Both the position numbers and the translations under genes were made by a program. A stretch of DNA of 63,645 bases, counting the filler, from Bigelowiella natans CCMP2755 (Eukaryota > Protista > Cercozoa), in the NCBI GenBank assembly GCA_000320545.1. It is 6 parts of 6 records of this genome, joined end to end, with 100 filler letters (N's around TTAATTAATTAA, not from the genome) between each part and the next. Parts side by side here need not be neighbours in the genome. Positions count along the whole stretch, not along the records: positions 1 to 24,244 come from ADNK01002406.1; 5 more parts are not named here. The stretch is one strand, 5' to 3'. The notes below the pieces were generated by a model. It did no database searches and was not told where the DNA came from. It was given only the letters and a program-made list of their open reading frames with translations. Below, one piece after another: positions 1 to 63,645 of the stretch (position 1 is the first letter of the stretch; each line of letters starts with the position of its first letter).

Positions 1-2301
1 TGCTTGACAGACCATTTTGTTAACGGATGCATCATTGAACGCCTTTAGCTCTTTTTATTGGAGGGGGAGCTCGGGAGAAAATGTGATTGATTGCATTGTT
101 CATGGCAACAATTTAGTTTTGTCGTTTTTCGAACAGGTTTGACACCACTCAGTTGGTGCAGCATCAACGGCCATCTTGAGATTGTCAAGCATCTTGTCAG
201 CATGAAGGCAGATATCGAGACGAAGGACAACAATGGTGAGTGGAATTAGGAGTGGCATTAGCAGTTGTGAGTGTAACTAGTATTCGCATTAGACATTGCT
301 ATGTGCTTGAGTTTGCCCAAATTCAGATGGTGATCATTTGGATTGTTGTCACCCCAAATTGCATTTTGCTTTACGGACTATTTAGTTGACGGATGCATCA
401 CTGAACGCCTTTAGCTGGTTTCATTGAGGGAGGGGGTGTGGACTTGGGAGAAAATGTGATTGATTGCATTGTTCATGGCAACTGTTTAGTTTTGCCATCT
501 TTTGAACAGGTGACACGCCACTCAATGGGTGCAGTTTTGAAGGCCATCTTGAGATTGTCAAGCATCTCATCAGCATGAAGGCAGATGTCGAGACGAAGGA
601 CAAGAATGGTGTGTGCAATTAGGAGTGGCATTAGCAGTTGTGAGTGCAACTAGCATCAGCATTGGACATTGCCATGTGCTTGAGTTTGCCCACATTCGGA
701 TGGAGATGATTGCAGATTGTTTTCACTGCAAAGTGCATTTTGCTTGACGGACCATTTGGTTGATGGATGCATCACAGAACGCCTTTGGCTCGTTTCATTG
801 AGAGAGGGGGGGTGGACTTGGGAGAAAATGTGATTGATTCCATTGTTCATGGCAACAATTTGGTGTGGCCTCTCTCGAACAGGTTGGACGCCACTCACTT
901 GGAGCAGTTTCAAAGGCCACGTTGAGATTGTCAAGTATCTTGTCAGCATGAAGGCAAACATCGAGACGAAGGACAACGATGGTGAGTGCAATTGGGAGTG
1001 GCATCAGAATTTTTTTTCCCCCGCAAATGGCATTTTGCGAGACGGATCATTTGGTGGATGCATCGCTAAACGCCATCATTGAAGATTTTAGGTCTTTTCA
1101 TTGGAGGGGGAGCTCGAGAGAAAATGTGATTGGTTGCATTGTTCATGGCAACAATTTAGTTTCGTCCTTTTTCGAACAGATTTGACACCACTAAGTTGGT
1201 GCAGCTTCATCGGTAATCTTGAGATTGTCAAGCATCTTGTCAGCATGAAGGCAGACATTGAGACGAAGGAGAATGGTGTGTGCAATTAGGAGTGGCATTA
1301 GCAGTTGTGAGTGCAACTAGCATCAGCATTAGACATTGCCATGTGCTTGAGTTTGCCCACATTCAGATGGTGATGATTGCAGATTGTTTTCACCGCAAAG
1401 TGCATTTTGCTTGACGGATCATTTGGTTGACGGATGCATCGCTGAACGCCTTTAGCTCGTTTCATTGAGGGAGAGGGGGTGGACTTGAGAGAAAATGTGA
1501 TTGATTCCATTGTTCTTGGCAACAATTTGGTTTTGTCGTTTTTCGAACAGGTTTGACACCACTCAGTTGGTGCAGCATCAACGGCCATCTTGAGATTGTC
1601 AAGCATCTTGTCAGCATGAAGGCAGATATCGAGACGAAGGACAACAATGGTGAGTGGAATTAGGAGTGGCATCAGAATTTTTTCCCCCCCGCAAATGGCA
1701 TTTTGCTTGACGGATCATTTGGTGGAGGCATCGCTAAACGCCTTTGGCTCGTTTCATTGAGAGAGGGGGGGTGGACTTGGGAGAAAATGTGATTGATTCC
1801 ATTGTTCATGGCAACAATTTGGTGTGGCCTCTCTCGAACAGGTTGGACGCCACTCACTTGGAGCAGTTTCAAAGGCCATCTTGAGATTGTCAAGCATCTT
1901 GTCAGCATGAAGGCAAACATCGAGACGAAGAACAACGATGGTGAGTGCAATTAGGAGTGGCATTGGCAGTTTTTGCACCGCAAAGTGATTTTTCCTTGAC
2001 GGATTATTTTTTGACGGATGCATCGCTAAACGCCTTTAGCTCGTTTCATTGAGGGAGGTGGGGGGACTCCGGGGAAATGTGATTGATTGCATTGTTCATG
2101 GCAACAATTTGCTTTTGCTCTCTTTCGAACAGGTGACACGCCACTCAGTTTGTGCAGCTTCAAAGGTCATCTTGAGATTGTCAAGTATCTTGTCAGCATG
2201 AAGGCAGATATCGAGGCGAAGGACAACAATGGTGTGTGCAATTAGGAGTGGCATTAGCAGTTGTGAGGGGACTAACATCAGCATTTGTTCATGGCAACAA
2301 T
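1..2301 (+). repeat. Tandem array of ankyrin exon + intron units (about 290-373 bp; 7 exons visible)
   Basis: Recurring blocks gagaaaatgtgattgatt.cattgttcatggcaacaat...gaacag|exon|gtg.gt.caattaggagtggca. Intron lengths are 274, 274, 198, 275, 192 and 192 nt. Confidence 0.95.
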
Positions 2302-4862
2302 ATCACAAGCATTGAGACTATAGTCGTGAGTCTCAATGTGGAGTTAGTGAATGGTAGTATGTTCTTCTCGGATGATTGAGTTTAGTGTTTGGAGTGGAAT
2401 TGTATTGTGAGTCGTGGCAGCTGAATGAGTAGTAATAATAGTGTCAAAGCTAAGTAGAGAACAAAATGCCGAAGAAGTGGTAGCGTAGGAAAAGATGGTC
2501 GATATTGAGGAATAAAGGATGATTGTGATGAAATGCATTGTATTTGTTGCATTTTTGTTTGTCTTTCAGGTAAGAGACCATTAGATAAGGCGGTAGAAGA
2601 GAACAATGACAATGTAGTGAACCATCTCCGCAATGAAACGACAAAGCTGGGCTTAGCGAAGATGAAGACCGAAAATAAAATCACAAACATTGCTAAGACG
2701 TTTTCAAGCGAAGGACTATGGACTTGTGCCAGGCTGTGCTTTCAAGGAAGTATCGCCGAGCTCAAAGACTTTGCTACAGCGAGATTTCCACGATTCTCCT
2801 TTCATTCGAAAATGGAAAAGGACGAATTGGTGCAGGCTTTAAAAAAACAAGCAATGGATGCGGTAACGGTTCGTTCCCTTAAAGATTGTTGCAGGAAATA
2901 TGGGATTAAGGGGTACTCTGGAAAAAACAAAGGAAAGCTGGGGCAGATGATTTTTGATGAAGCAACGTGTTCTATCCAAAGAAAGGTAAATGTCTGAATT
3001 TGTGAATGGAATCTAAATGGGTAGCATGCTTGGATGTTAGACATCAATTTATCTTGCTTCAGAGTTGTCCCGATCATCGATATTCAATGCAAATCTAAGA
3101 CAGTTCGTGCCTTTCTGATAGTCTAACAATGAACTAATGGAGTCGGATTCCGAGTCGGATTCCGATGATGAACCAATGGAGTCGGATTCCGAGTCGGATT
3201 CCGATTATGAACCAATGGAGTCGGATTTCGAGTCGGATTCCGATTATGAACCAATGGAGTCGGATTCCGATGATGAAGACGAACCAATCATCCGGTAGAA
3301 AGGCGCTAAGTGTTCACCAAGCAACATTTTTAAACGGAAATATAAATAGATCAAAGTCGGTGCCATCAAAGTCTGGTAAAAAGCGAGCAGAAGTGTCTAC
3401 AGTTGGAGAGTCTCTCGTTGCTAGACCCAGCAAAAAGGTCATTATTTCGAATGGCACTTGCAAAATATGCAACCAATTAGGATCACAAACGTGCTGCTGC
3501 TGCTGCTGCTGCTGTATCAGGCAAAACTTGGATCATATGAGGACAGCAAAGGGCAGGAAAATGGTGAAGAAGCTGAAAAATTTGAACGATTTCTCAAAGA
3601 AGCGCGTCTCTCTGAATTCGTGCAAACATTGCGTGAAGCTGGTTACGAGTATATCGATGATTTGCCCGAAATGGTGATGTTAATAATCTTGATATGAAGA
3701 GTAGTTTTTGGATATAATGTTAAGTAATCGTCCTATCGTTATAACATCTCAGGATAGTGATGAAAAGGAGAAGTTCTTTCCGAAAAAACCGCACCGTAGA
3801 AGGTTCGAAAAGGCGATCAAGGAAATGAAAAAGACCACTTCAGTGAAACCTAGCAAAAAGCCGAAACCTGTCATTGACCACAAGTTTGCATTAATTATCG
3901 GTAATGGAAAATACAGGAAAGGTCCATTGGGATCAAACCCTATCAATGATGCCCAAGTTATAAGAAACAAGTTTGAATCTGAGTACGGCTACAAAGTCTT
4001 CTATCATGAAAACCTGAAAAGTAAAGATATGAAAGATGCTCTTTATAAATTTGAAAAAGCACTCAAAAATGCAATCAAGGGGGGAGGCGAATCCCTAGCA
4101 GTTGTATTTTTCGCCGGTCATGGTGTCCTAACAACAACTGCGAACGGCTTGAGTGAAAATTTGCTTCTGGGTATCGATAACGTCGGTTATGAGGATGAAA
4201 GGTAGAGGTTATTGGCTCTTCGATTATCATTAAGTAACTGCATCTTCTTGTTGCAGGGATTTGCAAGTGAAAGAACTAAGTACCAAAGATGTAGTTACAG
4301 CCTTAGAAGAAGCAAAAGTCTCGATGAAAATCATGTTGCTGGATTGTTGTCGTGAAGTTTCAGGTATTCAAATCCATGTATCATCAACCACCTGCCAACC
4401 AACACAGCAACAATTTACCATCACATTAGGAATGCCACTTTCCGTGGTGAGCAAAAGTCGTTCGTTAGCGAAGAGTGGTTTGAAGATCCCAAGAGAAGAG
4501 GTGAAAGGATGCATGATACTCTACGCTTTTCAACCAGGTGAATTCATTTTTGAAAACGCAAAAAGATTCTTCGGGCAAAATAACACATTTCACCTGTGTG
4601 TGCTGTTTGCATGTTAGGCAAGCTAACTTCAAATGGAGATTATGAAAAGAAGAACGGACTCTTCACCGAATCGTTGATGGAAGCCTTCAAAAGCAGGAAG
4701 AATGAAAGGAATCCTCCAACATTCTGCGATCTCGTCAGTGAAGCTGGGAAAATCATGGAACATCACAATCAACAACCTGCTGTTGAAATTTCATGCGTGG
4801 GCCAGAGCATTTACATGTGCATCGATGGGACCCACTTCAAAGACTGGCACACGCTGCCGTAG
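137..4862 (+). CDS. Ankyrin-repeat / Rho-N(HeH)-like x2 / acidic repeat / SAM / caspase-like (peptidase C14, paracaspase-type) protein, 5' partial, multi-exon
   Basis: Ankyrin exons at 137-235, 510-608, 883-981, 1180-1275, 1551-1649, 1842-1940 and 2133-2231 (GxTPLxxxSxxGHLEIVKhLVSMKAdIETKD). Exon 2570-2985 has a capping repeat GKRPLDKA plus SIAELKDFA..KMEKDELVQAL and TVRSLKDCCRKYGIKGYSGKNK. Acidic exon ~3122-3294. SAM-like FERFLKEARLSEFVQTLREAGYEYIDDLPEM|DSDEKEKFFPKKPHRRRFEKAI. Caspase-fold motifs ALIIGNGKY..NPINDA, VFFAGHG (His), MLLDCCR (Cys), YAFQPG, NGLFTESL. GT-AG introns keep frame to the stop at 4860-4862. Confidence 0.88.
3130..3285 (+). repeat. Coding 36-bp repeat (EPMESDSESDSDD/Y) built from 12-bp GAGTCGGATTCC units
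   Basis: gaaccaatggagtcggattccgagtcggattccgat occurs about 4 times, in frame within the ankyrin-caspase gene. Confidence 0.85.
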
Positions 4863-5699
4863 CTGAAACGGCGAAGGGATGTGAAAGCCTTCAATATTAT
4901 CTTGCTAGCTTGTCAACACTATCTGAAAGAAGGCAACGGATGCATTCTGATTCTTTCTGTTCGCGGAAATGCAATGGACAAAATAAAAACAAAATAAGCA
5001 CAGAATGTCGAATGTGAGAAGTATGCGTTTGCGTGGTGTGCACAGCTGCATGCACACATGCAAAATGACAGACAACAAGGAATTTGATTTGTTTTTGCAT
5101 GCTAGCTTGTCTGTTGCCAAACATGATCGTGACATGACAAAGGCAACCCATGCGAAATGCCTCAAAGCCCGCCTTGCTAGCATGGCTCTCTAGCTCTGAG
5201 GTTGAGGTGGAACACGACTGCAGCTGGCGCTCGATCATGCTGCATGTGTGATTGTCAGGAGCATTCCAGCAAGCCAGAGCTCAATGGAACAGACTAGCAG
5301 ACCTCATCGAATGCCAACATGTGCAAACAACAAGGTACGGTAGCAAGTCGCTACAGATAGCTACCCTGGCGGTGCATGTTAGCATGCATGACGCCGTACC
5401 ATGCTAGCATGCTAGTATGCGTCTGCAATTACAAAATGCATTGTGGCGTGTGTCACGACAAACTCAAACGAATTTGTCTCATTTTTCCACATAACATGTT
5501 GACACGCATTGATGAATGTTCATGAAGATTCAGAAGACCAAGCCCCCTCTTTCCAAAATGACTGCAAAACAACCTGAAATGACAGAATATGGTCAGGAAC
5601 AAAAGAGCAAGATGTCCTTCATAGATAATATGGATAATGACTTTCAATTATCATGCTGATACCTCGATTACATAGAGTCTTTCCTCACAAAATCGAGCA

Positions 5700-7430
5700 A
5701 ATCAAACTGCACTGCTTCGTATCTACCCTGTTGCAGCATGAAGCGCCCCTTGCTACTACCAGTATTTCTTTTAATTTTCAGGGCATTGTACCAATCATGC
5801 ATGCGATTCCTGGCGTAGCAGCGAGTAACACTAGCCTCCTTTCCGATCGAGATTTTTTGTGCTTTCTACCATCTGCTGATATCGGAAAAACAAACAAACA
5901 TGTTGTTGAGGTAGAAGAAGGAAGGATCACTTTCTTGCAGCACAGCTTCAAGCCTGACTTTTCTTCCGAAAACAAAACCGAGTGAGCGAAAAAAATGAGA
6001 GCAAAAGGAAAGAGAACTGGAGAGAAAGTGGGGGGGGGGGGGGGGGAAGGAGAATTGATAATATACGGTAGAGAAAAATGTTCGTCATCATCGCATCATT
6101 TCTTGTTCATAATTGTCTTCATATTTCTGTTTCAATGCTTGATGTGCGTCACTTGCAGATGTGGACCACTTGCAGGTTTGCACCTGTACTCCCTCCTTCC
6201 GGCCGAATATCTTCAAAATAACTCGGATCTTCATCATCATTAGCAGCAGCTTCGTCAGACATCAACCTCCACATTGTCGCATCAAGTATGCTGCTGGCTT
6301 GGGGGCTGATTGTCGATCCTCCATCTCGATTCTCCCTACAAAATGCCGTATCAGCAGATATTACGATAAACACTCGCGAGACTTCCTTTGCTAGGACGTC
6401 CGGGGGGAAAAAAAAAAACCAGGAAATGTGCGGAACGGACCTGCGGATCTTCGCCTTTCTCATTCGCTCTATCACGAGATGCGAGTATTTGCTGTACTCC
6501 GCCGTTACGGACTGCGGCTGTCTACCTGAAGTGGAAGAGCGCGTTCATCGCGGTGGTTTTTAGAGGATGGTGGCAAGGACCCCGCCCCTGCAGAGGAAAA
6601 CGAGAACAGGCTGCTGCCGCCGATTTTCATCAGAATAAAAACTCGAAATTCATAATTCGGTTGGGCACATGTAGTAAAAACTCTCGCACCGACCAACACC
6701 CTCATTGGCACTGGCTATACGACATGTGTATATATGTGGGAGCATGCAAGGAGGCTGCAGATAGCGTACTTATAACGTCGAGCTCCTTCATCAATCGAAT
6801 GGGCTTTAGCCATAGATGTGGTATAGGCCGCACCTGGAAAAGGGCATCATACGCCGTTAATCACGGCAAATCAAGTTGAAATTTTTAGTCATGGCAATAT
6901 TGAAAACCCACTAAACGCATTGAGGAAACTTCCAAAAACAGTAAAGATATAGGCCTTTCATAGATAGAAAAATGCATCATTGAGTCGCCGCTTCCTCACG
7001 AATACTACCAAATTCCAGTCTTTGCACTTTTGGTTGAATTCCTCCACCCTCTGCGAATGTGTGTATGTGTGTGTGTGTGTGTGTGTTAGCGCGCGCGCGC
7101 GCACGTTCGACTACAACGAGGGAAAATGAAAGAACATCGTATGTCACATATCAAAGATTTCCATCTGCATTGCGTTCAATGAGTTATTTGCGATTCTGGC
7201 TGCTCATCCTATCCCTGAACACTTCGATAAAAACGTGTCCCGAGGTGCATTTGTGAGTATGTCCTTCTCAGACATCCACGTCATCATCGTCGATGTCCTC
7301 TCGTTGAATTCAATTGCGGTAGTATCATGCCTCTGCGCCCGCGCTCGTGGGTTGCTGCAACTCAACTGCGGCTGCTACCTGATGTAAATCCCGCAGCGCA
7401 ACGCCGCTTCCATCCAGCTCCACGCCTACC
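5700..7430 (-). CDS. Hypothetical multi-exon protein (boundaries uncertain)
   Basis: Splice-compatible exons on the minus strand, e.g. ..RANEKGEDPQ|DVLAKEVSRVFIVISADTAFC.. and RLEAVLQESDPSFFYLNNMFVCFSDISRW|NRMHDWYNALKIKR. No family recognised. Confidence 0.4.
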
Positions 7431-8789
7431 AAAAACAACCGGGAAAAATCAGGCCAAACCGAATGCTCAGTGCTCTGATTGATCACATTTTTATGCGTCG
7501 ATGTTTGACCGATGGATGTCAATTCGCCGCATCATTTTTCCGAGAGTTGAGGACTCATCACTCACCAATTGAAGGTGGTCGCTCGATCATAATGTTTCAG
7601 GTGGCGTGGCCGCGGTCGCGTTTTGCTGCGCCTTTCATTCTTCGAATTCATACATATTTTTATTAAAGAACAGTGCTGCTGCTACCAACCTCCAAAAGCC
7701 CTTTCTTCGTTCGTCATGAGGTGATGAATGCCCTACGATGATGATGGTGATGATGATGATGATGATAAACATGATTGTGAGCATTTAAAGAATAAGAATG
7801 ATGATAGATGAGATGGTGATAAAGACATGGTGTTTTCTAGTGTTAAATCCTCAGGAAATAGCGATCTTCATTCATCATGCTAGAATATATTGACGAAGAT
7901 AGAAGACGAGGCACCTTCAATTCCATCAGCATCTGTGCGCGATTCTACGTTTATTTAGTGATTGGCGTTACTCAGGAAGTATACACAAACACACACACAT
8001 ACACACACACACAAACCATGTAATAATCGAAATATGGTAGGCTTATAAACAAGCTAAACGGAAAGCAGCGTCCCATTCGTTCTCGTGCGACATGCTCGTA
8101 TCAAATATCGGCGTCTTCAGCTAAGTTTTCAAGCGGTCAAAAAGAGATTGCTATTTCGTTATTTGTCAGATTTTACATGCTCGAGCTCATGCATTTGATC
8201 GATCCAGACCTAGGTAAGAGGGAGGGGGGGAATGGGAGGAAGAGATAAACAGCATCATCATCATCACCACCATCCTTTTTTCATCACGGTTGTCTTCTTC
8301 CTTGTTGTGCTTTATTTCTCGATGATAAAAGAACATAATGCGTTCGGAACATCATGCTTTGATGAACAGGCAGACAAATGTAGCTTTTTGATGTGAAATT
8401 GGAAGCGTCTGTGCTCGATAACAACTTGAAAACGATTCGTCATCTATGTGTCAATTGGGAAAAACTGAAAATTGTTTTTTAAATCCTTTTATTGTTTTTC
8501 TTCAGCCCTTCTACTATCTTAGTTGCTGATTATTGCAGTTCTGTCATCCATTCCCCCTCCCCCCTCTCCCCCCTTCTCCCCCATCTCACCGGGCGGCAGT
8601 TATTCTTCTTCAGAAGCCTACTCGTAACATCGTCGTCCTGGGAAGAAGGCGGAGCAGAAATTTGTACGTGTGTGGTATACGATATTCATTTTCTAACAGA
8701 ATGGGGGAAAGTCAAACGAGCATGACGTAAAAGCGCGGATGATTGTCCCCTCCCACAGTAGCTAAATTTGTATTAAATCGCATTTCTTC

Positions 8790-10405
8790 TCAAGGCGACA
8801 AAGTCTATCATAACTACCAGGTGCTCCAGCGGCTTTCCCTTGCCTTTCAAGTTCTAAGTGTGTTTTATGCGTCCATCAGCCAACAACTACCGCATGCAAA
8901 CGCATTTGTGCATGTGCGCTATGGCTGTGATAGCGTGGTGTGCGATTTGTCGGTATCTGCCAGCACGGCTCTCCCGTTTGCCGCCATTCTCACCTTGAAG
9001 CTTCCATTCCAAACAGCCTCCTGTATCCTGGTCTCTACCATCCCTGAGCAAACCAAAGATTTGCAGAGCATACAGTGAGAAGGCATGCTCGGGGCGCATC
9101 ATCGCCGTTGCATAGGAGATAAAATCATCGACGCTTTTTCTCGTTTTTATATCGTCCAAAAATAAAACGACAGTCGTGCGCGAGGATAGCTGAAAGCAAC
9201 CGGATATTTCCTTCAGAGACTTGTGCTTTAGCTTTGAAGCTCCTTTACGCGTCGAGTCCCGCTTCTCCTCTGCCGCAACACCGTCAAAGCAAAAATTACA
9301 CAATACGACGAGGAGATCTCCTAAGATCTCTCATGGCAAAAGCTAAAAAAAAATCAGGGCTGGGCGATGTGACATTTATCACATGAACGCTTTCCGGGAT
9401 GGGCGGAGGGGGCCAACTGTCACAGCTGTGTGCTCTGGTCATGGTTAATCTTCCCAGAAGCATGCAAATTTTCCCGCTAATTTGTCTTTCTGAATTTTGC
9501 TGCAATCCACCTGCGCCTTGTTTGGCGTTTCGAAGTCGCTCTGTCGCATAGAAGGAGGCAACGTGGGACCTAATACAACGGTGTTGATTTCACTCCAATG
9601 ACATGAATCAGAGGCTAATGTCATCTATTTAACAATATGAGGTCGAAGTATCGAGCAGATTTCGCAATTTTCCTATCCTACGACAGGGCTATCATAGGGT
9701 GCCACGATGAAATAGGGAAAGTTTAAGAATATCATCAAAAACCTGCTGAAAATCTCAATGGTGTATTCATCAACGAACATTCTCGAAATATATACCTTTC
9801 CTCCGGACTCATGTTGATGTTGAGATCAACCTTGGGCTAAATTTTGAAGCGAAAAGGGTAAGGGGGGGGGGATAGAAGTTTCATTTCACTCATTGACAAA
9901 AACGAGACTTGTGTTTAAGCGGACCTTTGCTCCTTTGTGCTTCCGGACTCGTTCCCTTACAAAAATTAAAAGAAGTTTAAAAATGTTGGATATACGACGT
10001 TGTGCAGCTACATCAGCCCTACTACTAGCAGATGCGGAAGGGGCAGCACCTGTGGTCCTCCATCTTTGGCATCAACACCCGAGAGCTCTCACACCTGGCA
10101 AGCAAACCAAAAAGAAAGACCCGCAGTTCAGAGTCACAACCCCAACCTGCTCGGTACGACTATCTAGGAACTACCTCGAGAAGAAAACCTTGTCCCGTTT
10201 TGCTGTGGCAGGGGTCACTGCCGTCGAGCCCTCAGAAGAAGAGGTGGAGGAGGAAAGATGTTCTTCGTCAGTGGATTTCGGCGTCGTCGTTGCCGTGCTG
10301 CTGCTGCTAAAACGGAATAAGTTGAATCGAGACCGCATGTTCCACGACGTCGCTTTCGCTTTGGACGTAAGCACTGCAGCTTTCCGCCCCCCCCTCCTCA
10401 CGATC
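8790..10405 (-). CDS. Hypothetical multi-exon protein, possible organelle-targeting N-terminus
   Basis: Arg/Ser-rich start MIVRRGGRKAAVLTSKAKATSWNMRSRFNLFRFSSSS, followed by short GT-AG-bounded exons (PKVDLNINMSPEE; SHVASFYATERLRN; ISYATAMMRPEHAFSLYALQIFG). Confidence 0.35.
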
Positions 10406-10899
10406 ATCGTCGTCGCTTTGTGTGGTTCCCGATTCGTCGGTTCGGATATGTTGTTGTTTATGTTGTGACAATGACTTCGTTTAGTTCGGATTTTACCGAT
10501 AGAATATCGTGTACATCTTCGATCATTTTTTCGGGTAATGAGGCACGTAACTGACTCACAGAACATCCGAAAAAGTTTGGTCCAGATAGTTCTGTCCCAT
10601 ATTCTTTCCTTAATATGAAAAGAATCCATGGCGTTTTATTGCAAATTTTGCTTCTTTTATCCATAAACGCACGGTGTTCTGTATTATGAGTCCGCTTTTC
10701 TCGTGCGACTTAGCTCTTGCTCCCTTTCCACAAACACGAGAATCCGTTCTGCAGCAGGTAGTACTCCCCCTCCCCTTCTTCACAATGTATCAGCCATGAT
10801 TCACAATCAATGAAGAACCTTATTGTGCTGATAGGAAAATTAGAACAGGGTCGGTTGAAGGGTGAGGGTGCCTCAAAGTGCTCTCTTGCAGCTCTCGAA

Positions 10900-12404
10900 A
10901 ACAGCTTTCACATAGTGGAGAATTTCGGATAATAAGTCTCTCGAAAGAGAGAGAGGAAAACTTCTAGCTATTGCCAGCGGGGAGAACTAACATGAAGGCC
11001 CCACAAATCCAAAAAGAGGACCACAAGTACCTCAGCCATTCCTCGGCGTCACAGTGCGTACAGAGAGCTGGGGGCTACATGATGAGATGTCTTATCTGTC
11101 CGACGCTAGTAATCATCCGGTGAGTTCAGTGTCTAAATTAACGTCGAAGAAAAATGCGTCGCAAAGGGTGTTTGGTGTGGCAAGTGCTGTCTTTCCATGT
11201 GAATAGTACAGTAAGAACGCAACGGCGTAAGACATGTTGATCCTCCTGCGATGCTTTGTCATGCTGATGACATCATCGCTTTCGCGTATTCTTTTCCTTT
11301 TCCTCTTCCCCTCGACGACGCTCTCTCCGACACCTCCCCTAGATTCTCTTCCCTTTCTAGTAACACATTTACTGGGCAGCGTTGAAAGCTCAATTCCCCA
11401 TATTGCAAGCTTTGAATCAAGTCGAATAATGCCAAAGACCGATTTCATTTTTTTAATTTTTTTTGCGGCAGGTTACTTGTCATCGTCATCTCTTTCCTAT
11501 TCTGCCCGATAAAGGTCACTCTGATTCATGAGATATATACAATCGATCGAAGCATCTAACTCAGCACCCTTGAAATCGGATTGCGAGACTCGTAGGCGCG
11601 AGAAAACACATGTCATTGCTAGGCCCGTGTATTTGAGAGAAAACAACAATATCGTGTTGTTGGTACATCGCAATACTTTTTTAAATAAAGAATTCAAGTT
11701 ATTCGCCGTGGTATGGTATAAGCGCGTTGGAGGAGGAGGATTTTCATGACTAAAGTAACAATTATATAATCGCATGTAAATCAGGCGGTCGTGGCTATGA
11801 TCTACGGGACGCCTGAAAATCAGTAAGAATCTTTCACGCTCTCTCCCTTTACTTATCACCACAACTTTGCATATGTCCATCGGGTCTCAAACTTGCGACA
11901 CCGACAGTCGAAGCACGTCAAATTTATCTCATCGAGAGGCCCTTACGGTTTGATTTTTGCGTGGCGCTGCAGGTGTACAAGGTGTTTGGAGTTGGCCGTT
12001 GAAGCACCTCTTCTCTTCCTTCAGGATCTTTGCAAAAGGCACAGTATATAAGAGATGTCTTTCACTTCATAGAGCAGCCAACACAATGCACCTTTCTTTT
12101 CTTGCAAAGAAGATAGAAACGGGGATATGGTTTCGTTCGGGGTGGGATTTTGTATCACCGATAATAACGTGGGAAACTAGTGATGTGTCCTCGTGTACGA
12201 CTCTGCGCGACGTCATTTTTCCTTGAGAAGTCGTCCAGCCTGCCCCCATTGCTATATTGAATGAAAACATCGGTGTTCTCTGCCTTCAGGTGGTATATCT
12301 ACGACCCCTATTTTGACGTGGAGAAGGGCGAAAGGCGTGCCCTCCACAACTCATATGGGGAGGATCAAGAAGAAGACGAGGCGGATCTTTTCAGCGACGA
12401 TTAA
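10900..12404 (+). CDS. Hypothetical multi-exon protein (start uncertain)
   Basis: Exons PQVPQPFLGVTVRTESWGLHDEMSY..HP|gt and EDRNGDMVSFGVGFCITDNN|, with terminal exon WYIYDPYFDVEKGERRALHNSYGEDQEEDEADLFSDD* (TAA 12402-12404). Confidence 0.4.
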
Positions 12405-13432
12405 GTCGGATTGGTTGATTGTTGTGTTCGCGAAGGAAAAGCACACGCGCACACAAACACGAATAGCGTTGATGTATACAAATATACATGTTTACACATA
12501 CATATTTCGCATGCGCTATGATAGGAATCGTAGCATATAAGCAGCAGACTATACAAATTATGAGACAGATGCTATCTAGGCTATGTAATGAAGATGAATA
12601 CATTTTTTCAATGGTCTTTCTAATATAGTTGTGTAATGCTGCGGTTATTACAGTGCGCATGTTAAGTCAATTCGTTGAAATTTGTGCAATGGCACGATGT
12701 CAATATCGATCGCGCTAGCGCGACGCTGTGCGGCTGCATAGCTTAGCTATATAATGCAAACGGCTACAGAAAGTTGAATGCAGCGCTGCTTCACGCACGC
12801 GCTCAAAAGAACTCACATTTGCATGTGTGTGTGTGTGCGCACACATATCTAGATATGTGCAATTCATCTCACAGTACATTTACATCTATGTATGCGTGCA
12901 CGCCTGCTAGCCTCAAGCCTTAGTTTGCGACACATGCTATAGTGTCTAGCTGCATGTGGTACACAGTCTACATACACCATAGTTCATCAAGGGCGCTATG
13001 TGTGTTCATGTAAATGTTGCAACGTGTGATTATTTCATGTCCTACCGCTAATTGTGTGCAGTGGTAGACATGACACCACGTGCGCGCGTACCTAATTTTA
13101 TGCATCGCCGACACATGCTGAGCACGCCTAGACGCGCACGTCATAGCGCTAGCGTTTAGCGATGTACTGCTGCAGCTGCGCCGCCCATGACAATAAACAT
13201 GTTTTCACGCCGCCATCGCTGATGCACTACTACCACACTAGCACAACCATAAATTTCTCATGATTACGGAAAAAACAACGCAGACATTCCTAGATTCACC
13301 CGCCCCGGGCAAAATCCCTCAGCATGCATGCTCATGCACGTCATCTGCTGCAGTTCCTAGCTGCCTGTCGTCACACGACCCTCCATCACACATCACACCG
13401 CTAGCCTCCCAATCCTGCGCCACCACCACTTA

Positions 13433-13864
13433 CTAGCTATAAGAGTATGTTCCTCCCGGCTTTGAATAGATGTAATGGGCATTGCCGCCGGAATTCATCA
13501 TATCCGGCAATATGATATCGGCGTATTTCCCCCACAGGGCTTCGAGAATGTGAGGCCGGACGCACGACGTCTTGACCAAGTAGTTCTTCTCCTGCGCAAG
13601 AACGCACGCTGCGTCGCACAGCTTGCTTTCGATCGGCTGCCTCCTACAAACGCGACAGGTTGGTTAGTTTTCTTGGGATATTGGCACCATTGCGCGGGTT
13701 TTTGCGGCTCGGGGGATGATTGATTCCACACTTTTGTGTGGTCATACACAGGGCAAATTATTTCCGGAAATGTTTCTCACAGAAAAGGACCGGATGTGTC
13801 GTGTAGCACTGACGTTGTAGTATTCTCTCTCTCTCTCTCTCTCTCTCTCCCTCTCTCTCTCTCT

Positions 13865-13906
<42 letters not shown>

Positions 13907-16900
13907 GCACTACAAGCTGCAAGTCATGTTTCTATTTGCCAGCCACTGCAATTATTCCTCCTCCTCCTCCTCCTACTATGACGACGACCTTCCTTCGAGG
14001 TCAAGAGAATAGGGGATCTCCACGTGGTGAAGGTCCATAACCTTCCTATCATCGATTTCGTACACCGAGTAGCGTAGAAATGACTCCTTTGAGTTAACTA
14101 CCATAGAGAGCTTGTTATCCGTGATGCTCACCTGTCGCCGATTGTTGTTACGCAATAAGTGACGAGGCGGGAGGGGAAGGGGGGGGGGGGGGGGCGCTAG
14201 TAGTTTCTAGCTTCGAGGCTCGGAACATCTGTCTCGCCATGTTATAATGAGCGAGTGCGGACTTCACAATATTCGTTTTTTGGCATTTTTTGTGTGGTGA
14301 AATGTGGTGGACCTCTCCCGTCTTTGTCCGTTCCTTCTCCTCTAATTCTAACCGCTTCCTCTCCTCCTCCTCTTTCCTTCGCCTCTCCTCCTCCTCTTTC
14401 CTCCTCCTCTCCTCCTCCTCCTTGCGTTTTCTCTCTTCCTCCTCCCGCCGACGCTTCTCCTCGGCCTCTCGCTGCTGCATGGGTGGTGGTGGGGGAGGGA
14501 GGGGGGGGGAGGATGAGCAAACAAAACAAAGGAAAGGCAGAATTGAAAGCAGGGATTGGTTAGATGTTGGGGTGGAGGGCGCGGTGGAAGTCGGAGAGGC
14601 GGCACTATTACAGAGAACACTTTGGCGCCCATGTGAAAGCATTCATCGATACCCTTTTTTCTTCTAATGCTTTTATCCGAGCAGCTTCCTCTTCCTTGGC
14701 CTTTCTCTCTGCTTCTTCTCTCTCCTTCTTCTTCCTTGCCTCCTCCTCCTCGCGTTTCCTCTTCTCCTCCTCCTCCTGCTCTTTCCGCTTTCGCTCAGCT
14801 TCCTCATCTTCCTTCTTCTTCCTGGCCTCCTCCTCTTCCTGCTCTTTCTTTAGTTTTTCTAATCTCTCCTTCTCTGCAGCAGCAGCTGCAGCTTCTTCCT
14901 CCTTCTTCCTCAGTTCATCGGCTTCTCTCGCCTTTTTCTCTGCCTCTTCTCTCTCCTGATCGTATGCGAAAGTTTGTTCTAACATGTTCCCAGATCTCTT
15001 CACTTGAAAATGTGCCCCTATCCCCCCCCTAATCCTCCGCCCCTTCTCCAGGTTTGTGGTTATGTGGTCACCTTCTTCTCCGTCTCTTCTTTCGCTCGTT
15101 GCTCCTCGGACTGTTTAGCTTTCTCGGCGTCTTCTTTGGCCTTCTTTTCAGCGTCTTCTTTGGCCTTCTTTTCAGCATCTTCTTTGGCCTTTTTGGTCGC
15201 TTCATCCTCTCCGCCGCTTCCTTTCGCGTCAGCAGCTTCCTTTGCCGCTTTCTCGGCCTCCTCCTTCTTTTTCCTCTCCATTTCCTCTGCATCCTCAGGC
15301 TAAGCCGCACACACACAGGCGCACATATTTAAATATTTAAATATATATATTATGGTTCGTATATATTAATTCGTGGCGGAAATGCAGTGGGAGGAGAGAG
15401 TTGTCGAATACAATGAGTGGACCTTGTGGATGAAATCGCCTTCTTTCTCCATCAGCTTGCGCACTTTTGCCAACAGCTCCTCTTTCGGGGGTAGATCGTC
15501 GCGTATCTTGAGCAATTCTTCATATGCATCCTGTTTATTGGAGAAACAGCGCCTTTTTTGAAAGCATTGCTACTGCAGCAATAACAACGACTGCTACTAC
15601 ACTAACTCTACTGCTGCATAATAATGGCGGCGTTGTAGACGCAACAGTGGCGATTAATTCTCTCAATTAGGAAGCGGCAAATCGAAGGAGGACAACAAAC
15701 AGCTCCTTATCATTTCGTGAAAATGTCTGGTGGGTACCTCCGCACTGAGGTTTCTCTCGCGCATAAGAATCATGAGCGCCGTGAGAGCTGGCGCCTGGTT
15801 ATTTTCACTTCCCACGATCAAGACATTCCCTGTGGATTTCTCCTCTCCCCCCCCAGAGCCCTCTTCCTTTTTCCCTTCTTCGACCTTATCGCCTGGAAGG
15901 TAGAGCGGGGGGGGGGGGGGGGGGGTTAGAATATGTCTCGAAGTGGCGAAGAGTCACGCGGAAGGAAATCCAGTGTAAAGAGTAGGGTGTGTGCAGTATT
16001 GGCCTCATCATCAAAGTGCCATCCATAAAGAAGTGAAAAAGCAATGTTTTGACTAGTGCTAACGCTAGATGAGTACGAGGTGATTAAAATGATCGTGTGT
16101 TATCGACTGCTCCATCATCGTTGTCGTTGTCGTTGTATGTTGTTGGCCGCACCAAGGTCTTCCACGAGCTTCCTCGCACTCCCCCCATCTACGTTTCCGT
16201 CTTTATCTTGCAAATCCACCTGCTGAATATCTAATTTCGGCAGAATGGTCGCCCCCCCCCCTTCCTTTTCCTCCTTCTTGCTGCCCTCCTCCTTCTTGCT
16301 GCCCTCCTCCTTCTTGCCTCCCTCCTCCTTCTTGCTGCCCTCCTCCTTCTTGCCTCCCTCCTCCTTCTTGCCTCCCTCCTCCTTCTTGCCGCCCTCCTCC
16401 TTTTTCTCTTTGCCATCCATATTAACCACGGTGGAGATGTTAAGCTTCTTCATCTGCTCGTCAGTCACTTCTCCCTTCTTGGCGAGATAGAGGCCGGGGG
16501 CGACCTCCCCAGGGAACTTTTCCTTATTTTCCTCCCCAGGCTCTTTGCCCTCTGCAGTCAGGAAGCCGTAGCGCGCGACGAATTTGTCCATATCTGGAAA
16601 CACATCCGAGGAGAAATCAACAACAACAACAATAACAACAACAGCGACAACAAAAAATGTGATTGTCATCGAGAACGGGGGAAAACCCTCCTCCTCTCAC
16701 GCGCCGCAGCAGTGGAAGAATGGGACTGTTTCCTCGGTTGATACATTAGTGTGGATTGAGAAACGCGCTCGTGGGTGAGGATGAAGGCACGTTTATTGCA
16801 GCACCTTCAAAATAGGCAACTCTCTTCGCCCCCTCGCTGACGAGCAGCTCGCAAAGAGTCATTACTTCCTTCCTTCGATCTTTCAGCCCCACGACGACGA

Positions 16901-17225
16901 TGTGCCCGTCGCGTTTTTCATCGAATTCTTTCGTCGCCTGCAGCGAACACGGTGATGAGAAACACAGTGGTCACAAACGGTGCTCGCTAAACAGCCAATA
17001 TCTGTGCGGGAGGTGAAATCTTATATGAATGGCGAATTTACTCACCTTCGCACTCAGGGCGTTCTGCAGGGGCTCGAGGCTTTTGAGCTCCCCAACATCC
17101 TCAGGCAGCGTCGCCTCTAGGCCGCCTTTAATGTGAGCTTTCACATAATCGCCCTCTGCAGCACGTATACCAAAAGGATATTGAATGGGAAGCGTATTTC
17201 GCACGCGCAACACACGCACCCACAA

Positions 17226-17270
<45 letters not shown>

Positions 17271-17503
17271 CAATGCTGTGATGAATTAATTCCGCCCTTC
17301 TTGCATCTAACAAGACAGTAGGGGCATCAATCAATACAAGGACCTGGGCGCGTGTCTATAATCACACGCTTGGCTTTGAATTGGAGAAAGTTATATACGT
17401 TGGCTGATAATATACAAATCGTGATGATCGAGTGAGCAGATAATTGACGCCTTAGTTTTCGCTTAAACAACGATGAGAAGATCGTTGTTGACTCTATCCA
17501 CAT
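13433..17503 (-). CDS. Rhodanese + inactive dual-specificity-phosphatase domain (MK-STYX/MKP-like) + E/K-rich helix + NATD1/YjdJ-like GNAT domain
   Basis: Rhodanese-like VIIDTRP|EGDYVKAHIKGG. DSP-like FPGEVAPGLYLA..KKLNISTVVNMD and GNVLIVGSENNQAPALTALMILMRERNLSAE|DAYEELLKIR. Three EEEERRRK/AKEDAEKK exons at 14310-15300. Then FLRYSVYEIDDRKVMDLHHVEIPYSL..|IESKLCDAACVLAQEKNYLVKTSC; stop at 13433-13435. Start codon tentative. Confidence 0.72.
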
Positions 17504-18290
17504 GAATTTTATCACGCACTGGTTGAGAAGAGAAGCGTTCCCTTCTGGTTCTTCCCAAGTCTCGCGCCACCCCGTCCCATGAGGCCTTGAGGATCAGTTG
17601 CAAAGAAACAGTTTCAGCTTTCAAGATATTTGGCCGTTTGTCTGGCATTTTGCTTCCGTTTTTCGTCAAAGAGCAATGACAGGAGAGTATTTTTTTAAAA
17701 TATGTTAATGTCTCGCCAAAGTTGCACACGTCTCCCTCCCCTATCCCCCCCAACACAACTAGCACGTAGTGGGTTCGACACATAAACTCAACCGCCATAT
17801 AACCACCTCCACAAGATAGTAGCATTATTATCAACAATTAAAGATTTTATTCCATACGGCGTTATGATATTTTCACATAATCCCATCACACCCACGAAGC
17901 GGGCGAGCGTGTTATCCTAAGAAACGAGGGCGCTGGGGGGGAGAGCACCTGTTCACGAAGAGAGCCGTTTTTGCTCCTTCCAAATCTTAAAATCACCTGT
18001 ATTTTAATAAAAAGACATGCATAGAAAGATCTAAATCTCAATTAATCGGCTCGGGTGCGACAAATCAAAGATCAGAAATATGGATATGTTACCGGCAAAA
18101 AAAGGCAACGTTGTATTTGAACTCTGACGCGAAATCGATGTCAGTTTCGAAATTAATTCAGATTCTGGATAGGATATTATTTGCTTAAAAAAATTACTGC
18201 TGTCTATAGCCTCCTTGCAACATCATCGCAACAATCCTTACCCAGCTCCTATCGGAAACGCTGTGGGGAGGGTGGGGTACTTTGATTACA

Positions 18291-19842
18291 ATGGCTTCGC
18301 GAAAGCTACGAGGGAAATGGAGAGAGGGTTGTGAAAACCATCTCCCCTCTCCTCTCGTTTTAGTTGTCTTGGCGCTGGTCGTTTGCTACGTTCAAGTCCC
18401 AAATCTTCCGAACAGCAATGGCCACCCGAGGCTGTCGGCGTCTGCTTCAGGTGCAGGAGGTTTGTGTTTCTGTCTAGAAATTGAGACGAAGCTCGAGTTT
18501 TAAATTTACACTGTCATGCAGGGGTTGTGAAAAGTCACCGGTCATTCGTTCCTGCACTACCCTCAACACGCGTCTTACGTGCGAGAAGAAAGAGGAGGGG
18601 GACTGTTTGGATCCCAAGCTTGAACCGCCTTCTCTTCGAATCTGACGAAATAAATATCGACGATGACGAAGGGGGGGCGGCTGGGACTTCATACTTCGTC
18701 GACCTGCCGATGGATGACTATAGAGCGGTGCATGTTAAAGACATATTAGGGACGGAATCTGGCGAAGAGGTGATGATAGCGAATTCGCTGACATTTTGAC
18801 CTTAACCATTTAACGGGACGATGGTTCGTGATCAAAAGGTGCGGGTGGGGGTTGTTGATGCTGGAAAGTGCGATAACGCGACAGTGCAATGGCGAGAGTC
18901 AGGTAGGCAAACGCATACGAGCAGGAGAGAGCGACAGGACGGAATAGCAGAGCAGCCCTAGTTTTATATAGGTTAACACCGAATATCTTCCATCTGCGAC
19001 GCAAAACACAACTCGCCGGGATTTCAGCTTTGTGGCAACAAGGATTGAAATCATGCATTGATCAAATCACTGAAGCACGCATTGCTACATCTCAGGGCTT
19101 AGAATAGATCTCTCCCCCGGGGGTGAGGGTGGGGAACTTGCTCAATCTCTTTTACAGAAAGTTGATGATCGCGACCGCCCGGATGTAATCTAGATTATGA
19201 GAGTTTGGTGGCAGGGCGGGAAATATCTGGGAGTGGGCTGCAGATTCAAAGAGACGTTGGCTAGAGAGGGAAGGGGAGGATGGGGGAGCCGCAAATACGC
19301 CGATTTCATCATTGCGTTTTGATCGGTTTTCGCTACGAATTTTTTGCTTACCATTACACCGAAATGAAACTAACGTCGTCGTAACCTTCGTAACGGTCCC
19401 CTTTCCTGCAAAAAGGCGTTGATTTATCGCCCATCGGTGCTTATTGACGGCCTTTTCTGTGATTTCTTTGTGCCTTGTCAAGGTGGAGCTGCTGCTCGCT
19501 CTGCCGCGGCCAAGAGTATTTGAACGCCTTCTACCGGTTATAGCCCAATCAGGTGGTTTTTGGTGCGATTGATGTGGAAGTGATAGGTGGCTAGGAGGCG
19601 CCGTCATTGCCCGTTTTTGGCTTTCTTAGAAATAGATTCACTGCGCGCACCCCGAGCAGAGCGACGGGTTACGCTGTAGAGACTCGAGTTAGTTCACTGG
19701 CAGAGCAAAGGCAGCTAGAACCGCATCGTGCCCATCTCGCGATGGCGATGATCTTATCTCCATCGTGACGCTTTGCAATGCTGATGTCAGGCGTCCGAAA
19801 GCTGTTTGTGGCTGGATCCGCCAAGGTGCTGCATACTTGCAC

Positions 19843-19873
<31 letters not shown>

Positions 19874-20849
19874 TACGCAAACAGAAATGCGCGCGCGCGC
19901 GCGCAAACACATAATAATACCTATACATCCCGGTGAATGCTATTTGTGAGTTTATGTGGTTAAGGGATGATAGCGCCCAATCCTCGAGTTGCAGTCTAAT
20001 ACCTTCAATTTCCCAAACCGCGTCGATGCAATGGCACGGCACCCATTGGCCTGTCCGACTGCTGGCACCTGTGCCTTTGCCGTGTTGTCGCAGGGGGCTT
20101 TTGAAAAACAAAAAAAACAAGAAACACCATCTATCTGCTCATATTGTCGGCAATCGCGTGTTAACTTCCCTCCCCCTCCCCCCCCCCCCCCTTCCTCCTC
20201 ACCGCCACCAGGTTGACACAAGCTACTGGAGCACGCACATGCTAAATCCAACACATACGAGGCATAAAGATGGTCTCCTAAAGGTAGTAAGGGACAAGGC
20301 GCAGGAGCGGGGGGGGGCGGGAAGGGAGGGGGCTGAAAGGGTAGAAGAGAGAAAGAATTGCGAGAAGTATAAGCGAGGCAAACAATGGCGAAAATGCTTG
20401 TTGCGATTGGCGTTATACCATCACCGTATTCGCATAGTCTTCCGTATATTCGTTGCCAGCAGCCTAGATTATGCGATCATACGATGGCAGATTCTCACAG
20501 CTCTTTTTACTTCTCGTCACTGCCTCTCCCCCCCCCCCTCCCCTGTTGGAACACCGGATGGATAGATGCGCGAGAAGCTGAAGGAGGGTAGGGTTGCGGA
20601 CAGTTGTAGATAAGTGCGGATTAGATATAGCAGCGTAATGCAATCTTTCGATATGGATCTTTTCGATATAGAAGCACGGCTAATTTTGATTCAACGATGC
20701 GGTCCTCTATGATCTCGCACTGTGGTGAATTCACGTTGGTGAAGGGGAAAGAGGCCCTTATCCTACGAGATATGCACTGAAGCTGTATCTTTGATGCTTT
20801 GCGATTTCAGGAGCGGCTGTACTTATCTTTCTGTTTTGCTGATTTGCGG

Positions 20850-20892
<43 letters not shown>

Positions 20893-21397
20893 GGGCTGAC
20901 ACAGAGCGGCGACACGGCCTTACCGACGGTGCGGATTGTGAGGAACTTGGAGGGGTTTATAACTTCTGGGGAAGATATAGAAAAGGATTTCCCCAAAGAC
21001 AGGTGTGAGATCTGGATATTCCCCCCTCATGATATGTGTGCTTGCGTGTGTGTGTGGGGGGGGGGGGGAGTGCGCGCGTGTGTGTGTGTTTTGCTCTCGA
21101 GTGATAGCGATGCAAAAGTGGCGGATATCGATGACAATGACAATACACAACTGAAAATAGGAATGCAAAGATTAAAGAACAAAAACGGACGGTGTTTCTC
21201 ATTTAACCCCTCTCTTGATCTACCCTATTCTGACACCGAAACTAGGTATATCCGCCTAGTCTCCCACCCCTCACGCCCCGAACAACAGGCGTCCATTGGC
21301 CTTCCTTTGATTAAGAGGTATTGCGCGCCATTGCGATTACCCCGAGGCCAATTGATATCAGCATTTGTGCTTTGCGGTTGGAATCAAATGTTCAGAA

Positions 21398-21433
<36 letters not shown>

Positions 21434-21635
21434 TGTGTGTGTGTGTGTGTGTGTGCTGTAGGCTCTATGAGCTCGACATGGCATCTTTGATCGATTCACA
21501 AGATAAGAGAGTGCTGCTCGCCGTTGGTCCTGATGGAGGGTATTTCTCATTGAGAAGCTAAGCAGAACTTTTCTCCCCCGCCCCCCCCCCCCCCCCCTCC
21601 CTTCGCCCTCACCCCAAAGAAACACATATACGTTT

Positions 21636-21679
<44 letters not shown>

Positions 21680-22064
21680 TAATCTCCCTTTATTTCTTGT
21701 AAATCCAGATGGGAGGAGCCGTGGGAGGTGGAGAGGTTCTTGGAGATGGGGTTCATTCCCTTCACGCTCGGGGAGCGCGTCCTGCACACTGAGGTGAGAA
21801 TAGAGCAGGAGAAGTATGATTTCGAGTCGTCGACGTGCTTTTTGTTATGAGTAATGGGTTTTTCCCTTGTCACGAGGCAAAAAATTGGCGATGTGTTCAG
21901 CATGAAACACGCAGTCGCATCAGTCTTTCTTCCCACCGACTACTTGTCGCAATACCGGCTCGCTCTCTGATATTGATGTTGTGCAGGTCGCTGTTCCCGT
22001 TTTGGTGGCGCTGCTTCATGACTGGCTAGATAGAGGAAAGGCAGCTCTCAGGAAGAGGGATTGA
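18291..22064 (+). CDS. rsmE: 16S rRNA m3U1498 methyltransferase RsmE with N-terminal bipartite (likely plastid) leader
   Basis: Exons give LNRLLFE..DYRAVHVKDILG|VRVGVVDAG, VELLLALPRPRVFERLLP, GVRKLFV..K|VDTSYW, GLTQSGDTALP, VLLAVGPDGG|W..EVERF..FTLGERVLHTE|VAVPVLVA (SPOUT knot motifs). Leader has hydrophobic LVLVVLALVVC, then an Arg/Ser-rich stretch. Confidence 0.9.
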
Positions 22065-22834
22065 CCATCAGCGCACTTTGTTCGATCACGCCAGCAGCAA
22101 TCATCGATCGGTGCTGCAACGTCTGGCCAAGACAAACTGCATTAGTAGTCATTTGCTAGGTTCATCGCGCTCTATGTGCTGCAGCAACGCCACCATAGAA
22201 GCGGGCGTGCTTATTAGTGAAATGGTAGAGCAAGTGCACTACAGCGCCACTGCGTGTATCGCATCTTGATTATAATAATCTTGCGATGATAGCAGACGTA
22301 CATCCAGACCTAGCTCGCTAGAGACATGGGTTGCCGCATCATCTAGTCATGCACATGCAAACGCTGCCTCTAGATCTACAAGTAATAATAATAAAATCCA
22401 CAAGGAGATCACGTAATAGCATCGCACAAGAGCAGACTAGCAAGCAAATTGAAGGCCAGCCGTAGCATAGCTAGATAAGCCTAGCTAGCAATGTCTATCA
22501 GTGTAGAGGCGCACCATTATTGTTACTAGATAATTTAGCGAGCTAGTATGTAGCAAGCTAGCAAGCGCCGTGCAAGAAGTCTACGAACCTAGCGCTGTCT
22601 AGCTGTGCACATGTGCGTCAGTAGCACTCATGCTAGCATGGGTTGTGCCATCCCTGCAATCTAGCAATGCTAGAATGCTAGCGCTAGAATGGCGCTCGCA
22701 ATGACAATGCGACTACGCTAGCATGATATCTTCCCCCGACAAATTCGCTTTTGCTATTCAACATGCACACTGCCGCTTTAGTTTAGATCTACACGTAGCG
22801 TACATCGCGGTGCCAGGAGCAAGGAGCCCCGCCA

Positions 22835-24244
22835 CTAAGGTTTCGTCGGCGACTTGCTATCGCCCTTGGAAGCAGCAGCAGCAGCAGCAGCAGCGGCTCT
22901 TTTGTTGATGACATCCACGGTCTCTTGCTTGAGTTCCCCAGAGCCGCCCCTCAGCTTCTTCCGCACGCTGGCATCGATTTGATAGCCGCCCACGATCTTC
23001 ATGAGCTCCTTGAATTCTGGGGAGAACTTAAACGGCCCCAGCTTGTCCTTCGAGATGAGGGAGATCACCTCTCCCTCCGACTCGACGAACGTCGAGGCCG
23101 AGGCATTGCTGCCCTCAACCTCCTTCATCACGCGCTTGGCCATCGAGGCGGAGATGTTCACTTGGCGGTCGCAGCCGGGGCGGATAAACCTCTCCATGAG
23201 CTGCGCGGCTTTCTCGTTGACCTTCTTCTGGTCGCGCTCGTCGCTCAGGTCCAGCGCCTTTGCCCACTTGCGGTAGGCGCGCGCCTCGTGCCAGAACTCG
23301 ATGCTCTCTTCCGCGTACTGCGATTTCAGGTACTGGGTGAAAAGCTCAATGCCTTTCGGGTGGTAGATGATTGAGCGGATTTGGCACTTCCTTCCGGCGA
23401 TCTTGAGCTCAACCTAGAGGGGGGGTTTGACGCGGGTGATGAGTGATAAATGCCAGGGATAGGGAAGAGGACGGCTGCGGTAGTGGTGGGGCATGAACGT
23501 ACCGAAACACAACTATCCTTATTTCATTACTTTTGTTGTATGTTATGTAGTGCGTGGTAAGTACGTCGGCGAGCGCCTCCGGTCTGTCAGCGAAGAACCC
23601 TCTAAAGTCCTTCCTGCTCATTGCCAGCAGCACTGTGCGTTTCGTCGTTCGCACGGTGGCAGTGCGGGACATATCGTCTATTACAATCGCCACCTCTCCA
23701 AAGTACCTTAGAGGAAGAAGAAGAAGAAGAAGAGGAAAAGTGGGAGAGAGGGGAGAGGGGGGGGGGGGGAAGGAGAAAAAAAAACCTGCTTATACTACTA
23801 CACGCATCTTCAATAGCACGGATGGCCAATGCTGTACGCGCGTCGCTATTCTCCTAGAAGTCACATCGCAACGCAGCTTACTACTTTCCCTGGCCGAGTC
23901 TGATGAGCGGCTTGCCCCCCACACTGACTGAGACCTCGCCGAGGTAGATGATGTAGAACTGCGTGCCCTGCTCCCCCTCCCTGAAGATAATCTCGTCGGC
24001 CTCGAAGCACTGCACGCGGCAGCTCAGCGCGAGCTGGCGGAAGGAGGACTGCCGGATGGCGTCAAAGAACGGGATGTTGTACTGGTGGAAGGTCCCGACG
24101 ATGCGCTCGCGCATAACCGAGTCCATATCGAGCCCGGCGACCTTCACGAATGCCTTGAACGTCCTCTCGTCGAGGGAGATGAGGATGCTGCGCGACTTGG
24201 CCATATCGTCGCGGTCCGCGGAATATTGGGCAGCATCAAGGAGA
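22835..24244 (-). CDS. Cyclic-nucleotide-binding domain(s) + RGS domain protein, 5' partial
   Basis: cNMP motifs IIFREGEQGTQFYIIYLGEVSV..LGQGK|YFGEVAIV..RTATVRT. RGS motifs GIELFTQYLKSQYAEESIEFW..ERFIRPGCDRQVNIS..LISKDKLGPFKFSPEF. Truncated by the spacer. Confidence 0.9.
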
Positions 24245-24344
24245 NNNNNNNNNNNNNNNNNNNNNNNNNNNNNNNNNNNNNNNNNNNNTTAATTAATTAA
24301 NNNNNNNNNNNNNNNNNNNNNNNNNNNNNNNNNNNNNNNNNNNN
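24245..24344. other. Artificial contig spacer
   Basis: N44-TTAATTAATTAA-N44 (stops in all frames). Confidence 0.97.
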
Positions 24345-24564
24345 AACATACCCCCCCTCCCTCCCCCCCTGCCCTAGAATGAAGGACTCTTTTCGGGTAT
24401 CCGATTGGCGTGGCAGTAGCACTGCTGGTGGAGGAGGAGGACGATGAAGAAGACAGCATGGAGAGCACGTCCCCGCTATGCAGCGAATCTGCAATAATAT
24501 CATCAATCTGCTATTATCGTTCTGTGTGAATAATGCTGTGAGAAGCAAGAACCGGAACAATATT

Positions 24565-24595
<31 letters not shown>

Positions 24596-24663
24596 TTACA
24601 CACATATATTATTATATTATTGTTTTTATTTGAATGTCTTATAAGTATTTGTTTGGTGGTAGT

Positions 24664-24701
<38 letters not shown>

Positions 24702-25227
24702 GCAGTAGGCAGTAGTAGTAATAGTAGCAGTAGTAGCACCTGTCATGTAGCGTATGCTTCCAACAAAACTATCCGCCAAGGCACGAATCGAGTACTCTTC
24801 GTTCTACGACGTAGGGTGGGGGGGGGGTACAACGATGGATTGACGATGATGTGCCGATGATGTGCCGATGTTGAATTTACAACGAAGCAGTAATTACAAC
24901 AACAATAACAATAATGATACTAATGGAAGACAATTCGTGCGTTGGGAGAAATCACGTCTTTTGCGTATTATCAGCAGACAGAGCAACCAGAATTTAAAGC
25001 AAGCCGCGAAGTAGTCTCTATCATAATCGTCCGTACGTACGCTTCGCCGCACAACAGTCGAAAGCCATTCAAAACAAATCTACCAAACGAATATGTGATA
25101 TTTGGGAACAATACCCTGCTCGTTTCATCTGGCCTTGGGACTCTTGGAGCGTAGGTGCCACTGCCCCCCCCCCCTCCTCCACCACCGCTCTGGCTGTTTA
25201 TGCACCTGCTGCGACCCTATGTGTGTG

Positions 25228-25265
<38 letters not shown>

Positions 25266-25424
25266 TATGCGTGTGTGTGTGCTTCGAGGAAGTAGAAGAG
25301 ACATCTCTAGATGTTTGCCTTTCCTTTGGCTACTATGCGTGGTCGTTGGTCATTCATTCAATCACCCATCGATTTTGCTCAATCGCTGCTACTTACTAAC
25401 TGCTACATGTGCATCATTTTGTTG

Positions 25425-25588
25425 TTATCTCGGACTCACAGCTTCCCTCATACGACTACTACGGTGCTTCTTAGTTGCTATTCGTCGTTCTTGTCGCACC
25501 CATTTGCTACTTGAGCCGCTCCTCTTCATCTTGCCCTTGCCATTTCCCGCCTGGTGTGTGTTGTTGCACGAGGGAGATCGATCCGACA

Positions 25589-25626
<38 letters not shown>

Positions 25627-26157
25627 CAGAGAGAGAGAAAGGCGTGTGTTCTCATTTAGCACATAGGAGGGAAAAAACACACACGGCAGAAAAGCAAAAG
25701 AACCTCAACGGCTAGATTCCAAACTCTCTCCCCCCCTCCTCCCCCCCCCCCCTTTCCTTCTCTGGGTTGCCGCACATCGAACTCACCCTCATAGAGCACC
25801 ACGGTATGCAGCAGTTGTCACTTTTGCTGCTCTTCGAAAACGCGACGCTAAGGCCGAGGAGGGACGCAGCGACGATTCCAAGGGATCCTGCTGATATGAG
25901 GAAAATCAACCCGTATTCGGTGAGAAGGCCATCCTTGCTATCCTCCTCCTCTCGCATGTGCTCTTGGATTTCCTTCGGAACCACTCGCTTCCAGAGTAAA
26001 GACCGGCCAGGAAGTTGGGGTACCAAGAAGGGAGGGGGGAGGAGGAGGAGGAGGAGGAGGAAGAGGAGGGGAGGACTCAGCTTGTTATTTCGATGATTCT
26101 CCACCTTTCTATTAATGGATAAGACAGATATTAACCCCCCCCCTCCCCCCTCCCTTT

Positions 26158-26198
<41 letters not shown>

Positions 26199-27036
26199 CG
26201 TGTGTGCGCGCGCGCGAGCCTGTGAGTGTGTGTGATCCCTTGTACGGCTCCTTTCCCCTCTCACGATGGGGTTGCGACAACTACTCTACTACGACTACTA
26301 CTACTACTACTACCACTTCCACCACCTTTTGCTTTCCATCGGGGTCCCTGAAACCAGCATCCAACGACACCATCTCGCCTGTAGACGCTCAATATCAGTC
26401 ATTTTTATTTTTAACATTGCTGTTTCATTCCATTCGCCTTTCGCCTCCCTGCAATTACCCGAATCTTTTCGCCGGGTTTTCTTTGATTTCGAGCCGCTGC
26501 CTTGCACTGATGGTGGCGATGACGGTGGAGAGGACACCGGCGCTTCTTTCACAGCTGTTTTTGCCTCTACATCCGTCTTCGGGTCTTTCCCTGTTGATGC
26601 TTCGGCGGTAGTTAGCAAGCCCGTCTGCTCACTCAAGTCACTCTTGGCCCCAGCTGATTTCTCAGGTTCTTCTACTCCTGCTTTGGAGGTGGATGTTTCA
26701 GCTTTGACTTCCAGCTTGCTGGCGTCGTCTAAGTGCTTCTTCGCTGCGCTTCCATCCTCTCGAGTAAGGTCCACTTTCAGTTCAGATTCGAAGAGGTCGG
26801 AGTTGACAGAGTCAATGGAAGGTTTGGAGTCGGCTGAAAGCTGTCGAGTGCTTGAAGCCTTCTTGGAATCTCCTAGGATTCCTCCTCCTGCATGCAACGG
26901 AAGGAAACGAAACAGACGAATTAAACAAAACAACACCCTCTAATTTCGAGTTGGCTTGCCCTACTCTCCGTCCTGTTGAACTGGCTTCTTGCAAAAAACT
27001 ATCAACAAAATGGAAAATTGGGAACTTTCTGAACAT
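25425..27036 (-). CDS. Hypothetical single-pass membrane protein with low-complexity ectodomain (boundaries uncertain)
   Basis: S/K/E/T-rich ORF 26310-26936, then an exon with hydrophobic YGLIFLISAGSLGIVAASLLGLSVAF followed by Cys-rich DNCCIPWCS. Confidence 0.45.
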
Positions 27037-27796
27037 GTAAGTGCAATGCTCTTTCTATCAATATTTTTGTAGGTTTTTGTTGACAGACGAGTGACCATAA
27101 TGAGGAGGCCAACATGACTGAATACTCCCTTTGCATGCTCATTTATATGATGGCAGACTCACCAAGTGTGAGGAGAAAAATGATCTGCAATATCAACTTT
27201 GGCCTTGATCTTAGCATTAATCTTAGCATTGGAGACGAGAAATCAGTTATCCTGATTGACCCCAAGACGGATGGCAGCCATTTTGGGCGGCGACCGGTTA
27301 TATTTGTGTGCACAAACGACTTATTTAGACAAAAAAATATCGATGTTTTATGTACGTCAATATTTCATTAAATGAGTGTATTTTATTCAGGAATGTTCTT
27401 CTTGAGAGTCGCGCGTACTTCCTGGACTTCCTTTTAAGTTGCAGGCATTGAAACAAAGATAAATTCTACAAAAGATGTAAAAATAACATTTAATTTGAGA
27501 ATGCGACATGAATGATTAGGTTGGTATTGAAATAATAGCCATGACATTCGTCAGATATAAAAGTAAGTCCAGATCTGAATGCTTCTGTTCCGACATGTAA
27601 AGGCTCCTAGGAAAAAGAGCGAACTTTGGACTGAATTCCCAGGGATTTTGGCCAGATGCCCTTGTCGCTTTGAAGGTACGACCGATCAATAGATTTCAAA
27701 AATTCAAAAAAAGACTGATCATGATGCTGCTAGTACCCGCTAGTAACCAACTACAACGGTTCAAATGTCCTGATCATGTCCGCCGATACGAAAAAG

Positions 27797-28431
27797 ATGG
27801 ATCCTTCGTGCAAGATCGCTGTGGTGGGACCAGGACGGCTCTCATTGGTGTCTGCCATGGTAACGATGCACCCACTTATACACGATGAGGAGCAATTCTT
27901 CTTATTCTCGGTCTTGTGCTCAGGTCGCACGCACGGACGATGACAACGATCCTACACTTGAAAGACAACCACCACGCTTCTATCGTTGTGGATGGTAAAG
28001 ACATCGAGCTAGATATTTACTTTCCTGCAGGGCAGGAAGAGTTCTATGATAGTGACTGGATCCTAGAATCTGAAGCGTTCATTCTTGTCTACGCTATTGA
28101 TGACAAGGCGTCGTTTGACAACGTGTCACGTTTTCGAAAGCAGATTGTCAAGCAGATTGTTCAAGCGAAAGATAGTGATGATGTATCAATGGTCCTCGTC
28201 GCCAACAAGCCGTTCTCAGATTCGGAGCAAAAGGTGACTGCAGAAGAAGGCCGTGCCCTGGCGAAAGAATTTAACATTCCGTTTTTCGAGACATTGAGAT
28301 TCGACTATAAAAGCATCACAGCCCCGTTCCAGCAAGCTGCTCGCTGCATTCAAAAATCGAGGCCAAAATATCCGACATCCCATCCGACATCCCATCCAAC
28401 ACGCCGTCGCGGACGTTGCCTGATAATATAG
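27797..28431 (+). CDS. Ras-family protein with degenerate G motifs (pseudo-GTPase), CAAX end, apparent +1 frameshift
   Basis: Exon 1 (27797-27859) MDPSCKIAVVGPGRLSLVSAM, intron 27860-27923, then NDPTLE[extra A at 27961-27963]DNHHASIVVDGKDIELDIYFPAGQEEF..FILVYAIDDKASF..MVLVANKPF..EGRALAKEFNIPFFET..RRRGRCLII*. Confidence 0.8.
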
Positions 28432-28768
28432 CTGGTCCCACCCGTATAGCGCCACCTAGAGCAATATTTTGACCTCTGGAAACGGAAGCTGTATGCACGC
28501 CACACAGCCAGCTACTTTAAAATGACGCTGTCAGCTCATTGAATTAGCTTTAGATGTAGCTATGACAAAATCACTTTTAGATAAATGAATATTGATGTCT
28601 ATATGTGTCCTGTAAATAATTGTACCATTATCATATCATTATTGGATTCCAGCTAGCCAGCACAGTCGCTATGTGCATCTCAAATCTCTCCTGCTGCGCG
28701 ATGCGCTTGTGTGCACATATATATACATATACACGTTGTGCTTATGTACAAATCTAAACGTACATATA

Positions 28769-28810
<42 letters not shown>

Positions 28811-29030
28811 TACGCTCGCTAGAGATATAGTCATCAGAGCGCCATCGCCAATCTCAGCAACAGTTTAATTGTGAGTGCTCTGTCTTGTAGAACGTAGCAC
28901 AGCCCTAGCTATATACTACGATCCACCGCGCGTTCTCATCATATGCCGTGTAACATTCGGTGCTGTATCGTATCTTTAAAGCATTAAGCAGCAATTATAG
29001 CAGAAAATGTCACGTTGAGAAGTAGCGTTC

Positions 29031-29872
29031 CTACTGCTTACCGACCGACGATGTGCCTTTGTTGTCGTCGTAGTGAAGGCCAAAATCAGTGCTCATTGTT
29101 GGCGGCTCTCGCCACACGCTCACACTACGGCTATTTCTCACTTGTGAGGAGATCAAAGCGTTTGACAAAAGTGCTTGACTTCCAGTAGGATCTGAGAAAG
29201 GCTGGAGCATCGCCGTCCTGGGGGAAATGATGAAGCGACTCTCTACGATGTCATCGTCACTGCGGAGAACATTCTCGGCTCTCAAAGAAACAGTCGTCCC
29301 CGCGCATACTACACCTCTTCTGTCCTGCCTTGCGGATGATATCTTGTACCTATTCTGGCTACTGCTGCTGCTAAAATCCTTCGGTACTTCACGAGGAGAA
29401 ACAGGGTCACAGGTGTTTGCCAATGGACTACCTGTACGCTCAACTTGCTTGTATTGAAGGGATCCTGCGTGTCCCCCTCCTCCTCCACCGTCTCTCCCAT
29501 TGCGACCTTTGTAGATCAACTGCCTCAACCGCTCTCGCAACATGCGGCGCATCACTGGATTCGCAGCGAAAATCATAGCGTCAGCGAGGGGCTGGCAGAT
29601 GTTGGCCAATAGGAGCGCGACCTCTATCCACGATGGCGTTACATCGGTAAATACTTGTATCGGTCTATAAATCGATGAGCCGACTAAACATGCGAGAAGG
29701 AACGAGGGGTAGAAGCGGAGTGTTTTCCATGTTCTCATCGTCCGACTGCTGCGCGAGTCATGTTCTCCTTCAGCGTCGTGCGGATTTTGGATTAGGTCGT
29801 CGTTGTGAAGTTGCTGTAAAGTTTACATTTATGGTGATTTCGGCCCTCTGCAATCAATTTCTTCTCCCCCTT

Positions 29873-29923
<51 letters not shown>

Positions 29924-30314
29924 AGCGCGCGGGTTCCTTTCTCCCTTCTCATCGCCCTTCCCTCCTCGGTTTCATTTTTTTATCTTCTTCTTCCAAGTTC
30001 CTCGGAAGTACCTGCAGCTGACGGTTCAAGAGGGCAAAATTCTGCCGTATCCGATAGTAGCAATAGATGATGTACACCATAGCAAACCATCCCCAGATGA
30101 AGAAGCAGAAAAATTCCAAGTAGAGGCGCTTCAAGCTCTCCCCGCCGATGCTCCCATCCAACAACTCCTTCAGCCCCTCACTCCTCCCTGTCTGTGAGAC
30201 CCAGCAAAACAGCTTCGCATACCCATATGCGTTGAAGTTGAATGGAAGCCCTGACGGGATGATGGGGAAAAGCTGACACACTACAATATACCTGAGAGAG
30301 ACAGGAAGAGAGAG

Positions 30315-30368
<54 letters not shown>

Positions 30369-31150
30369 ATCAGGTCGCGAAGGAGGGGGGGAGAAAGAGG
30401 GCATAATAAAAAAGAAGATGGTGAGAAGGATGAGAATAATGCTGGTAGTTTGTGTTATGGAAAAACATGTGACCCACTCGACAGTAAGCACAGTCACAAA
30501 AAGGCCACTTATTCTCAAGCTCTGGCCAACAAACAATGCGAGACTCATCAATGACTTCATTAATTACTTCGCCAAGGTGTTCCATCCAAGGGCTTCATGG
30601 CGAACGTTGATAGCGTGGTCGAAGGCCTGGGATAGCGTGTGAGCGATTGCACAGTGCCAGAAGTATGTCGCCAACGGAAAGTAATTCAGCATGAAAGCCT
30701 GTTGGGAGGAAGTAAGGCGATGATCACATTATGATTTCATTTCTCTGGAGAATGCATGTTTCATTTCCCAACTATGTCCCAGCGTTTCGGTCTGTGAATG
30801 AGTGGGTTTTACAGAATGCAGGATAAGACCTGTACTTGACAGCGCAGGCCATGCTCGTCCCCTTCAAGCGAATCGGTGGTGAGCGTATACGCCACGCCCA
30901 TGGAAAAACCGTTGATTGCGATGAAAAACAGAAGTTTGCACGAGAAGAGCCTCCTCATCTTCGGCGCGAACAGAATCCCCCCCAGGACGTACAGCTCCGA
31001 GATCGACGCCACGATTGCGAAAACCACGGAGGTTTCCAAAACCGGCACCATCGTGATTGTCTCAGTGGAATTAGAAACCCTATTAAAGACTCCCGTGTAC
31101 CGTAAAGAAGCAGCAGCGTCGATTCTCACACGTGCATCAAAATTCACCAA
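29031..31150 (-). CDS. 7TM GPCR, cAMP-receptor-like (CAR/GCR1-type)
   Basis: Seven hydrophobic segments over four exons, with family-like motifs CQVQ|AFMLNYFPLATYFWHCAIA, YGYAKLFCWVS, LRFYPSFLLAC and QPLADAMIFAANPVMR; long Ser-rich tail. Confidence 0.85.
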
Positions 31151-31917
31151 CTAGCATCAGACTTTCACGTATTTCCCTCTAGGTTTTGAGGCATCGAAAA
31201 TATGGAAATGAATGGTTAATGCCCGTACGACATCGAAACATGGATTGTCGCAGTAGTGAATTACTTGTGGATATCTTTCCTCCGGCGAATTCTCTGCAGA
31301 AATCAGGAAATACGTTGTCGCTAGGTCGAAAACTGCGAAAACTTGTACATTTCCGTTTCTTTCTCGCAAGGAAGAGACAAAAAAAAGAGATGAATTGCAG
31401 GGGATTTATGCTATGTTTCATCTAAAAAAGCGAGGTTTTAGGCAAAATCGCCCTATCCTCTCCCCCTCTCAACGAGCACGAAAACCTCCTCCCCCAGCAG
31501 CTCTGTCGTCGAAGGAGGACCAACCCTCTCTATCTGTGGTCGCGAGGCACATATACACAAAAACTCACAAGTCTTAATCTCCCCCTCTTCCTGCACAGGT
31601 TCCCTCTTTCTGCTCTATCCCGTCTTCTCTCTCTCCCTCTCCCTCTCCCTCTCCTCTCTCTTGTCACCCATTCGCAGTATACACATGGCTGCAGTTTCTA
31701 GATTATATCACATTGTTTGATTTCTTTCGATTTGGGTTGCACTTACATGCTCAATAGTTATCGGATTTAGTCCTAAGAACTCACAGCAATATTTCTGCTC
31801 CGATTCGCTTCAATACTCGATATATGTTGTTCTCATATGGTTTTTATTCTTCGTATGGCGTCCAAGCTCACATTATCATTTCTAAGGAAACCTGTCTGGG
31901 AAAATACTGGCAGTTAG

Positions 31918-32412
31918 ATGAATAATAAGCGAAGGTCAGGAGTCCCTTTCATCACATTGATTCCCATGTCCCTCTGAGATCTAGCTTTTCTTTGGATCAT
32001 CACGAATGAGGGTTTCTGTTATCTTGAGGACATTGCGCTGAGGTTGTTGTTTGATGTAACTTCTCAATAGCATCCTCAACCGCAAGCCGAAGACTGCATC
32101 AAAGAACAATGTCGGGAGTATGGACCGCGAATGGGTGATGGCCATATCTTAGTTTTTGCGTTTATATAAGATGAGGCTACCTGAATTCCATCATTCTGAA
32201 CCCGATTGTAAGACATTAATGAACGTATTTCGTGGGTTAATGACACCCGTTTCTGACTTAGCACGCTGATATTCAAACCTTCTCAGCAAAAGGAGCAAGC
32301 ACGTCTTCAAATGTTAAGACGCAATCATGAAAAGTATCGTGACATGCGAGCTAGGCAGCTGTATGGAACTCGAACAGAAAAAGCCGAGTTAAAGTACGAT
32401 TGCTCACAACTC

Positions 32413-32463
<51 letters not shown>

Positions 32464-32509
32464 TCAGACACACAGACAGACAAACACAAATAATATATAT
32501 CAATATAAA

Positions 32510-32540
<31 letters not shown>

Positions 32541-32690
32541 GCAATTTATTCTTACAAAACTTCGCTTCCTCCTCCTTTTCTTTTCACCCCACAGGGATAT
32601 GGAAAGAATGCAAATGATGAAATCTAAAATGGAACAGCGGCAGCGGGTGAAGCGAGAAAAAGATCTAGGTATGTATTAGGACATATGATC

Positions 32691-32727
<37 letters not shown>

Positions 32728-32734
32728 TAATTTC

Positions 32735-32770
<36 letters not shown>

Positions 32771-33237
32771 TCGTTTCTTTGGACATTTCTACATCGTAGA
32801 TCGAAAGGCGTATCAAGAAGCTGAGATCTATCAGGAGAAGCAGGACATGCTCCACAAGCAGCGGGAAGAAGCTCGCAAATCATACTTGCATCACATTGCA
32901 TCCCAGAATAGAAAGGTCAGTACAAGCTCGATGATTGAGGAGGAAGAGACCTTTTCCATCGATGTTCTTGAATTCAGCAGCCAGCTGCACGATGAAACGC
33001 GTCGTTTCTTCCAGTGTTAAATATCATATTTTTTCGAATTTAATGTAAGGATTAGACCGGGAGGGGGGGGGGGGGGGATCGTTGATATCTTGTGAATTAA
33101 GTCTCGTTGTGCTTGCATCTCTTCATCAGCTCGAGACTTTTCGAAGGAGGAAGAAAGAGGTACACGCTCTCAAGGATGAGATAAATCGTCAAAATGGCCC
33201 TGATTTCTTTGCTAGATTCGGACGCAATGCTTTATAG
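31918..33237 (+). CDS. Coiled-coil protein, possibly axonemal/microtubule-associated
   Basis: Exons ILNRKPKTAS..DREW|QKEQARLQMLRRNHEKY..|DMERMQMM..|DRKAYQEAEIYQEKQ..|LETFRRRKKE..GPDFFARFGRNAL*. The C-terminal FFxxFG end recalls some ciliary coiled-coil proteins (weak inference). Confidence 0.55.
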
Positions 33238-34147
33238 AGCTAGCTTGCACAATGCACAATGCACAATGAGTCCCCCAAATGTAACTGTCACCAGGAGTAG
33301 TACGATCAGACGATGCAGCATGCATTTTGGCTTACTTCATCATGTCATATATGCTAGCTAGCTCTAGCAAGCTAGCGTGCATATCTTGCGATTAATTTGG
33401 TGGCGCCGCATCCGATCCAGTTGCACGACGATTTGTATGAGGCTCTGAGCTGCTGTGTGCGTACATGTGTGATAGCGTAAGCAGACGGATGTAATGAATC
33501 AATCAAATTTGTTCATCAATGTAGGTCATCCTCATGTAGCTGTGCAATGCAGCGGCTACATGCAGCGTTAATGTTGAATCTGTTGGTCTCAATGATGATG
33601 TGTTTCATGCATGTACAGTGTACAGTGTGGTGTGTGTTGTGGTACTGCAAGATTATGGCACGAATGCAAGAAGATGCACCATCTAGCAGCCATCAGCACG
33701 CACACGCCAGCACGCTAGAAACGCATGAGTATAGACACAGTAATGGCATATACATTACATATATGATATTACATGTCTATTATAAGTATCCCTATATGCA
33801 CATGATGTTACATGTCCATCACCATGCATTTGCAACATCGATCGATTGTGCACATAGGTCGTCGTATCCGATCCCGGCTCATCTGTGCGTGGCGCAATAA
33901 CAATTAACAAATAAATGACATCGACTCGTCTGGCAGCAGGCACGCGTGGCTAGCACTCCCAATGATGGCAAATGATAGACGCATACCACGCACGAAGCAC
34001 AATTGATCATGCAATTGCCGTACATAGCGAATTGTAATGCAAGTTGTATATGTTCCAGCATGCGAGAGCTTGCTGACCTCATAGCATGCACACATGATGA
34101 CGAGCAATAACCACAGCCATAGCACGTAAATAAATTTCGGCATGGGA

Positions 34148-34425
34148 TCAGATGGAAGCCATGGGAATGCTTATAGTTTCATCTCTCCACAAAGAAAGCG
34201 CGGAACTCAGTTTTATCTCTGCTGGGAAACCTAGCCAATAATACGACATGGTGTGTACATGTAGTCATCCACAGCTGCATATAGCGATGAAGCTATGTGC
34301 TTGCAAGTGTGCGTGCGTGTGTGATAATGTATGAAATATGAGCCTAGTATAGGAGTAAAACATGCACATCTAAGCATGGAAAAAGTGCATGTACGGGTCT
34401 TGTGTTTGCACTACACTCGTACAAT

Positions 34426-34464
<39 letters not shown>

Positions 34465-34738
34465 GCGCGCGCGCATACATTGTTCATACAGCTTTTGTGT
34501 GGCGCAGCACGAATACTACCTTGCGAGTCAGCAAACGTGGACGACTCTGGCGTGTACCTTTTCAGTGCGAGAAAGAAACCGAAGCAGAGAAAATGTGCTC
34601 ATATTGACAAGGCATTCATTGAGTCTTCGTGTTATGCGAGGTATTGCAAGGAGACGATATGATGATAATTGGGAACGCTTACTCTTTTCCGTTGTAGAAA
34701 CCCCTGTACGAGGCTCTCACAATAAGGCGAATTTCTGG

Positions 34739-34777
<39 letters not shown>

Positions 34778-35612
34778 ATGCACACAATACACGCACAATA
34801 CACGCACAATACACACGTAAACGCATAAATAAAAATCTCGAAATTTTGAGGATAAATTATGGGCATTCTAAACACAGCCGCGGCAGTACTATGAACATGA
34901 GCACCGATTTCTAACAGCTTATTATATGATGGTCGCCATCCAGATAAAGAGTGTAAATGTGCATTCTCTCCGCACAAATATTTGTCCGAATCCCACCATC
35001 CTCTCAGTTTCATCAATGATTTTTCAAGAATAGCTGCCAAGATACAACGCCGAAAACTTCTCACAATAGCGAGAGAAAGAACGACCGAAAATCCCAAAAA
35101 CTAGGCGATTTCACATCGCGCGAGTACCTTCTATAGCCCCCCCTCCCTCGTCTTCTTGCTGCACGACTACAGCATTCAGCTTGTGCGCAATATTCTCCAT
35201 ATCAACCTACAAGAAAGAGAAAAGATGAGATAACGGTGCGTTGCTCACTATCAACGAAGTAGAGGAGGAAAAGCATCAGTCTTTATTGAAGATCATTCGT
35301 ATTATCTCCCCTCACCGCCAGTAGCGTCGGCTGTACAGCGCTGCCTGGACACCATCCTGCCCTTCCTGCTCGTATAATATACAGCAAGAAGATAGTTAAT
35401 GCGGAGAGAGAATCAAGGCCTTGTAATATGACAAGGGTGTGCGTTTATTATTCACTAATGCTTCGAGCATATTATAGATCGCCATTTGTTTCATCTCTCT
35501 CTCTTCCCCCCCCCCCCTTCCTTCCCTCCCCTCTCAACTAAAGTACCAGCAGTCCAAGTTCCTGCTTGATTGGGGGTCACACCGGATTCGATCTAAGAGA
35601 GAAAAGTGTTGC

Positions 35613-35649
<37 letters not shown>

Positions 35650-36669
35650 TATATATAACTACATTGTGCTTGAGGATATCCCTGTACATTATAATATTTA
35701 TTATTCAGACTCACACAAATACTATTTACTTTCTCCATGAAATGGTCAGGAAACGTCAAACTTATGAAAAGATTTTCTCCAACAAAAAAAAAAGGCTATT
35801 TCGCACAGAACTACTGACCTGCTGCAGGCAGCCAGTGTCGGATCCTTCACACACACAAACACATACACACATACAAACACACACACAAACACACACGCAT
35901 AACACCCTAAGGTGATACTTCATGGCAAAGAGCTATGATCGTTAATGGGAATAAAGTATAGCAAAAGGACTACGCGACAAGAGCCCGACTATCTCTATGA
36001 TGATAAACAAGGCGAGACAGCTTGCATTTTCCAAGATAATGCGCTTGGATTGCCGCTATTTCTCATGAAGCTGATTTGATGATGATGCGACCAGTTTGCA
36101 TCAATGGCTACCTGCCATAGCAAACTCAAGCAAGGCCTCTTCCTTCTGAATGACGAGACCGCCCAATCTAGAGGGTATTCCATCACCACCACGTTACTCA
36201 CTCGCTAAACACTCCTATTCTCTCTAACAGTCTCTTTGTAATGCCCCTGGCAATATTACGTTTTGCGCATTAAAAAAAAAAGGGGGAGGGGAGGGGGGGG
36301 GGGGGGGGGGGGATTGATTCATGGAGGTCGATCGTCACTGCGGGCACGTGTGCTTGATGAGCGGCAAATACTCACATGGCTTCTATTCTGAACAGATGCT
36401 GCGAAGGGCAAAACTCCGCGCAGTTCTCGCTGTCAAGGCCCCAGCCATGGCCTGTGTGCGCAATATTCATGAATATATCACCGACGACTCCGTCAATCAT
36501 ACGCTTATATATCAGCGCCTGATGATGAAATTCCGTTTGGAAGTGATGCTTTTTTTTGGGAGGGGGTAGGGGGGGGGGGGGATAGAAAGAACCCGTAGTG
36601 AGGCTGTGCAGGCCTATCCTTGTGACTTCATGGAAGATGCCTTTTTTGCTACCTGTGGATGTTGGGTGA

Positions 36670-36704
<35 letters not shown>

Positions 36705-37138
36705 TTCGCTTCTCTCTTTACATAGCTTTTAAAATACAAAACACCGACGTCTTTCCAATAGCTTTCTCTCCCATCATCATCATCATCATCATTATGAGCG
36801 TGGCCATCCCTTACTTTGAGATAACAGCATTGGAGTCCCTCCCTCCCCGTCTGTCATGTAGAGGTGAATACACCCCTCACCTCCCATTCTAGAACCTCGA
36901 GGGGAGATCCCAAGCCTTTATGCGAGAAAGATTTCTTTTTAAAATGCTATTTCAACTCTCAGATGGTGGCGGAAAAGCGCATCATGTGCTATACATGCAT
37001 TCCAGCGCTTCGAGATTTACCTTGTCGCAATGAGGCAAAGGTCCTTATCGCGAGGGTGTTGCGAGCCGTCGTTGTACGATTGGTCAAAAGTTCCTCCGGA
37101 GAACATCGGAATGGTGACGAAGGGGACATCCGAGGGGT
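34148..37138 (-). CDS. Peptide-N-glycosidase F (PNGase F C-terminal domain) family protein, 5' partial
   Basis: Small exons give PMFSGGTFDQSYN, GHGWGLDSENCAEFCPSQHLF, GSDTGCLQQ|IESGVTPNQAGTWTA|GRAGWCPGSAVQP, SYRGFYNGKE and AEIKLSSALSLW..*. These match the GHG..CAEFC and GTW..GRAGWCPG signatures. Confidence 0.8.
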
Positions 37139-37149
37139 CTGTGAGGTGT

Positions 37150-37189
<40 letters not shown>

Positions 37190-37278
37190 TATAATATCGA
37201 TGAGGAGGATACCATTCTATTTTTCGGCGCCTTTGGATCGATTTTCATGCTGGCGTGCAGGTTGCATATGATGCAACA

Positions 37279-37330
<52 letters not shown>

Positions 37331-37472
37331 GGGAAGGGGGGGCAGAGAGATTGGAACACGCACGTAGCACCTACCACTATCATCGCTGAGCAATCAAGAT
37401 ACTCACTTATTGATTTCTCTCTCTCTTCTCACGTGTAATTAGGAAAAACAGGAAGAGAAGCTTACGATCGTA

Positions 37473-37572
37473 NNNNNNNNNNNNNNNNNNNNNNNNNNNN
37501 NNNNNNNNNNNNNNNNTTAATTAATTAANNNNNNNNNNNNNNNNNNNNNNNNNNNNNNNNNNNNNNNNNNNN
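37473..37572. other. Artificial contig spacer
   Basis: N44-TTAATTAATTAA-N44. Confidence 0.97.
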
Positions 37573-37731
37573 CCCTTAACCCTTAACCCTTACCCTAACC
37601 CTAACCCTAACCCTAACCCTAACCCTAACCCTAACCCTAACCCTAACCCTAACCCTAACCCTAACCCTAACCCTAACCCTAACCCTAACCCTAACCCTAA
37701 CCCTAACCCTAACCCTAACCCTAACCCTAAC
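37573..37731. repeat. Telomere (CCCTAA)n / TTAGGG at contig start (chromosome end)
   Basis: About 26 CCCTAA units in the orientation expected for a left chromosome end. Confidence 0.95.
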
Positions 37732-38575
37732 TCAAAACCCTCACCACTTTTTGTGACTTTGGCCCTCACTTTTGCCCTGAAAAAAACCCTGGTTGGTTTT
37801 TGCGACCAGTTTTCCTGACTTTGACCCTCGTTTCGATCGTCACTTTGGTCGTCGCTTTGGTCGTGGCCCAGGAGAAAACCCTGACCCTTAGACACAGGTC
37901 CCAATCTCTGCTTTGTCCAAAAGTCCAATCATCATCACTTTGGTCGTGACCCAGGAGAAAATCCTGACCTCAACCCTGACCCCACCCTGATTTTTGAAGT
38001 GCTTTTTTCATGAATGCAACCCTTGTCCTGACGTCCATGCTGATTCTGTTCCATGCTCCACACCAAAAATCGTTGCCTGGACCCTCATTCCAGTTTTGAC
38101 ACAAAACCCACACCAATTTTTGTTGCAATTTGCGTCATGTTCACTTGAAAAATGCCCCGGTCGATTTCTGGCACCAGTTTTCCTCACTTTGACCCTCGTT
38201 TCGATCGTCATTTCGACCCGGCCTGATTCAGAAGAGAACCCTAGCCCAGCTGGACAGGAAATTGGCTCAATGACAAACCACTGCAATTGCATTTGTCAAG
38301 ACATGCTGCAGTGCGTGTGCTGTGGATGTGTGATGTTCACATGCTCATCAGTTTTGCCATGATCTTGCAATGCTGCACAGGAAATTGGCTCGATGACAAA
38401 GTGCTGTGAATGCACATGTCAAGATGTGCTGCAGGGCGTGTGACATGAATGCATGATGGCTGAACATTCAACAAACAACTTGGACACAAATCAACACACC
38501 AGTGAATGCAACTGCATTTGTTTTCAGTTGCAAAATTGTTTTCAGGTGCAAAATTTGTTTCAAGTGGAAAATTGT
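37732..38575. repeat. Short subtelomeric (telomere-associated) sequence with internal duplications, almost devoid of TpA
   Basis: Duplicated blocks ccagttttcct.actttgaccctcgtttcgatcgtca (~37806, ~38174), ctttggtcgtg.cccaggagaaaa.cctgacc (~37855, ~37938) and acaggaaattggctc.atgacaaa (~38254, ~38377). Variant telomere units CCCTGA/CCCTCA. Confidence 0.85.
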
Positions 38576-40402
38576 TTAGACTTTCTTGATCACAATTTTT
38601 TGCTTGAGAAAATCTAAGATGCACTTTGATGTGACAAATTCTTCTGCTTGGCCACGGACTGCGTCAACATCGTAATCCATGCCTGACAAAATTAAAAATT
38701 TTAAATACCTCGTGCTCTTCAAAATTAGGAATAAACATTTGTAACCCATCGTTTTGAAGTTTTCAATCATTTCCTTCAACTGCTCTTCCACCTGATGATA
38801 AATTTGTACGTTCACACATGGCACATACAATTCAGTATGAAAGTCACCTTCTCCGCAGTAATATCAAGTGCATTCTCCTCCCTTATTTTGTCGAAAGCCA
38901 GCACCTAATATAAAAGAGTCAAAGGTTAGATGTCAAGGATACATCAACACATTGCATTCACAATTACCGTCCGTACACGTTCCTCAATTTCAGGTCCATT
39001 ATCTCGAATAAACTTCGAAACCATTTGCGGAGTCATCATAGAATTCAGAACACTTGGAGCTATTTGGCCTGCACATCCAAGGAAAGATACAGGGTTAAGC
39101 TCCTCAAAACGGACAAGAAAGTCTAATATGATGTTGGGAAGTATGTTAAATAATCTTTGAATTTTACCAGATTGTTGAAATTCCATTAGTTGTGCTCCGT
39201 ACATTTGCTGTGCATTCTCTTGAATTAAGATTTCGGGCACTTCACACTCTGATATTTCCCCTAAGTGTTGTTCATTGCCGCATACATACATACATACATA
39301 CACATACATATATCTTCAGCTTTTTGGAATGATTCATCTATACCCAAAACAAGAGATACGAATTTGATATACCATCATAGATATAATACGATTCAATCTT
39401 GTTGTACATGTTGTTCCTACGACCTATTCTTTGGATAATAGCTTCCTCAATAAGTTCATCGTCCTTTACTTGGGCCTCCTTTTCAACGGCTTCAAGCAGA
39501 AAAGCTTTTGCCTCCTCTAAGGTAGCAGCAGATTCCAGGATCTCTTTTGCAAGATTATCGTCTTCTGGTGGCATTTTCGGCTCAAAAATTTGGTGCACCA
39601 TTGCCTTTATTCAAATATAAATAAATAGTAACAATCCGTTTAATCTTCACCGATATAAATACAGAAATGAAGATAGAACAACTCAGGAGCGGACAAATAA
39701 ATTTTTCCTAGTGTTATCACCAACCAGTCACATAACCCACTAATTTATTCGCAACAGGATTAACATAGATATGGTAGAAGTTAATACCACTACTATTACT
39801 ATTGATTTTCAAATTTGAACAACCAACCTTAAAAGTAGCTGTCGTTCCCCTATACCTGATGATAATAGGATAATAATACGTAACAATTAAAAAGGAGGAA
39901 AGGAGAATGAAGGAGAATAAGGATATTTTAGACACCATCTCACATCATTATGATAAGACAATCCTTGTTTACCAAATTAATTCCCTTGTATGTTACTAAT
40001 TCTTTGGATGATGATCACATATGCCTCTACCTTGCTGGGGAAAAGTTGTCCGGAAATTCGACGTCAAATTCTCGGATTTCCTCGCACTTTATATATTAAC
40101 ATAGCAGCAGCAGCAGATATATGACACTTTTTATCATATTGTCTAACAGTAAAAGTGAGGATAATCTAAACTGTCAGTATGAACACAATATCTTGGATAA
40201 TAGGGTTGCTAGGCGCTAATCAACGAGGAAAAATATGAAAACGATACGGAGAACATGTGAAGAGCATTTCCTAGTTATTACTTTCTTATACATAAACATA
40301 TTACCATAAATACTTGATGGATTATTTAAGTTTAAACATATTCCCATTGTAGTAATGATTACACTCACTATTGATTTCTCTATATCATACAAGATACTAC
40401 TG

Positions 40403-40436
<34 letters not shown>

Positions 40437-40684
40437 CTTAGAACCAATGATATTCTCCATGAAACCTGGGACTATGGAGTCATCATCCGTATCAAATTGT
40501 TTTGGGCGTTGGCCTGATTTATGATAATCATCATAATAGTACCACCATCATCATCACAGCAGCTATAAATTTTCGAATATGAATTCATTCAGTTTTAATC
40601 CCTTCTTCCTTTTATGAACGAGATGTACCATAGTAGTAAGTATTAGCAAAAAAAGTAGCAGTAGCAGTGTTAGCAAAAGTAGTA

Positions 40685-40717
<33 letters not shown>

Positions 40718-40917
40718 CAAAGGTTTCGATATCAATAAAATTGAATAAATAGCATCTTTCAGACCTTAACTGGATTGCTGCTACCACTAGCCACCCACTC
40801 ACCCATCATCAACTCGCTACAACAAATAATACCTCCAAGCTCAATGAGAGGCTCCCCAGTAGCTTTATCAACTCCCATGTACGACATCATAATCAAATCC
40901 CCTTCTCTAACCTGAAA

Positions 40918-40950
<33 letters not shown>

Positions 40951-43055
40951 TCAATAAGTACAAGGTTTTAATTTATGGATAAAATAGAATTAGACGACGA
41001 TCGTCCACGTCACTGATTCATGAACCAAGAACATACTTTTGGGTATACAGACACACACATAATATGTCTATCATCGACACACACCTCTAATTTCATATTA
41101 AAGAAACGGAAAATATGATAATTGAGTGCTTACTACGACCTCTCTATCACTTGCATTATCCAATTCAGCTAACCCTGAGTACACATTATGCAATTTTGAG
41201 TGTAGTGGCTCTTTTCATCATTATGGATTAATTTCTGTTGCCGCATAAATTGAGCTGCTTGAATACGATTAAAGTACGTTTATATCCAAGGATGAGATTT
41301 GCGGTGAAAGAATGATCATATGAATTTAGAATCTAGTACGGGTATGTGTGAATGTCTGCTGCTCGGGGAAAAGAATTCATATTGCAGTTAGCTCTTTTGT
41401 CGCTGTTTTTTCTTTGCATATGCACGTAAATAGTTGAATATTCGTTCGGTATTGTGTTAAGTTTTCCTCCTCCTCCTTCCTACTACGTACGTTTGCGTGT
41501 AGATAGCACAGCCTTCGCTACCACTTTGTTGTTGAGTTCAGGTTTGTTGAAAACCTTTACCTCAACCTCCATCCCTAAGTAGTAATAAGGGTTAGGGTTA
41601 GGTAGTAATAAGGCTTAAATAAACAAATCCATCTCCCCTTGATGAAGATGATGCATGTGTAATTCATGTATTTCTGATTTGAACAGCTTTATTTATTCTG
41701 AGGGCTAACTGAGCGCCATTTCACTCACCAATACTATTTCCACCAACACCACCATCATCTACCTGCAGCTGATTGGCTATTATATGCCCCCTCCTCCCCT
41801 CTTCAATATGGTAGATGCACGCAGCAGCAGCGTATCAATATTTCTATTCTTCTGACAACTACGCATGGTTGTTTTTCTGTTTATCCAATCAACTACCCCC
41901 CTTCTCACTTCATTCAAATATTTAGAGTATAGTAACTACTACTACTACTACCTTGGTAAGGAGTTTTCCATTTAATTGGTGGCATCGTGTCAACCCCAAT
42001 GTCGTATTTCAATTCTGATTTTTCATCAAAGATTCTCACAAGTTCATCGAAGTCCGACTCTATAGCTTCGGAGCCTACCATCCACAAATAACAAATAACA
42101 CCGTTGAGGATAACAAGACAAAGAAGCATAATATAGAATCACATCGATTAAAAACGAAAGTGACCAATACCAACACCACCAGCACCATTGGTATTATCAA
42201 CAACAACAACAAAATGATAATGGTGGTGGTGGTGATGATGATAATTGCGAGAATTGTAGTAAAATACAACTTTTACACGCGTCTTCATGAGTAAAAGACA
42301 AAATCTTGATAAAAGAAAACTATATTAGAAGAATAGGAGCAACTGGTTATTAGTACCATCTAGTGCCATATCTTTAACAGAGCGAAGTGCGGCGGGCATT
42401 GTTGCATTCAATATGTCATTGACAAACTGCTTCTTCAAATCTTTTGGATTTATCCACTGATTCAAAACCTAGCAATATATTGATGAATAAGGGAGTAAAA
42501 CAAAATTTAACATTCATCTCCTCCAATCTTTCGATGCTAAAAATAAGAGATTGTTCGAAAGGCACTACTATAACACACACCACCTGCCGTGGTATTGGCT
42601 TCCCAGGGCGGAAACCAGGAATGTCAGAATTTTTCTCTAGGCCCTTAATGCATTTTTTTATGATCTTTGTAACTTCTTCCTTCGGGACTGTGACTTGTAG
42701 CAATAACCGAGAATCACTAGCTCTTTTTTCTTCAATATCAAGGCTAACACGATTCGGTAGTAGCAGTGCCCTGTGCGACCACATCTTGCTTGGTGTTGCA
42801 GACCTTTTCCATGACGTTTTGGATATTGAAGAGGGATATCGAGTACCTGGTCGAATCAATAAACTTCACTAACGATTGACGAAAATTTGTAAGAAAGAGT
42901 TTACCACTTCTCAGAAACCCTGGAGCTGTTGCAAACGGCGAAAGCAAGAGGATCAATGCGATACAAATTGCTACGAGGAATGGAAATGGTATGGATGAAC
43001 GACGCCCAACCCGAGTATAGGGTATTGAACTCGCATCACTGTTGGAGAAGAACAT
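38576..43055 (-). CDS. tig: Plastid trigger factor (ribosome-associated chaperone) with bipartite leader
   Basis: Ribosome-binding signature IPGFRPGKPIP; FKBP-like region DDSIVPGFMENIIG..FDVEFPDNF..YRGTTATFK; plant-type C-domain MPPEDDNLAKEIL..EVPEILIQENAQQMYGAQLM..DYDVDAVRGQAEE..ILDFLKQKIVIKKV*. Leader has hydrophobic FLVAICIALILLLSPF. Confidence 0.88.
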
Positions 43056-44029
43056 AGACAGCAGAAGTAGGGTACTATCTGCAGGAGGGGGGAGTGCGGC
43101 TTTCTCGGGCGCTTGTTTGTCGCACGAACTGCACGTACTGAAAAGAGTGAAGAAGTGCGAAGAAGTGCGAAAAAATGCAACTGAAAACAGAGAACCCCGG
43201 AGAAGAAGGGTGCGACATGATGTTCGAAGCCGACTTGAATTGTATGAATGAAATGATGAACTCCATATTTTTCGATTAATTCTAGTAATCACATTCTGGG
43301 ATATTTGTCGTTGTCTGTATCTCCCTGTGAAATTAATATGATGCTTCTCATTTACTCGCAACACGTATTTGGATAAGATCTTAAAAATAATGAAATAAGC
43401 AGAGTTCGACAGAAAGAAAGGCATATCAATGGCTCCCTTCGACCACATGATAGTAATAAAGTAGAACTGAGTAAAGACTTTATCAACAATATCAACGGCA
43501 TCCACCATTCCTGAAAACTAAACTCCACCAATGCCCATCATGTATGCCACTGCTAGGCTCAAATAAGCATAAAAAAGAATGTCGGATACCCACGAACTTA
43601 AGAAGAAAATGGCGGCTACAGCACAAGGAAGACAGAAAGCGGTGGCTAAAGTAGATGAAGAGACAAAAGGCATCTTGGATTTATCAGAGACGGAAACGAA
43701 AACACGGCATCATCATAATTATTCTTACGGTTCTGGGTGCTGGGCACAGATATCGTTCATCATCAAAATCTTCTGCTGCAGGAGCGATATCGTTCTAAAC
43801 TGGATACATTTGAACTTGTGCGTAATTTCTGCAGCATTTGGTATGTTGATTATCTGATCAATGTCAATGTATTCTTGTGACAGATCTGTCTATTACTTTG
43901 TTCATGCTAATATTCTTGTGATAGATCTGTCATTTACCTTGTATATGCTTCTCATGATTTTATAGTTCAATACACTACATGATGAGCACATGTACGACCC
44001 GAGAATACATTTATATTACATTATGCTAG

Positions 44030-44075
<46 letters not shown>

Positions 44076-44402
44076 TAGGGTCGATATGTGCGATATCAAG
44101 CGATCCAGAGTTCTGTGTGTGCTTTGCACTATTCATCGCAGCATGTGGTGCTGCCATATTTTTCAATGAAAGTGTTGCAGCAGTTGCATCAGGAGTTGTT
44201 ATCTTACTTACTTCCGTTAGAACAATGTGGTAATTCTTATCTGGCTGCTTCTTCTTTCATAATATCTGTGTTGTGTGTGATAGGACATCATCATCATCAT
44301 CATCATCATCACCCATATTGCTATATCTATCTGTACTCGATGACACACCATCCAATAATAATACGCATTCTCCTATTTATCATCCAACCCAAATTTTTGG
44401 AG

Positions 44403-45076
44403 ATGATCACGGACGGAGAACGACGAGCTGATTCATCATATACCGCCAGGAACTATCTTCCCAATAAAGAAGCTAAGAACATCAAGGCTAAAGAGGAGGG
44501 GGAGGAAGGGACAGGAAAGCTAGCTGTGATTGATCAAAGTGCCCTGCGAATCCAGGTGATTGATTAGAGGGTCATGGCACTGAGGATATTAAATTGAACC
44601 TGAATCTCTTCTTCTTCTTCTTCATATTTGGCTCTCTTCTTCATTCAGGACATTCTCGTAAACATCATGTCATACCAAACTCTAGAGGATCGTGCTCGTC
44701 TTCGTGCAGTATCAAGAAGTGCAAGCAAAGCATATCATCGTCCGTGTTTGTGGATAGACACCTTAGTCCCGGACAGTTGCGGTTCCATTAATCTTGCAGT
44801 GAAAGCTATTCCAAAATCACTTTCTAGCCTTTACCCTAAATTTATCCCAAAGATAAGGGTGAGGGCGGATATGACTTATTATGAAGGAGACTCACGTGGA
44901 TTATCAGTCCTTTTCAAGCGAAGACCGAGTGGAATATACGTTGATAAACCTGTTATCATCGAAGCATTCATGATGATGAAGAAAAAGGAAGAGCTAGTAG
45001 ACGAAAAAAAGGAACATGAGGTGGTGGCAAGTGAGATGAAAGACCCCGCTGGGAAACAAACAGTAGCAGCAACTCT

Positions 45077-45109
<33 letters not shown>

Positions 45110-46319
45110 TTGTGTCAGGATTCATAGTAGTGCTGGTGAGGCTATAACCGTTAGCAAAAATGCCAGAGGAGCCCAGCTGATAGGAATTGACGTGTATATA
45201 AATCGATTCTCTAGCCATGGAATTGCCGTGTATGCCGACAATGTAAAAATAAAGAATTGTAGGATATCTGCTCAGGGAACAAACGCATGCGGTGTCTTAG
45301 TAGCAGGTAGGTGTAGATAGGTAGTAGTTAGTACTACCACACCTGCTTGTTGTAACAGCAGAACAACTAAATCTTGCACGATTCTATTCAATTTCTTTTC
45401 TCTCGTCGCATTGTACGTATTGATAACTGCTCAATCCTCCTCTTTTGATCGTTGTTGTCTTTCCTCGAATCCCCCCCGGAATATAACTGTACATCATCAT
45501 CCTCCTCTCTCATAATAACAGGTAGGAGTGTGAGTAGCTTAGAATCTTGTGAAATCACAGACTGTGGAGGATCTGGAGTCCTTCTTGCTTACAATGCCGG
45601 AGTCCATGTTGAGCACTGTTCAATAAAAAACAATCAATGGAGTGGCATAGGTAGTAGTAGGACGAGATAAAAAAGAAAGAAGAAGGATCAAGAGGAGGGT
45701 GGGAAAAAAAAAGTAATTTAGATGTTTAGTTTAAGAAATCGACGGGACATGGGAGGCGGCAGAAGAAATATAGGATATTCAATTACGGATATCACAGTTC
45801 TATCATATCAATCAAAATTTATGATGACTGTTACTAATGCGCTTTCATCATCCAATTTGGATCTTCCGCATATATATTTGAGCAGCACCATATTAATTAA
45901 TTAACTAATTAATGTATGTTAGGGGCTTTTGCTGGGTCATCCCTGTCTATCCAAGACACATGCATTGAGAACAATGCTCTATTTGCAGTTGGTGCCGCAG
46001 TAGATGTCACTTGTAACCTTTCTTCAGGTTGTTGTTGTTGTTGTTGTTTACGAGGAGGAGGAGGATATGATTGCATTCATAGATGTAGAAGGAGTAGTTG
46101 TTGCAGTCATACGATCACTCATATTTGTAGTAGTATTCATTTTCTTCTAATTTAACTTGAACTTATTGCTGCCTGTTGAAATTCGATTGCCTTTCATCAA
46201 GGATGAATTTGCATTCAAAAGACTAATTCTAAAATACACTTTGTGGATCAGGGAACACATTCCAAGGCAATGGTCGTGGCGATTCAGTTCATCGATATTT
46301 GGCATATGAGCATTCTTAA
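44403..46319 (+). CDS. F-box + parallel beta-helix (PbH1/CASH, FBXO11-like) protein
   Basis: F-box-like DILVNIMSYQTLEDRARLRAVSR..W; beta-helix repeats VKIKNCRIS, LESCEITDCGGSGVLL, VEHCSIKNNQWSGI, IQDTCIENNALFAV; last exon GNTFQGNGRGD..HS*. Confidence 0.8.
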
Positions 46320-46558
46320 CCAAAGTACCTCTAGATACTATCATGGCAATATTTATATTGCTCTAATACCTTGAGGGGTTATCATGCGTTGATGAATAGA
46401 TGCGTGCATGTACGCAGATAGTTCGGCTTGTACATATCTAGATATATGCCGCACAACCCGCAAAGCTGCGCGCAAAGCACGACATGCTAGACCAAATCAC
46501 AATGCATTTTCATGCATGCAACATGTGACCAAGGAAACAAACAGACACAATTTATGCG

Positions 46559-47763
46559 CTGTAGCCGCTGCATTGCACAGCTACATTAGGATGACCACTG
46601 AAAAAATTTGAACATTCATTACATCCGTCTCATCATGATTATAGACATGCAATACATTACACATATAATATATATATTGTATTGCTGTGTCTATCATCAT
46701 GTGTCGCACAACTCGCGCATGTGAGACGGATGTATGAATGATACAATAATTAAATCTTTTCAATTTTCATCTCAACAAAGCTGTGCAAAGCAGCGGCTCA
46801 CGCATGTTGTAAAACTAGACATGTGCACATAGCATAACCAATTAGCGCGGCGCCGCTGCGTGCGCATGTGTAGCATGTGCACTGCACTGCATGCAAGCAC
46901 CAGTCATTGCAAATTGTCATTAGCATCATTTGCCATCGCTAGATCGGCTATTGTTCTAGGAGGCATGACAAGAGACAGGTACATGCTTGGTCTCTTGCCT
47001 TGCACTCCATGCCTAAAAACGTTTTTTGAGCACATGGCCATTCATAACTCCACGTACGTGTACCAACCAAACTATAAAACACATGCACATGTGCTAGTTG
47101 CATGTACTTGGTCTCTGCCATTGCGGAGATACTACCTTGATGACTAATGACTCTCGTACGACTAGACGATCGACGCACTCTTGTGCATCTACTACAGACG
47201 CGTCTGTTACATAAATCGCCTACGATGGCAGGTGCACAGAAAACCAGCACTAGTTAGCACTAGAGTAGCCACCAGGCACTGCTAGCTAGCTAGCTAGGTG
47301 CACCAATGCAATGCAGCAGTGTTTAGCTACATGTGTGTCTCACTTAACACCCAGCTACACAATGGCAGCACATAAAATGCAACCTAAATTGCATGCTACA
47401 TGGATGTACAGATGCGTACCGCACACAACAAGATGTGGATCATTTGCTTTCTTGCGTATTGTACACCACATGCATCAACGCCGCTTGAGGAGCCAGCTAG
47501 CCAGCGCACTGCCATATTATAGTGATGCGCGACAACGAAACGAAAAGATTGACTTGCGATAAGAAGGAAACACGCACTGCTGCGCGAAATTATGCGCGCC
47601 ATTCGATCAAAACCGAAACTGTATGCATTTGACTTTTAATTGCATGAAACACATCATAGTGGAGACCACCAGATTCAACATTATTAGCCCTGTAGCCGCT
47701 GCATTGCACAGCTACATTAGGATGACCATTGAACAAATTTAATTTGATTCATTACATCCGTCT
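46559..47763. repeat. Pair of ~70-bp direct repeats (46559-46630 and 47690-47763)
   Basis: ctgtagccgctgcattgcacagctacattaggatgacca.tgaa.aaattt..attcattacatccgtct occurs twice, about 1.13 kb apart. Confidence 0.85.
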
Positions 47764-48026
47764 TACAACAATGTGTCCATGTTCGTACAAAATTGTTCTT
47801 TCATCGCTAAATGCTGTTAGCGCTTTACCTTTTGAATTGACAAAATGTGTTCGCACAGCCTAACAAGTTGTACGCATGCTACGTGTACGCACATGTGGGT
47901 ATAATTGATGACATAATATTGTACTCATAAGCTGGTGCATGTATACGCTGGCTTGCCTAACACAACTACATCGCAATTGAAAGTCACAGTTTTATAACGT
48001 AAAAGAGGTGCGGGGATAGGCGGATC

Positions 48027-48246
48027 CTAAGCAGCATATCGTCTTTCACGGCATGGCTGCTGCAACTTTCGCACCCCCACGTCTCTTCCCCCCTGATTTA
48101 GTTTTCTTCGGAGCCTTGGTAGTTTTCTGGCTCACGTTGATAAATTGACCGGGTACTCCATACTCATGCGATAAATATCTGGAGAATATGTATTTGGAGA
48201 ATATGTATTGACGTGAAAGCAATCAATAAGGAGGGCCTCATCAACC

Positions 48247-48289
<43 letters not shown>

Positions 48290-48990
48290 TTACGATATCT
48301 CTGTATACACAACAATAGTAACCCCTACTCTCACCCTTTGATTTCGTTGAGCAAGTTTCCCTGAGCTTGTACCATCTTTATGAGGATTAGGGGGAAAAGA
48401 AGAGCATTCATAACTATCCTTTAAAATTATTTAAGCTAAACTACAAAATTAAGTAGTAAACACACATTATATAACAACCGTGCGTGTAGATGAAGTGCAG
48501 TTTTTAATGCTAAATCATGTTCAACGAGTGAATCTATTGTTATAATCATATTCAACGAGTGTTTAATAATAATCTATGGTTACTTATTATTAAAGTGCTG
48601 GAAATCATCATCACCACCACCACCACCACCACCACCACTTCTACCATCAATACCTGAATATCCTTTTTTTGTTTACTCCTTGAGACCGTACTCGTCGTTG
48701 TGGAGCAAGCATGCTTCTTCCTGACCATGGAAGCTAGCTCTTTGGCTTCGATTTCCCATGGCTGAACAAAGTAATTCATCATCATCATCATCATCAACAA
48801 CAACAACAATAACAACCAAACGATGAGTGGGCTTTGTTTTTATGAGTTGTTGCTACATGCATGCACGTATGTATGTACACACATTTAGACTAATTATATT
48901 AAAAAATATTTCCCACTACAACAATACTACTACTACTACTACTATTACTATTACTATTACTATGTAATCCATCTATCTACTCATGTTATT

Positions 48991-49023
<33 letters not shown>

Positions 49024-50076
49024 TTGTTGTTATTATCATGATTGTTTCTTACCTCAAGTCCTTCCACTAGGGTTACCACCTTGTTTCCTTGTCGAGCACC
49101 CTAAAATACATACAATACTATTACTTACTCCTCCCATTGCTACCACTGCTACAACAATTACTACTACTACTACTACTACCAATACTACCTATTCAACAAC
49201 ACTCACAGCAACAAATACACAACAGAAAAAAAGCATCTATATTGAAGGCAGCATTCTCATGATGATATGCATGTGAACACAATGATGCAATTATTATTTC
49301 ACATATTCGTAGTAGTAGTAGTAGTAGTAGTAGTAGAAGTAGTAGTAGTAGTAGTAGTAGTAAAGATATATGCTGAATTGACCAGGCAAAGCAATATCTC
49401 AGGTGGTGAACCTGGGTTATTATTTAATGGTTGGCAGACAACAAGAATAATTAGTAGGAGAGATAGTATTTGTTTAATAGTTTGTTTGATAGTTTGATGG
49501 TTGATATTGGTAGGAGAGATAGTGTTTGTCTGATAGCTTGTTTGATAGTTTAATGGTTGATATTGGTAGGAGAGATAGTATTTGTTTAATAGTTTGATGG
49601 TTGATATTGGTAGGAGAGATAATTTTTTTTTGATGGTTTGATGGTTCTCAATTGTATGTATGTATGTATGTATGTATGTATGTAGCTCTCCAATAAAGTA
49701 AATTAGGACAAAGAAAACCGTCGATGATATCATTAATTAAAACAAAAATCGTCCATGTTTGTTTCCCCCATTCACTAGAGCGGCGGAATAGTTAGTGCTT
49801 GAAAACTTAATGAAGTAGAGATCTAGTTCATGGATGATGATGACGAATATCACGACGAGAAGGAAAATATCACTTGTCATTAAAACTCTCCATGGTACAG
49901 CATTATATACTGATTACCTGGTTTGTACATTGACTCATCAAGTTCTTCTTCTCTATCATCTTCGAATAGAATACAATGGTATATCTGGTAGTCGTAGTAG
50001 TAGTAGTAAGAGGAGGAGAAGCAGAAAGAACGATAGTTTAATAGTGATATTTTTATATAGATATTGATACACGCAT

Positions 50077-50157
<81 letters not shown>

Positions 50158-50524
50158 CTAGCGAGAGATAAACAGCACTCACTCACTCACACATTTGGCC
50201 ATCAGCTGCAATAAATTTTACCATCAGCAAGACTGAATCTACCTCGTGTTCTCTTCACAATTGGAATCATCGTTAGACCCCCCCTCTCCTCCCTGCTTCT
50301 ACTACCACTACTATTATTATTACTACTAGTGCTACTACTACCTTCATGCTCTTTGTAAGTGATAGAGCAAGATCTTTCTTCGAAACCTTTTTATCAAGTA
50401 GTAGTTAGTGAATAATAACAGAAATTAGTACACAGATGAAGCAAGAAATGATAAAAAATGCAATCTTATGATAGGGTATCATCATCATCATCATCATTAT
50501 AATCATCATCTATTATTGTTTTCT

Positions 50525-50557
<33 letters not shown>

Positions 50558-50926
50558 TACCCCCCCTTTTCTTTTTTTAGTATGATGCTTTTGGTCTGAA
50601 GCTACTACTACTACCATTAGTTTTGTATACGATGAGTAGTATTATTAGTTGTATAATGCAATGAATTAAGCAAACAGTAACACCTTACTATCACACTAAT
50701 CTCCAGATCCCAATCTATCTCCATCTATAAGAGCATCACACACCTTGTCACACTCTCCAGATCCCCATCTATCTCCTTTAGAAAATACAGCCTCTCGCAA
50801 TGTTGGGTCAACCTGAGGTGGGGGGAGAGGGAGGGAGGATAATCACCGCTCATGAGCAAAAGTGAATGTTACTACATAACAAAGAGATGTATATGACAAT
50901 GATACACAATAATAAAGATGATGGTT

Positions 50927-50963
<37 letters not shown>

Positions 50964-51089
50964 CAATAATTGACCAGGACTTGCTTTCCACCGCTCATTT
51001 CGAGTTCATTTGCCTTAACATATCTAGGAAAATTTTTATAATAGAGTAGATGACGACGGTGTTGCTGCCTACTGTGAGTAGTAATACTG

Positions 51090-51120
<31 letters not shown>

Positions 51121-51291
51121 CACTACAACAACAACTACTACTACCACTATTTTGTTTGTAGCTTCCTCACTACCTTCCTCTCTAACGCACTCACACGAGT
51201 AATAACAACACTGAATAATATCTTCGTTTCGACTACTACTACTACTTCTACTACTCCCTCTCCCCCCTTCCTTTCTTCCTTCCACAATTAG

Positions 51292-51334
<43 letters not shown>

Positions 51335-51340
51335 GGACTA

Positions 51341-51376
<36 letters not shown>

Positions 51377-51749
51377 ACTCACTAACCCACCGCCATAAAA
51401 ACTTCCTTGCAGTTGTCAAATTGATCAATTTGTCTTCGTAACCCTATTATTAGTAGTATCATCGACACAACATTATGTGTGCACACCATCAATTAGTAGT
51501 AGGGTTAGCATCATCATATTCTAATATATCATCTTCGCAAATTGCTACTGCTACCTACATAGCTTACCCCTACTACTACTACCTATTTGTGGCTCTAATG
51601 CCTATACCTGTGGCTCTAAGATTAATTGACGCATCTTCTGGGAGGGACGATATGTCAGTTTCACGTCCAATGAGCGTCCCTTTGGTAAGTAAGTAAGTAA
51701 GTAGTAGTAGTTTTATAGGATTGTGAATAATAACAAATGACGTTCATAT

Positions 51750-51783
<34 letters not shown>

Positions 51784-52342
51784 ATTAAAGAGAGACGAAG
51801 AGATAATAAAAATTCAGAAACTTAAATGGAAGTTGCATTAACTCAATTATAATTGTAAAGAGCAGTACACGAACTTTCACTCGAAAATAGGCATCATCAT
51901 CATCATATGCAAAGTTATAATCAACATTTACAGCTAGACGAGTGTTGTGATTGTTGTAGTTTGTTACGTAGCTTGTTATGTAGTTACCGGATCCCTTCGC
52001 CTCCTTTTTGGTTTGTGCTTCTTCTTATCCCCCCCCTAGTATTGAGTGTAGTAGTAATGATATTACTGACGATGTTTGTGGAAATGATAGCATCTAAATA
52101 GTGTATTAATATTATTATTATTAGTAGTAGTAGTAATAGTAGTAGTAATAATAGTAGTAGTAGGTATATCAATACTACATTCGTAATTGGGTGGAATACG
52201 ATTATGACTTGTGCTTTTTCTAGATCAGATACAACTAATGATGATGCTACTGATAATACTACTACATAGCTACTAAACAACCTTTAGTTTCTCGTGTTTA
52301 GCCCTCTGCTCGTAATCCTGAACGACGGGATGCCCTCTATTC

Positions 52343-52375
<33 letters not shown>

Positions 52376-52689
52376 GTGATGATGATAATGCCAACACATC
52401 AGGTAGTAATAGTCAATAAGCAGTAGCAGAATTAGGATGGGGAGGAGGAGGATGAGAGGAGGAGGATGAGAGGAGGAGGAAAAGGAATACGGCAAAAGAA
52501 ATGACACACGTAATACTCTAATATACACAAGTACACACACAAGAATATTGCGGTGCGTGCTACTCCTACAAAAACGACAACAACAACAATGAAATTTTAA
52601 CAATATTAGTACCGATTGATCCCAGTGATGACCGCTCCATCTTTGCGCTGCTTTAATGCTATCACCTCATCCTTCTCCATTGCCTTCAT
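48027..52689 (-). CDS. EIF2D: Eukaryotic translation initiation factor 2D (ligatin), C-terminal half, 5' partial
   Basis: Micro-exons give MEKDEVIALKQRKDGAVITGINR|GHP, SWIB-like YVKANEL..QVL|VDPTLREAVF, and SUI1 domain ARQGNKVVTLVEGLE|PWEIEAKELASMVRKKHACSTT..VQAQGN..YLSHEYGVPGQFI; stop at 48027-48029. Confidence 0.85.
49425..49645. repeat. Intronic minisatellite
   Basis: atggttgatattggtaggagagatagt.tttgt.t.atag unit, about 4 copies. Confidence 0.8.
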
Positions 52690-52996
52690 CTATGTAGATA
52701 TTCGCATCATGTACTGCTGCTACTACTACTACTACTACTACTACTGCTGCTGCTGCTGGTGGTGGTATATTCATGTCGTCGTCATCGTCTATTGGAGGAG
52801 GATAATAGGCAATGATGATAATTATATTCCTCCTCCTTGAAAATAATACACAACGACGATACCATCTTATGCAGAAGACACGTGTCAATAAGAAAGAGAA
52901 AGAGAGAAAGAGAAAAAGAGAAAGTAGTTGTACAAACAACAACACCGTAGTAGTAGGGTGCAATTCATGAAAGAAGTAGTATATTTGTTTATGGGG

Positions 52997-53298
52997 CGTT
53001 GAGTGTGTAGCTTTTTTCTTCTTCTTCTTCTTATTGTTATTGTTATTGTTGAGTGTGTAGCTTTTTTCTTCCTCTTCTTCTTCTTATTGTTATTGTTATT
53101 GTTGAGTGTGTAGCAGTAGTAGTAGGTCTATTGTGTTGAGTGTGTAGCTTTTTTCTTCTTCTTCTTATTGTTATTGTTATTGTTGAGTGGCCTAGCAGTA
53201 GTAGTAGGTCTATTGTGTTGAGTGTGTAGCTTTTTTCTTCTTCTTCTTATTGTTATTGTTATTGTTGAGTGGCCTAGCAGTAGTAGTAGGTCTATTGT
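52997..53298. repeat. Minisatellite at contig end
   Basis: gttgagtgtgtagcttttttcttcttcttcttattgttattgttatt units, partly interleaved with tagcagtagtagtaggtctattgt. Confidence 0.85.
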
Positions 53299-53319
53299 TG
53301 CCGTTATAACATATTCATC

Positions 53320-53419
53320 NNNNNNNNNNNNNNNNNNNNNNNNNNNNNNNNNNNNNNNNNNNNTTAATTAATTAANNNNNNNNNNNNNNNNNNNNNNNNN
53401 NNNNNNNNNNNNNNNNNNN
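53320..53419. other. Artificial contig spacer
   Basis: N44-TTAATTAATTAA-N44. Confidence 0.97.
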
Positions 53420-54042
53420 CCCCTCCCCGTTTTCCTCGCCTCGTGTTCGTCGTGTTAGGCTATGTTATTCGAGAGTTGTCGCCGTTATCGATCCTGGATG
53501 TGCGCGGGTAATTTATTGACCGCGATCAAATCCAATGTAGCGTTGCGACCGAGGAATAGCGTGAGGAGCAGGGATGTAACAACATGATGATTTTCTCTCA
53601 CTTTGTACAATATATGGAGACCTGATACAAATGACGTGGGTTTCTCCCCTCCTCCTTGTCCCCCCCATCCCCTCCTGTTCTGTCCCTCGTATCCCAGTCT
53701 CCGAATGAAGGACGAGCACGTGCAAGAAATCGCCGAAGCCTGCGCGTAAGTACCAACTCTAATCTACTATTGGATTGTCTTTCTCTTCTTCGATGTCCAT
53801 GAAACACCAAGTAGCAACGTCACCATGGTGTTCTGTAAGATATACCCTCACCCCGCTCTTTGGCGGTGCATATGAACGATAAAACACAGGTCTCTGCCTC
53901 AGGAGAGCTCCTTCGCGGTTGGTTGTTGAGCGTGTGTGGTGATGATGCGTGCTTGGAGTGCACTTGTTTGAAGGAGGAGTCGTCGTGCTGAGAACCGATG
54001 ATATTATGTTTGTGACACGCCGTATGCGCCAGCCTAACAGTG

Positions 54043-54130
<88 letters not shown>

Positions 54131-54155
54131 TATATATGTGTATATGTATCACCAG

Positions 54156-54415
54156 GAGCTGAAGTCGCAACACAGCTTGCCTGTTTTGCCGCTAAGAGCC
54201 AATGACCTCGAGGTGATGACCTTCCTACTACTATTAATGATGATAATCATGATAATAGCGACGGGGTTGATTATGAGAATGGTGATGATGCGTATTGCTG
54301 CAGCAGTGAAAGAGTAGCTACTGTGATATGGAAATGTGTGTACAAGCGATGTGTATGTGTGTTTGCCAACGTGCATCTTATTATGATGTTGTTGCATCTT
54401 TGGTTACGTGTGTTA

Positions 54416-54461
<46 letters not shown>

Positions 54462-54607
54462 TGAGTAAGCTAAACGTGTGTGTTTGTGTTTGTGTGTTTG
54501 TGTTCGTATCGTATTGATGACAACAAAATCATCATCATCATCATCATCATCCACATGTGAAACAAGACGTTGGAGTTCACCCAGATGACTAAGCACGACG
54601 TTATTTG

Positions 54608-54640
<33 letters not shown>

Positions 54641-55645
54641 ATCGTAGCAGCTTTGTCAGTAGGCAACACGAAAACAGACACATTGAGAAACCACTCTATT
54701 TCCAAAAAGAGGGAGAGGCAGAAGTACAAATCGCCGCAGCTTGTCATCGTCATCCTCGTCATCATCATTATCATGCGTCTAGGCACACTGTTTGCTTCAA
54801 CATTATTTTCCCTTCATTCGAGTAGTAATCCCCTTTCACCTTCCTACCCCCCCCCCTTCCCCGTAACTACACAAGGCTTTTCGCTCTTCTCCGACTCAAT
54901 AAATCGGTATTATTACTATTATTCCATTCATTCATAATGATATTGTCAACGTGTCGCAAGAGAGCGAACGAAGAGGGAGGAGATCGATCTATCTGTATGC
55001 AGCTGCTGATGAGAGTGACGGACGAGCCGTTCGCCTAAACAAAACCAACCAAACCAAGAACAACCCTGCCACAATCATTCACACCATCCAGCTCACCCAT
55101 CTGTCCGTCAATCGCTTTGTCTCAACGACGACAACGAAGATGGCTGCTGCTACTTGCACGGAGTATACATCATAGGCACGCATAAGCATACTTAGACCCT
55201 TTCCCCCTCCCCCCTCCTCAGGTGCAAAAGATCATCATCAAGCACACAGATCTGGACATCGTGGAGTGCAAGGCTATATGCAAGGTGCTACTACGCGATT
55301 GTATTGAGACGGTGTAATACTGGCGAATCCAATGATGTAAGGGGCCTGAGATATTTATAGCATATGATAACTCGTCTTCCTGCTTCCCCCCCTCCCAGGG
55401 TGTGGACAACCATTCCATCCGGCACTTTGAGTTGCGTGGCTGCGACATCGACGATACAGGTGCAGCAGCAGCGTGTGGCTTCGTTGTTGGGAGCCATAGA
55501 TGATGCTCTGCCTACGAGATGTTTCTTAAACACAGTAGAAGAAGAAGAATCATTATGATGATGATGATGATGACGCCAACGATTTAAAGAGTATGATATA
55601 ACATCACTCCTCTCTTGCTCTGTTTGTTTCCCCCCCCCCCCCCCC

Positions 55646-55696
<51 letters not shown>

Positions 55697-56453
55697 TTCG
55701 TTCTTTCTCTCTCTTGTGCCTCGCAGAACTCGTAACGCTCGGATCCTCGCTATCACAGCTGCCTAGGCTAGAGGTATTGTTTGCTGCTGTTGTTGTAGTT
55801 GGTGTTATGTTCGTTTTTTATTCTCGTCGTACGTATTACCTGTCCACTCTAGCAGCAATTGTCCCAATGCCTCGGTGAGCAGGAAGATCAGCGCATCTCT
55901 TTATAATCAACAATAATTTGATATATTAAAATGAAGTTTGGTGCTGGGATGATGATGACACTTGCGCCTCCTTTCATCGTGGTGGTTGTTATCGTCGTCA
56001 TTTGTTTAGGTGCTGCGGCTGCGCGACAACGTATTCACGGATAAAGGCGGTGTGATTCTGGGAAATATAAAGACCATCACGGACCTAGACATCTCCGGTT
56101 TATCATAGCAGCAGTAGTAGTAGTAGTAGTAGTAGTAGTAATAGAAGTTGTTGTTGTTGTTGGATGTTGCTGGTAATAATATGGTGGGTCCATATGCGCA
56201 ACATGGCTGCAGCTGAAAGTCATGATCTTCTTCATCTTCTTCTTCTTCTTCTTCTTCTGTCGTCGTACATATCCATATCTTGTGTGTGGGATGAGTGATG
56301 AGGATGGTCATGACCGTGGTGTTTCGATTATTGTCAGGTTGTGTTGGGATCACGGATCTTACTGTGAGTAGCAGCAGCAGCCTCCCTCTACATCCAGCCC
56401 CCCCCCTCCCCGCACATGAAAATACATAGACTCTTTCACCTTCACCGCACACA

Positions 56454-56497
<44 letters not shown>

Positions 56498-57134
56498 TGT
56501 TGCTACTAACTCCTCCTCCTCCTCTTGCTAACAGGTTCAAGTAGTAGCTAAAGAATGTAAGAACATCCAAGCGCTAGATCTGTCGCGGTGCCTCGGTATT
56601 ATTATTATTATTATTATTATCATTATATATTCGCAGCGTGTCGTCGTGTCTCTTTTTCTCGGTCAATTCCTGGTTCTTCTTCTTCTTCTTCTTCTTCTTC
56701 TTCTTCTTCTTCTTCTTCTCCTCGCTACTACGCCGTCGTCAAGTGCCAGACGGCGCACCATGAGTTGTTCTCTGATAACGAAGATAACCATCATCATCAC
56801 CATCGTCATGATGCATTCACGTTGTTGTTGTTGATGATGATGATTTGCGGTGCAGGTGTGTCGGACGTCGGTGCGGGCGCTATTGCAAGAATCACAGGTA
56901 GTACATGATGGGTGGCTGCCCGATATATTCATTCATTCATTCATTCAACGAGTAAACAATTGACCAATACAACGACAACAACAACGACAACAACAACAAC
57001 AACAATAACAACAACAACATCGCCCTCTGTCTATCTACGCATCATCTTTCAGGCTTGCGTGATCTGAACCTCTCGGAATGTGTCAACCTCACGGACAAAG
57101 CGATTGGTCGCATCATTAGCAGCACCACCCTTCT

Positions 57135-57171
<37 letters not shown>

Positions 57172-57935
57172 AATGATGAACGTTAAAATAAATGGTTCTT
57201 TGGATGGGCCCACCATCTACTCCGGACCTTTCCCCCCTCTACTACAACGCGCATGTGTTGAAAAACCGTTTTTATTGTTGTTGTTGTTGTTGTTGTTGTT
57301 ATTATTATTGTTTTGACTTGTTCGCTGGTGTCTCTTTTAACTAGAATCCATTGCCAAGTCGTGTCCGGTGCTGAGTCGCGTGGATATCACGAGCTGCAAA
57401 AATATTGGGGGTGGGTGACGTGATTGAGCGCGTAGAAGTAGTCTTAGGAGGAGGCGGAAAGACATGATGATCTCCAGCTACAGTGCCACTCATTCAATGA
57501 ATAGATAGCTGCTATCTTGCTCTAGCTAGCCGTGCTGCTCCTTGGCATGCATCATCACCCACTACTGCTGCTGCTCCTACTAAATCAAACAGCTACCATC
57601 AGCACTGGTGTTTCACCCGTAATAATAATAATACACCCTTCCTTCACATCCATATGTAGGCAAGAACTGACGTATTAATACTCAACAATGACAACTAATA
57701 ATAGGTGCTGCCATCGTTGCTTTGGCCAACGGATGCCCGAACTAAGAAGCGCTCACTCTAAACTTCTGTGAGAACATGCAGGTAGTTTACACAGAGAAAG
57801 GGGGGGAGGGGGGGGGGGAGGTCAGCGCCTAGTATGGCACATTACTGAGAGGCGATGGGGTAGAGAGAGCTACTACGAATACACGATTCAATATATATAT
57901 ATATATATATATATATTAATATATATTATGATATA

Positions 57936-57966
<31 letters not shown>

Positions 57967-58184
57967 AACAAATAACATATCTTTGCACCAGGACTCGGCG
58001 ATCATCCATCTTGCGAAAAAATGCACGAAGCTGAAGCTGTTGCATCTTGGTACTGCTTAGAAGTGGGAATGGAGGGGGGGCGGGCTCTGTGAGCGTTTTG
58101 GCTCGTCGATTCGATCATTTATCGTCCTCTTCCTAGGCATGGAAGACCGGATTATCTTCATATATAAATATATAAATATATACA

Positions 58185-58226
<42 letters not shown>

Positions 58227-58274
58227 TTATGAAAAGGTCACTGTGGAAAACTGACCGACAAAGCTATCACACAG
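54156..58274 (+). CDS. Leucine-rich-repeat protein (RI-like then cysteine-containing LRRs, FBXL/AMN1-like), partial, one in-frame TAA
   Basis: Exons [34 protein letters not shown]|GCVGITDLT|[36 protein letters not shown]|[34 protein letters not shown]|[13 protein letters not shown]. Confidence 0.82.
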
Positions 58275-58494
58275 GTATGTATGTTTGGCTGTATATATCC
58301 GCCTATTCTACGGCTGCGATCCACTCGTTGTTGCCTCTCTTCTTTTGATGATGTTATTGTCAATTGTCGCACAAGGAGCATGGGTGTGTAGTGAGTGTGT
58401 GTGTGGAATGGGCGACCCCGCGGAGGACCCTGAAGCCCTAAAGCAAGTCAGGCTCTCTCTGGTACCCCTGATAATTAAACGCAGAAACTTTTAG

Positions 58495-58594
58495 NNNNNN
58501 NNNNNNNNNNNNNNNNNNNNNNNNNNNNNNNNNNNNNNTTAATTAATTAANNNNNNNNNNNNNNNNNNNNNNNNNNNNNNNNNNNNNNNNNNNN
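58495..58594. other. Artificial contig spacer
   Basis: N44-TTAATTAATTAA-N44. Confidence 0.97.
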
Positions 58595-58942
58595 CCCCCC
58601 CCCCCCCCCTCTCCTCATCGAAGCGAGTCATGATCGCACTATCGCGCACGGTGTGTGGTTGAAGACCCAAAGAATTGTTGAATTAGTGGGAGTAGTAATC
58701 GTAGTAATAGCACTAGTACCTCACTATGCTCTGGCTTCGACTCTGTCGGAGATTCGAAAATTTGAATTTTCCCATAAATGCTCTTGTATTTCCTAGTGCG
58801 ACAAGGATATTCGCATCTGTCTAAAACGACCATGGTTTTTATCCTGCGACAATCAAATATTTCCGGATATTTCTAGTATTTTTTCCGATTAAAAGCCGTC
58901 CGTCACCGCCTCCCCGAGAGAAAGAAGTAGCGAGGCAGCACG

Positions 58943-60148
58943 ATGAGCACGAAACCCGAAGTCAAGTTCGACGGACCTGAGAATAGTGGCCGAGTAAAGG
59001 ATGGACCTGTGTGTGTGACGGGGGCCAGTGGCTTCGTGGCGTCGAACATCATAAGGATGCTGCTCGAGAAGGTTATCAGATATTTATTTGTGCACACCTC
59101 ACAACACATGCAGTCATTCCCGTTAGCTTCCAAATTACAACGAGATCACCAGCCCTTAGCTTTGCGCCCTGCACCAGTTGGGAATATCTATCCGCACATT
59201 TGTGTTTGTGAATAGCGGCGTAACCTTGCGAATAATGTGCAGGGCTATGTCGTACACGGGACGGTTCGGAACAAGTCTAATAAGAAGAAGGTCGGCCATT
59301 TGATGTCCCTTCCGGGAGCCACCGAGCGCCTAAAGCTGTTCGAAGCTGACTTGCTCAAAGAAGGGTCCTTCAAGGATGCGATTGCAGGGTGCGCGTGCGT
59401 AATGCACACGGCCTCCCCGTTCTTTTGGAAGTCAGCAACGGAAGAATCGCTTGTGACGCCGGCGCTCAAAGGCACTGAAAACGTCCTGGGCTCGGTCACC
59501 GCTTCTGGAACCGTGAAGACCGTCGTCCTGACGTCATCTACCGCCTCGATCACGGTTGCCACGGGTCGCGATACCAACCACGTGATTACCGAGAAGGACT
59601 GGTCGGATACGAAGTTCATGCGCGAGCACAAGATCTGGTACCCACTCTCCAAGACGCTGGCAGAGAAGAAAGCCATGGAGATGGAGAAAGAGGCAGGTGG
59701 AAAATGGAAGCTCGTCGTCATGTGCCCGTCGTTGGTCTGGGGTCCGATGCTGCAGCCAACGGTCAACACATCTTCCAGTGTCGTGATGAACTACCTCGAT
59801 GGGACGGAGAACGCGCTTTCAGCGGATAAGTCCAACACCGTTGTCGACGTTCGCAACGTGGCTCTAGCTCATATTCTTGGGTACGAGAACAAAGAAGCGT
59901 CTGGGCGCTATCTGCTGATTGGCGGCAATGTGCTGGCCTCGGAGGTCTGCTCGATCCTGAGAGAAAAGGAGCCCGAGAATGCGAACATACCGAAGCAGTC
60001 CACGAAAGAGCTTAAACCGCCGTCGAAAGTCACAGTGTTCAGCTGTGCTAAAGCGACGAAGGAGCTTGGCATCAAATTCATCTCCCCGAGGGACCAAGTG
60101 CTGGCTACCTACGAAAGCCTCAAACACCACAACCTGCATCCGAAGTAG
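58943..60148 (+). CDS. Extended SDR, cinnamoyl-CoA reductase / dihydroflavonol reductase-like NAD(P)-dependent oxidoreductase
   Basis: Exons 58943-59071 and 59243-60148. Motifs VCVTGASGFVAS, VHGTVR, LFEADLL, HTASP, TSS, catalytic WYPLSKTLAE (YxxxK), GPMLQP, VDVRNVALAHI. Confidence 0.93.
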
Positions 60149-61253
60149 CATGTGGGGGCGAACGCACATATAGGGAGAACTGTTATTTGGCACATGCAGC
60201 TATTGCATGTTTGCGATCAGCGCCAGTTGTGCATTATGCATGATAACAGCTATTTAAAAAATGCATGTGCAAAGAAAAACACAGTAGCTTGTTGCACCAA
60301 GTTTCCAGCGTGTTAACGAGTAGTGCACTTAATATGACTAGAGTAAGCAAAGTTGGCTAACATGCTAGCTAACATGAAATGAAGCTGCATGCGCTGTGCC
60401 AAATGCGAAACAACAAATGAATCAGCATACTGTACACGACTCGCACAATTAGCTTATGCTAGTATGATTCAACCCATGCACCGTACGTACACGTACATCA
60501 TTGTATATAATTGTAGCATTGTTGTTACCTGCATAGCATAGTCGTCTGCGTATCGTATTATAGTATAGTGGCGATAAGTACGTCATATTGTCAGCAACCT
60601 GCGTGCATCGCATCGTTGCCAGCTGACGTACAAGTCACGTAGCAGGAGCAAACGATGATGATGCTGCTCGGTGCAACACTGTGGTTGGCACTGATGCTGC
60701 GAGAACGTACAAGTACATTCTAGAGAAGCTAACTGCAGTCATCTATGATCATTGCCCCGAACAAGCATATGCAGCAGCGCGATGACGACATGCATGCATA
60801 GTCCCGCTTGCACACGCAGCATACATGCATAGACGATTACTAACCTTTACTAGTTCGTTGATGAAGGGAGTCAGCCCAAGCGAAAACGGACCCAATGCAT
60901 GTAATTACATGTTACATTCAGGTATCTGCTCCGGTGCATGCTTCCAACATGTGTCGTTAAACTGTACATGTAGTTCCTAATGTGCTCAATCAGGCTGATA
61001 ATGACCGCAGCGGCAGCGGCGGCGGCGGCGTGATGGTGGCTGTGGGACTCCCAGGATTCATCACTTTCCCTCAGCGAAACTGCTGAATTCTCGCGTTATC
61101 TTGCTTATTCGTGAAAAGATATGATGGGCAAGCGACCCAAAAAAAATGTATATAGGCTGGAAGTTGGTGATTTGAGAGATGTCATTCGAACGAGAAATGC
61201 ATGTGGGAACGTGAGTGAGTGAAAGTGTGAGTGTGGGTATGAGTGTAGGTTTG

Positions 61254-61291
<38 letters not shown>

Positions 61292-61498
61292 GAGAGAGAA
61301 CTTGCAGACGTGTCAAAACAAACATCTCCAAGAAGAAAATTTTGCTATAATTACACAATTAACCCTTCTTCCGTCTCTCCCTCCCCCCACTGTATATTTA
61401 TATTTGATATCCGATATCCGGTTTCAAACAGAACACATTGCATCTATGCTTGATAAAGGAGGCAGCGGCTTATTTTCGACTAAAGAGGGCTGCTCATG

Positions 61499-61539
<41 letters not shown>

Positions 61540-61847
61540 CATCTGTCTCGTACACATTTCTATACGAATATGACAGTGCGGCTGCTGCTATTTTAGGCCG
61601 CTCGATGGCTTGGCAGAGTAGTATGTAAAGGAGGGAGAGGCGCCATATCGTTTAAACGAAAAAGAAATTCAGATTCAGCGCTGATGATCTTGTTCTTCTT
61701 CCCCCCCCTCCTCCTCCTCCTCTTCCTGCTTCTCCAATGCGGTCACTGGAGAGAGGCGTCATGGCTATCTATTGCTGCAGCTGGTATGAGCCCATCGCAA
61801 CGTCCAAAAGGTAGGACGAGGTCTCGTAGGCCCTGATACACACACAC

Positions 61848-61947
61848 NNNNNNNNNNNNNNNNNNNNNNNNNNNNNNNNNNNNNNNNNNNNTTAATTAAT
61901 TAANNNNNNNNNNNNNNNNNNNNNNNNNNNNNNNNNNNNNNNNNNNN
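61848..61947. other. Artificial contig spacer
   Basis: N44-TTAATTAATTAA-N44. Confidence 0.97.
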
Positions 61948-62110
61948 CCAGTCGGAGTTCTCAGAGCAGGCCTCCTCGAGCTGGGATGCGCACGTGTCCC
62001 TTGAGAGACTCTCCGGAGAGGCGTTTGCATTCTCCTGGTGCAGTATCAAAGACCACGTGTAACCTCCTGATATCGAATAAATATATATATATCAATATAT
62101 ACATATATAT

Positions 62111-62162
<52 letters not shown>

Positions 62163-62432
62163 ATTTATTTATGCACATGTACATCTTATATGTTGTGTGC
62201 TGTTGCGAGAGGTCTATTGATGCCCTCAGCGCTGCTGCAGCCTTAAAGGTGTAAGATACTGCTACGGAGTGCCTTGTTCTAAGATTCGTTCTTGCACGGC
62301 GCCCATCGTCTCGTTCCACGCTCTGGTGATATCGGCGATTTCCTCGTCGCTGAGCCCCATGTCTACTTGGCTGTACCTGAGGATCAAAGTCAGGAGGAGA
62401 GGTTGCTGCAAGTTATAACTTCGAATATTAAG

Positions 62433-62478
<46 letters not shown>

Positions 62479-63343
62479 TCATTTAACATGTAAAGAACAC
62501 CAAGTACAGCGTGCTGCAGCATAGGGAGCAATATTTTCGTCGTCATCGTACTAGTAGTAGCAGTAGCAGTAGCAGTAGTAGTAACAGTAACAGCAGCACC
62601 CATTCCCCCCCCCCCTCCTCCTCCTCCTCGCCGAGAATCATCAATCACGACGCACACTACTTGTCTATCTCCGTTGGTCCTTGCTCTGGGTCGTTACAAG
62701 GGCACCCCGCAACACTTGGATCCGACTAGGATTGAGCAAAGGACGAAGAAAGGAAGAACAAAGGAAAGAATACCAGCATATCAGATATGTGCTCATCCAT
62801 CATCGTTTATCATAGAGCGGCTGCAAATTCGAACAGCACAGGAGAGCCCAATTCAACTCCTCGACGAGAGTTCCAACAATTCCCAAGCACAGAAGATGAT
62901 GATGAAGTCAGTCTGACGACTTGGCTCTACTACTACCTGTCGCTCACTGCTATATTCTACTCCTACTACCACCACCTCCACTACTTCTTCTTCTACTACT
63001 GCAGCACCTTGCAAATCAAGTTTGAGCACCAATAGTCATCGATGAAGAACCTAGCAAGCATTTCATAAAGCAGCAGTAGACAAATATCATGATGATGCTG
63101 ATGGATGACAATGCGCTGTGAAAGGATACAACCCAAGCGAAGTAGGAGGAGGGGGGGGGACAATCACTCGTAAGAATACGATCGTCGATGGATATGCTTA
63201 CACTACTACCCATCGATGTTCGCATTTCCAAGCCCTGAGATATCACTGGAGATTATCTCATCCAGTAGCCAGTCACGCAGCATGCTCCCGTTTCGATGAT
63301 CAAACAGGTATTCTCCGCACGGCTGTGACCCGCAGTCGCATAT
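61948..63343 (-). CDS. Uncharacterised Cys-rich protist protein, possibly glycoside-hydrolase-like; internal fragment
   Basis: Exons ICDCGSQPCGEYLFDHRNGSMLRDWLLDEII..GLGNANIDG, YWCSNLIC, GCPCNDPEQGPTEIDK|YSQVDMGLSDEEIADITRAWNETMGAVQERILEQ|GGYTWSLILHQENANASP. Coding is clear; the function call is weak. Confidence 0.6.
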
Positions 63344-63645
63344 CTAGGGGGGGGGGGGGGGGGGGACAAGGAGGAGAGGGAGAGAAAAGAAAAAAAAACT
63401 TTCATCCGGGGGGGTGGGGGGTCCTACATAGTGGAAAGGGATGATACACCTGACCCTCTTGTCTTGGTGAGGAAGATAACGTCAGAACCGTCATAACTTT
63501 TGTCTGCGACAGGACCTTTGAAGTTTCAAAAACCTTGTCAAGTGAGAATTGTACAGATGTTGCTTACAATTCAAATCTCATATGAATACTCTTGTCTCAC
63601 TCTGCTTTCGGTCAAAGGTACACTGCCTCCCTCCATCTCTGCTGA

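What the first reader, a model, noticed from the sequence alone, without database searches (positions are those of the whole stretch)
137..2231. One-ankyrin-per-exon cassette array varying at binding-surface residues (a natural DARPin-like library)
Seen: seven exons of 99 nt (one of 96 nt) each encode exactly one ankyrin repeat. All are phase 1-1, so any can be skipped, duplicated or swapped in frame. The framework TPL..G[H/N][L/V]EIVK.L.SMKA is nearly fixed. Variation is concentrated in the residue before TPL (L/D/W), helix 1 (SWCSIN, NGCSFE, TWSSFK, SWCSFI, SLCSFK) and the beta-turn (DNN/DKN/DND/EN/NND). Known: these positions form the ankyrin ligand groove randomised in DARPins, and repeat-per-exon shuffling is described for brown-algal LRR-ROCO and NB-ARC-TPR genes. 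Inference: a diversifying recognition module under pathogen-driven selection.
Basis: partly seen in the sequence, partly recalled or inferred. Interest (0 to 1): 0.85.

Follow-up and report, generated by a model that had tools for sequence, protein, structure and literature searches.

The report
Shuffled ankyrin-exon sensor fused to paracaspase
In the single-celled marine alga Bigelowiella natans, a gene builds its binding surface from near-identical one-repeat exons that swap sequence and differ between isolates, and joins it to a clustering domain and a caspase-like protease; it looks like a fast-evolving immune-type sensor, and about 30 similar exon arrays lie elsewhere in the genome.

Summary
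Observation confirmed: seven phase 1-1 exons (99/96 nt), one ankyrin repeat each, with homologous introns. They are the middle of an expressed Bigelowiella natans gene. The 5' exons lie on another contig. The 3' exons encode a SAM domain and a MALT1-like paracaspase with an intact His/Cys pair (808 aa open frame in the window). The units are recombinant mosaics: exon 1 equals exon 5 inside different introns. Change concentrates at binding-groove codons (permutation P=0.0001-0.01). dN/dS above 1 is significant in two paralogous arrays (2.9-6.9) but not in this one alone (1.4-1.9). Transcripts from apparently other isolates carry ankyrin exons absent from the reference contigs, while their protease exons are 99-100% identical. 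At least 29 contigs hold spaced ankyrin arrays. Exon skipping is not shown: the apparent skips are explained by duplicated exons. Best reading: a sensor-SAM-protease switch diversified by unequal crossing-over and gene conversion, like brown-algal LRR/TPR exon arrays and fungal high-conservation NLR repeats, but without an NTPase. Ligand and immune role are inferred, not shown.

The parts
137..235 (+). ANK exon 1 (phase 1-1); identical to exon 5 over a 143-nt tract (21 nt upstream + exon + 23 nt downstream)
   Evidence: RNA joint 235>510
510..608 (+). ANK exon 2
883..981 (+). ANK exon 3 (96% identical to exon 6; 142-nt identical tract across the acceptor)
1180..1275 (+). ANK exon 4 (96 nt, one codon short in the beta-turn)
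1551..1649 (+). ANK exon 5 (= exon 1)
1842..1940 (+). ANK exon 6
2133..2231 (+). ANK exon 7
1..2285 (+). tandem exon+intron units (period 291-373 bp), introns homologous; array cut by the contig start
2570..2985 (+). exon 8: capping ANK half-repeat plus basic helical region with a weak Rho_N-like match
   Evidence: Pfam Rho_N E=0.016, 3.5e-4 in a paralogue
3122..3294 (+). exon 9: acidic linker with a 39-bp tandem repeat (3.6 copies; one copy fewer in transcript L043)
3350..3437 (+). exon 10: basic linker
3521..3673 (+). exon 11: N-terminal part of the SAM domain
   Evidence: tankyrase SAM Z 9.2, rmsd 1.6 over 62 residues
3753..4201 (+). exon 12: end of SAM and first half of the paracaspase; pocket Asp codon 3948-3950, catalytic His codon 4119-4121
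4257..4363 (+). exon 13: paracaspase, catalytic Cys codon 4348-4350 (second Cys of DCCR)
4430..4537 (+). exon 14: paracaspase
4618..5020 (+). exon 15: paracaspase end, stop 4860-4862, 3' UTR, poly(A) at about 5020

Best explanation
The array is the variable sensor end of an ankyrin-SAM-paracaspase protein of Bigelowiella natans. Shown: gene structure, expression, open frame, SAM and MALT1-like folds, catalytic residues, mosaic repeat units, groove-biased change. DNA mechanism (partly shown): because each exon+intron unit is in frame and the introns are homologous, unequal crossing-over adds or removes whole repeats, and short gene-conversion tracts copy exons or parts of exons between units. 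Framework and introns are homogenised while selection keeps groove codons different, so isolates carry different repeat sets. Protein mechanism (inferred from MALT1, caspases, tankyrase and SARM1): the ankyrin groove binds a changing ligand, most plausibly a viral or other parasite protein; SAM domains then cluster the protein; proximity dimerises and activates the protease, which cuts after Arg/Lys and triggers a defence or cell-death response.
For: Open 808-aa frame with RNA-confirmed introns and poly(A). SAM + paracaspase model pLDDT 86.5; MALT1 best match, Z 24, Foldseek 1e-12; SAM Z 9.2. His, Cys and both acidic pocket residues align with MALT1. Mosaic units P=0.0002 and a 143-nt identical tract centred on exons 1/5. 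Groove omega 4.9-6.9 in C891 (P=5e-4 to 1e-5) and 2.9-3.5 in C1996 (P=3e-3 to 5e-4). In C891 10/14 groove sites vary against 23/290 intron sites and 8/32 third positions. Transcript L043: 3 differences in 1724 non-ANK bases but a repeat exon 6/99 from any window exon and 5 repeats instead of at least 9. Transcript L044: last ANK exon at most 92% identical to C1996 exons, SAM/protease exons 99-100%. Birth-and-death family: six loci with the protease, one lacking the catalytic Cys, one truncated. Chlorarachniophytes have giant viruses with host-strain-specific resistance (PMC13196603) and B. natans carries 38 virophage-like inserts (PMC6723459).
Against: No ligand, substrate, infection response or phenotype is known. 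In the window array alone omega is 1.4-1.9, not significant. Groove positions are the least constrained in any ankyrin, and recombination inflates tree-based selection tests. The 7-codon set was chosen after seeing the sequences; the 6-codon DARPin set was not. The two transcripts are short-read assemblies of unknown strain, so repeat number may be collapsed, and the new exon of L043 could lie in the unsequenced gap of the reference. An intronless paralogue (C3197) shows similar groove bias, so exon modularity is not required. Only 3 exon arrays are tied to the protease; the output of the other 26 or so is unknown.
Confidence: 0.6

Rival explanations
1. Neutral tandem duplication and relaxed constraint: an exon+intron unit expanded by slippage or unequal crossing-over, and surface residues drift because they are free to. 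No arms race.
For: Window omega not significantly above 1; groove versus third positions P=0.09; the genome holds at least 1345 Ank candidates, many in homogeneous intronless arrays; several paralogues are broken.
Against: Omega far above 1 in C891 and C1996; C891 introns only 3.5% apart while groove codons differ at pN 0.45; framework conserved (dN/dS 0.26 in the window); the same codons vary in five arrays; gene intact and expressed.
Confidence: 0.15
2. A Dscam-like or brown-algal-like splicing library: each cell makes many isoforms by skipping cassette exons, and this is the main source of diversity.
For: All exons symmetric and in frame; transcript L043 goes from a 5' exon type to exon 6 without exons 1-4; splice variants are reported for brown-algal ROCO LRR exons (PMC11378527).
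Against: No unambiguous skip joint: both candidates are explained by duplicated exons; the raw-read run covered only the 3' end; exon-skipping rates in B. natans are disputed and reported to lack frame-preserving bias (PMC6142364); skipping only shortens the array and gives no new surfaces per repeat.
Confidence: 0.12
3. A diversifying recognition protein with a non-pathogen job: self/non-self or mate recognition, prey or symbiont sensing, or a tankyrase-like substrate adaptor that targets the protease to cellular proteins.
For: ANK-SAM-enzyme is the tankyrase layout (tankyrase SAM best SAM match); fungal high-conservation repeat NLRs act in allorecognition (PMC13449251); B. natans is mixotrophic.
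Against: Adaptors for fixed cellular substrates do not normally show omega above 1 or isolate-level exon turnover; no evidence for allorecognition here.
Confidence: 0.13

Closest known systems
Brown-algal LRR-ROCO and NB-ARC-TPR genes (Zambounis 2012, PMC3341825; Teng 2024, PMC11378527)
   Same: One repeat per symmetric exon, tandem arrays, positive selection on the binding face, inactivated exons and pseudogenes, candidate immune receptors.
   Different: Ankyrin rather than LRR/TPR; SAM-paracaspase rather than ROC-COR or NB-ARC; unicellular rhizarian; introns duplicated and homogenised with the exon; alternative splicing not shown; no inverted intronic exon copies looked for systematically.
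Fungal NLRs with high-internal-conservation WD40/ANK/TPR repeats (HNWD; PMC13449251)
   Same: Near-identical repeats with a few hypervariable binding positions, repeat-number polymorphism, repeat exchange, cell-death-type effector.
   Different: No NACHT/NB-ARC domain; repeats are separate exons; sensor is N-terminal.
MALT1 paracaspase and bacterial caspase-like (orthocaspase) proteins
   Same: Same fold (Z 24), His-Cys pair, acidic pocket residues; nearest sequence relatives are 27-36% identical DACR-type proteins, the one named being from a Comamonadaceae bacterium.
   Different: No death or Ig domains; SAM and ankyrin instead. Bacterial-type ANK+caspase proteins exist but lack SAM and appear to be separate fusions.
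Tankyrase (ANK-SAM-PARP) and SARM1 (ARM-SAM-TIR)
   Same: Repeat sensor, SAM clustering domain, enzyme output, in that order.
   Different: Protease output; hypervariable exon-modular repeats; SAM polymerisation not tested.
DARPins (designed)
   Same: Fixed ankyrin framework with variation at beta-turn and first-helix positions; strong sequence matches to DARPin structures.
   Different: Natural; the TPLH His position varies and one DARPin-randomised position is fixed; no evidence of a per-cell library.

Membership tests
Brown-algal-type shuffling repeat-exon receptors | each repeat on its own equal-length, same-phase exon | tested here: met
Brown-algal-type shuffling repeat-exon receptors | DNA-level exon duplication, loss and exchange | tested here: met
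   mosaic test and identity tracts; differing transcripts
Brown-algal-type shuffling repeat-exon receptors | positive selection on the ligand face | tested here: inconclusive
   significant in C891 and C1996, not in the window array alone; recombination caveat
Brown-algal-type shuffling repeat-exon receptors | alternative splicing of repeat exons | tested here: inconclusive
   joints ambiguous; raw reads cover only the 3' end
ROCO / NB-ARC-TPR / NLR (STAND) | ROC-COR, NB-ARC or NACHT NTPase domain | tested here: not met
   none in the 808-aa model or in P0151; extreme N-terminus unknown
Paracaspase (MALT1-like, peptidase C14) | caspase fold closest to MALT1 | tested here: met
Paracaspase (MALT1-like, peptidase C14) | His-Cys pair and acidic S1 residues | tested here: met
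   AGHG, DCCR and NPINDA align with MALT1 motifs
Paracaspase (MALT1-like, peptidase C14) | dimerisation-dependent, Arg-specific activity | not testable with these tools
   needs an enzyme assay
MALT1 orthologues | death domain and Ig domains | tested here: not met
SAM domain | five-helix SAM fold | tested here: met
   Z 9.2, rmsd 1.6, many SAM hits; weak Pfam SAM hits
SAM domain | head-to-tail polymerisation | not tested
   not assessed

The most novel reading that the evidence does not exclude
A unicellular alga keeps a genome-wide repertoire of about 30 ankyrin exon-cassette arrays that exchange repeats fast enough (between loci, within clonal lineages, or by combinatorial splicing) to act as a variable receptor system against giant viruses, with a SAM-clustered paracaspase as the death or defence switch.
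Probability: 0.2. Interest if true: 0.9.

Novelty: new variant of a known kind. Interest (0 to 1): 0.64.

Why it matters
How protists recognise viruses is largely open. This gives a concrete candidate receptor family with a predicted enzyme output, in a sequenced alga whose group now has cultured giant viruses with host-strain-specific resistance (PMC13196603), so allele-versus-resistance tests are possible. It extends one-repeat-per-exon diversification from brown algae to Rhizaria and to ankyrins, as an independent origin. I found no paper describing an ANK-SAM-paracaspase protein or these arrays in the searches run (the library lacks most subscription papers), and the JGI model Bigna1/90136 omits the ankyrin exons.

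Tried and rejected
Assembly collapse: rejected (single-copy depth, distinct introns seen in independent runs). Skip joints as proof of alternative splicing: rejected. Pseudogene: rejected once intron 3438-3520 was placed. Single-sequence structure of P0151: unusable, pLDDT 43, so variable sites were placed by ankyrin consensus numbering (own knowledge) and PDB sequence matches, not on a model. Linker search found nothing. Ankyrin-region protein search gave only generic ankyrins, no outputs for the other arrays. IQ-TREE codon runs gave no omega; I wrote a two-class codon model instead. Earlier findings were not open. My spliced model was translated only locally and not sent joined to any search; exons were searched by reference and the database protein P0151 stood in for the joined form. 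Horizontal origin of the protease was not tested with a tree.

Full report
Observation. Exons 1 and 7, the two scanned, pass the Pfam Ank cut-off. Exons are 81-100% identical and the introns are homologous, so the repeated unit is exon plus intron, 291-373 bp. Contigs from an independent DNA run match unique parts of the array without differences at depth 62-76, against 76-82 for the 3' part of the gene, so the array is not a collapse.

Organism and gene. The 3' part is JGI model Bigna1/90136 of Bigelowiella natans, which leaves out the ankyrin exons. RNA contigs and a transcript (L043) define eight further exons to a stop at 4860-4862 and poly(A) near 5020. The spliced window part is one open frame of 808 aa. 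I translated it only locally; the joined model was not sent to any search. The contig starts inside the array. The first 446 bases of L043 match the end of contig C1332, which holds two older ankyrin exons, so the reference gene has at least nine full repeats. RNA contigs of two runs show one more exon variant, and the DNA run one more intron variant, neither present in the window; these probably lie in the gap (inference). The start codon is not found.

Output end. After a capping half-repeat come a basic helical region (weak Rho_N match), an acidic linker, a SAM domain and a peptidase C14 domain. A model of SAM plus protease has pLDDT 86.5. Its best structural match is human MALT1 paracaspase (Z 24, rmsd 3.0 over 218 residues; Foldseek 1e-12), and residues 12-74 match tankyrase SAM (Z 9.2, rmsd 1.6) and many other SAMs. 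The His of AGHG (4119-4121), the second Cys of DCCR (4348-4350) and two acidic residues align with MALT1's catalytic and pocket motifs, which predicts cleavage after basic residues (from knowledge of MALT1). Among 1.8 billion representatives only four hits exceed 65% identity, all matching this genome's family; the rest are DACR-type proteins, 27-36% identical over the domain for those aligned. A bacterial source is plausible but untested.

Family. Six loci carry the protease (C1331, C891, C1996, C3197, C2135, C2601). C891 and C1996 have one-ankyrin exon arrays of about 410 bp period with introns unrelated to the window's; C3197 has an intronless array in frame with the linker; C2601 has an intronless array nearby and lacks the catalytic Cys; C2135 is truncated in its transcript. 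A search with one exon gave 478 candidates; among the 150 scored, 29 contigs have repeats spaced more than 130 nt apart, with recurring periods of about 179-182, 256 and 410 bp. I could not read most of them, so their exon structure is inferred from spacing and short open frames, and their output domains are unknown.

Variation. Nonsynonymous change concentrates at groove codons in all five arrays tested (window permutation P=0.0001 for seven groove codons, 0.011 for the six DARPin-randomised ones; framework dN/dS 0.26). That alone is expected of any ankyrin. The stricter test, a two-class codon model, gives omega 1.4-1.9 for the window (P=0.25, 0.08), 4.9-6.9 for C891 (P=5e-4, 1e-5) and 2.9-3.5 for C1996 (P=3e-3, 5e-4). 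Recombination can inflate such tests, but the tree-free count agrees for C891: 10/14 groove sites vary against 8/32 third positions (P=0.004) and 23/290 intron sites. So positive selection is supported for the family and only suggestive for this array.

Shuffling. The window units are mosaics: 46% of informative site pairs are incompatible, neighbours far less so (P=0.0002); exons 1 and 5 share a 143-nt identical tract centred on the exon while their flanking introns differ by 15-18 sites. Window exons group together in a tree, apart from C891 and C1996, whose exons intermix, consistent with homogenisation within and between close loci. Transcript L043 differs from the reference at 3 of 1724 non-ankyrin bases, which two RNA runs matching the reference do not show, so it is probably another isolate. 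It has five repeats, one of which is 6/99 bases from any window exon, with four amino-acid changes. Transcript L044 of the C1996 paralogue likewise has a last ankyrin exon at most 92% identical to reference exons, while its SAM and protease exons are 99-100% identical. Both are short-read assemblies of unknown strain, so repeat counts are uncertain.

Splicing. The skip-like joints 234>882 and 607>1841 are expected from ordinary splicing, because exon 1 equals exon 5 and exons 3 and 6 share their first 37 nt. The raw-read run covers only the 3' end. A splicing library is therefore neither shown nor excluded.

Mechanism. Most likely (0.6): homologous in-frame units let unequal crossing-over and gene conversion rewrite the binding surface, selection keeps groove residues diverse, ligand binding clusters the protein through SAM, and proximity activates the protease to start a defence or death response. 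Structure, expression, mosaicism and groove bias are shown; ligand, activation and immune role are inferred. Context fits: giant viruses with host-strain-specific resistance infect chlorarachniophytes (PMC13196603) and this genome holds 38 virophage-like inserts (PMC6723459). Rivals are neutral expansion (0.15), a non-pathogen recognition role (0.13) and a splicing library as the main source of diversity (0.12).

Comparison and verdict. It works like brown-algal LRR-ROCO and NB-ARC-TPR exon arrays (PMC3341825, PMC11378527) and fungal high-conservation-repeat NLRs (PMC13449251), but is not a member of either, having no NTPase domain. The layout resembles tankyrase and SARM1. No paper on these arrays or on an ANK-SAM-paracaspase turned up in the library searched. 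Verdict: real, a new variant of a known kind, interest 0.64.

Noticed in passing
window 3129-3270: 39-bp coding tandem repeat (acidic linker); transcript L043 has one copy fewer, so it is probably length-polymorphic.
   Followed up: partly
window about 4520-4537: Reference reads YAFQPG where the four complete paralogues checked and transcript L043 read YACQPG; effect on activity unknown.
   Followed up: no
L041 (C1332) 1932-4400: A second, older ankyrin exon array (5 exons) followed by a SAM-like exon with a stop, just upstream of this gene's 5' exons; contig C1330 holds a further array of at least 12 repeats at 44158-49031. Possibly a local cluster.
   Followed up: partly
L032/L033 (C1996): Two tandem ankyrin-exon genes, one apparently without SAM-protease; one array exon carries a 1-nt deletion near its end, like the inactivated exons of Ectocarpus arrays.
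   Followed up: partly
L039 (C1688) and L040 (C1432): SAM exon pairs without a protease hit; duplicated in tandem 303 bp apart in C1688.
   Followed up: no
G000 C356, C358, C873, C2052, C3236, C3237, C3558 and others: Many long intronless ankyrin arrays, often with a 102-nt period; at least 1345 Ank candidates in the genome.
   Followed up: no
L036 (C2135) 1259-2500: ORFs a few kb upstream of the truncated paralogue, one resembling a GIY-YIG endonuclease by eye; possibly a viral or mobile insert. Not tested.
   Followed up: no
L043 1-370: Transcript keeps intron sequence before and between the two 5' ankyrin exons (partial splicing or cryptic acceptor), which breaks the frame in that assembly.
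   Followed up: partly
window 22835-24204, minus strand: Exons with RGS and cyclic-nucleotide-binding domain matches; an unrelated signalling gene.
   Followed up: partly
window 14148-16669, minus strand: Glu/Lys-rich low-complexity exons with an 18-bp tandem repeat (16269-16402); no Pfam match for the one tested.
   Followed up: no

What the first reader, a model, noticed from the sequence alone, without database searches (positions are those of the whole stretch)
2570..4862. Ankyrin sensor fused to Rho-N-like domains, SAM and an intact paracaspase-type protease
Seen: after the array come two Rho-N/HeH-like motifs, an acidic repeat, a SAM-like domain and a C14 domain with the His-Cys dyad intact (FAGHG, LDCCR). 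Its N-terminal pattern ALIIGN..Y..L..PINDA resembles bacterial caspase-like proteins and paracaspases more than metacaspases. Known: SAM domains polymerise, and caspase-fold proteases are often proximity-activated. Inference: a single-chain sensor-oligomeriser-executioner, i.e. an NLR-independent immune or cell-death receptor in a protist. I do not recognise this architecture.
Basis: partly seen in the sequence, partly recalled or inferred. Interest (0 to 1): 0.8.

Follow-up and report, generated by a model that had tools for sequence, protein, structure and literature searches.

The report
Ankyrin–SAM–paracaspase fusion gene in Bigelowiella
An expressed, spliced gene of the alga Bigelowiella natans joins a variable ankyrin-repeat array, a DNA-binding-type SAP motif, an acidic repeat, a SAM oligomerisation domain and an intact MALT1-like (paracaspase-type) protease in one chain, a combination not described for eukaryotic caspase relatives and split up by the public gene models.

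Summary
Window 1-4862 (+) is the 3' part of one gene of Bigelowiella natans, with its 5' end cut by the contig edge. Spliced transcript contigs from three studies show every junction from the last ankyrin exon to the stop codon, all GT..AG, and poly(A) tails at about 5020 and 5095. There are at least 7 single-repeat ankyrin exons and 8 further exons, giving an open 808-aa frame.

- **Confirmed domains:** Ank; Peptidase_C14 (E 5e-22) with His (FAGHG) and Cys (LDCCR); and SAM, which is below Pfam's threshold but matches PDB SAM domains by profile (E 3e-6) and folds as a five-helix SAM (Z 7.7-9.2).
- **SAP/HeH motifs:** the second motif is supported (Ku70 SAP, E 4e-6). The first is not.
- **Protease type:** it is closest to MALT1 by sequence (profile E 5e-29, against 7e-12 for caspases) and by fold (Z 23.6). 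Its nearest relatives are bacterial C14 proteins at 26-32% identity over the C14 domain.
- **Family:** six full paralogs and two fragments exist in this genome, and no close orthologue was found elsewhere.

The proposed function, a SAM-driven, proximity-activated Arg/Lys protease guided by a diversified ankyrin surface with a possible immune or stress role, is inferred and not shown. I rate it a new variant of a known kind, of moderate to high interest.

The parts
1..136 (+). Intron sequence upstream of the first ankyrin exon held. The gene's 5' end lies beyond the contig edge.
   Evidence: The window is G000:C1331:1-24244, and the tandem exon+intron unit runs to position 1.
137..2231 (+). Array of seven ankyrin exons (137-235, 510-608, 883-981, 1180-1275, 1551-1649, 1842-1940, 2133-2231). 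Each holds one 33-aa repeat (32 aa in the fourth), is in phase 1-1, and sits within tandemly duplicated exon+intron units of 291-373 bp.
   Evidence: Pfam Ank E 7e-7 and 4e-8. TRF periods 373 and 291 at 83-85% matches. AG/GT boundaries and open frames. Only the last exon's splice to 2570 is seen in transcripts.
2570..2985 (+). Exon encoding the terminal (capping) ankyrin repeat, a helical linker, an unsupported HeH-like motif (about 2746-2850) and a SAP/HeH-like motif (about 2860-2964).
   Evidence: Joints 2231|2570 and 2985|3122 in three runs. Rho_N E 0.03 here and 3.5e-4 in paralogue P0004. Profile A2 hits Ku70 SAP 1jjr at E 4.3e-6. AF2 pLDDT 53, with 70-77 over motif 2.
3122..3294 (+). Exon encoding the acidic Ser/Asp/Glu-rich 13-aa repeat (DSESDSD.EPMES, about 3.6 copies).
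   Evidence: TRF period 39, 96% matches, at 3129-3270. Joints at 2985|3122 and 3294|3350.
3350..3437 (+). Small exon encoding a basic linker (8 K/R in 29 aa, NLS-like). The public model P0001 leaves it out.
   Evidence: Contigs of X1, X2 and X6 cover 3349-3438, and X2 record 7 joins it to 3523-3672. It is 82% identical to the end of the 601-aa Ank ORF of paralogue C3197.
3438..3520 (+). Intron containing a (CTG)n run, which the public model P0001 misreads as poly-Leu coding sequence.
   Evidence: Sequence. P0001 holds '[13 protein letters not shown]'. Transcript contigs skip it.
3521..3673 (+). Exon encoding the N-terminal half of the SAM domain (helices 1-3).
   Evidence: Profile A1 hits the SAMSN1 SAM domain at E 2.9e-6. 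AF2 helices have pLDDT about 90. Joint 3673|3753.
3753..4201 (+). Exon encoding the C-terminal half of SAM (helices 4-5, PKKPHRRRFEKAIKEM), a basic linker and the first part of the C14 domain, with ALIIGN..PINDA and the catalytic His (FAGHG).
   Evidence: Pfam Peptidase_C14 E 4.3e-14. Alignment to MALT1, where the His of FAGHG lines up with the His of MALT1's YYAGHG; by my own count from the remembered MALT1 sequence this is H415, and the Asp of PINDA corresponds to D365. SAM fold matches over model residues 11-78.
4257..4363 (+). Exon with the catalytic Cys in LLDCCRE (DxCR motif).
   Evidence: Aligned to LLDMCRK of MALT1. D224, C226 and R227 are invariant or nearly invariant in family alignment A3. 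Joints 4201|4257 and 4363|4430.
4430..4537 (+). Exon encoding the flexible loop (KSRSLAKSG) and the strand ending in YAFQPG.
   Evidence: Joints 4363|4430 and 4537|4618. pLDDT is below 50 at model residues 237-244.
4618..4862 (+). Last coding exon: the C-terminal part of the caspase fold, with stop codon TAG at 4860-4862.
   Evidence: Pfam C14 reaches P0001 residue 508. The fold aligns to MALT1 residues 336-569. Frame check.
4863..5095 (+). 3' UTR with two poly(A) sites, at about 5020 and about 5095.
   Evidence: Loose ends A17 at 5020 (raw RNA reads, X22) and A24 at 5095 (X6). X22 coverage is 3'-biased at 4691-5158.

Best explanation
**Shown.** This is one expressed, polyadenylated nuclear gene of Bigelowiella natans. 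It belongs to a lineage-specific family of six full paralogues plus two fragments. Its product, at least 808 aa with the N-terminus missing, reads: ankyrin array, SAP/HeH-like motif, acidic repeat, basic linker, SAM domain, p10-less MALT1-like C14 protease. The His-Cys dyad and DxCR motif are intact.

**Inferred mechanism**
- The SAM domain self-associates, as in tankyrase, SARM1 or DGK-delta.
- This raises the local concentration of the protease domains, which, like MALT1 and initiator caspases, become active on dimerisation.
- The protease then cleaves after Arg or Lys. Two of the three acidic S1 residues of MALT1 are conserved.
- The ankyrin array decides what the enzyme is brought to or released by. 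Its scaffold is constant, but the canonical binding-surface positions vary from repeat to repeat and from paralogue to paralogue.
- The SAP motif and the NLS-like basic stretches suggest action on or near chromatin or nucleic acid.

The paralogue expansion, the surface diversification and a bacterial-type protease domain together favour a stress, conflict or cell-death signalling role over a housekeeping one. That is the least secure step.
For: **Gene model**
- All eight junctions from the last Ank exon onward (seven tabulated as GT..AG joints, the 3437|3521 one seen in X2 record 7) appear in transcript contigs: seven of them in three runs of three studies, the 3437|3521 one in a single contig. 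Introns have about zero depth, and poly(A) tails are present.
- The frame is open for 808 aa.
- An ankyrin repeat is continuous across the 2231|2570 junction.

**Domains**
-.

**Protease type**
- In the PDB, the single sequence hits only MALT1 among C14 proteases (E 5e-4).
- The family profile scores MALT1 at E 4.8e-29 against caspase-1 at 7e-12, with no metacaspase in the best 60.
- Foldseek's top hit is MALT1 at E 3e-13, and VIA gives Z 23.6.
- The D365 and D462 equivalents are conserved.

**SAM**
- The SAM region matches polymerising SAM domains: tankyrase Z 8.8 at rmsd 1.6, BICC1, DGK-delta, and SARM1 Z 7.7.

**Family**
- Paralogues on C3197, C891, C1996, C2601 and C2135, plus fragments on C1432 and C1688.
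- Ank arrays lie upstream on the same strand in four of the five other full loci.

**Diversification**
- Exon identity (82-100%) is no higher than intron identity.
- 15 of 20 variable codons change the amino acid.
- Changes cluster at positions 2, 6, 7, 10, 11, 32 and 33, in the window and in C891 and C1996. By my own knowledge of DARPin design, these are the ankyrin target-binding positions.

**Distribution**
- Only B. natans proteins score better than E 1e-29 among 1.84 billion cluster representatives. The next hits are bacterial-type C14 proteins.
Against: - No biochemical or genetic data exist. SAM self-association, dimerisation-dependent activation, P1 specificity and any link to immunity or death are all untested.
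- Only the last ankyrin exon is shown joined to the rest. The upstream six exons and the 5' end are inferred.
- The third S1 acidic residue of MALT1 (E500) is not clearly conserved (Asn/Asp region, by eye).
- Structural scores separate MALT1 from caspase-9 and metacaspases only modestly (Z 23.6 against 20-20.7).
- The repeat diversification could reflect relaxed constraint after recent tandem duplication, not selection. The sample is small and no formal dN/dS test was run.
- Raw RNA reads (X22) are few and cover the 3' end only.
Confidence: 0.55

Rival explanations
1. It is a tankyrase-like scaffold enzyme and not a danger sensor. The ankyrin array recruits specific substrates, SAM polymerisation gives avidity and boosts activity, and the protease carries out limited, regulatory proteolysis, for example of chromatin or nuclear proteins given the SAP motif and NLS-like stretches. 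The role would be constitutive housekeeping or developmental.
For: - The order Ank, SAM, catalytic domain is the same as in tankyrase. I know tankyrase's domain order from my own knowledge and from the titles and abstracts listed (PMC4262938).
- The tankyrase SAM domain is among the best structural matches (Z 8.8, rmsd 1.6).
- The transcript is present in many runs from six studies with no obvious challenge, which suggests constitutive expression.
- The literature stresses non-death roles for non-metazoan caspase homologues (PMC5756287).
Against: - The family is lineage-restricted and multi-copy, with variable N-terminal parts and diversified ankyrin surfaces. This is unlike a conserved housekeeping enzyme.
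- No orthologue was seen outside B. natans.
Confidence: 0.3
2. The ankyrin array and the SAP-SAM-protease part are separate genes or separate transcripts, as in the public models, and the apparent fusion is a reading or assembly artefact.
For: - Public model P0001 starts at an internal Met in exon 2570-2985, and P0002 holds only the C14 domain.
- Logan contigs are short, and none spans the whole gene.
- In C1996 an EST-extended model (P0151) has a non-ankyrin N-terminus.
Against: - A GT..AG joint 2231|2570 is seen in contigs of three studies at the same depth as the downstream exon (64.7, 45.3 and 90.6).
- An ankyrin repeat is split by that intron and continues in frame.
- In C3197 the Ank array and the pre-SAM linker share one 601-aa ORF.
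- The frame is open across all 15 exons.
Confidence: 0.05
3. The family is a decaying relic of a bacterial gene transfer, and the protease has no function or acts as a non-catalytic scaffold.
For: - The nearest relatives are bacterial-type C14 proteins.
- Some copies are fragments: C1432 loses the protease, and C1688 holds only short pieces.
- C2135 needs an extra frame change or intron in the p20 part.
Against: - The window copy has an intact ORF, the dyad and the DxCR motif. It also has spliceosomal introns, poly(A) and good transcript depth.
- At least four paralogues (P0001, P0002, P0003/P0151 and the C2601 ORF) keep FAGHG, and the first three are seen to keep LLDCCR.
Confidence: 0.05

Closest known systems
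MALT1 / type 1 paracaspases (MEROPS C14B)
   Same: - It is the best sequence and structure match of the protease domain.
- Both have the His-Cys dyad and the DxCR motif.
- The D365 and D462 S1 residues are conserved.
- Neither has a separate metacaspase-type p10 domain.
- MALT1 is activated by oligomeric scaffolding and dimerisation, which is the mechanism proposed here.
   Different: - There is no death domain and there are no Ig domains, including the Ig3 that follows the MALT1 protease.
- Oligomerisation would come from a built-in SAM domain and not from BCL10/CARD filaments.
- Identity is only 17-21% in the structure alignments.
- It is a rhizarian gene, not a metazoan one.
Type 2 paracaspases / eukaryotic 'metacaspase-like proteases' and bacterial orthocaspases (p10-less C14)
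   Same: - It shares the p10-less C14 domain with the DxCR motif.
- Its nearest database relatives are bacterial-type C14 proteins at 26-32% identity over the C14 domain, and 31-52% within the best-matching p20 stretch.
- Choi & Berges 2013 report no type I or type III metacaspase in B. natans.
   Different: - Reviews state that eukaryotic and algal members consist of the p20 domain only, and that only prokaryotic orthocaspases carry extra domains, usually C-terminal (PMC5756287 and PMC5978004).
- Here a long N-terminal Ank-SAP-SAM region of eukaryotic type is fused in front.
- Ank and SAM are not among the 25 commonest partner families of the 88 nearest relatives.
Tankyrase (Ank repeat clusters - SAM - PARP)
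   Same: - It has the same order of modules: ankyrin array, SAM, C-terminal enzyme.
- The SAM fold match is Z 8.8 at rmsd 1.6.
- In tankyrase the ankyrin repeats recruit targets and the SAM domain polymerises (own knowledge; abstracts).
   Different: - The catalytic domain is a cysteine protease, not a PARP.
- The ankyrin repeats are one per exon and diversified, unlike the conserved ARCs.
- A SAP motif and an acidic repeat are inserted.
- Homology beyond the generic domains is not claimed.
SARM1 (ARM - SAM - SAM - TIR)
   Same: - It shares the logic of a repeat-domain regulator, a SAM oligomeriser and a proximity-activated executioner enzyme.
- The SARM1 SAM domains match the model at Z 7.7.
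   Different: - It has one SAM domain, not two.
- The repeats are Ank, not ARM.
- The effector is a protease, not an NADase.
- Autoinhibition by the repeat domain is not shown here.

Membership tests
Peptidase family C14 (caspase fold, clan CD) | Profile match above the curated threshold over the whole domain | tested here: met
   Pfam PF00656 E 5.1e-22, 79 bits (cut-off 21.4), profile positions 2-224 of 233 on P0001. E 4.3e-14 on the exon alone.
Peptidase family C14 (caspase fold, clan CD) | Catalytic His-Cys dyad in the conserved motifs | tested here: met
   FAGHG and LLDCCR align with MALT1 YAGHG and LLDMCR. H168 is invariant and C226 is conserved in at least 90% of alignment A3.
Peptidase family C14 (caspase fold, clan CD) | Caspase/hemoglobinase alpha-beta fold | tested here: met
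   AF2 pLDDT 83.7. Z 23.6 to MALT1, 20.7 to caspase-9 and 20.0 to metacaspases 4 and 9.
Paracaspase, type 1 (MALT1-like) | N-terminal death domain and Ig domains flanking the protease | tested here: not met
   No DD or Ig family was found in Pfam scans of the exons or of P0001. The protein ends about 25 aa after the protease fold.
Paracaspase (protease domain) | Protease domain closer to MALT1 than to caspases or metacaspases; DxCR motif | tested here: met
   Profile E 4.8e-29 to MALT1 against 7e-12 for the best caspase, with no metacaspase in the best 60. The motif is D-C-C-R. Caveat: Klemencic & Funk note that DxCR also occurs in prokaryotic homologues that do not group with paracaspases, and no phylogeny was made here.
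Paracaspase (protease domain) | Cleavage after Arg | not testable with these tools
   Indirect evidence only. The D365 and D462 equivalents are conserved, and the E500 equivalent is unclear.
Type 2 paracaspase / metacaspase-like protease | Consists of the p20-type protease domain only | tested here: not met
   Ank, SAP-like, acidic and SAM modules precede it in the same transcript.
Metacaspase types I-III | DxCH motif and a metacaspase p10 domain | tested here: not met
   The motif is DCCR. A PDB search with the single sequence found no metacaspase at E up to 1. Choi & Berges report no type I or III metacaspase in B. natans. The p10 domain was not tested with a dedicated profile.
SAM domain | Profile match and five-helix SAM fold | tested here: met
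   Pfam is below threshold (SAM_2 14.4 bits against 20.5; paralogue SAM_1 17.7 against 23). Paralogue profile A1 hits the SAMSN1 SAM domain at E 2.9e-6, with further SAM chains at weaker E. The model has five helices at pLDDT about 90. Every structural match confined to the SAM region (model residues about 7-85) is a SAM domain, at Z 7.6-9.2 and rmsd 1.6-2.7, with one outlier at 6.9.
SAM domain | Head-to-tail polymerisation | not testable with these tools
   It resembles polymerising SAM domains in fold only.
SAP / HeH / Rho_N helix-extension-helix motif | Profile match to a known SAP, LEM or Rho_N domain | tested here: inconclusive
   Motif 2: Rho_N E 0.03 here and 3.5e-4 in P0004, both below the cut-off. 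Profile A2 hits the Ku70 SAP construct at E 4.3e-6, but full-length Ku70 only at E 0.44. Motif 1: no hit, and hhalign against motif 2 gives E 0.18. AF2 pLDDT is 53.
Ankyrin repeat | Profile match above threshold, in tandem 33-aa units | tested here: met
   PF00023 at 29.6 and 33.7 bits (cut-off 21.1) on single exons. Seven units in the window.
NLR / STAND receptors | Central NACHT or NB-ARC NTPase | tested here: not met
   No P-loop NTPase family was found in any exon or in P0001. Paralogue C3197 starts directly with ankyrin repeats. The window gene's own 5' end is missing, so an upstream domain cannot be fully excluded.

The most novel reading that the evidence does not exclude
The family is a rhizarian innate-immune or cell-death receptor system built without an NTPase. 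Cassette-like ankyrin exons (99 nt, phase 1-1, one repeat each) diversify the recognition surface by tandem duplication, exchange or exon skipping. Ligand binding releases SAM-driven polymerisation, which activates a bacterially derived paracaspase-type executioner. Truncated SAM-only paralogues (C1432) act as decoys or regulators. It would be a protease counterpart of SARM1, evolved independently in a unicellular alga known to meet giant viruses.
Probability: 0.2. Interest if true: 0.85.

Novelty: new variant of a known kind. Interest (0 to 1): 0.62.

Why it matters
Reviews hold that eukaryotic p10-less caspase homologues (type 2 paracaspases, or metacaspase-like proteases) are bare protease domains, and that B. 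natans lacks classical metacaspases. This gene shows a eukaryote that wired such a protease to a recognition array and a built-in oligomeriser. That gives a directly testable case of how proximity-activated caspase-fold proteases can be regulated outside animals, and of how immune-like receptor logic (repeat sensor, oligomeriser, executioner) can arise without STAND NTPases or death-fold adaptors.

It also corrects the public gene models, which hide the architecture. B. natans is culturable, has a reference genome and has known giant-virus partners, so expression, knock-down and biochemical tests are feasible.

Tried and rejected
- A word-based protein search with the C3197 linker region found nothing.
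- Pfam on the isolated SAM exon gave no hit because an intron splits the domain. This was resolved through the public spliced model and the paralogues.
- The AF2 model of the SAP/HeH exon was too poor (pLDDT 53) to use for a fold search.
- A profile-profile comparison of the two HeH-like motifs was not significant, so I dropped the 'two' in 'two Rho-N-like domains'.
- Rfam found nothing in the window.
- Eight long ORFs elsewhere in the window gave no Pfam family.
- PADLOC gave only a generic caspase hit for P0001 (E 7e-6) and generic ankyrin hits for the C3197 array. These are not evidence of a known defence system.
- The 'SAM domain' mentions in Kaur et al. 2020 turned out to be radical SAM.
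- Separate-genes reading: rejected on the transcript joints. Pseudogene reading: rejected on the open frame, dyad and expression. Bacterial contamination: rejected on the spliceosomal introns and poly(A).
- The spliced model was never sent as a joined sequence to any search tool. Searches were made exon by exon, or with the public model P0001 and parts of it. The exons were joined only inside a script, to count frame and stops.
Full report
**Where it is and what organism**

The piece is contig C1331 (24,244 bp) of a 91.4-Mb assembly in 3,736 contigs. Paralogous proteins found by the exhaustive protein search carry the names EP00466_Bigelowiella_natans and jgi/Bigna1. The genome is therefore that of the chlorarachniophyte alga Bigelowiella natans (Rhizaria).

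**Gene model**

Three-frame translation showed a + strand gene in many short exons. Contigs of three runs from three studies were laid on 2000-5500.
- They cover the exons at depths of 45-130 and the introns at about zero.
- They show these joints, all GT..AG: 2231|2570, 2985|3122, 3294|3350, 3673|3753, 4201|4257, 4363|4430 and 4537|4618. One contig also joins 3437 to 3521.
- Untemplated poly(A) runs follow 5020 (raw RNA reads) and 5095, so these are transcripts.

The 2231|2570 joint links the last ankyrin exon to the next exon. It splits an ankyrin repeat, which continues in frame (..KDNN-G-KRPLDKAVEENNDNVVNHL..).

Upstream, six more AG/GT-bounded exons of 99 nt (one of 96 nt) each encode one ankyrin repeat in phase 1-1. 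With the eight downstream exons the frame stays open for 808 codons up to TAG 4860-4862. The array runs to base 1, so the 5' end is missing. Only the last ankyrin exon is seen spliced, and the other six are inferred.

**Domains**
- **Ankyrin:** Pfam E 7e-7 and 4e-8 on single exons.
- **Acidic repeat:** 39-nt period, 3.6 copies, 96% matches.
- **Protease, by sequence:**
  - Pfam Peptidase_C14 scores E 4.3e-14 on the exon.
  - On P0001 it scores E 5.1e-22 over nearly the whole profile. P0001 is the public 532-aa model of this locus, 100% identical over the query.
  - FAGHG and LLDCCR align with the catalytic His and Cys of MALT1, and the D365 and D462 S1 residues are conserved.
- **Protease, by structure:**
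  - The single sequence finds only MALT1 among C14 proteases in the PDB (E 5e-4).
  - A 46-sequence family profile finds MALT1 at E 4.8e-29, caspase-1 at 7e-12, and no metacaspase in the best 60.
  - An AF2 model of P0001:186-532 (pLDDT 83.7) matches MALT1 best: Foldseek E 3e-13 and VIA Z 23.6.
  - Caspase-9 follows at Z 20.7 and metacaspases at 20.0, so the structural margin is modest.
- **SAM:**
  - An intron at 3673|3753 splits the domain, which explains the blank on the single exon.
  - On the spliced models Pfam gives full-length but sub-threshold SAM hits in three paralogues.
  - A paralogue profile hits the SAMSN1 SAM domain at E 2.9e-6.
  - The model shows five helices at pLDDT about 90.
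  - All structural matches to that part are SAM domains, including tankyrase, BICC1, DGK-delta and SARM1 (Z 7.7-9.2).
- **SAP/HeH:** the second motif has consistent but weak support: Rho_N E 3.5e-4 in a paralogue and a Ku70 SAP profile hit at E 4.3e-6. The first motif has none.

**Family and relatives**

The genome holds five other full loci and two fragments. Mapping the window's exons on them shows the same order of modules. Ankyrin arrays lie upstream on the same strand in four of the five.
- In C3197 one 601-aa ORF runs from 16 ankyrin repeats straight into the basic linker that precedes SAM. This is independent support for the fusion.
- The N-terminal parts vary. C3197 shows no match to the SAP/HeH or acidic exons. 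C2601 has an unknown region of about 280 aa in place of the SAM N-terminal half. C1996 has a duplicated linker and an alternative N-terminus.

Among 1.84 billion cluster representatives, only four proteins score better than E 1e-29. Three of them are P0001 (this locus), P0002 (named B. natans) and P0003 (which clusters with a named B. natans protein). The fourth, P0004, matches the C2135 locus of this genome. The next hits (E 3e-16 and weaker; 26-32% identity over the C14 domain, 31-52% within the best-matching p20 stretch) are C14 proteins, often with two tandem C14 domains. Their partner domains are TPR, PEGA, FGE-sulfatase, Sel1, MORN, GUN4 and similar, a bacterial-type set. Ank and SAM are not among the 25 commonest partner families.

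**Ankyrin diversification**

The repeat units were duplicated with their introns (TRF 83-85% matches).
- Exon identity (82-100%) is no higher than that of the flanking introns.
- 15 of 20 variable codons change the residue.
- In the window and in C891 and C1996 the scaffold (TPL..GS..G.LEIVKYLV.MKA.IE.KD) is constant.
- Positions 2, 6, 7, 10, 11, 32 and 33 vary. By established knowledge of ankyrin and DARPin structure (my own knowledge), these form the target-binding surface.

This fits a recognition module under diversification. The sample is small and no formal test was run.

**Literature**
- Choi & Berges 2013 report no type I or III metacaspase in B. natans.
- Reviews define type 2 paracaspases, or metacaspase-like proteases, of eukaryotes and algae as the protease domain alone. 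They say that only prokaryotic orthocaspases carry extra domains.
- Searches for paracaspase or caspase-like proteases together with ankyrin and SAM domains, or with Bigelowiella, found no description of this architecture.
- The public models hide it. P0001 starts at an internal Met and reads a (CTG)n intron as poly-Leu, and P0002 holds only the protease.

**Mechanism**

Shown: one expressed chain with the listed domains and an intact catalytic apparatus of paracaspase type. Inferred: SAM self-association concentrates the protease domains. Like MALT1 and initiator caspases, these would need dimerisation, and they would cut after Arg or Lys. The ankyrin surface sets the target or trigger, and the SAP motif and basic stretches point to chromatin or nucleic acid.

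Two roles fit this anatomy.
- **Conflict, stress or death receptor.** The lineage-specific expansion, the surface diversification and a truncated SAM-only paralogue favour it.
- **Tankyrase-like substrate-recruiting scaffold protease.** The identical module order and the apparently constitutive expression favour it.

I lean to the first, with low confidence.

**Verdict**

This is a new variant of a known kind, a p10-less paracaspase-type C14 protease with a new N-terminal Ank-SAP-SAM architecture. It is of moderate to high interest and readily testable.

Noticed in passing
L023 (G000:C1432:20000-29999) 8513-8920: This paralogue keeps the linker and SAM domain but loses the protease just after 'PKPVITH', with a stop about 30 aa later. 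The same truncated product appears as the independent proteins P0028 and P0152. It may be a SAM-only decoy or regulator.
   Followed up: partly
window 3438-3520; P0001 residues about 166-180: The public gene model reads a (CTG)n-containing intron as a poly-Leu stretch, skips the real exon 3350-3437 and starts at an internal Met, so it lacks the ankyrin array. Model P0002 of paralogue C3197 holds only the protease.
   Followed up: yes
window 4128: Transcript contigs of runs X1 and X6 leave the genome sequence after 4128 and continue with 55 unrelated letters (AAATACCAAATAAGAATCAGACCGCGTTCG...). It could be an alternative 3' end, a paralogue chimera in the contig graph, or a strain difference. 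It remains unexplained.
   Followed up: no
L021 (G000:C2601:34000-43999) 4277-6349 and 7470-8738: This paralogue has a 691-aa single-exon ankyrin ORF (about 20 repeats). A separate 423-aa ORF follows, in which an unknown region of about 280 aa replaces the SAM N-terminal half before the C14 domain. Whether the two ORFs are one gene is not known.
   Followed up: partly
L020 (G000:C1996:1200-11199, minus strand) oriented 6926-8160: The basic-linker exon is locally duplicated (..PPKSNRKRAKAPTVEDPPTSSLSKK.. twice). Two product forms exist: P0003 starts in the first copy, and P0151 has a different, non-ankyrin N-terminus lying between the copies.
   Followed up: partly
proteins P0005-P0150: About half of the nearest relatives, which are bacterial-type, carry two tandem C14 domains in one chain. 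These may be built-in pseudo-dimers, in contrast with the single domain plus SAM seen here.
   Followed up: no
window 5159-5500: Raw RNA reads with the first mate on the minus strand begin just past the 3' UTR. This suggests a convergent neighbouring gene on the minus strand, but no Pfam family was found in the long ORFs downstream.
   Followed up: no
L018 6521-8323: The ankyrin array of paralogue C3197 scores E 8e-117 against PADLOC model PDC-M72A, and also against the 'Ankyrin' and MzaA models. This is most likely generic ankyrin-repeat similarity and not membership of a phage-defence system.
   Followed up: no
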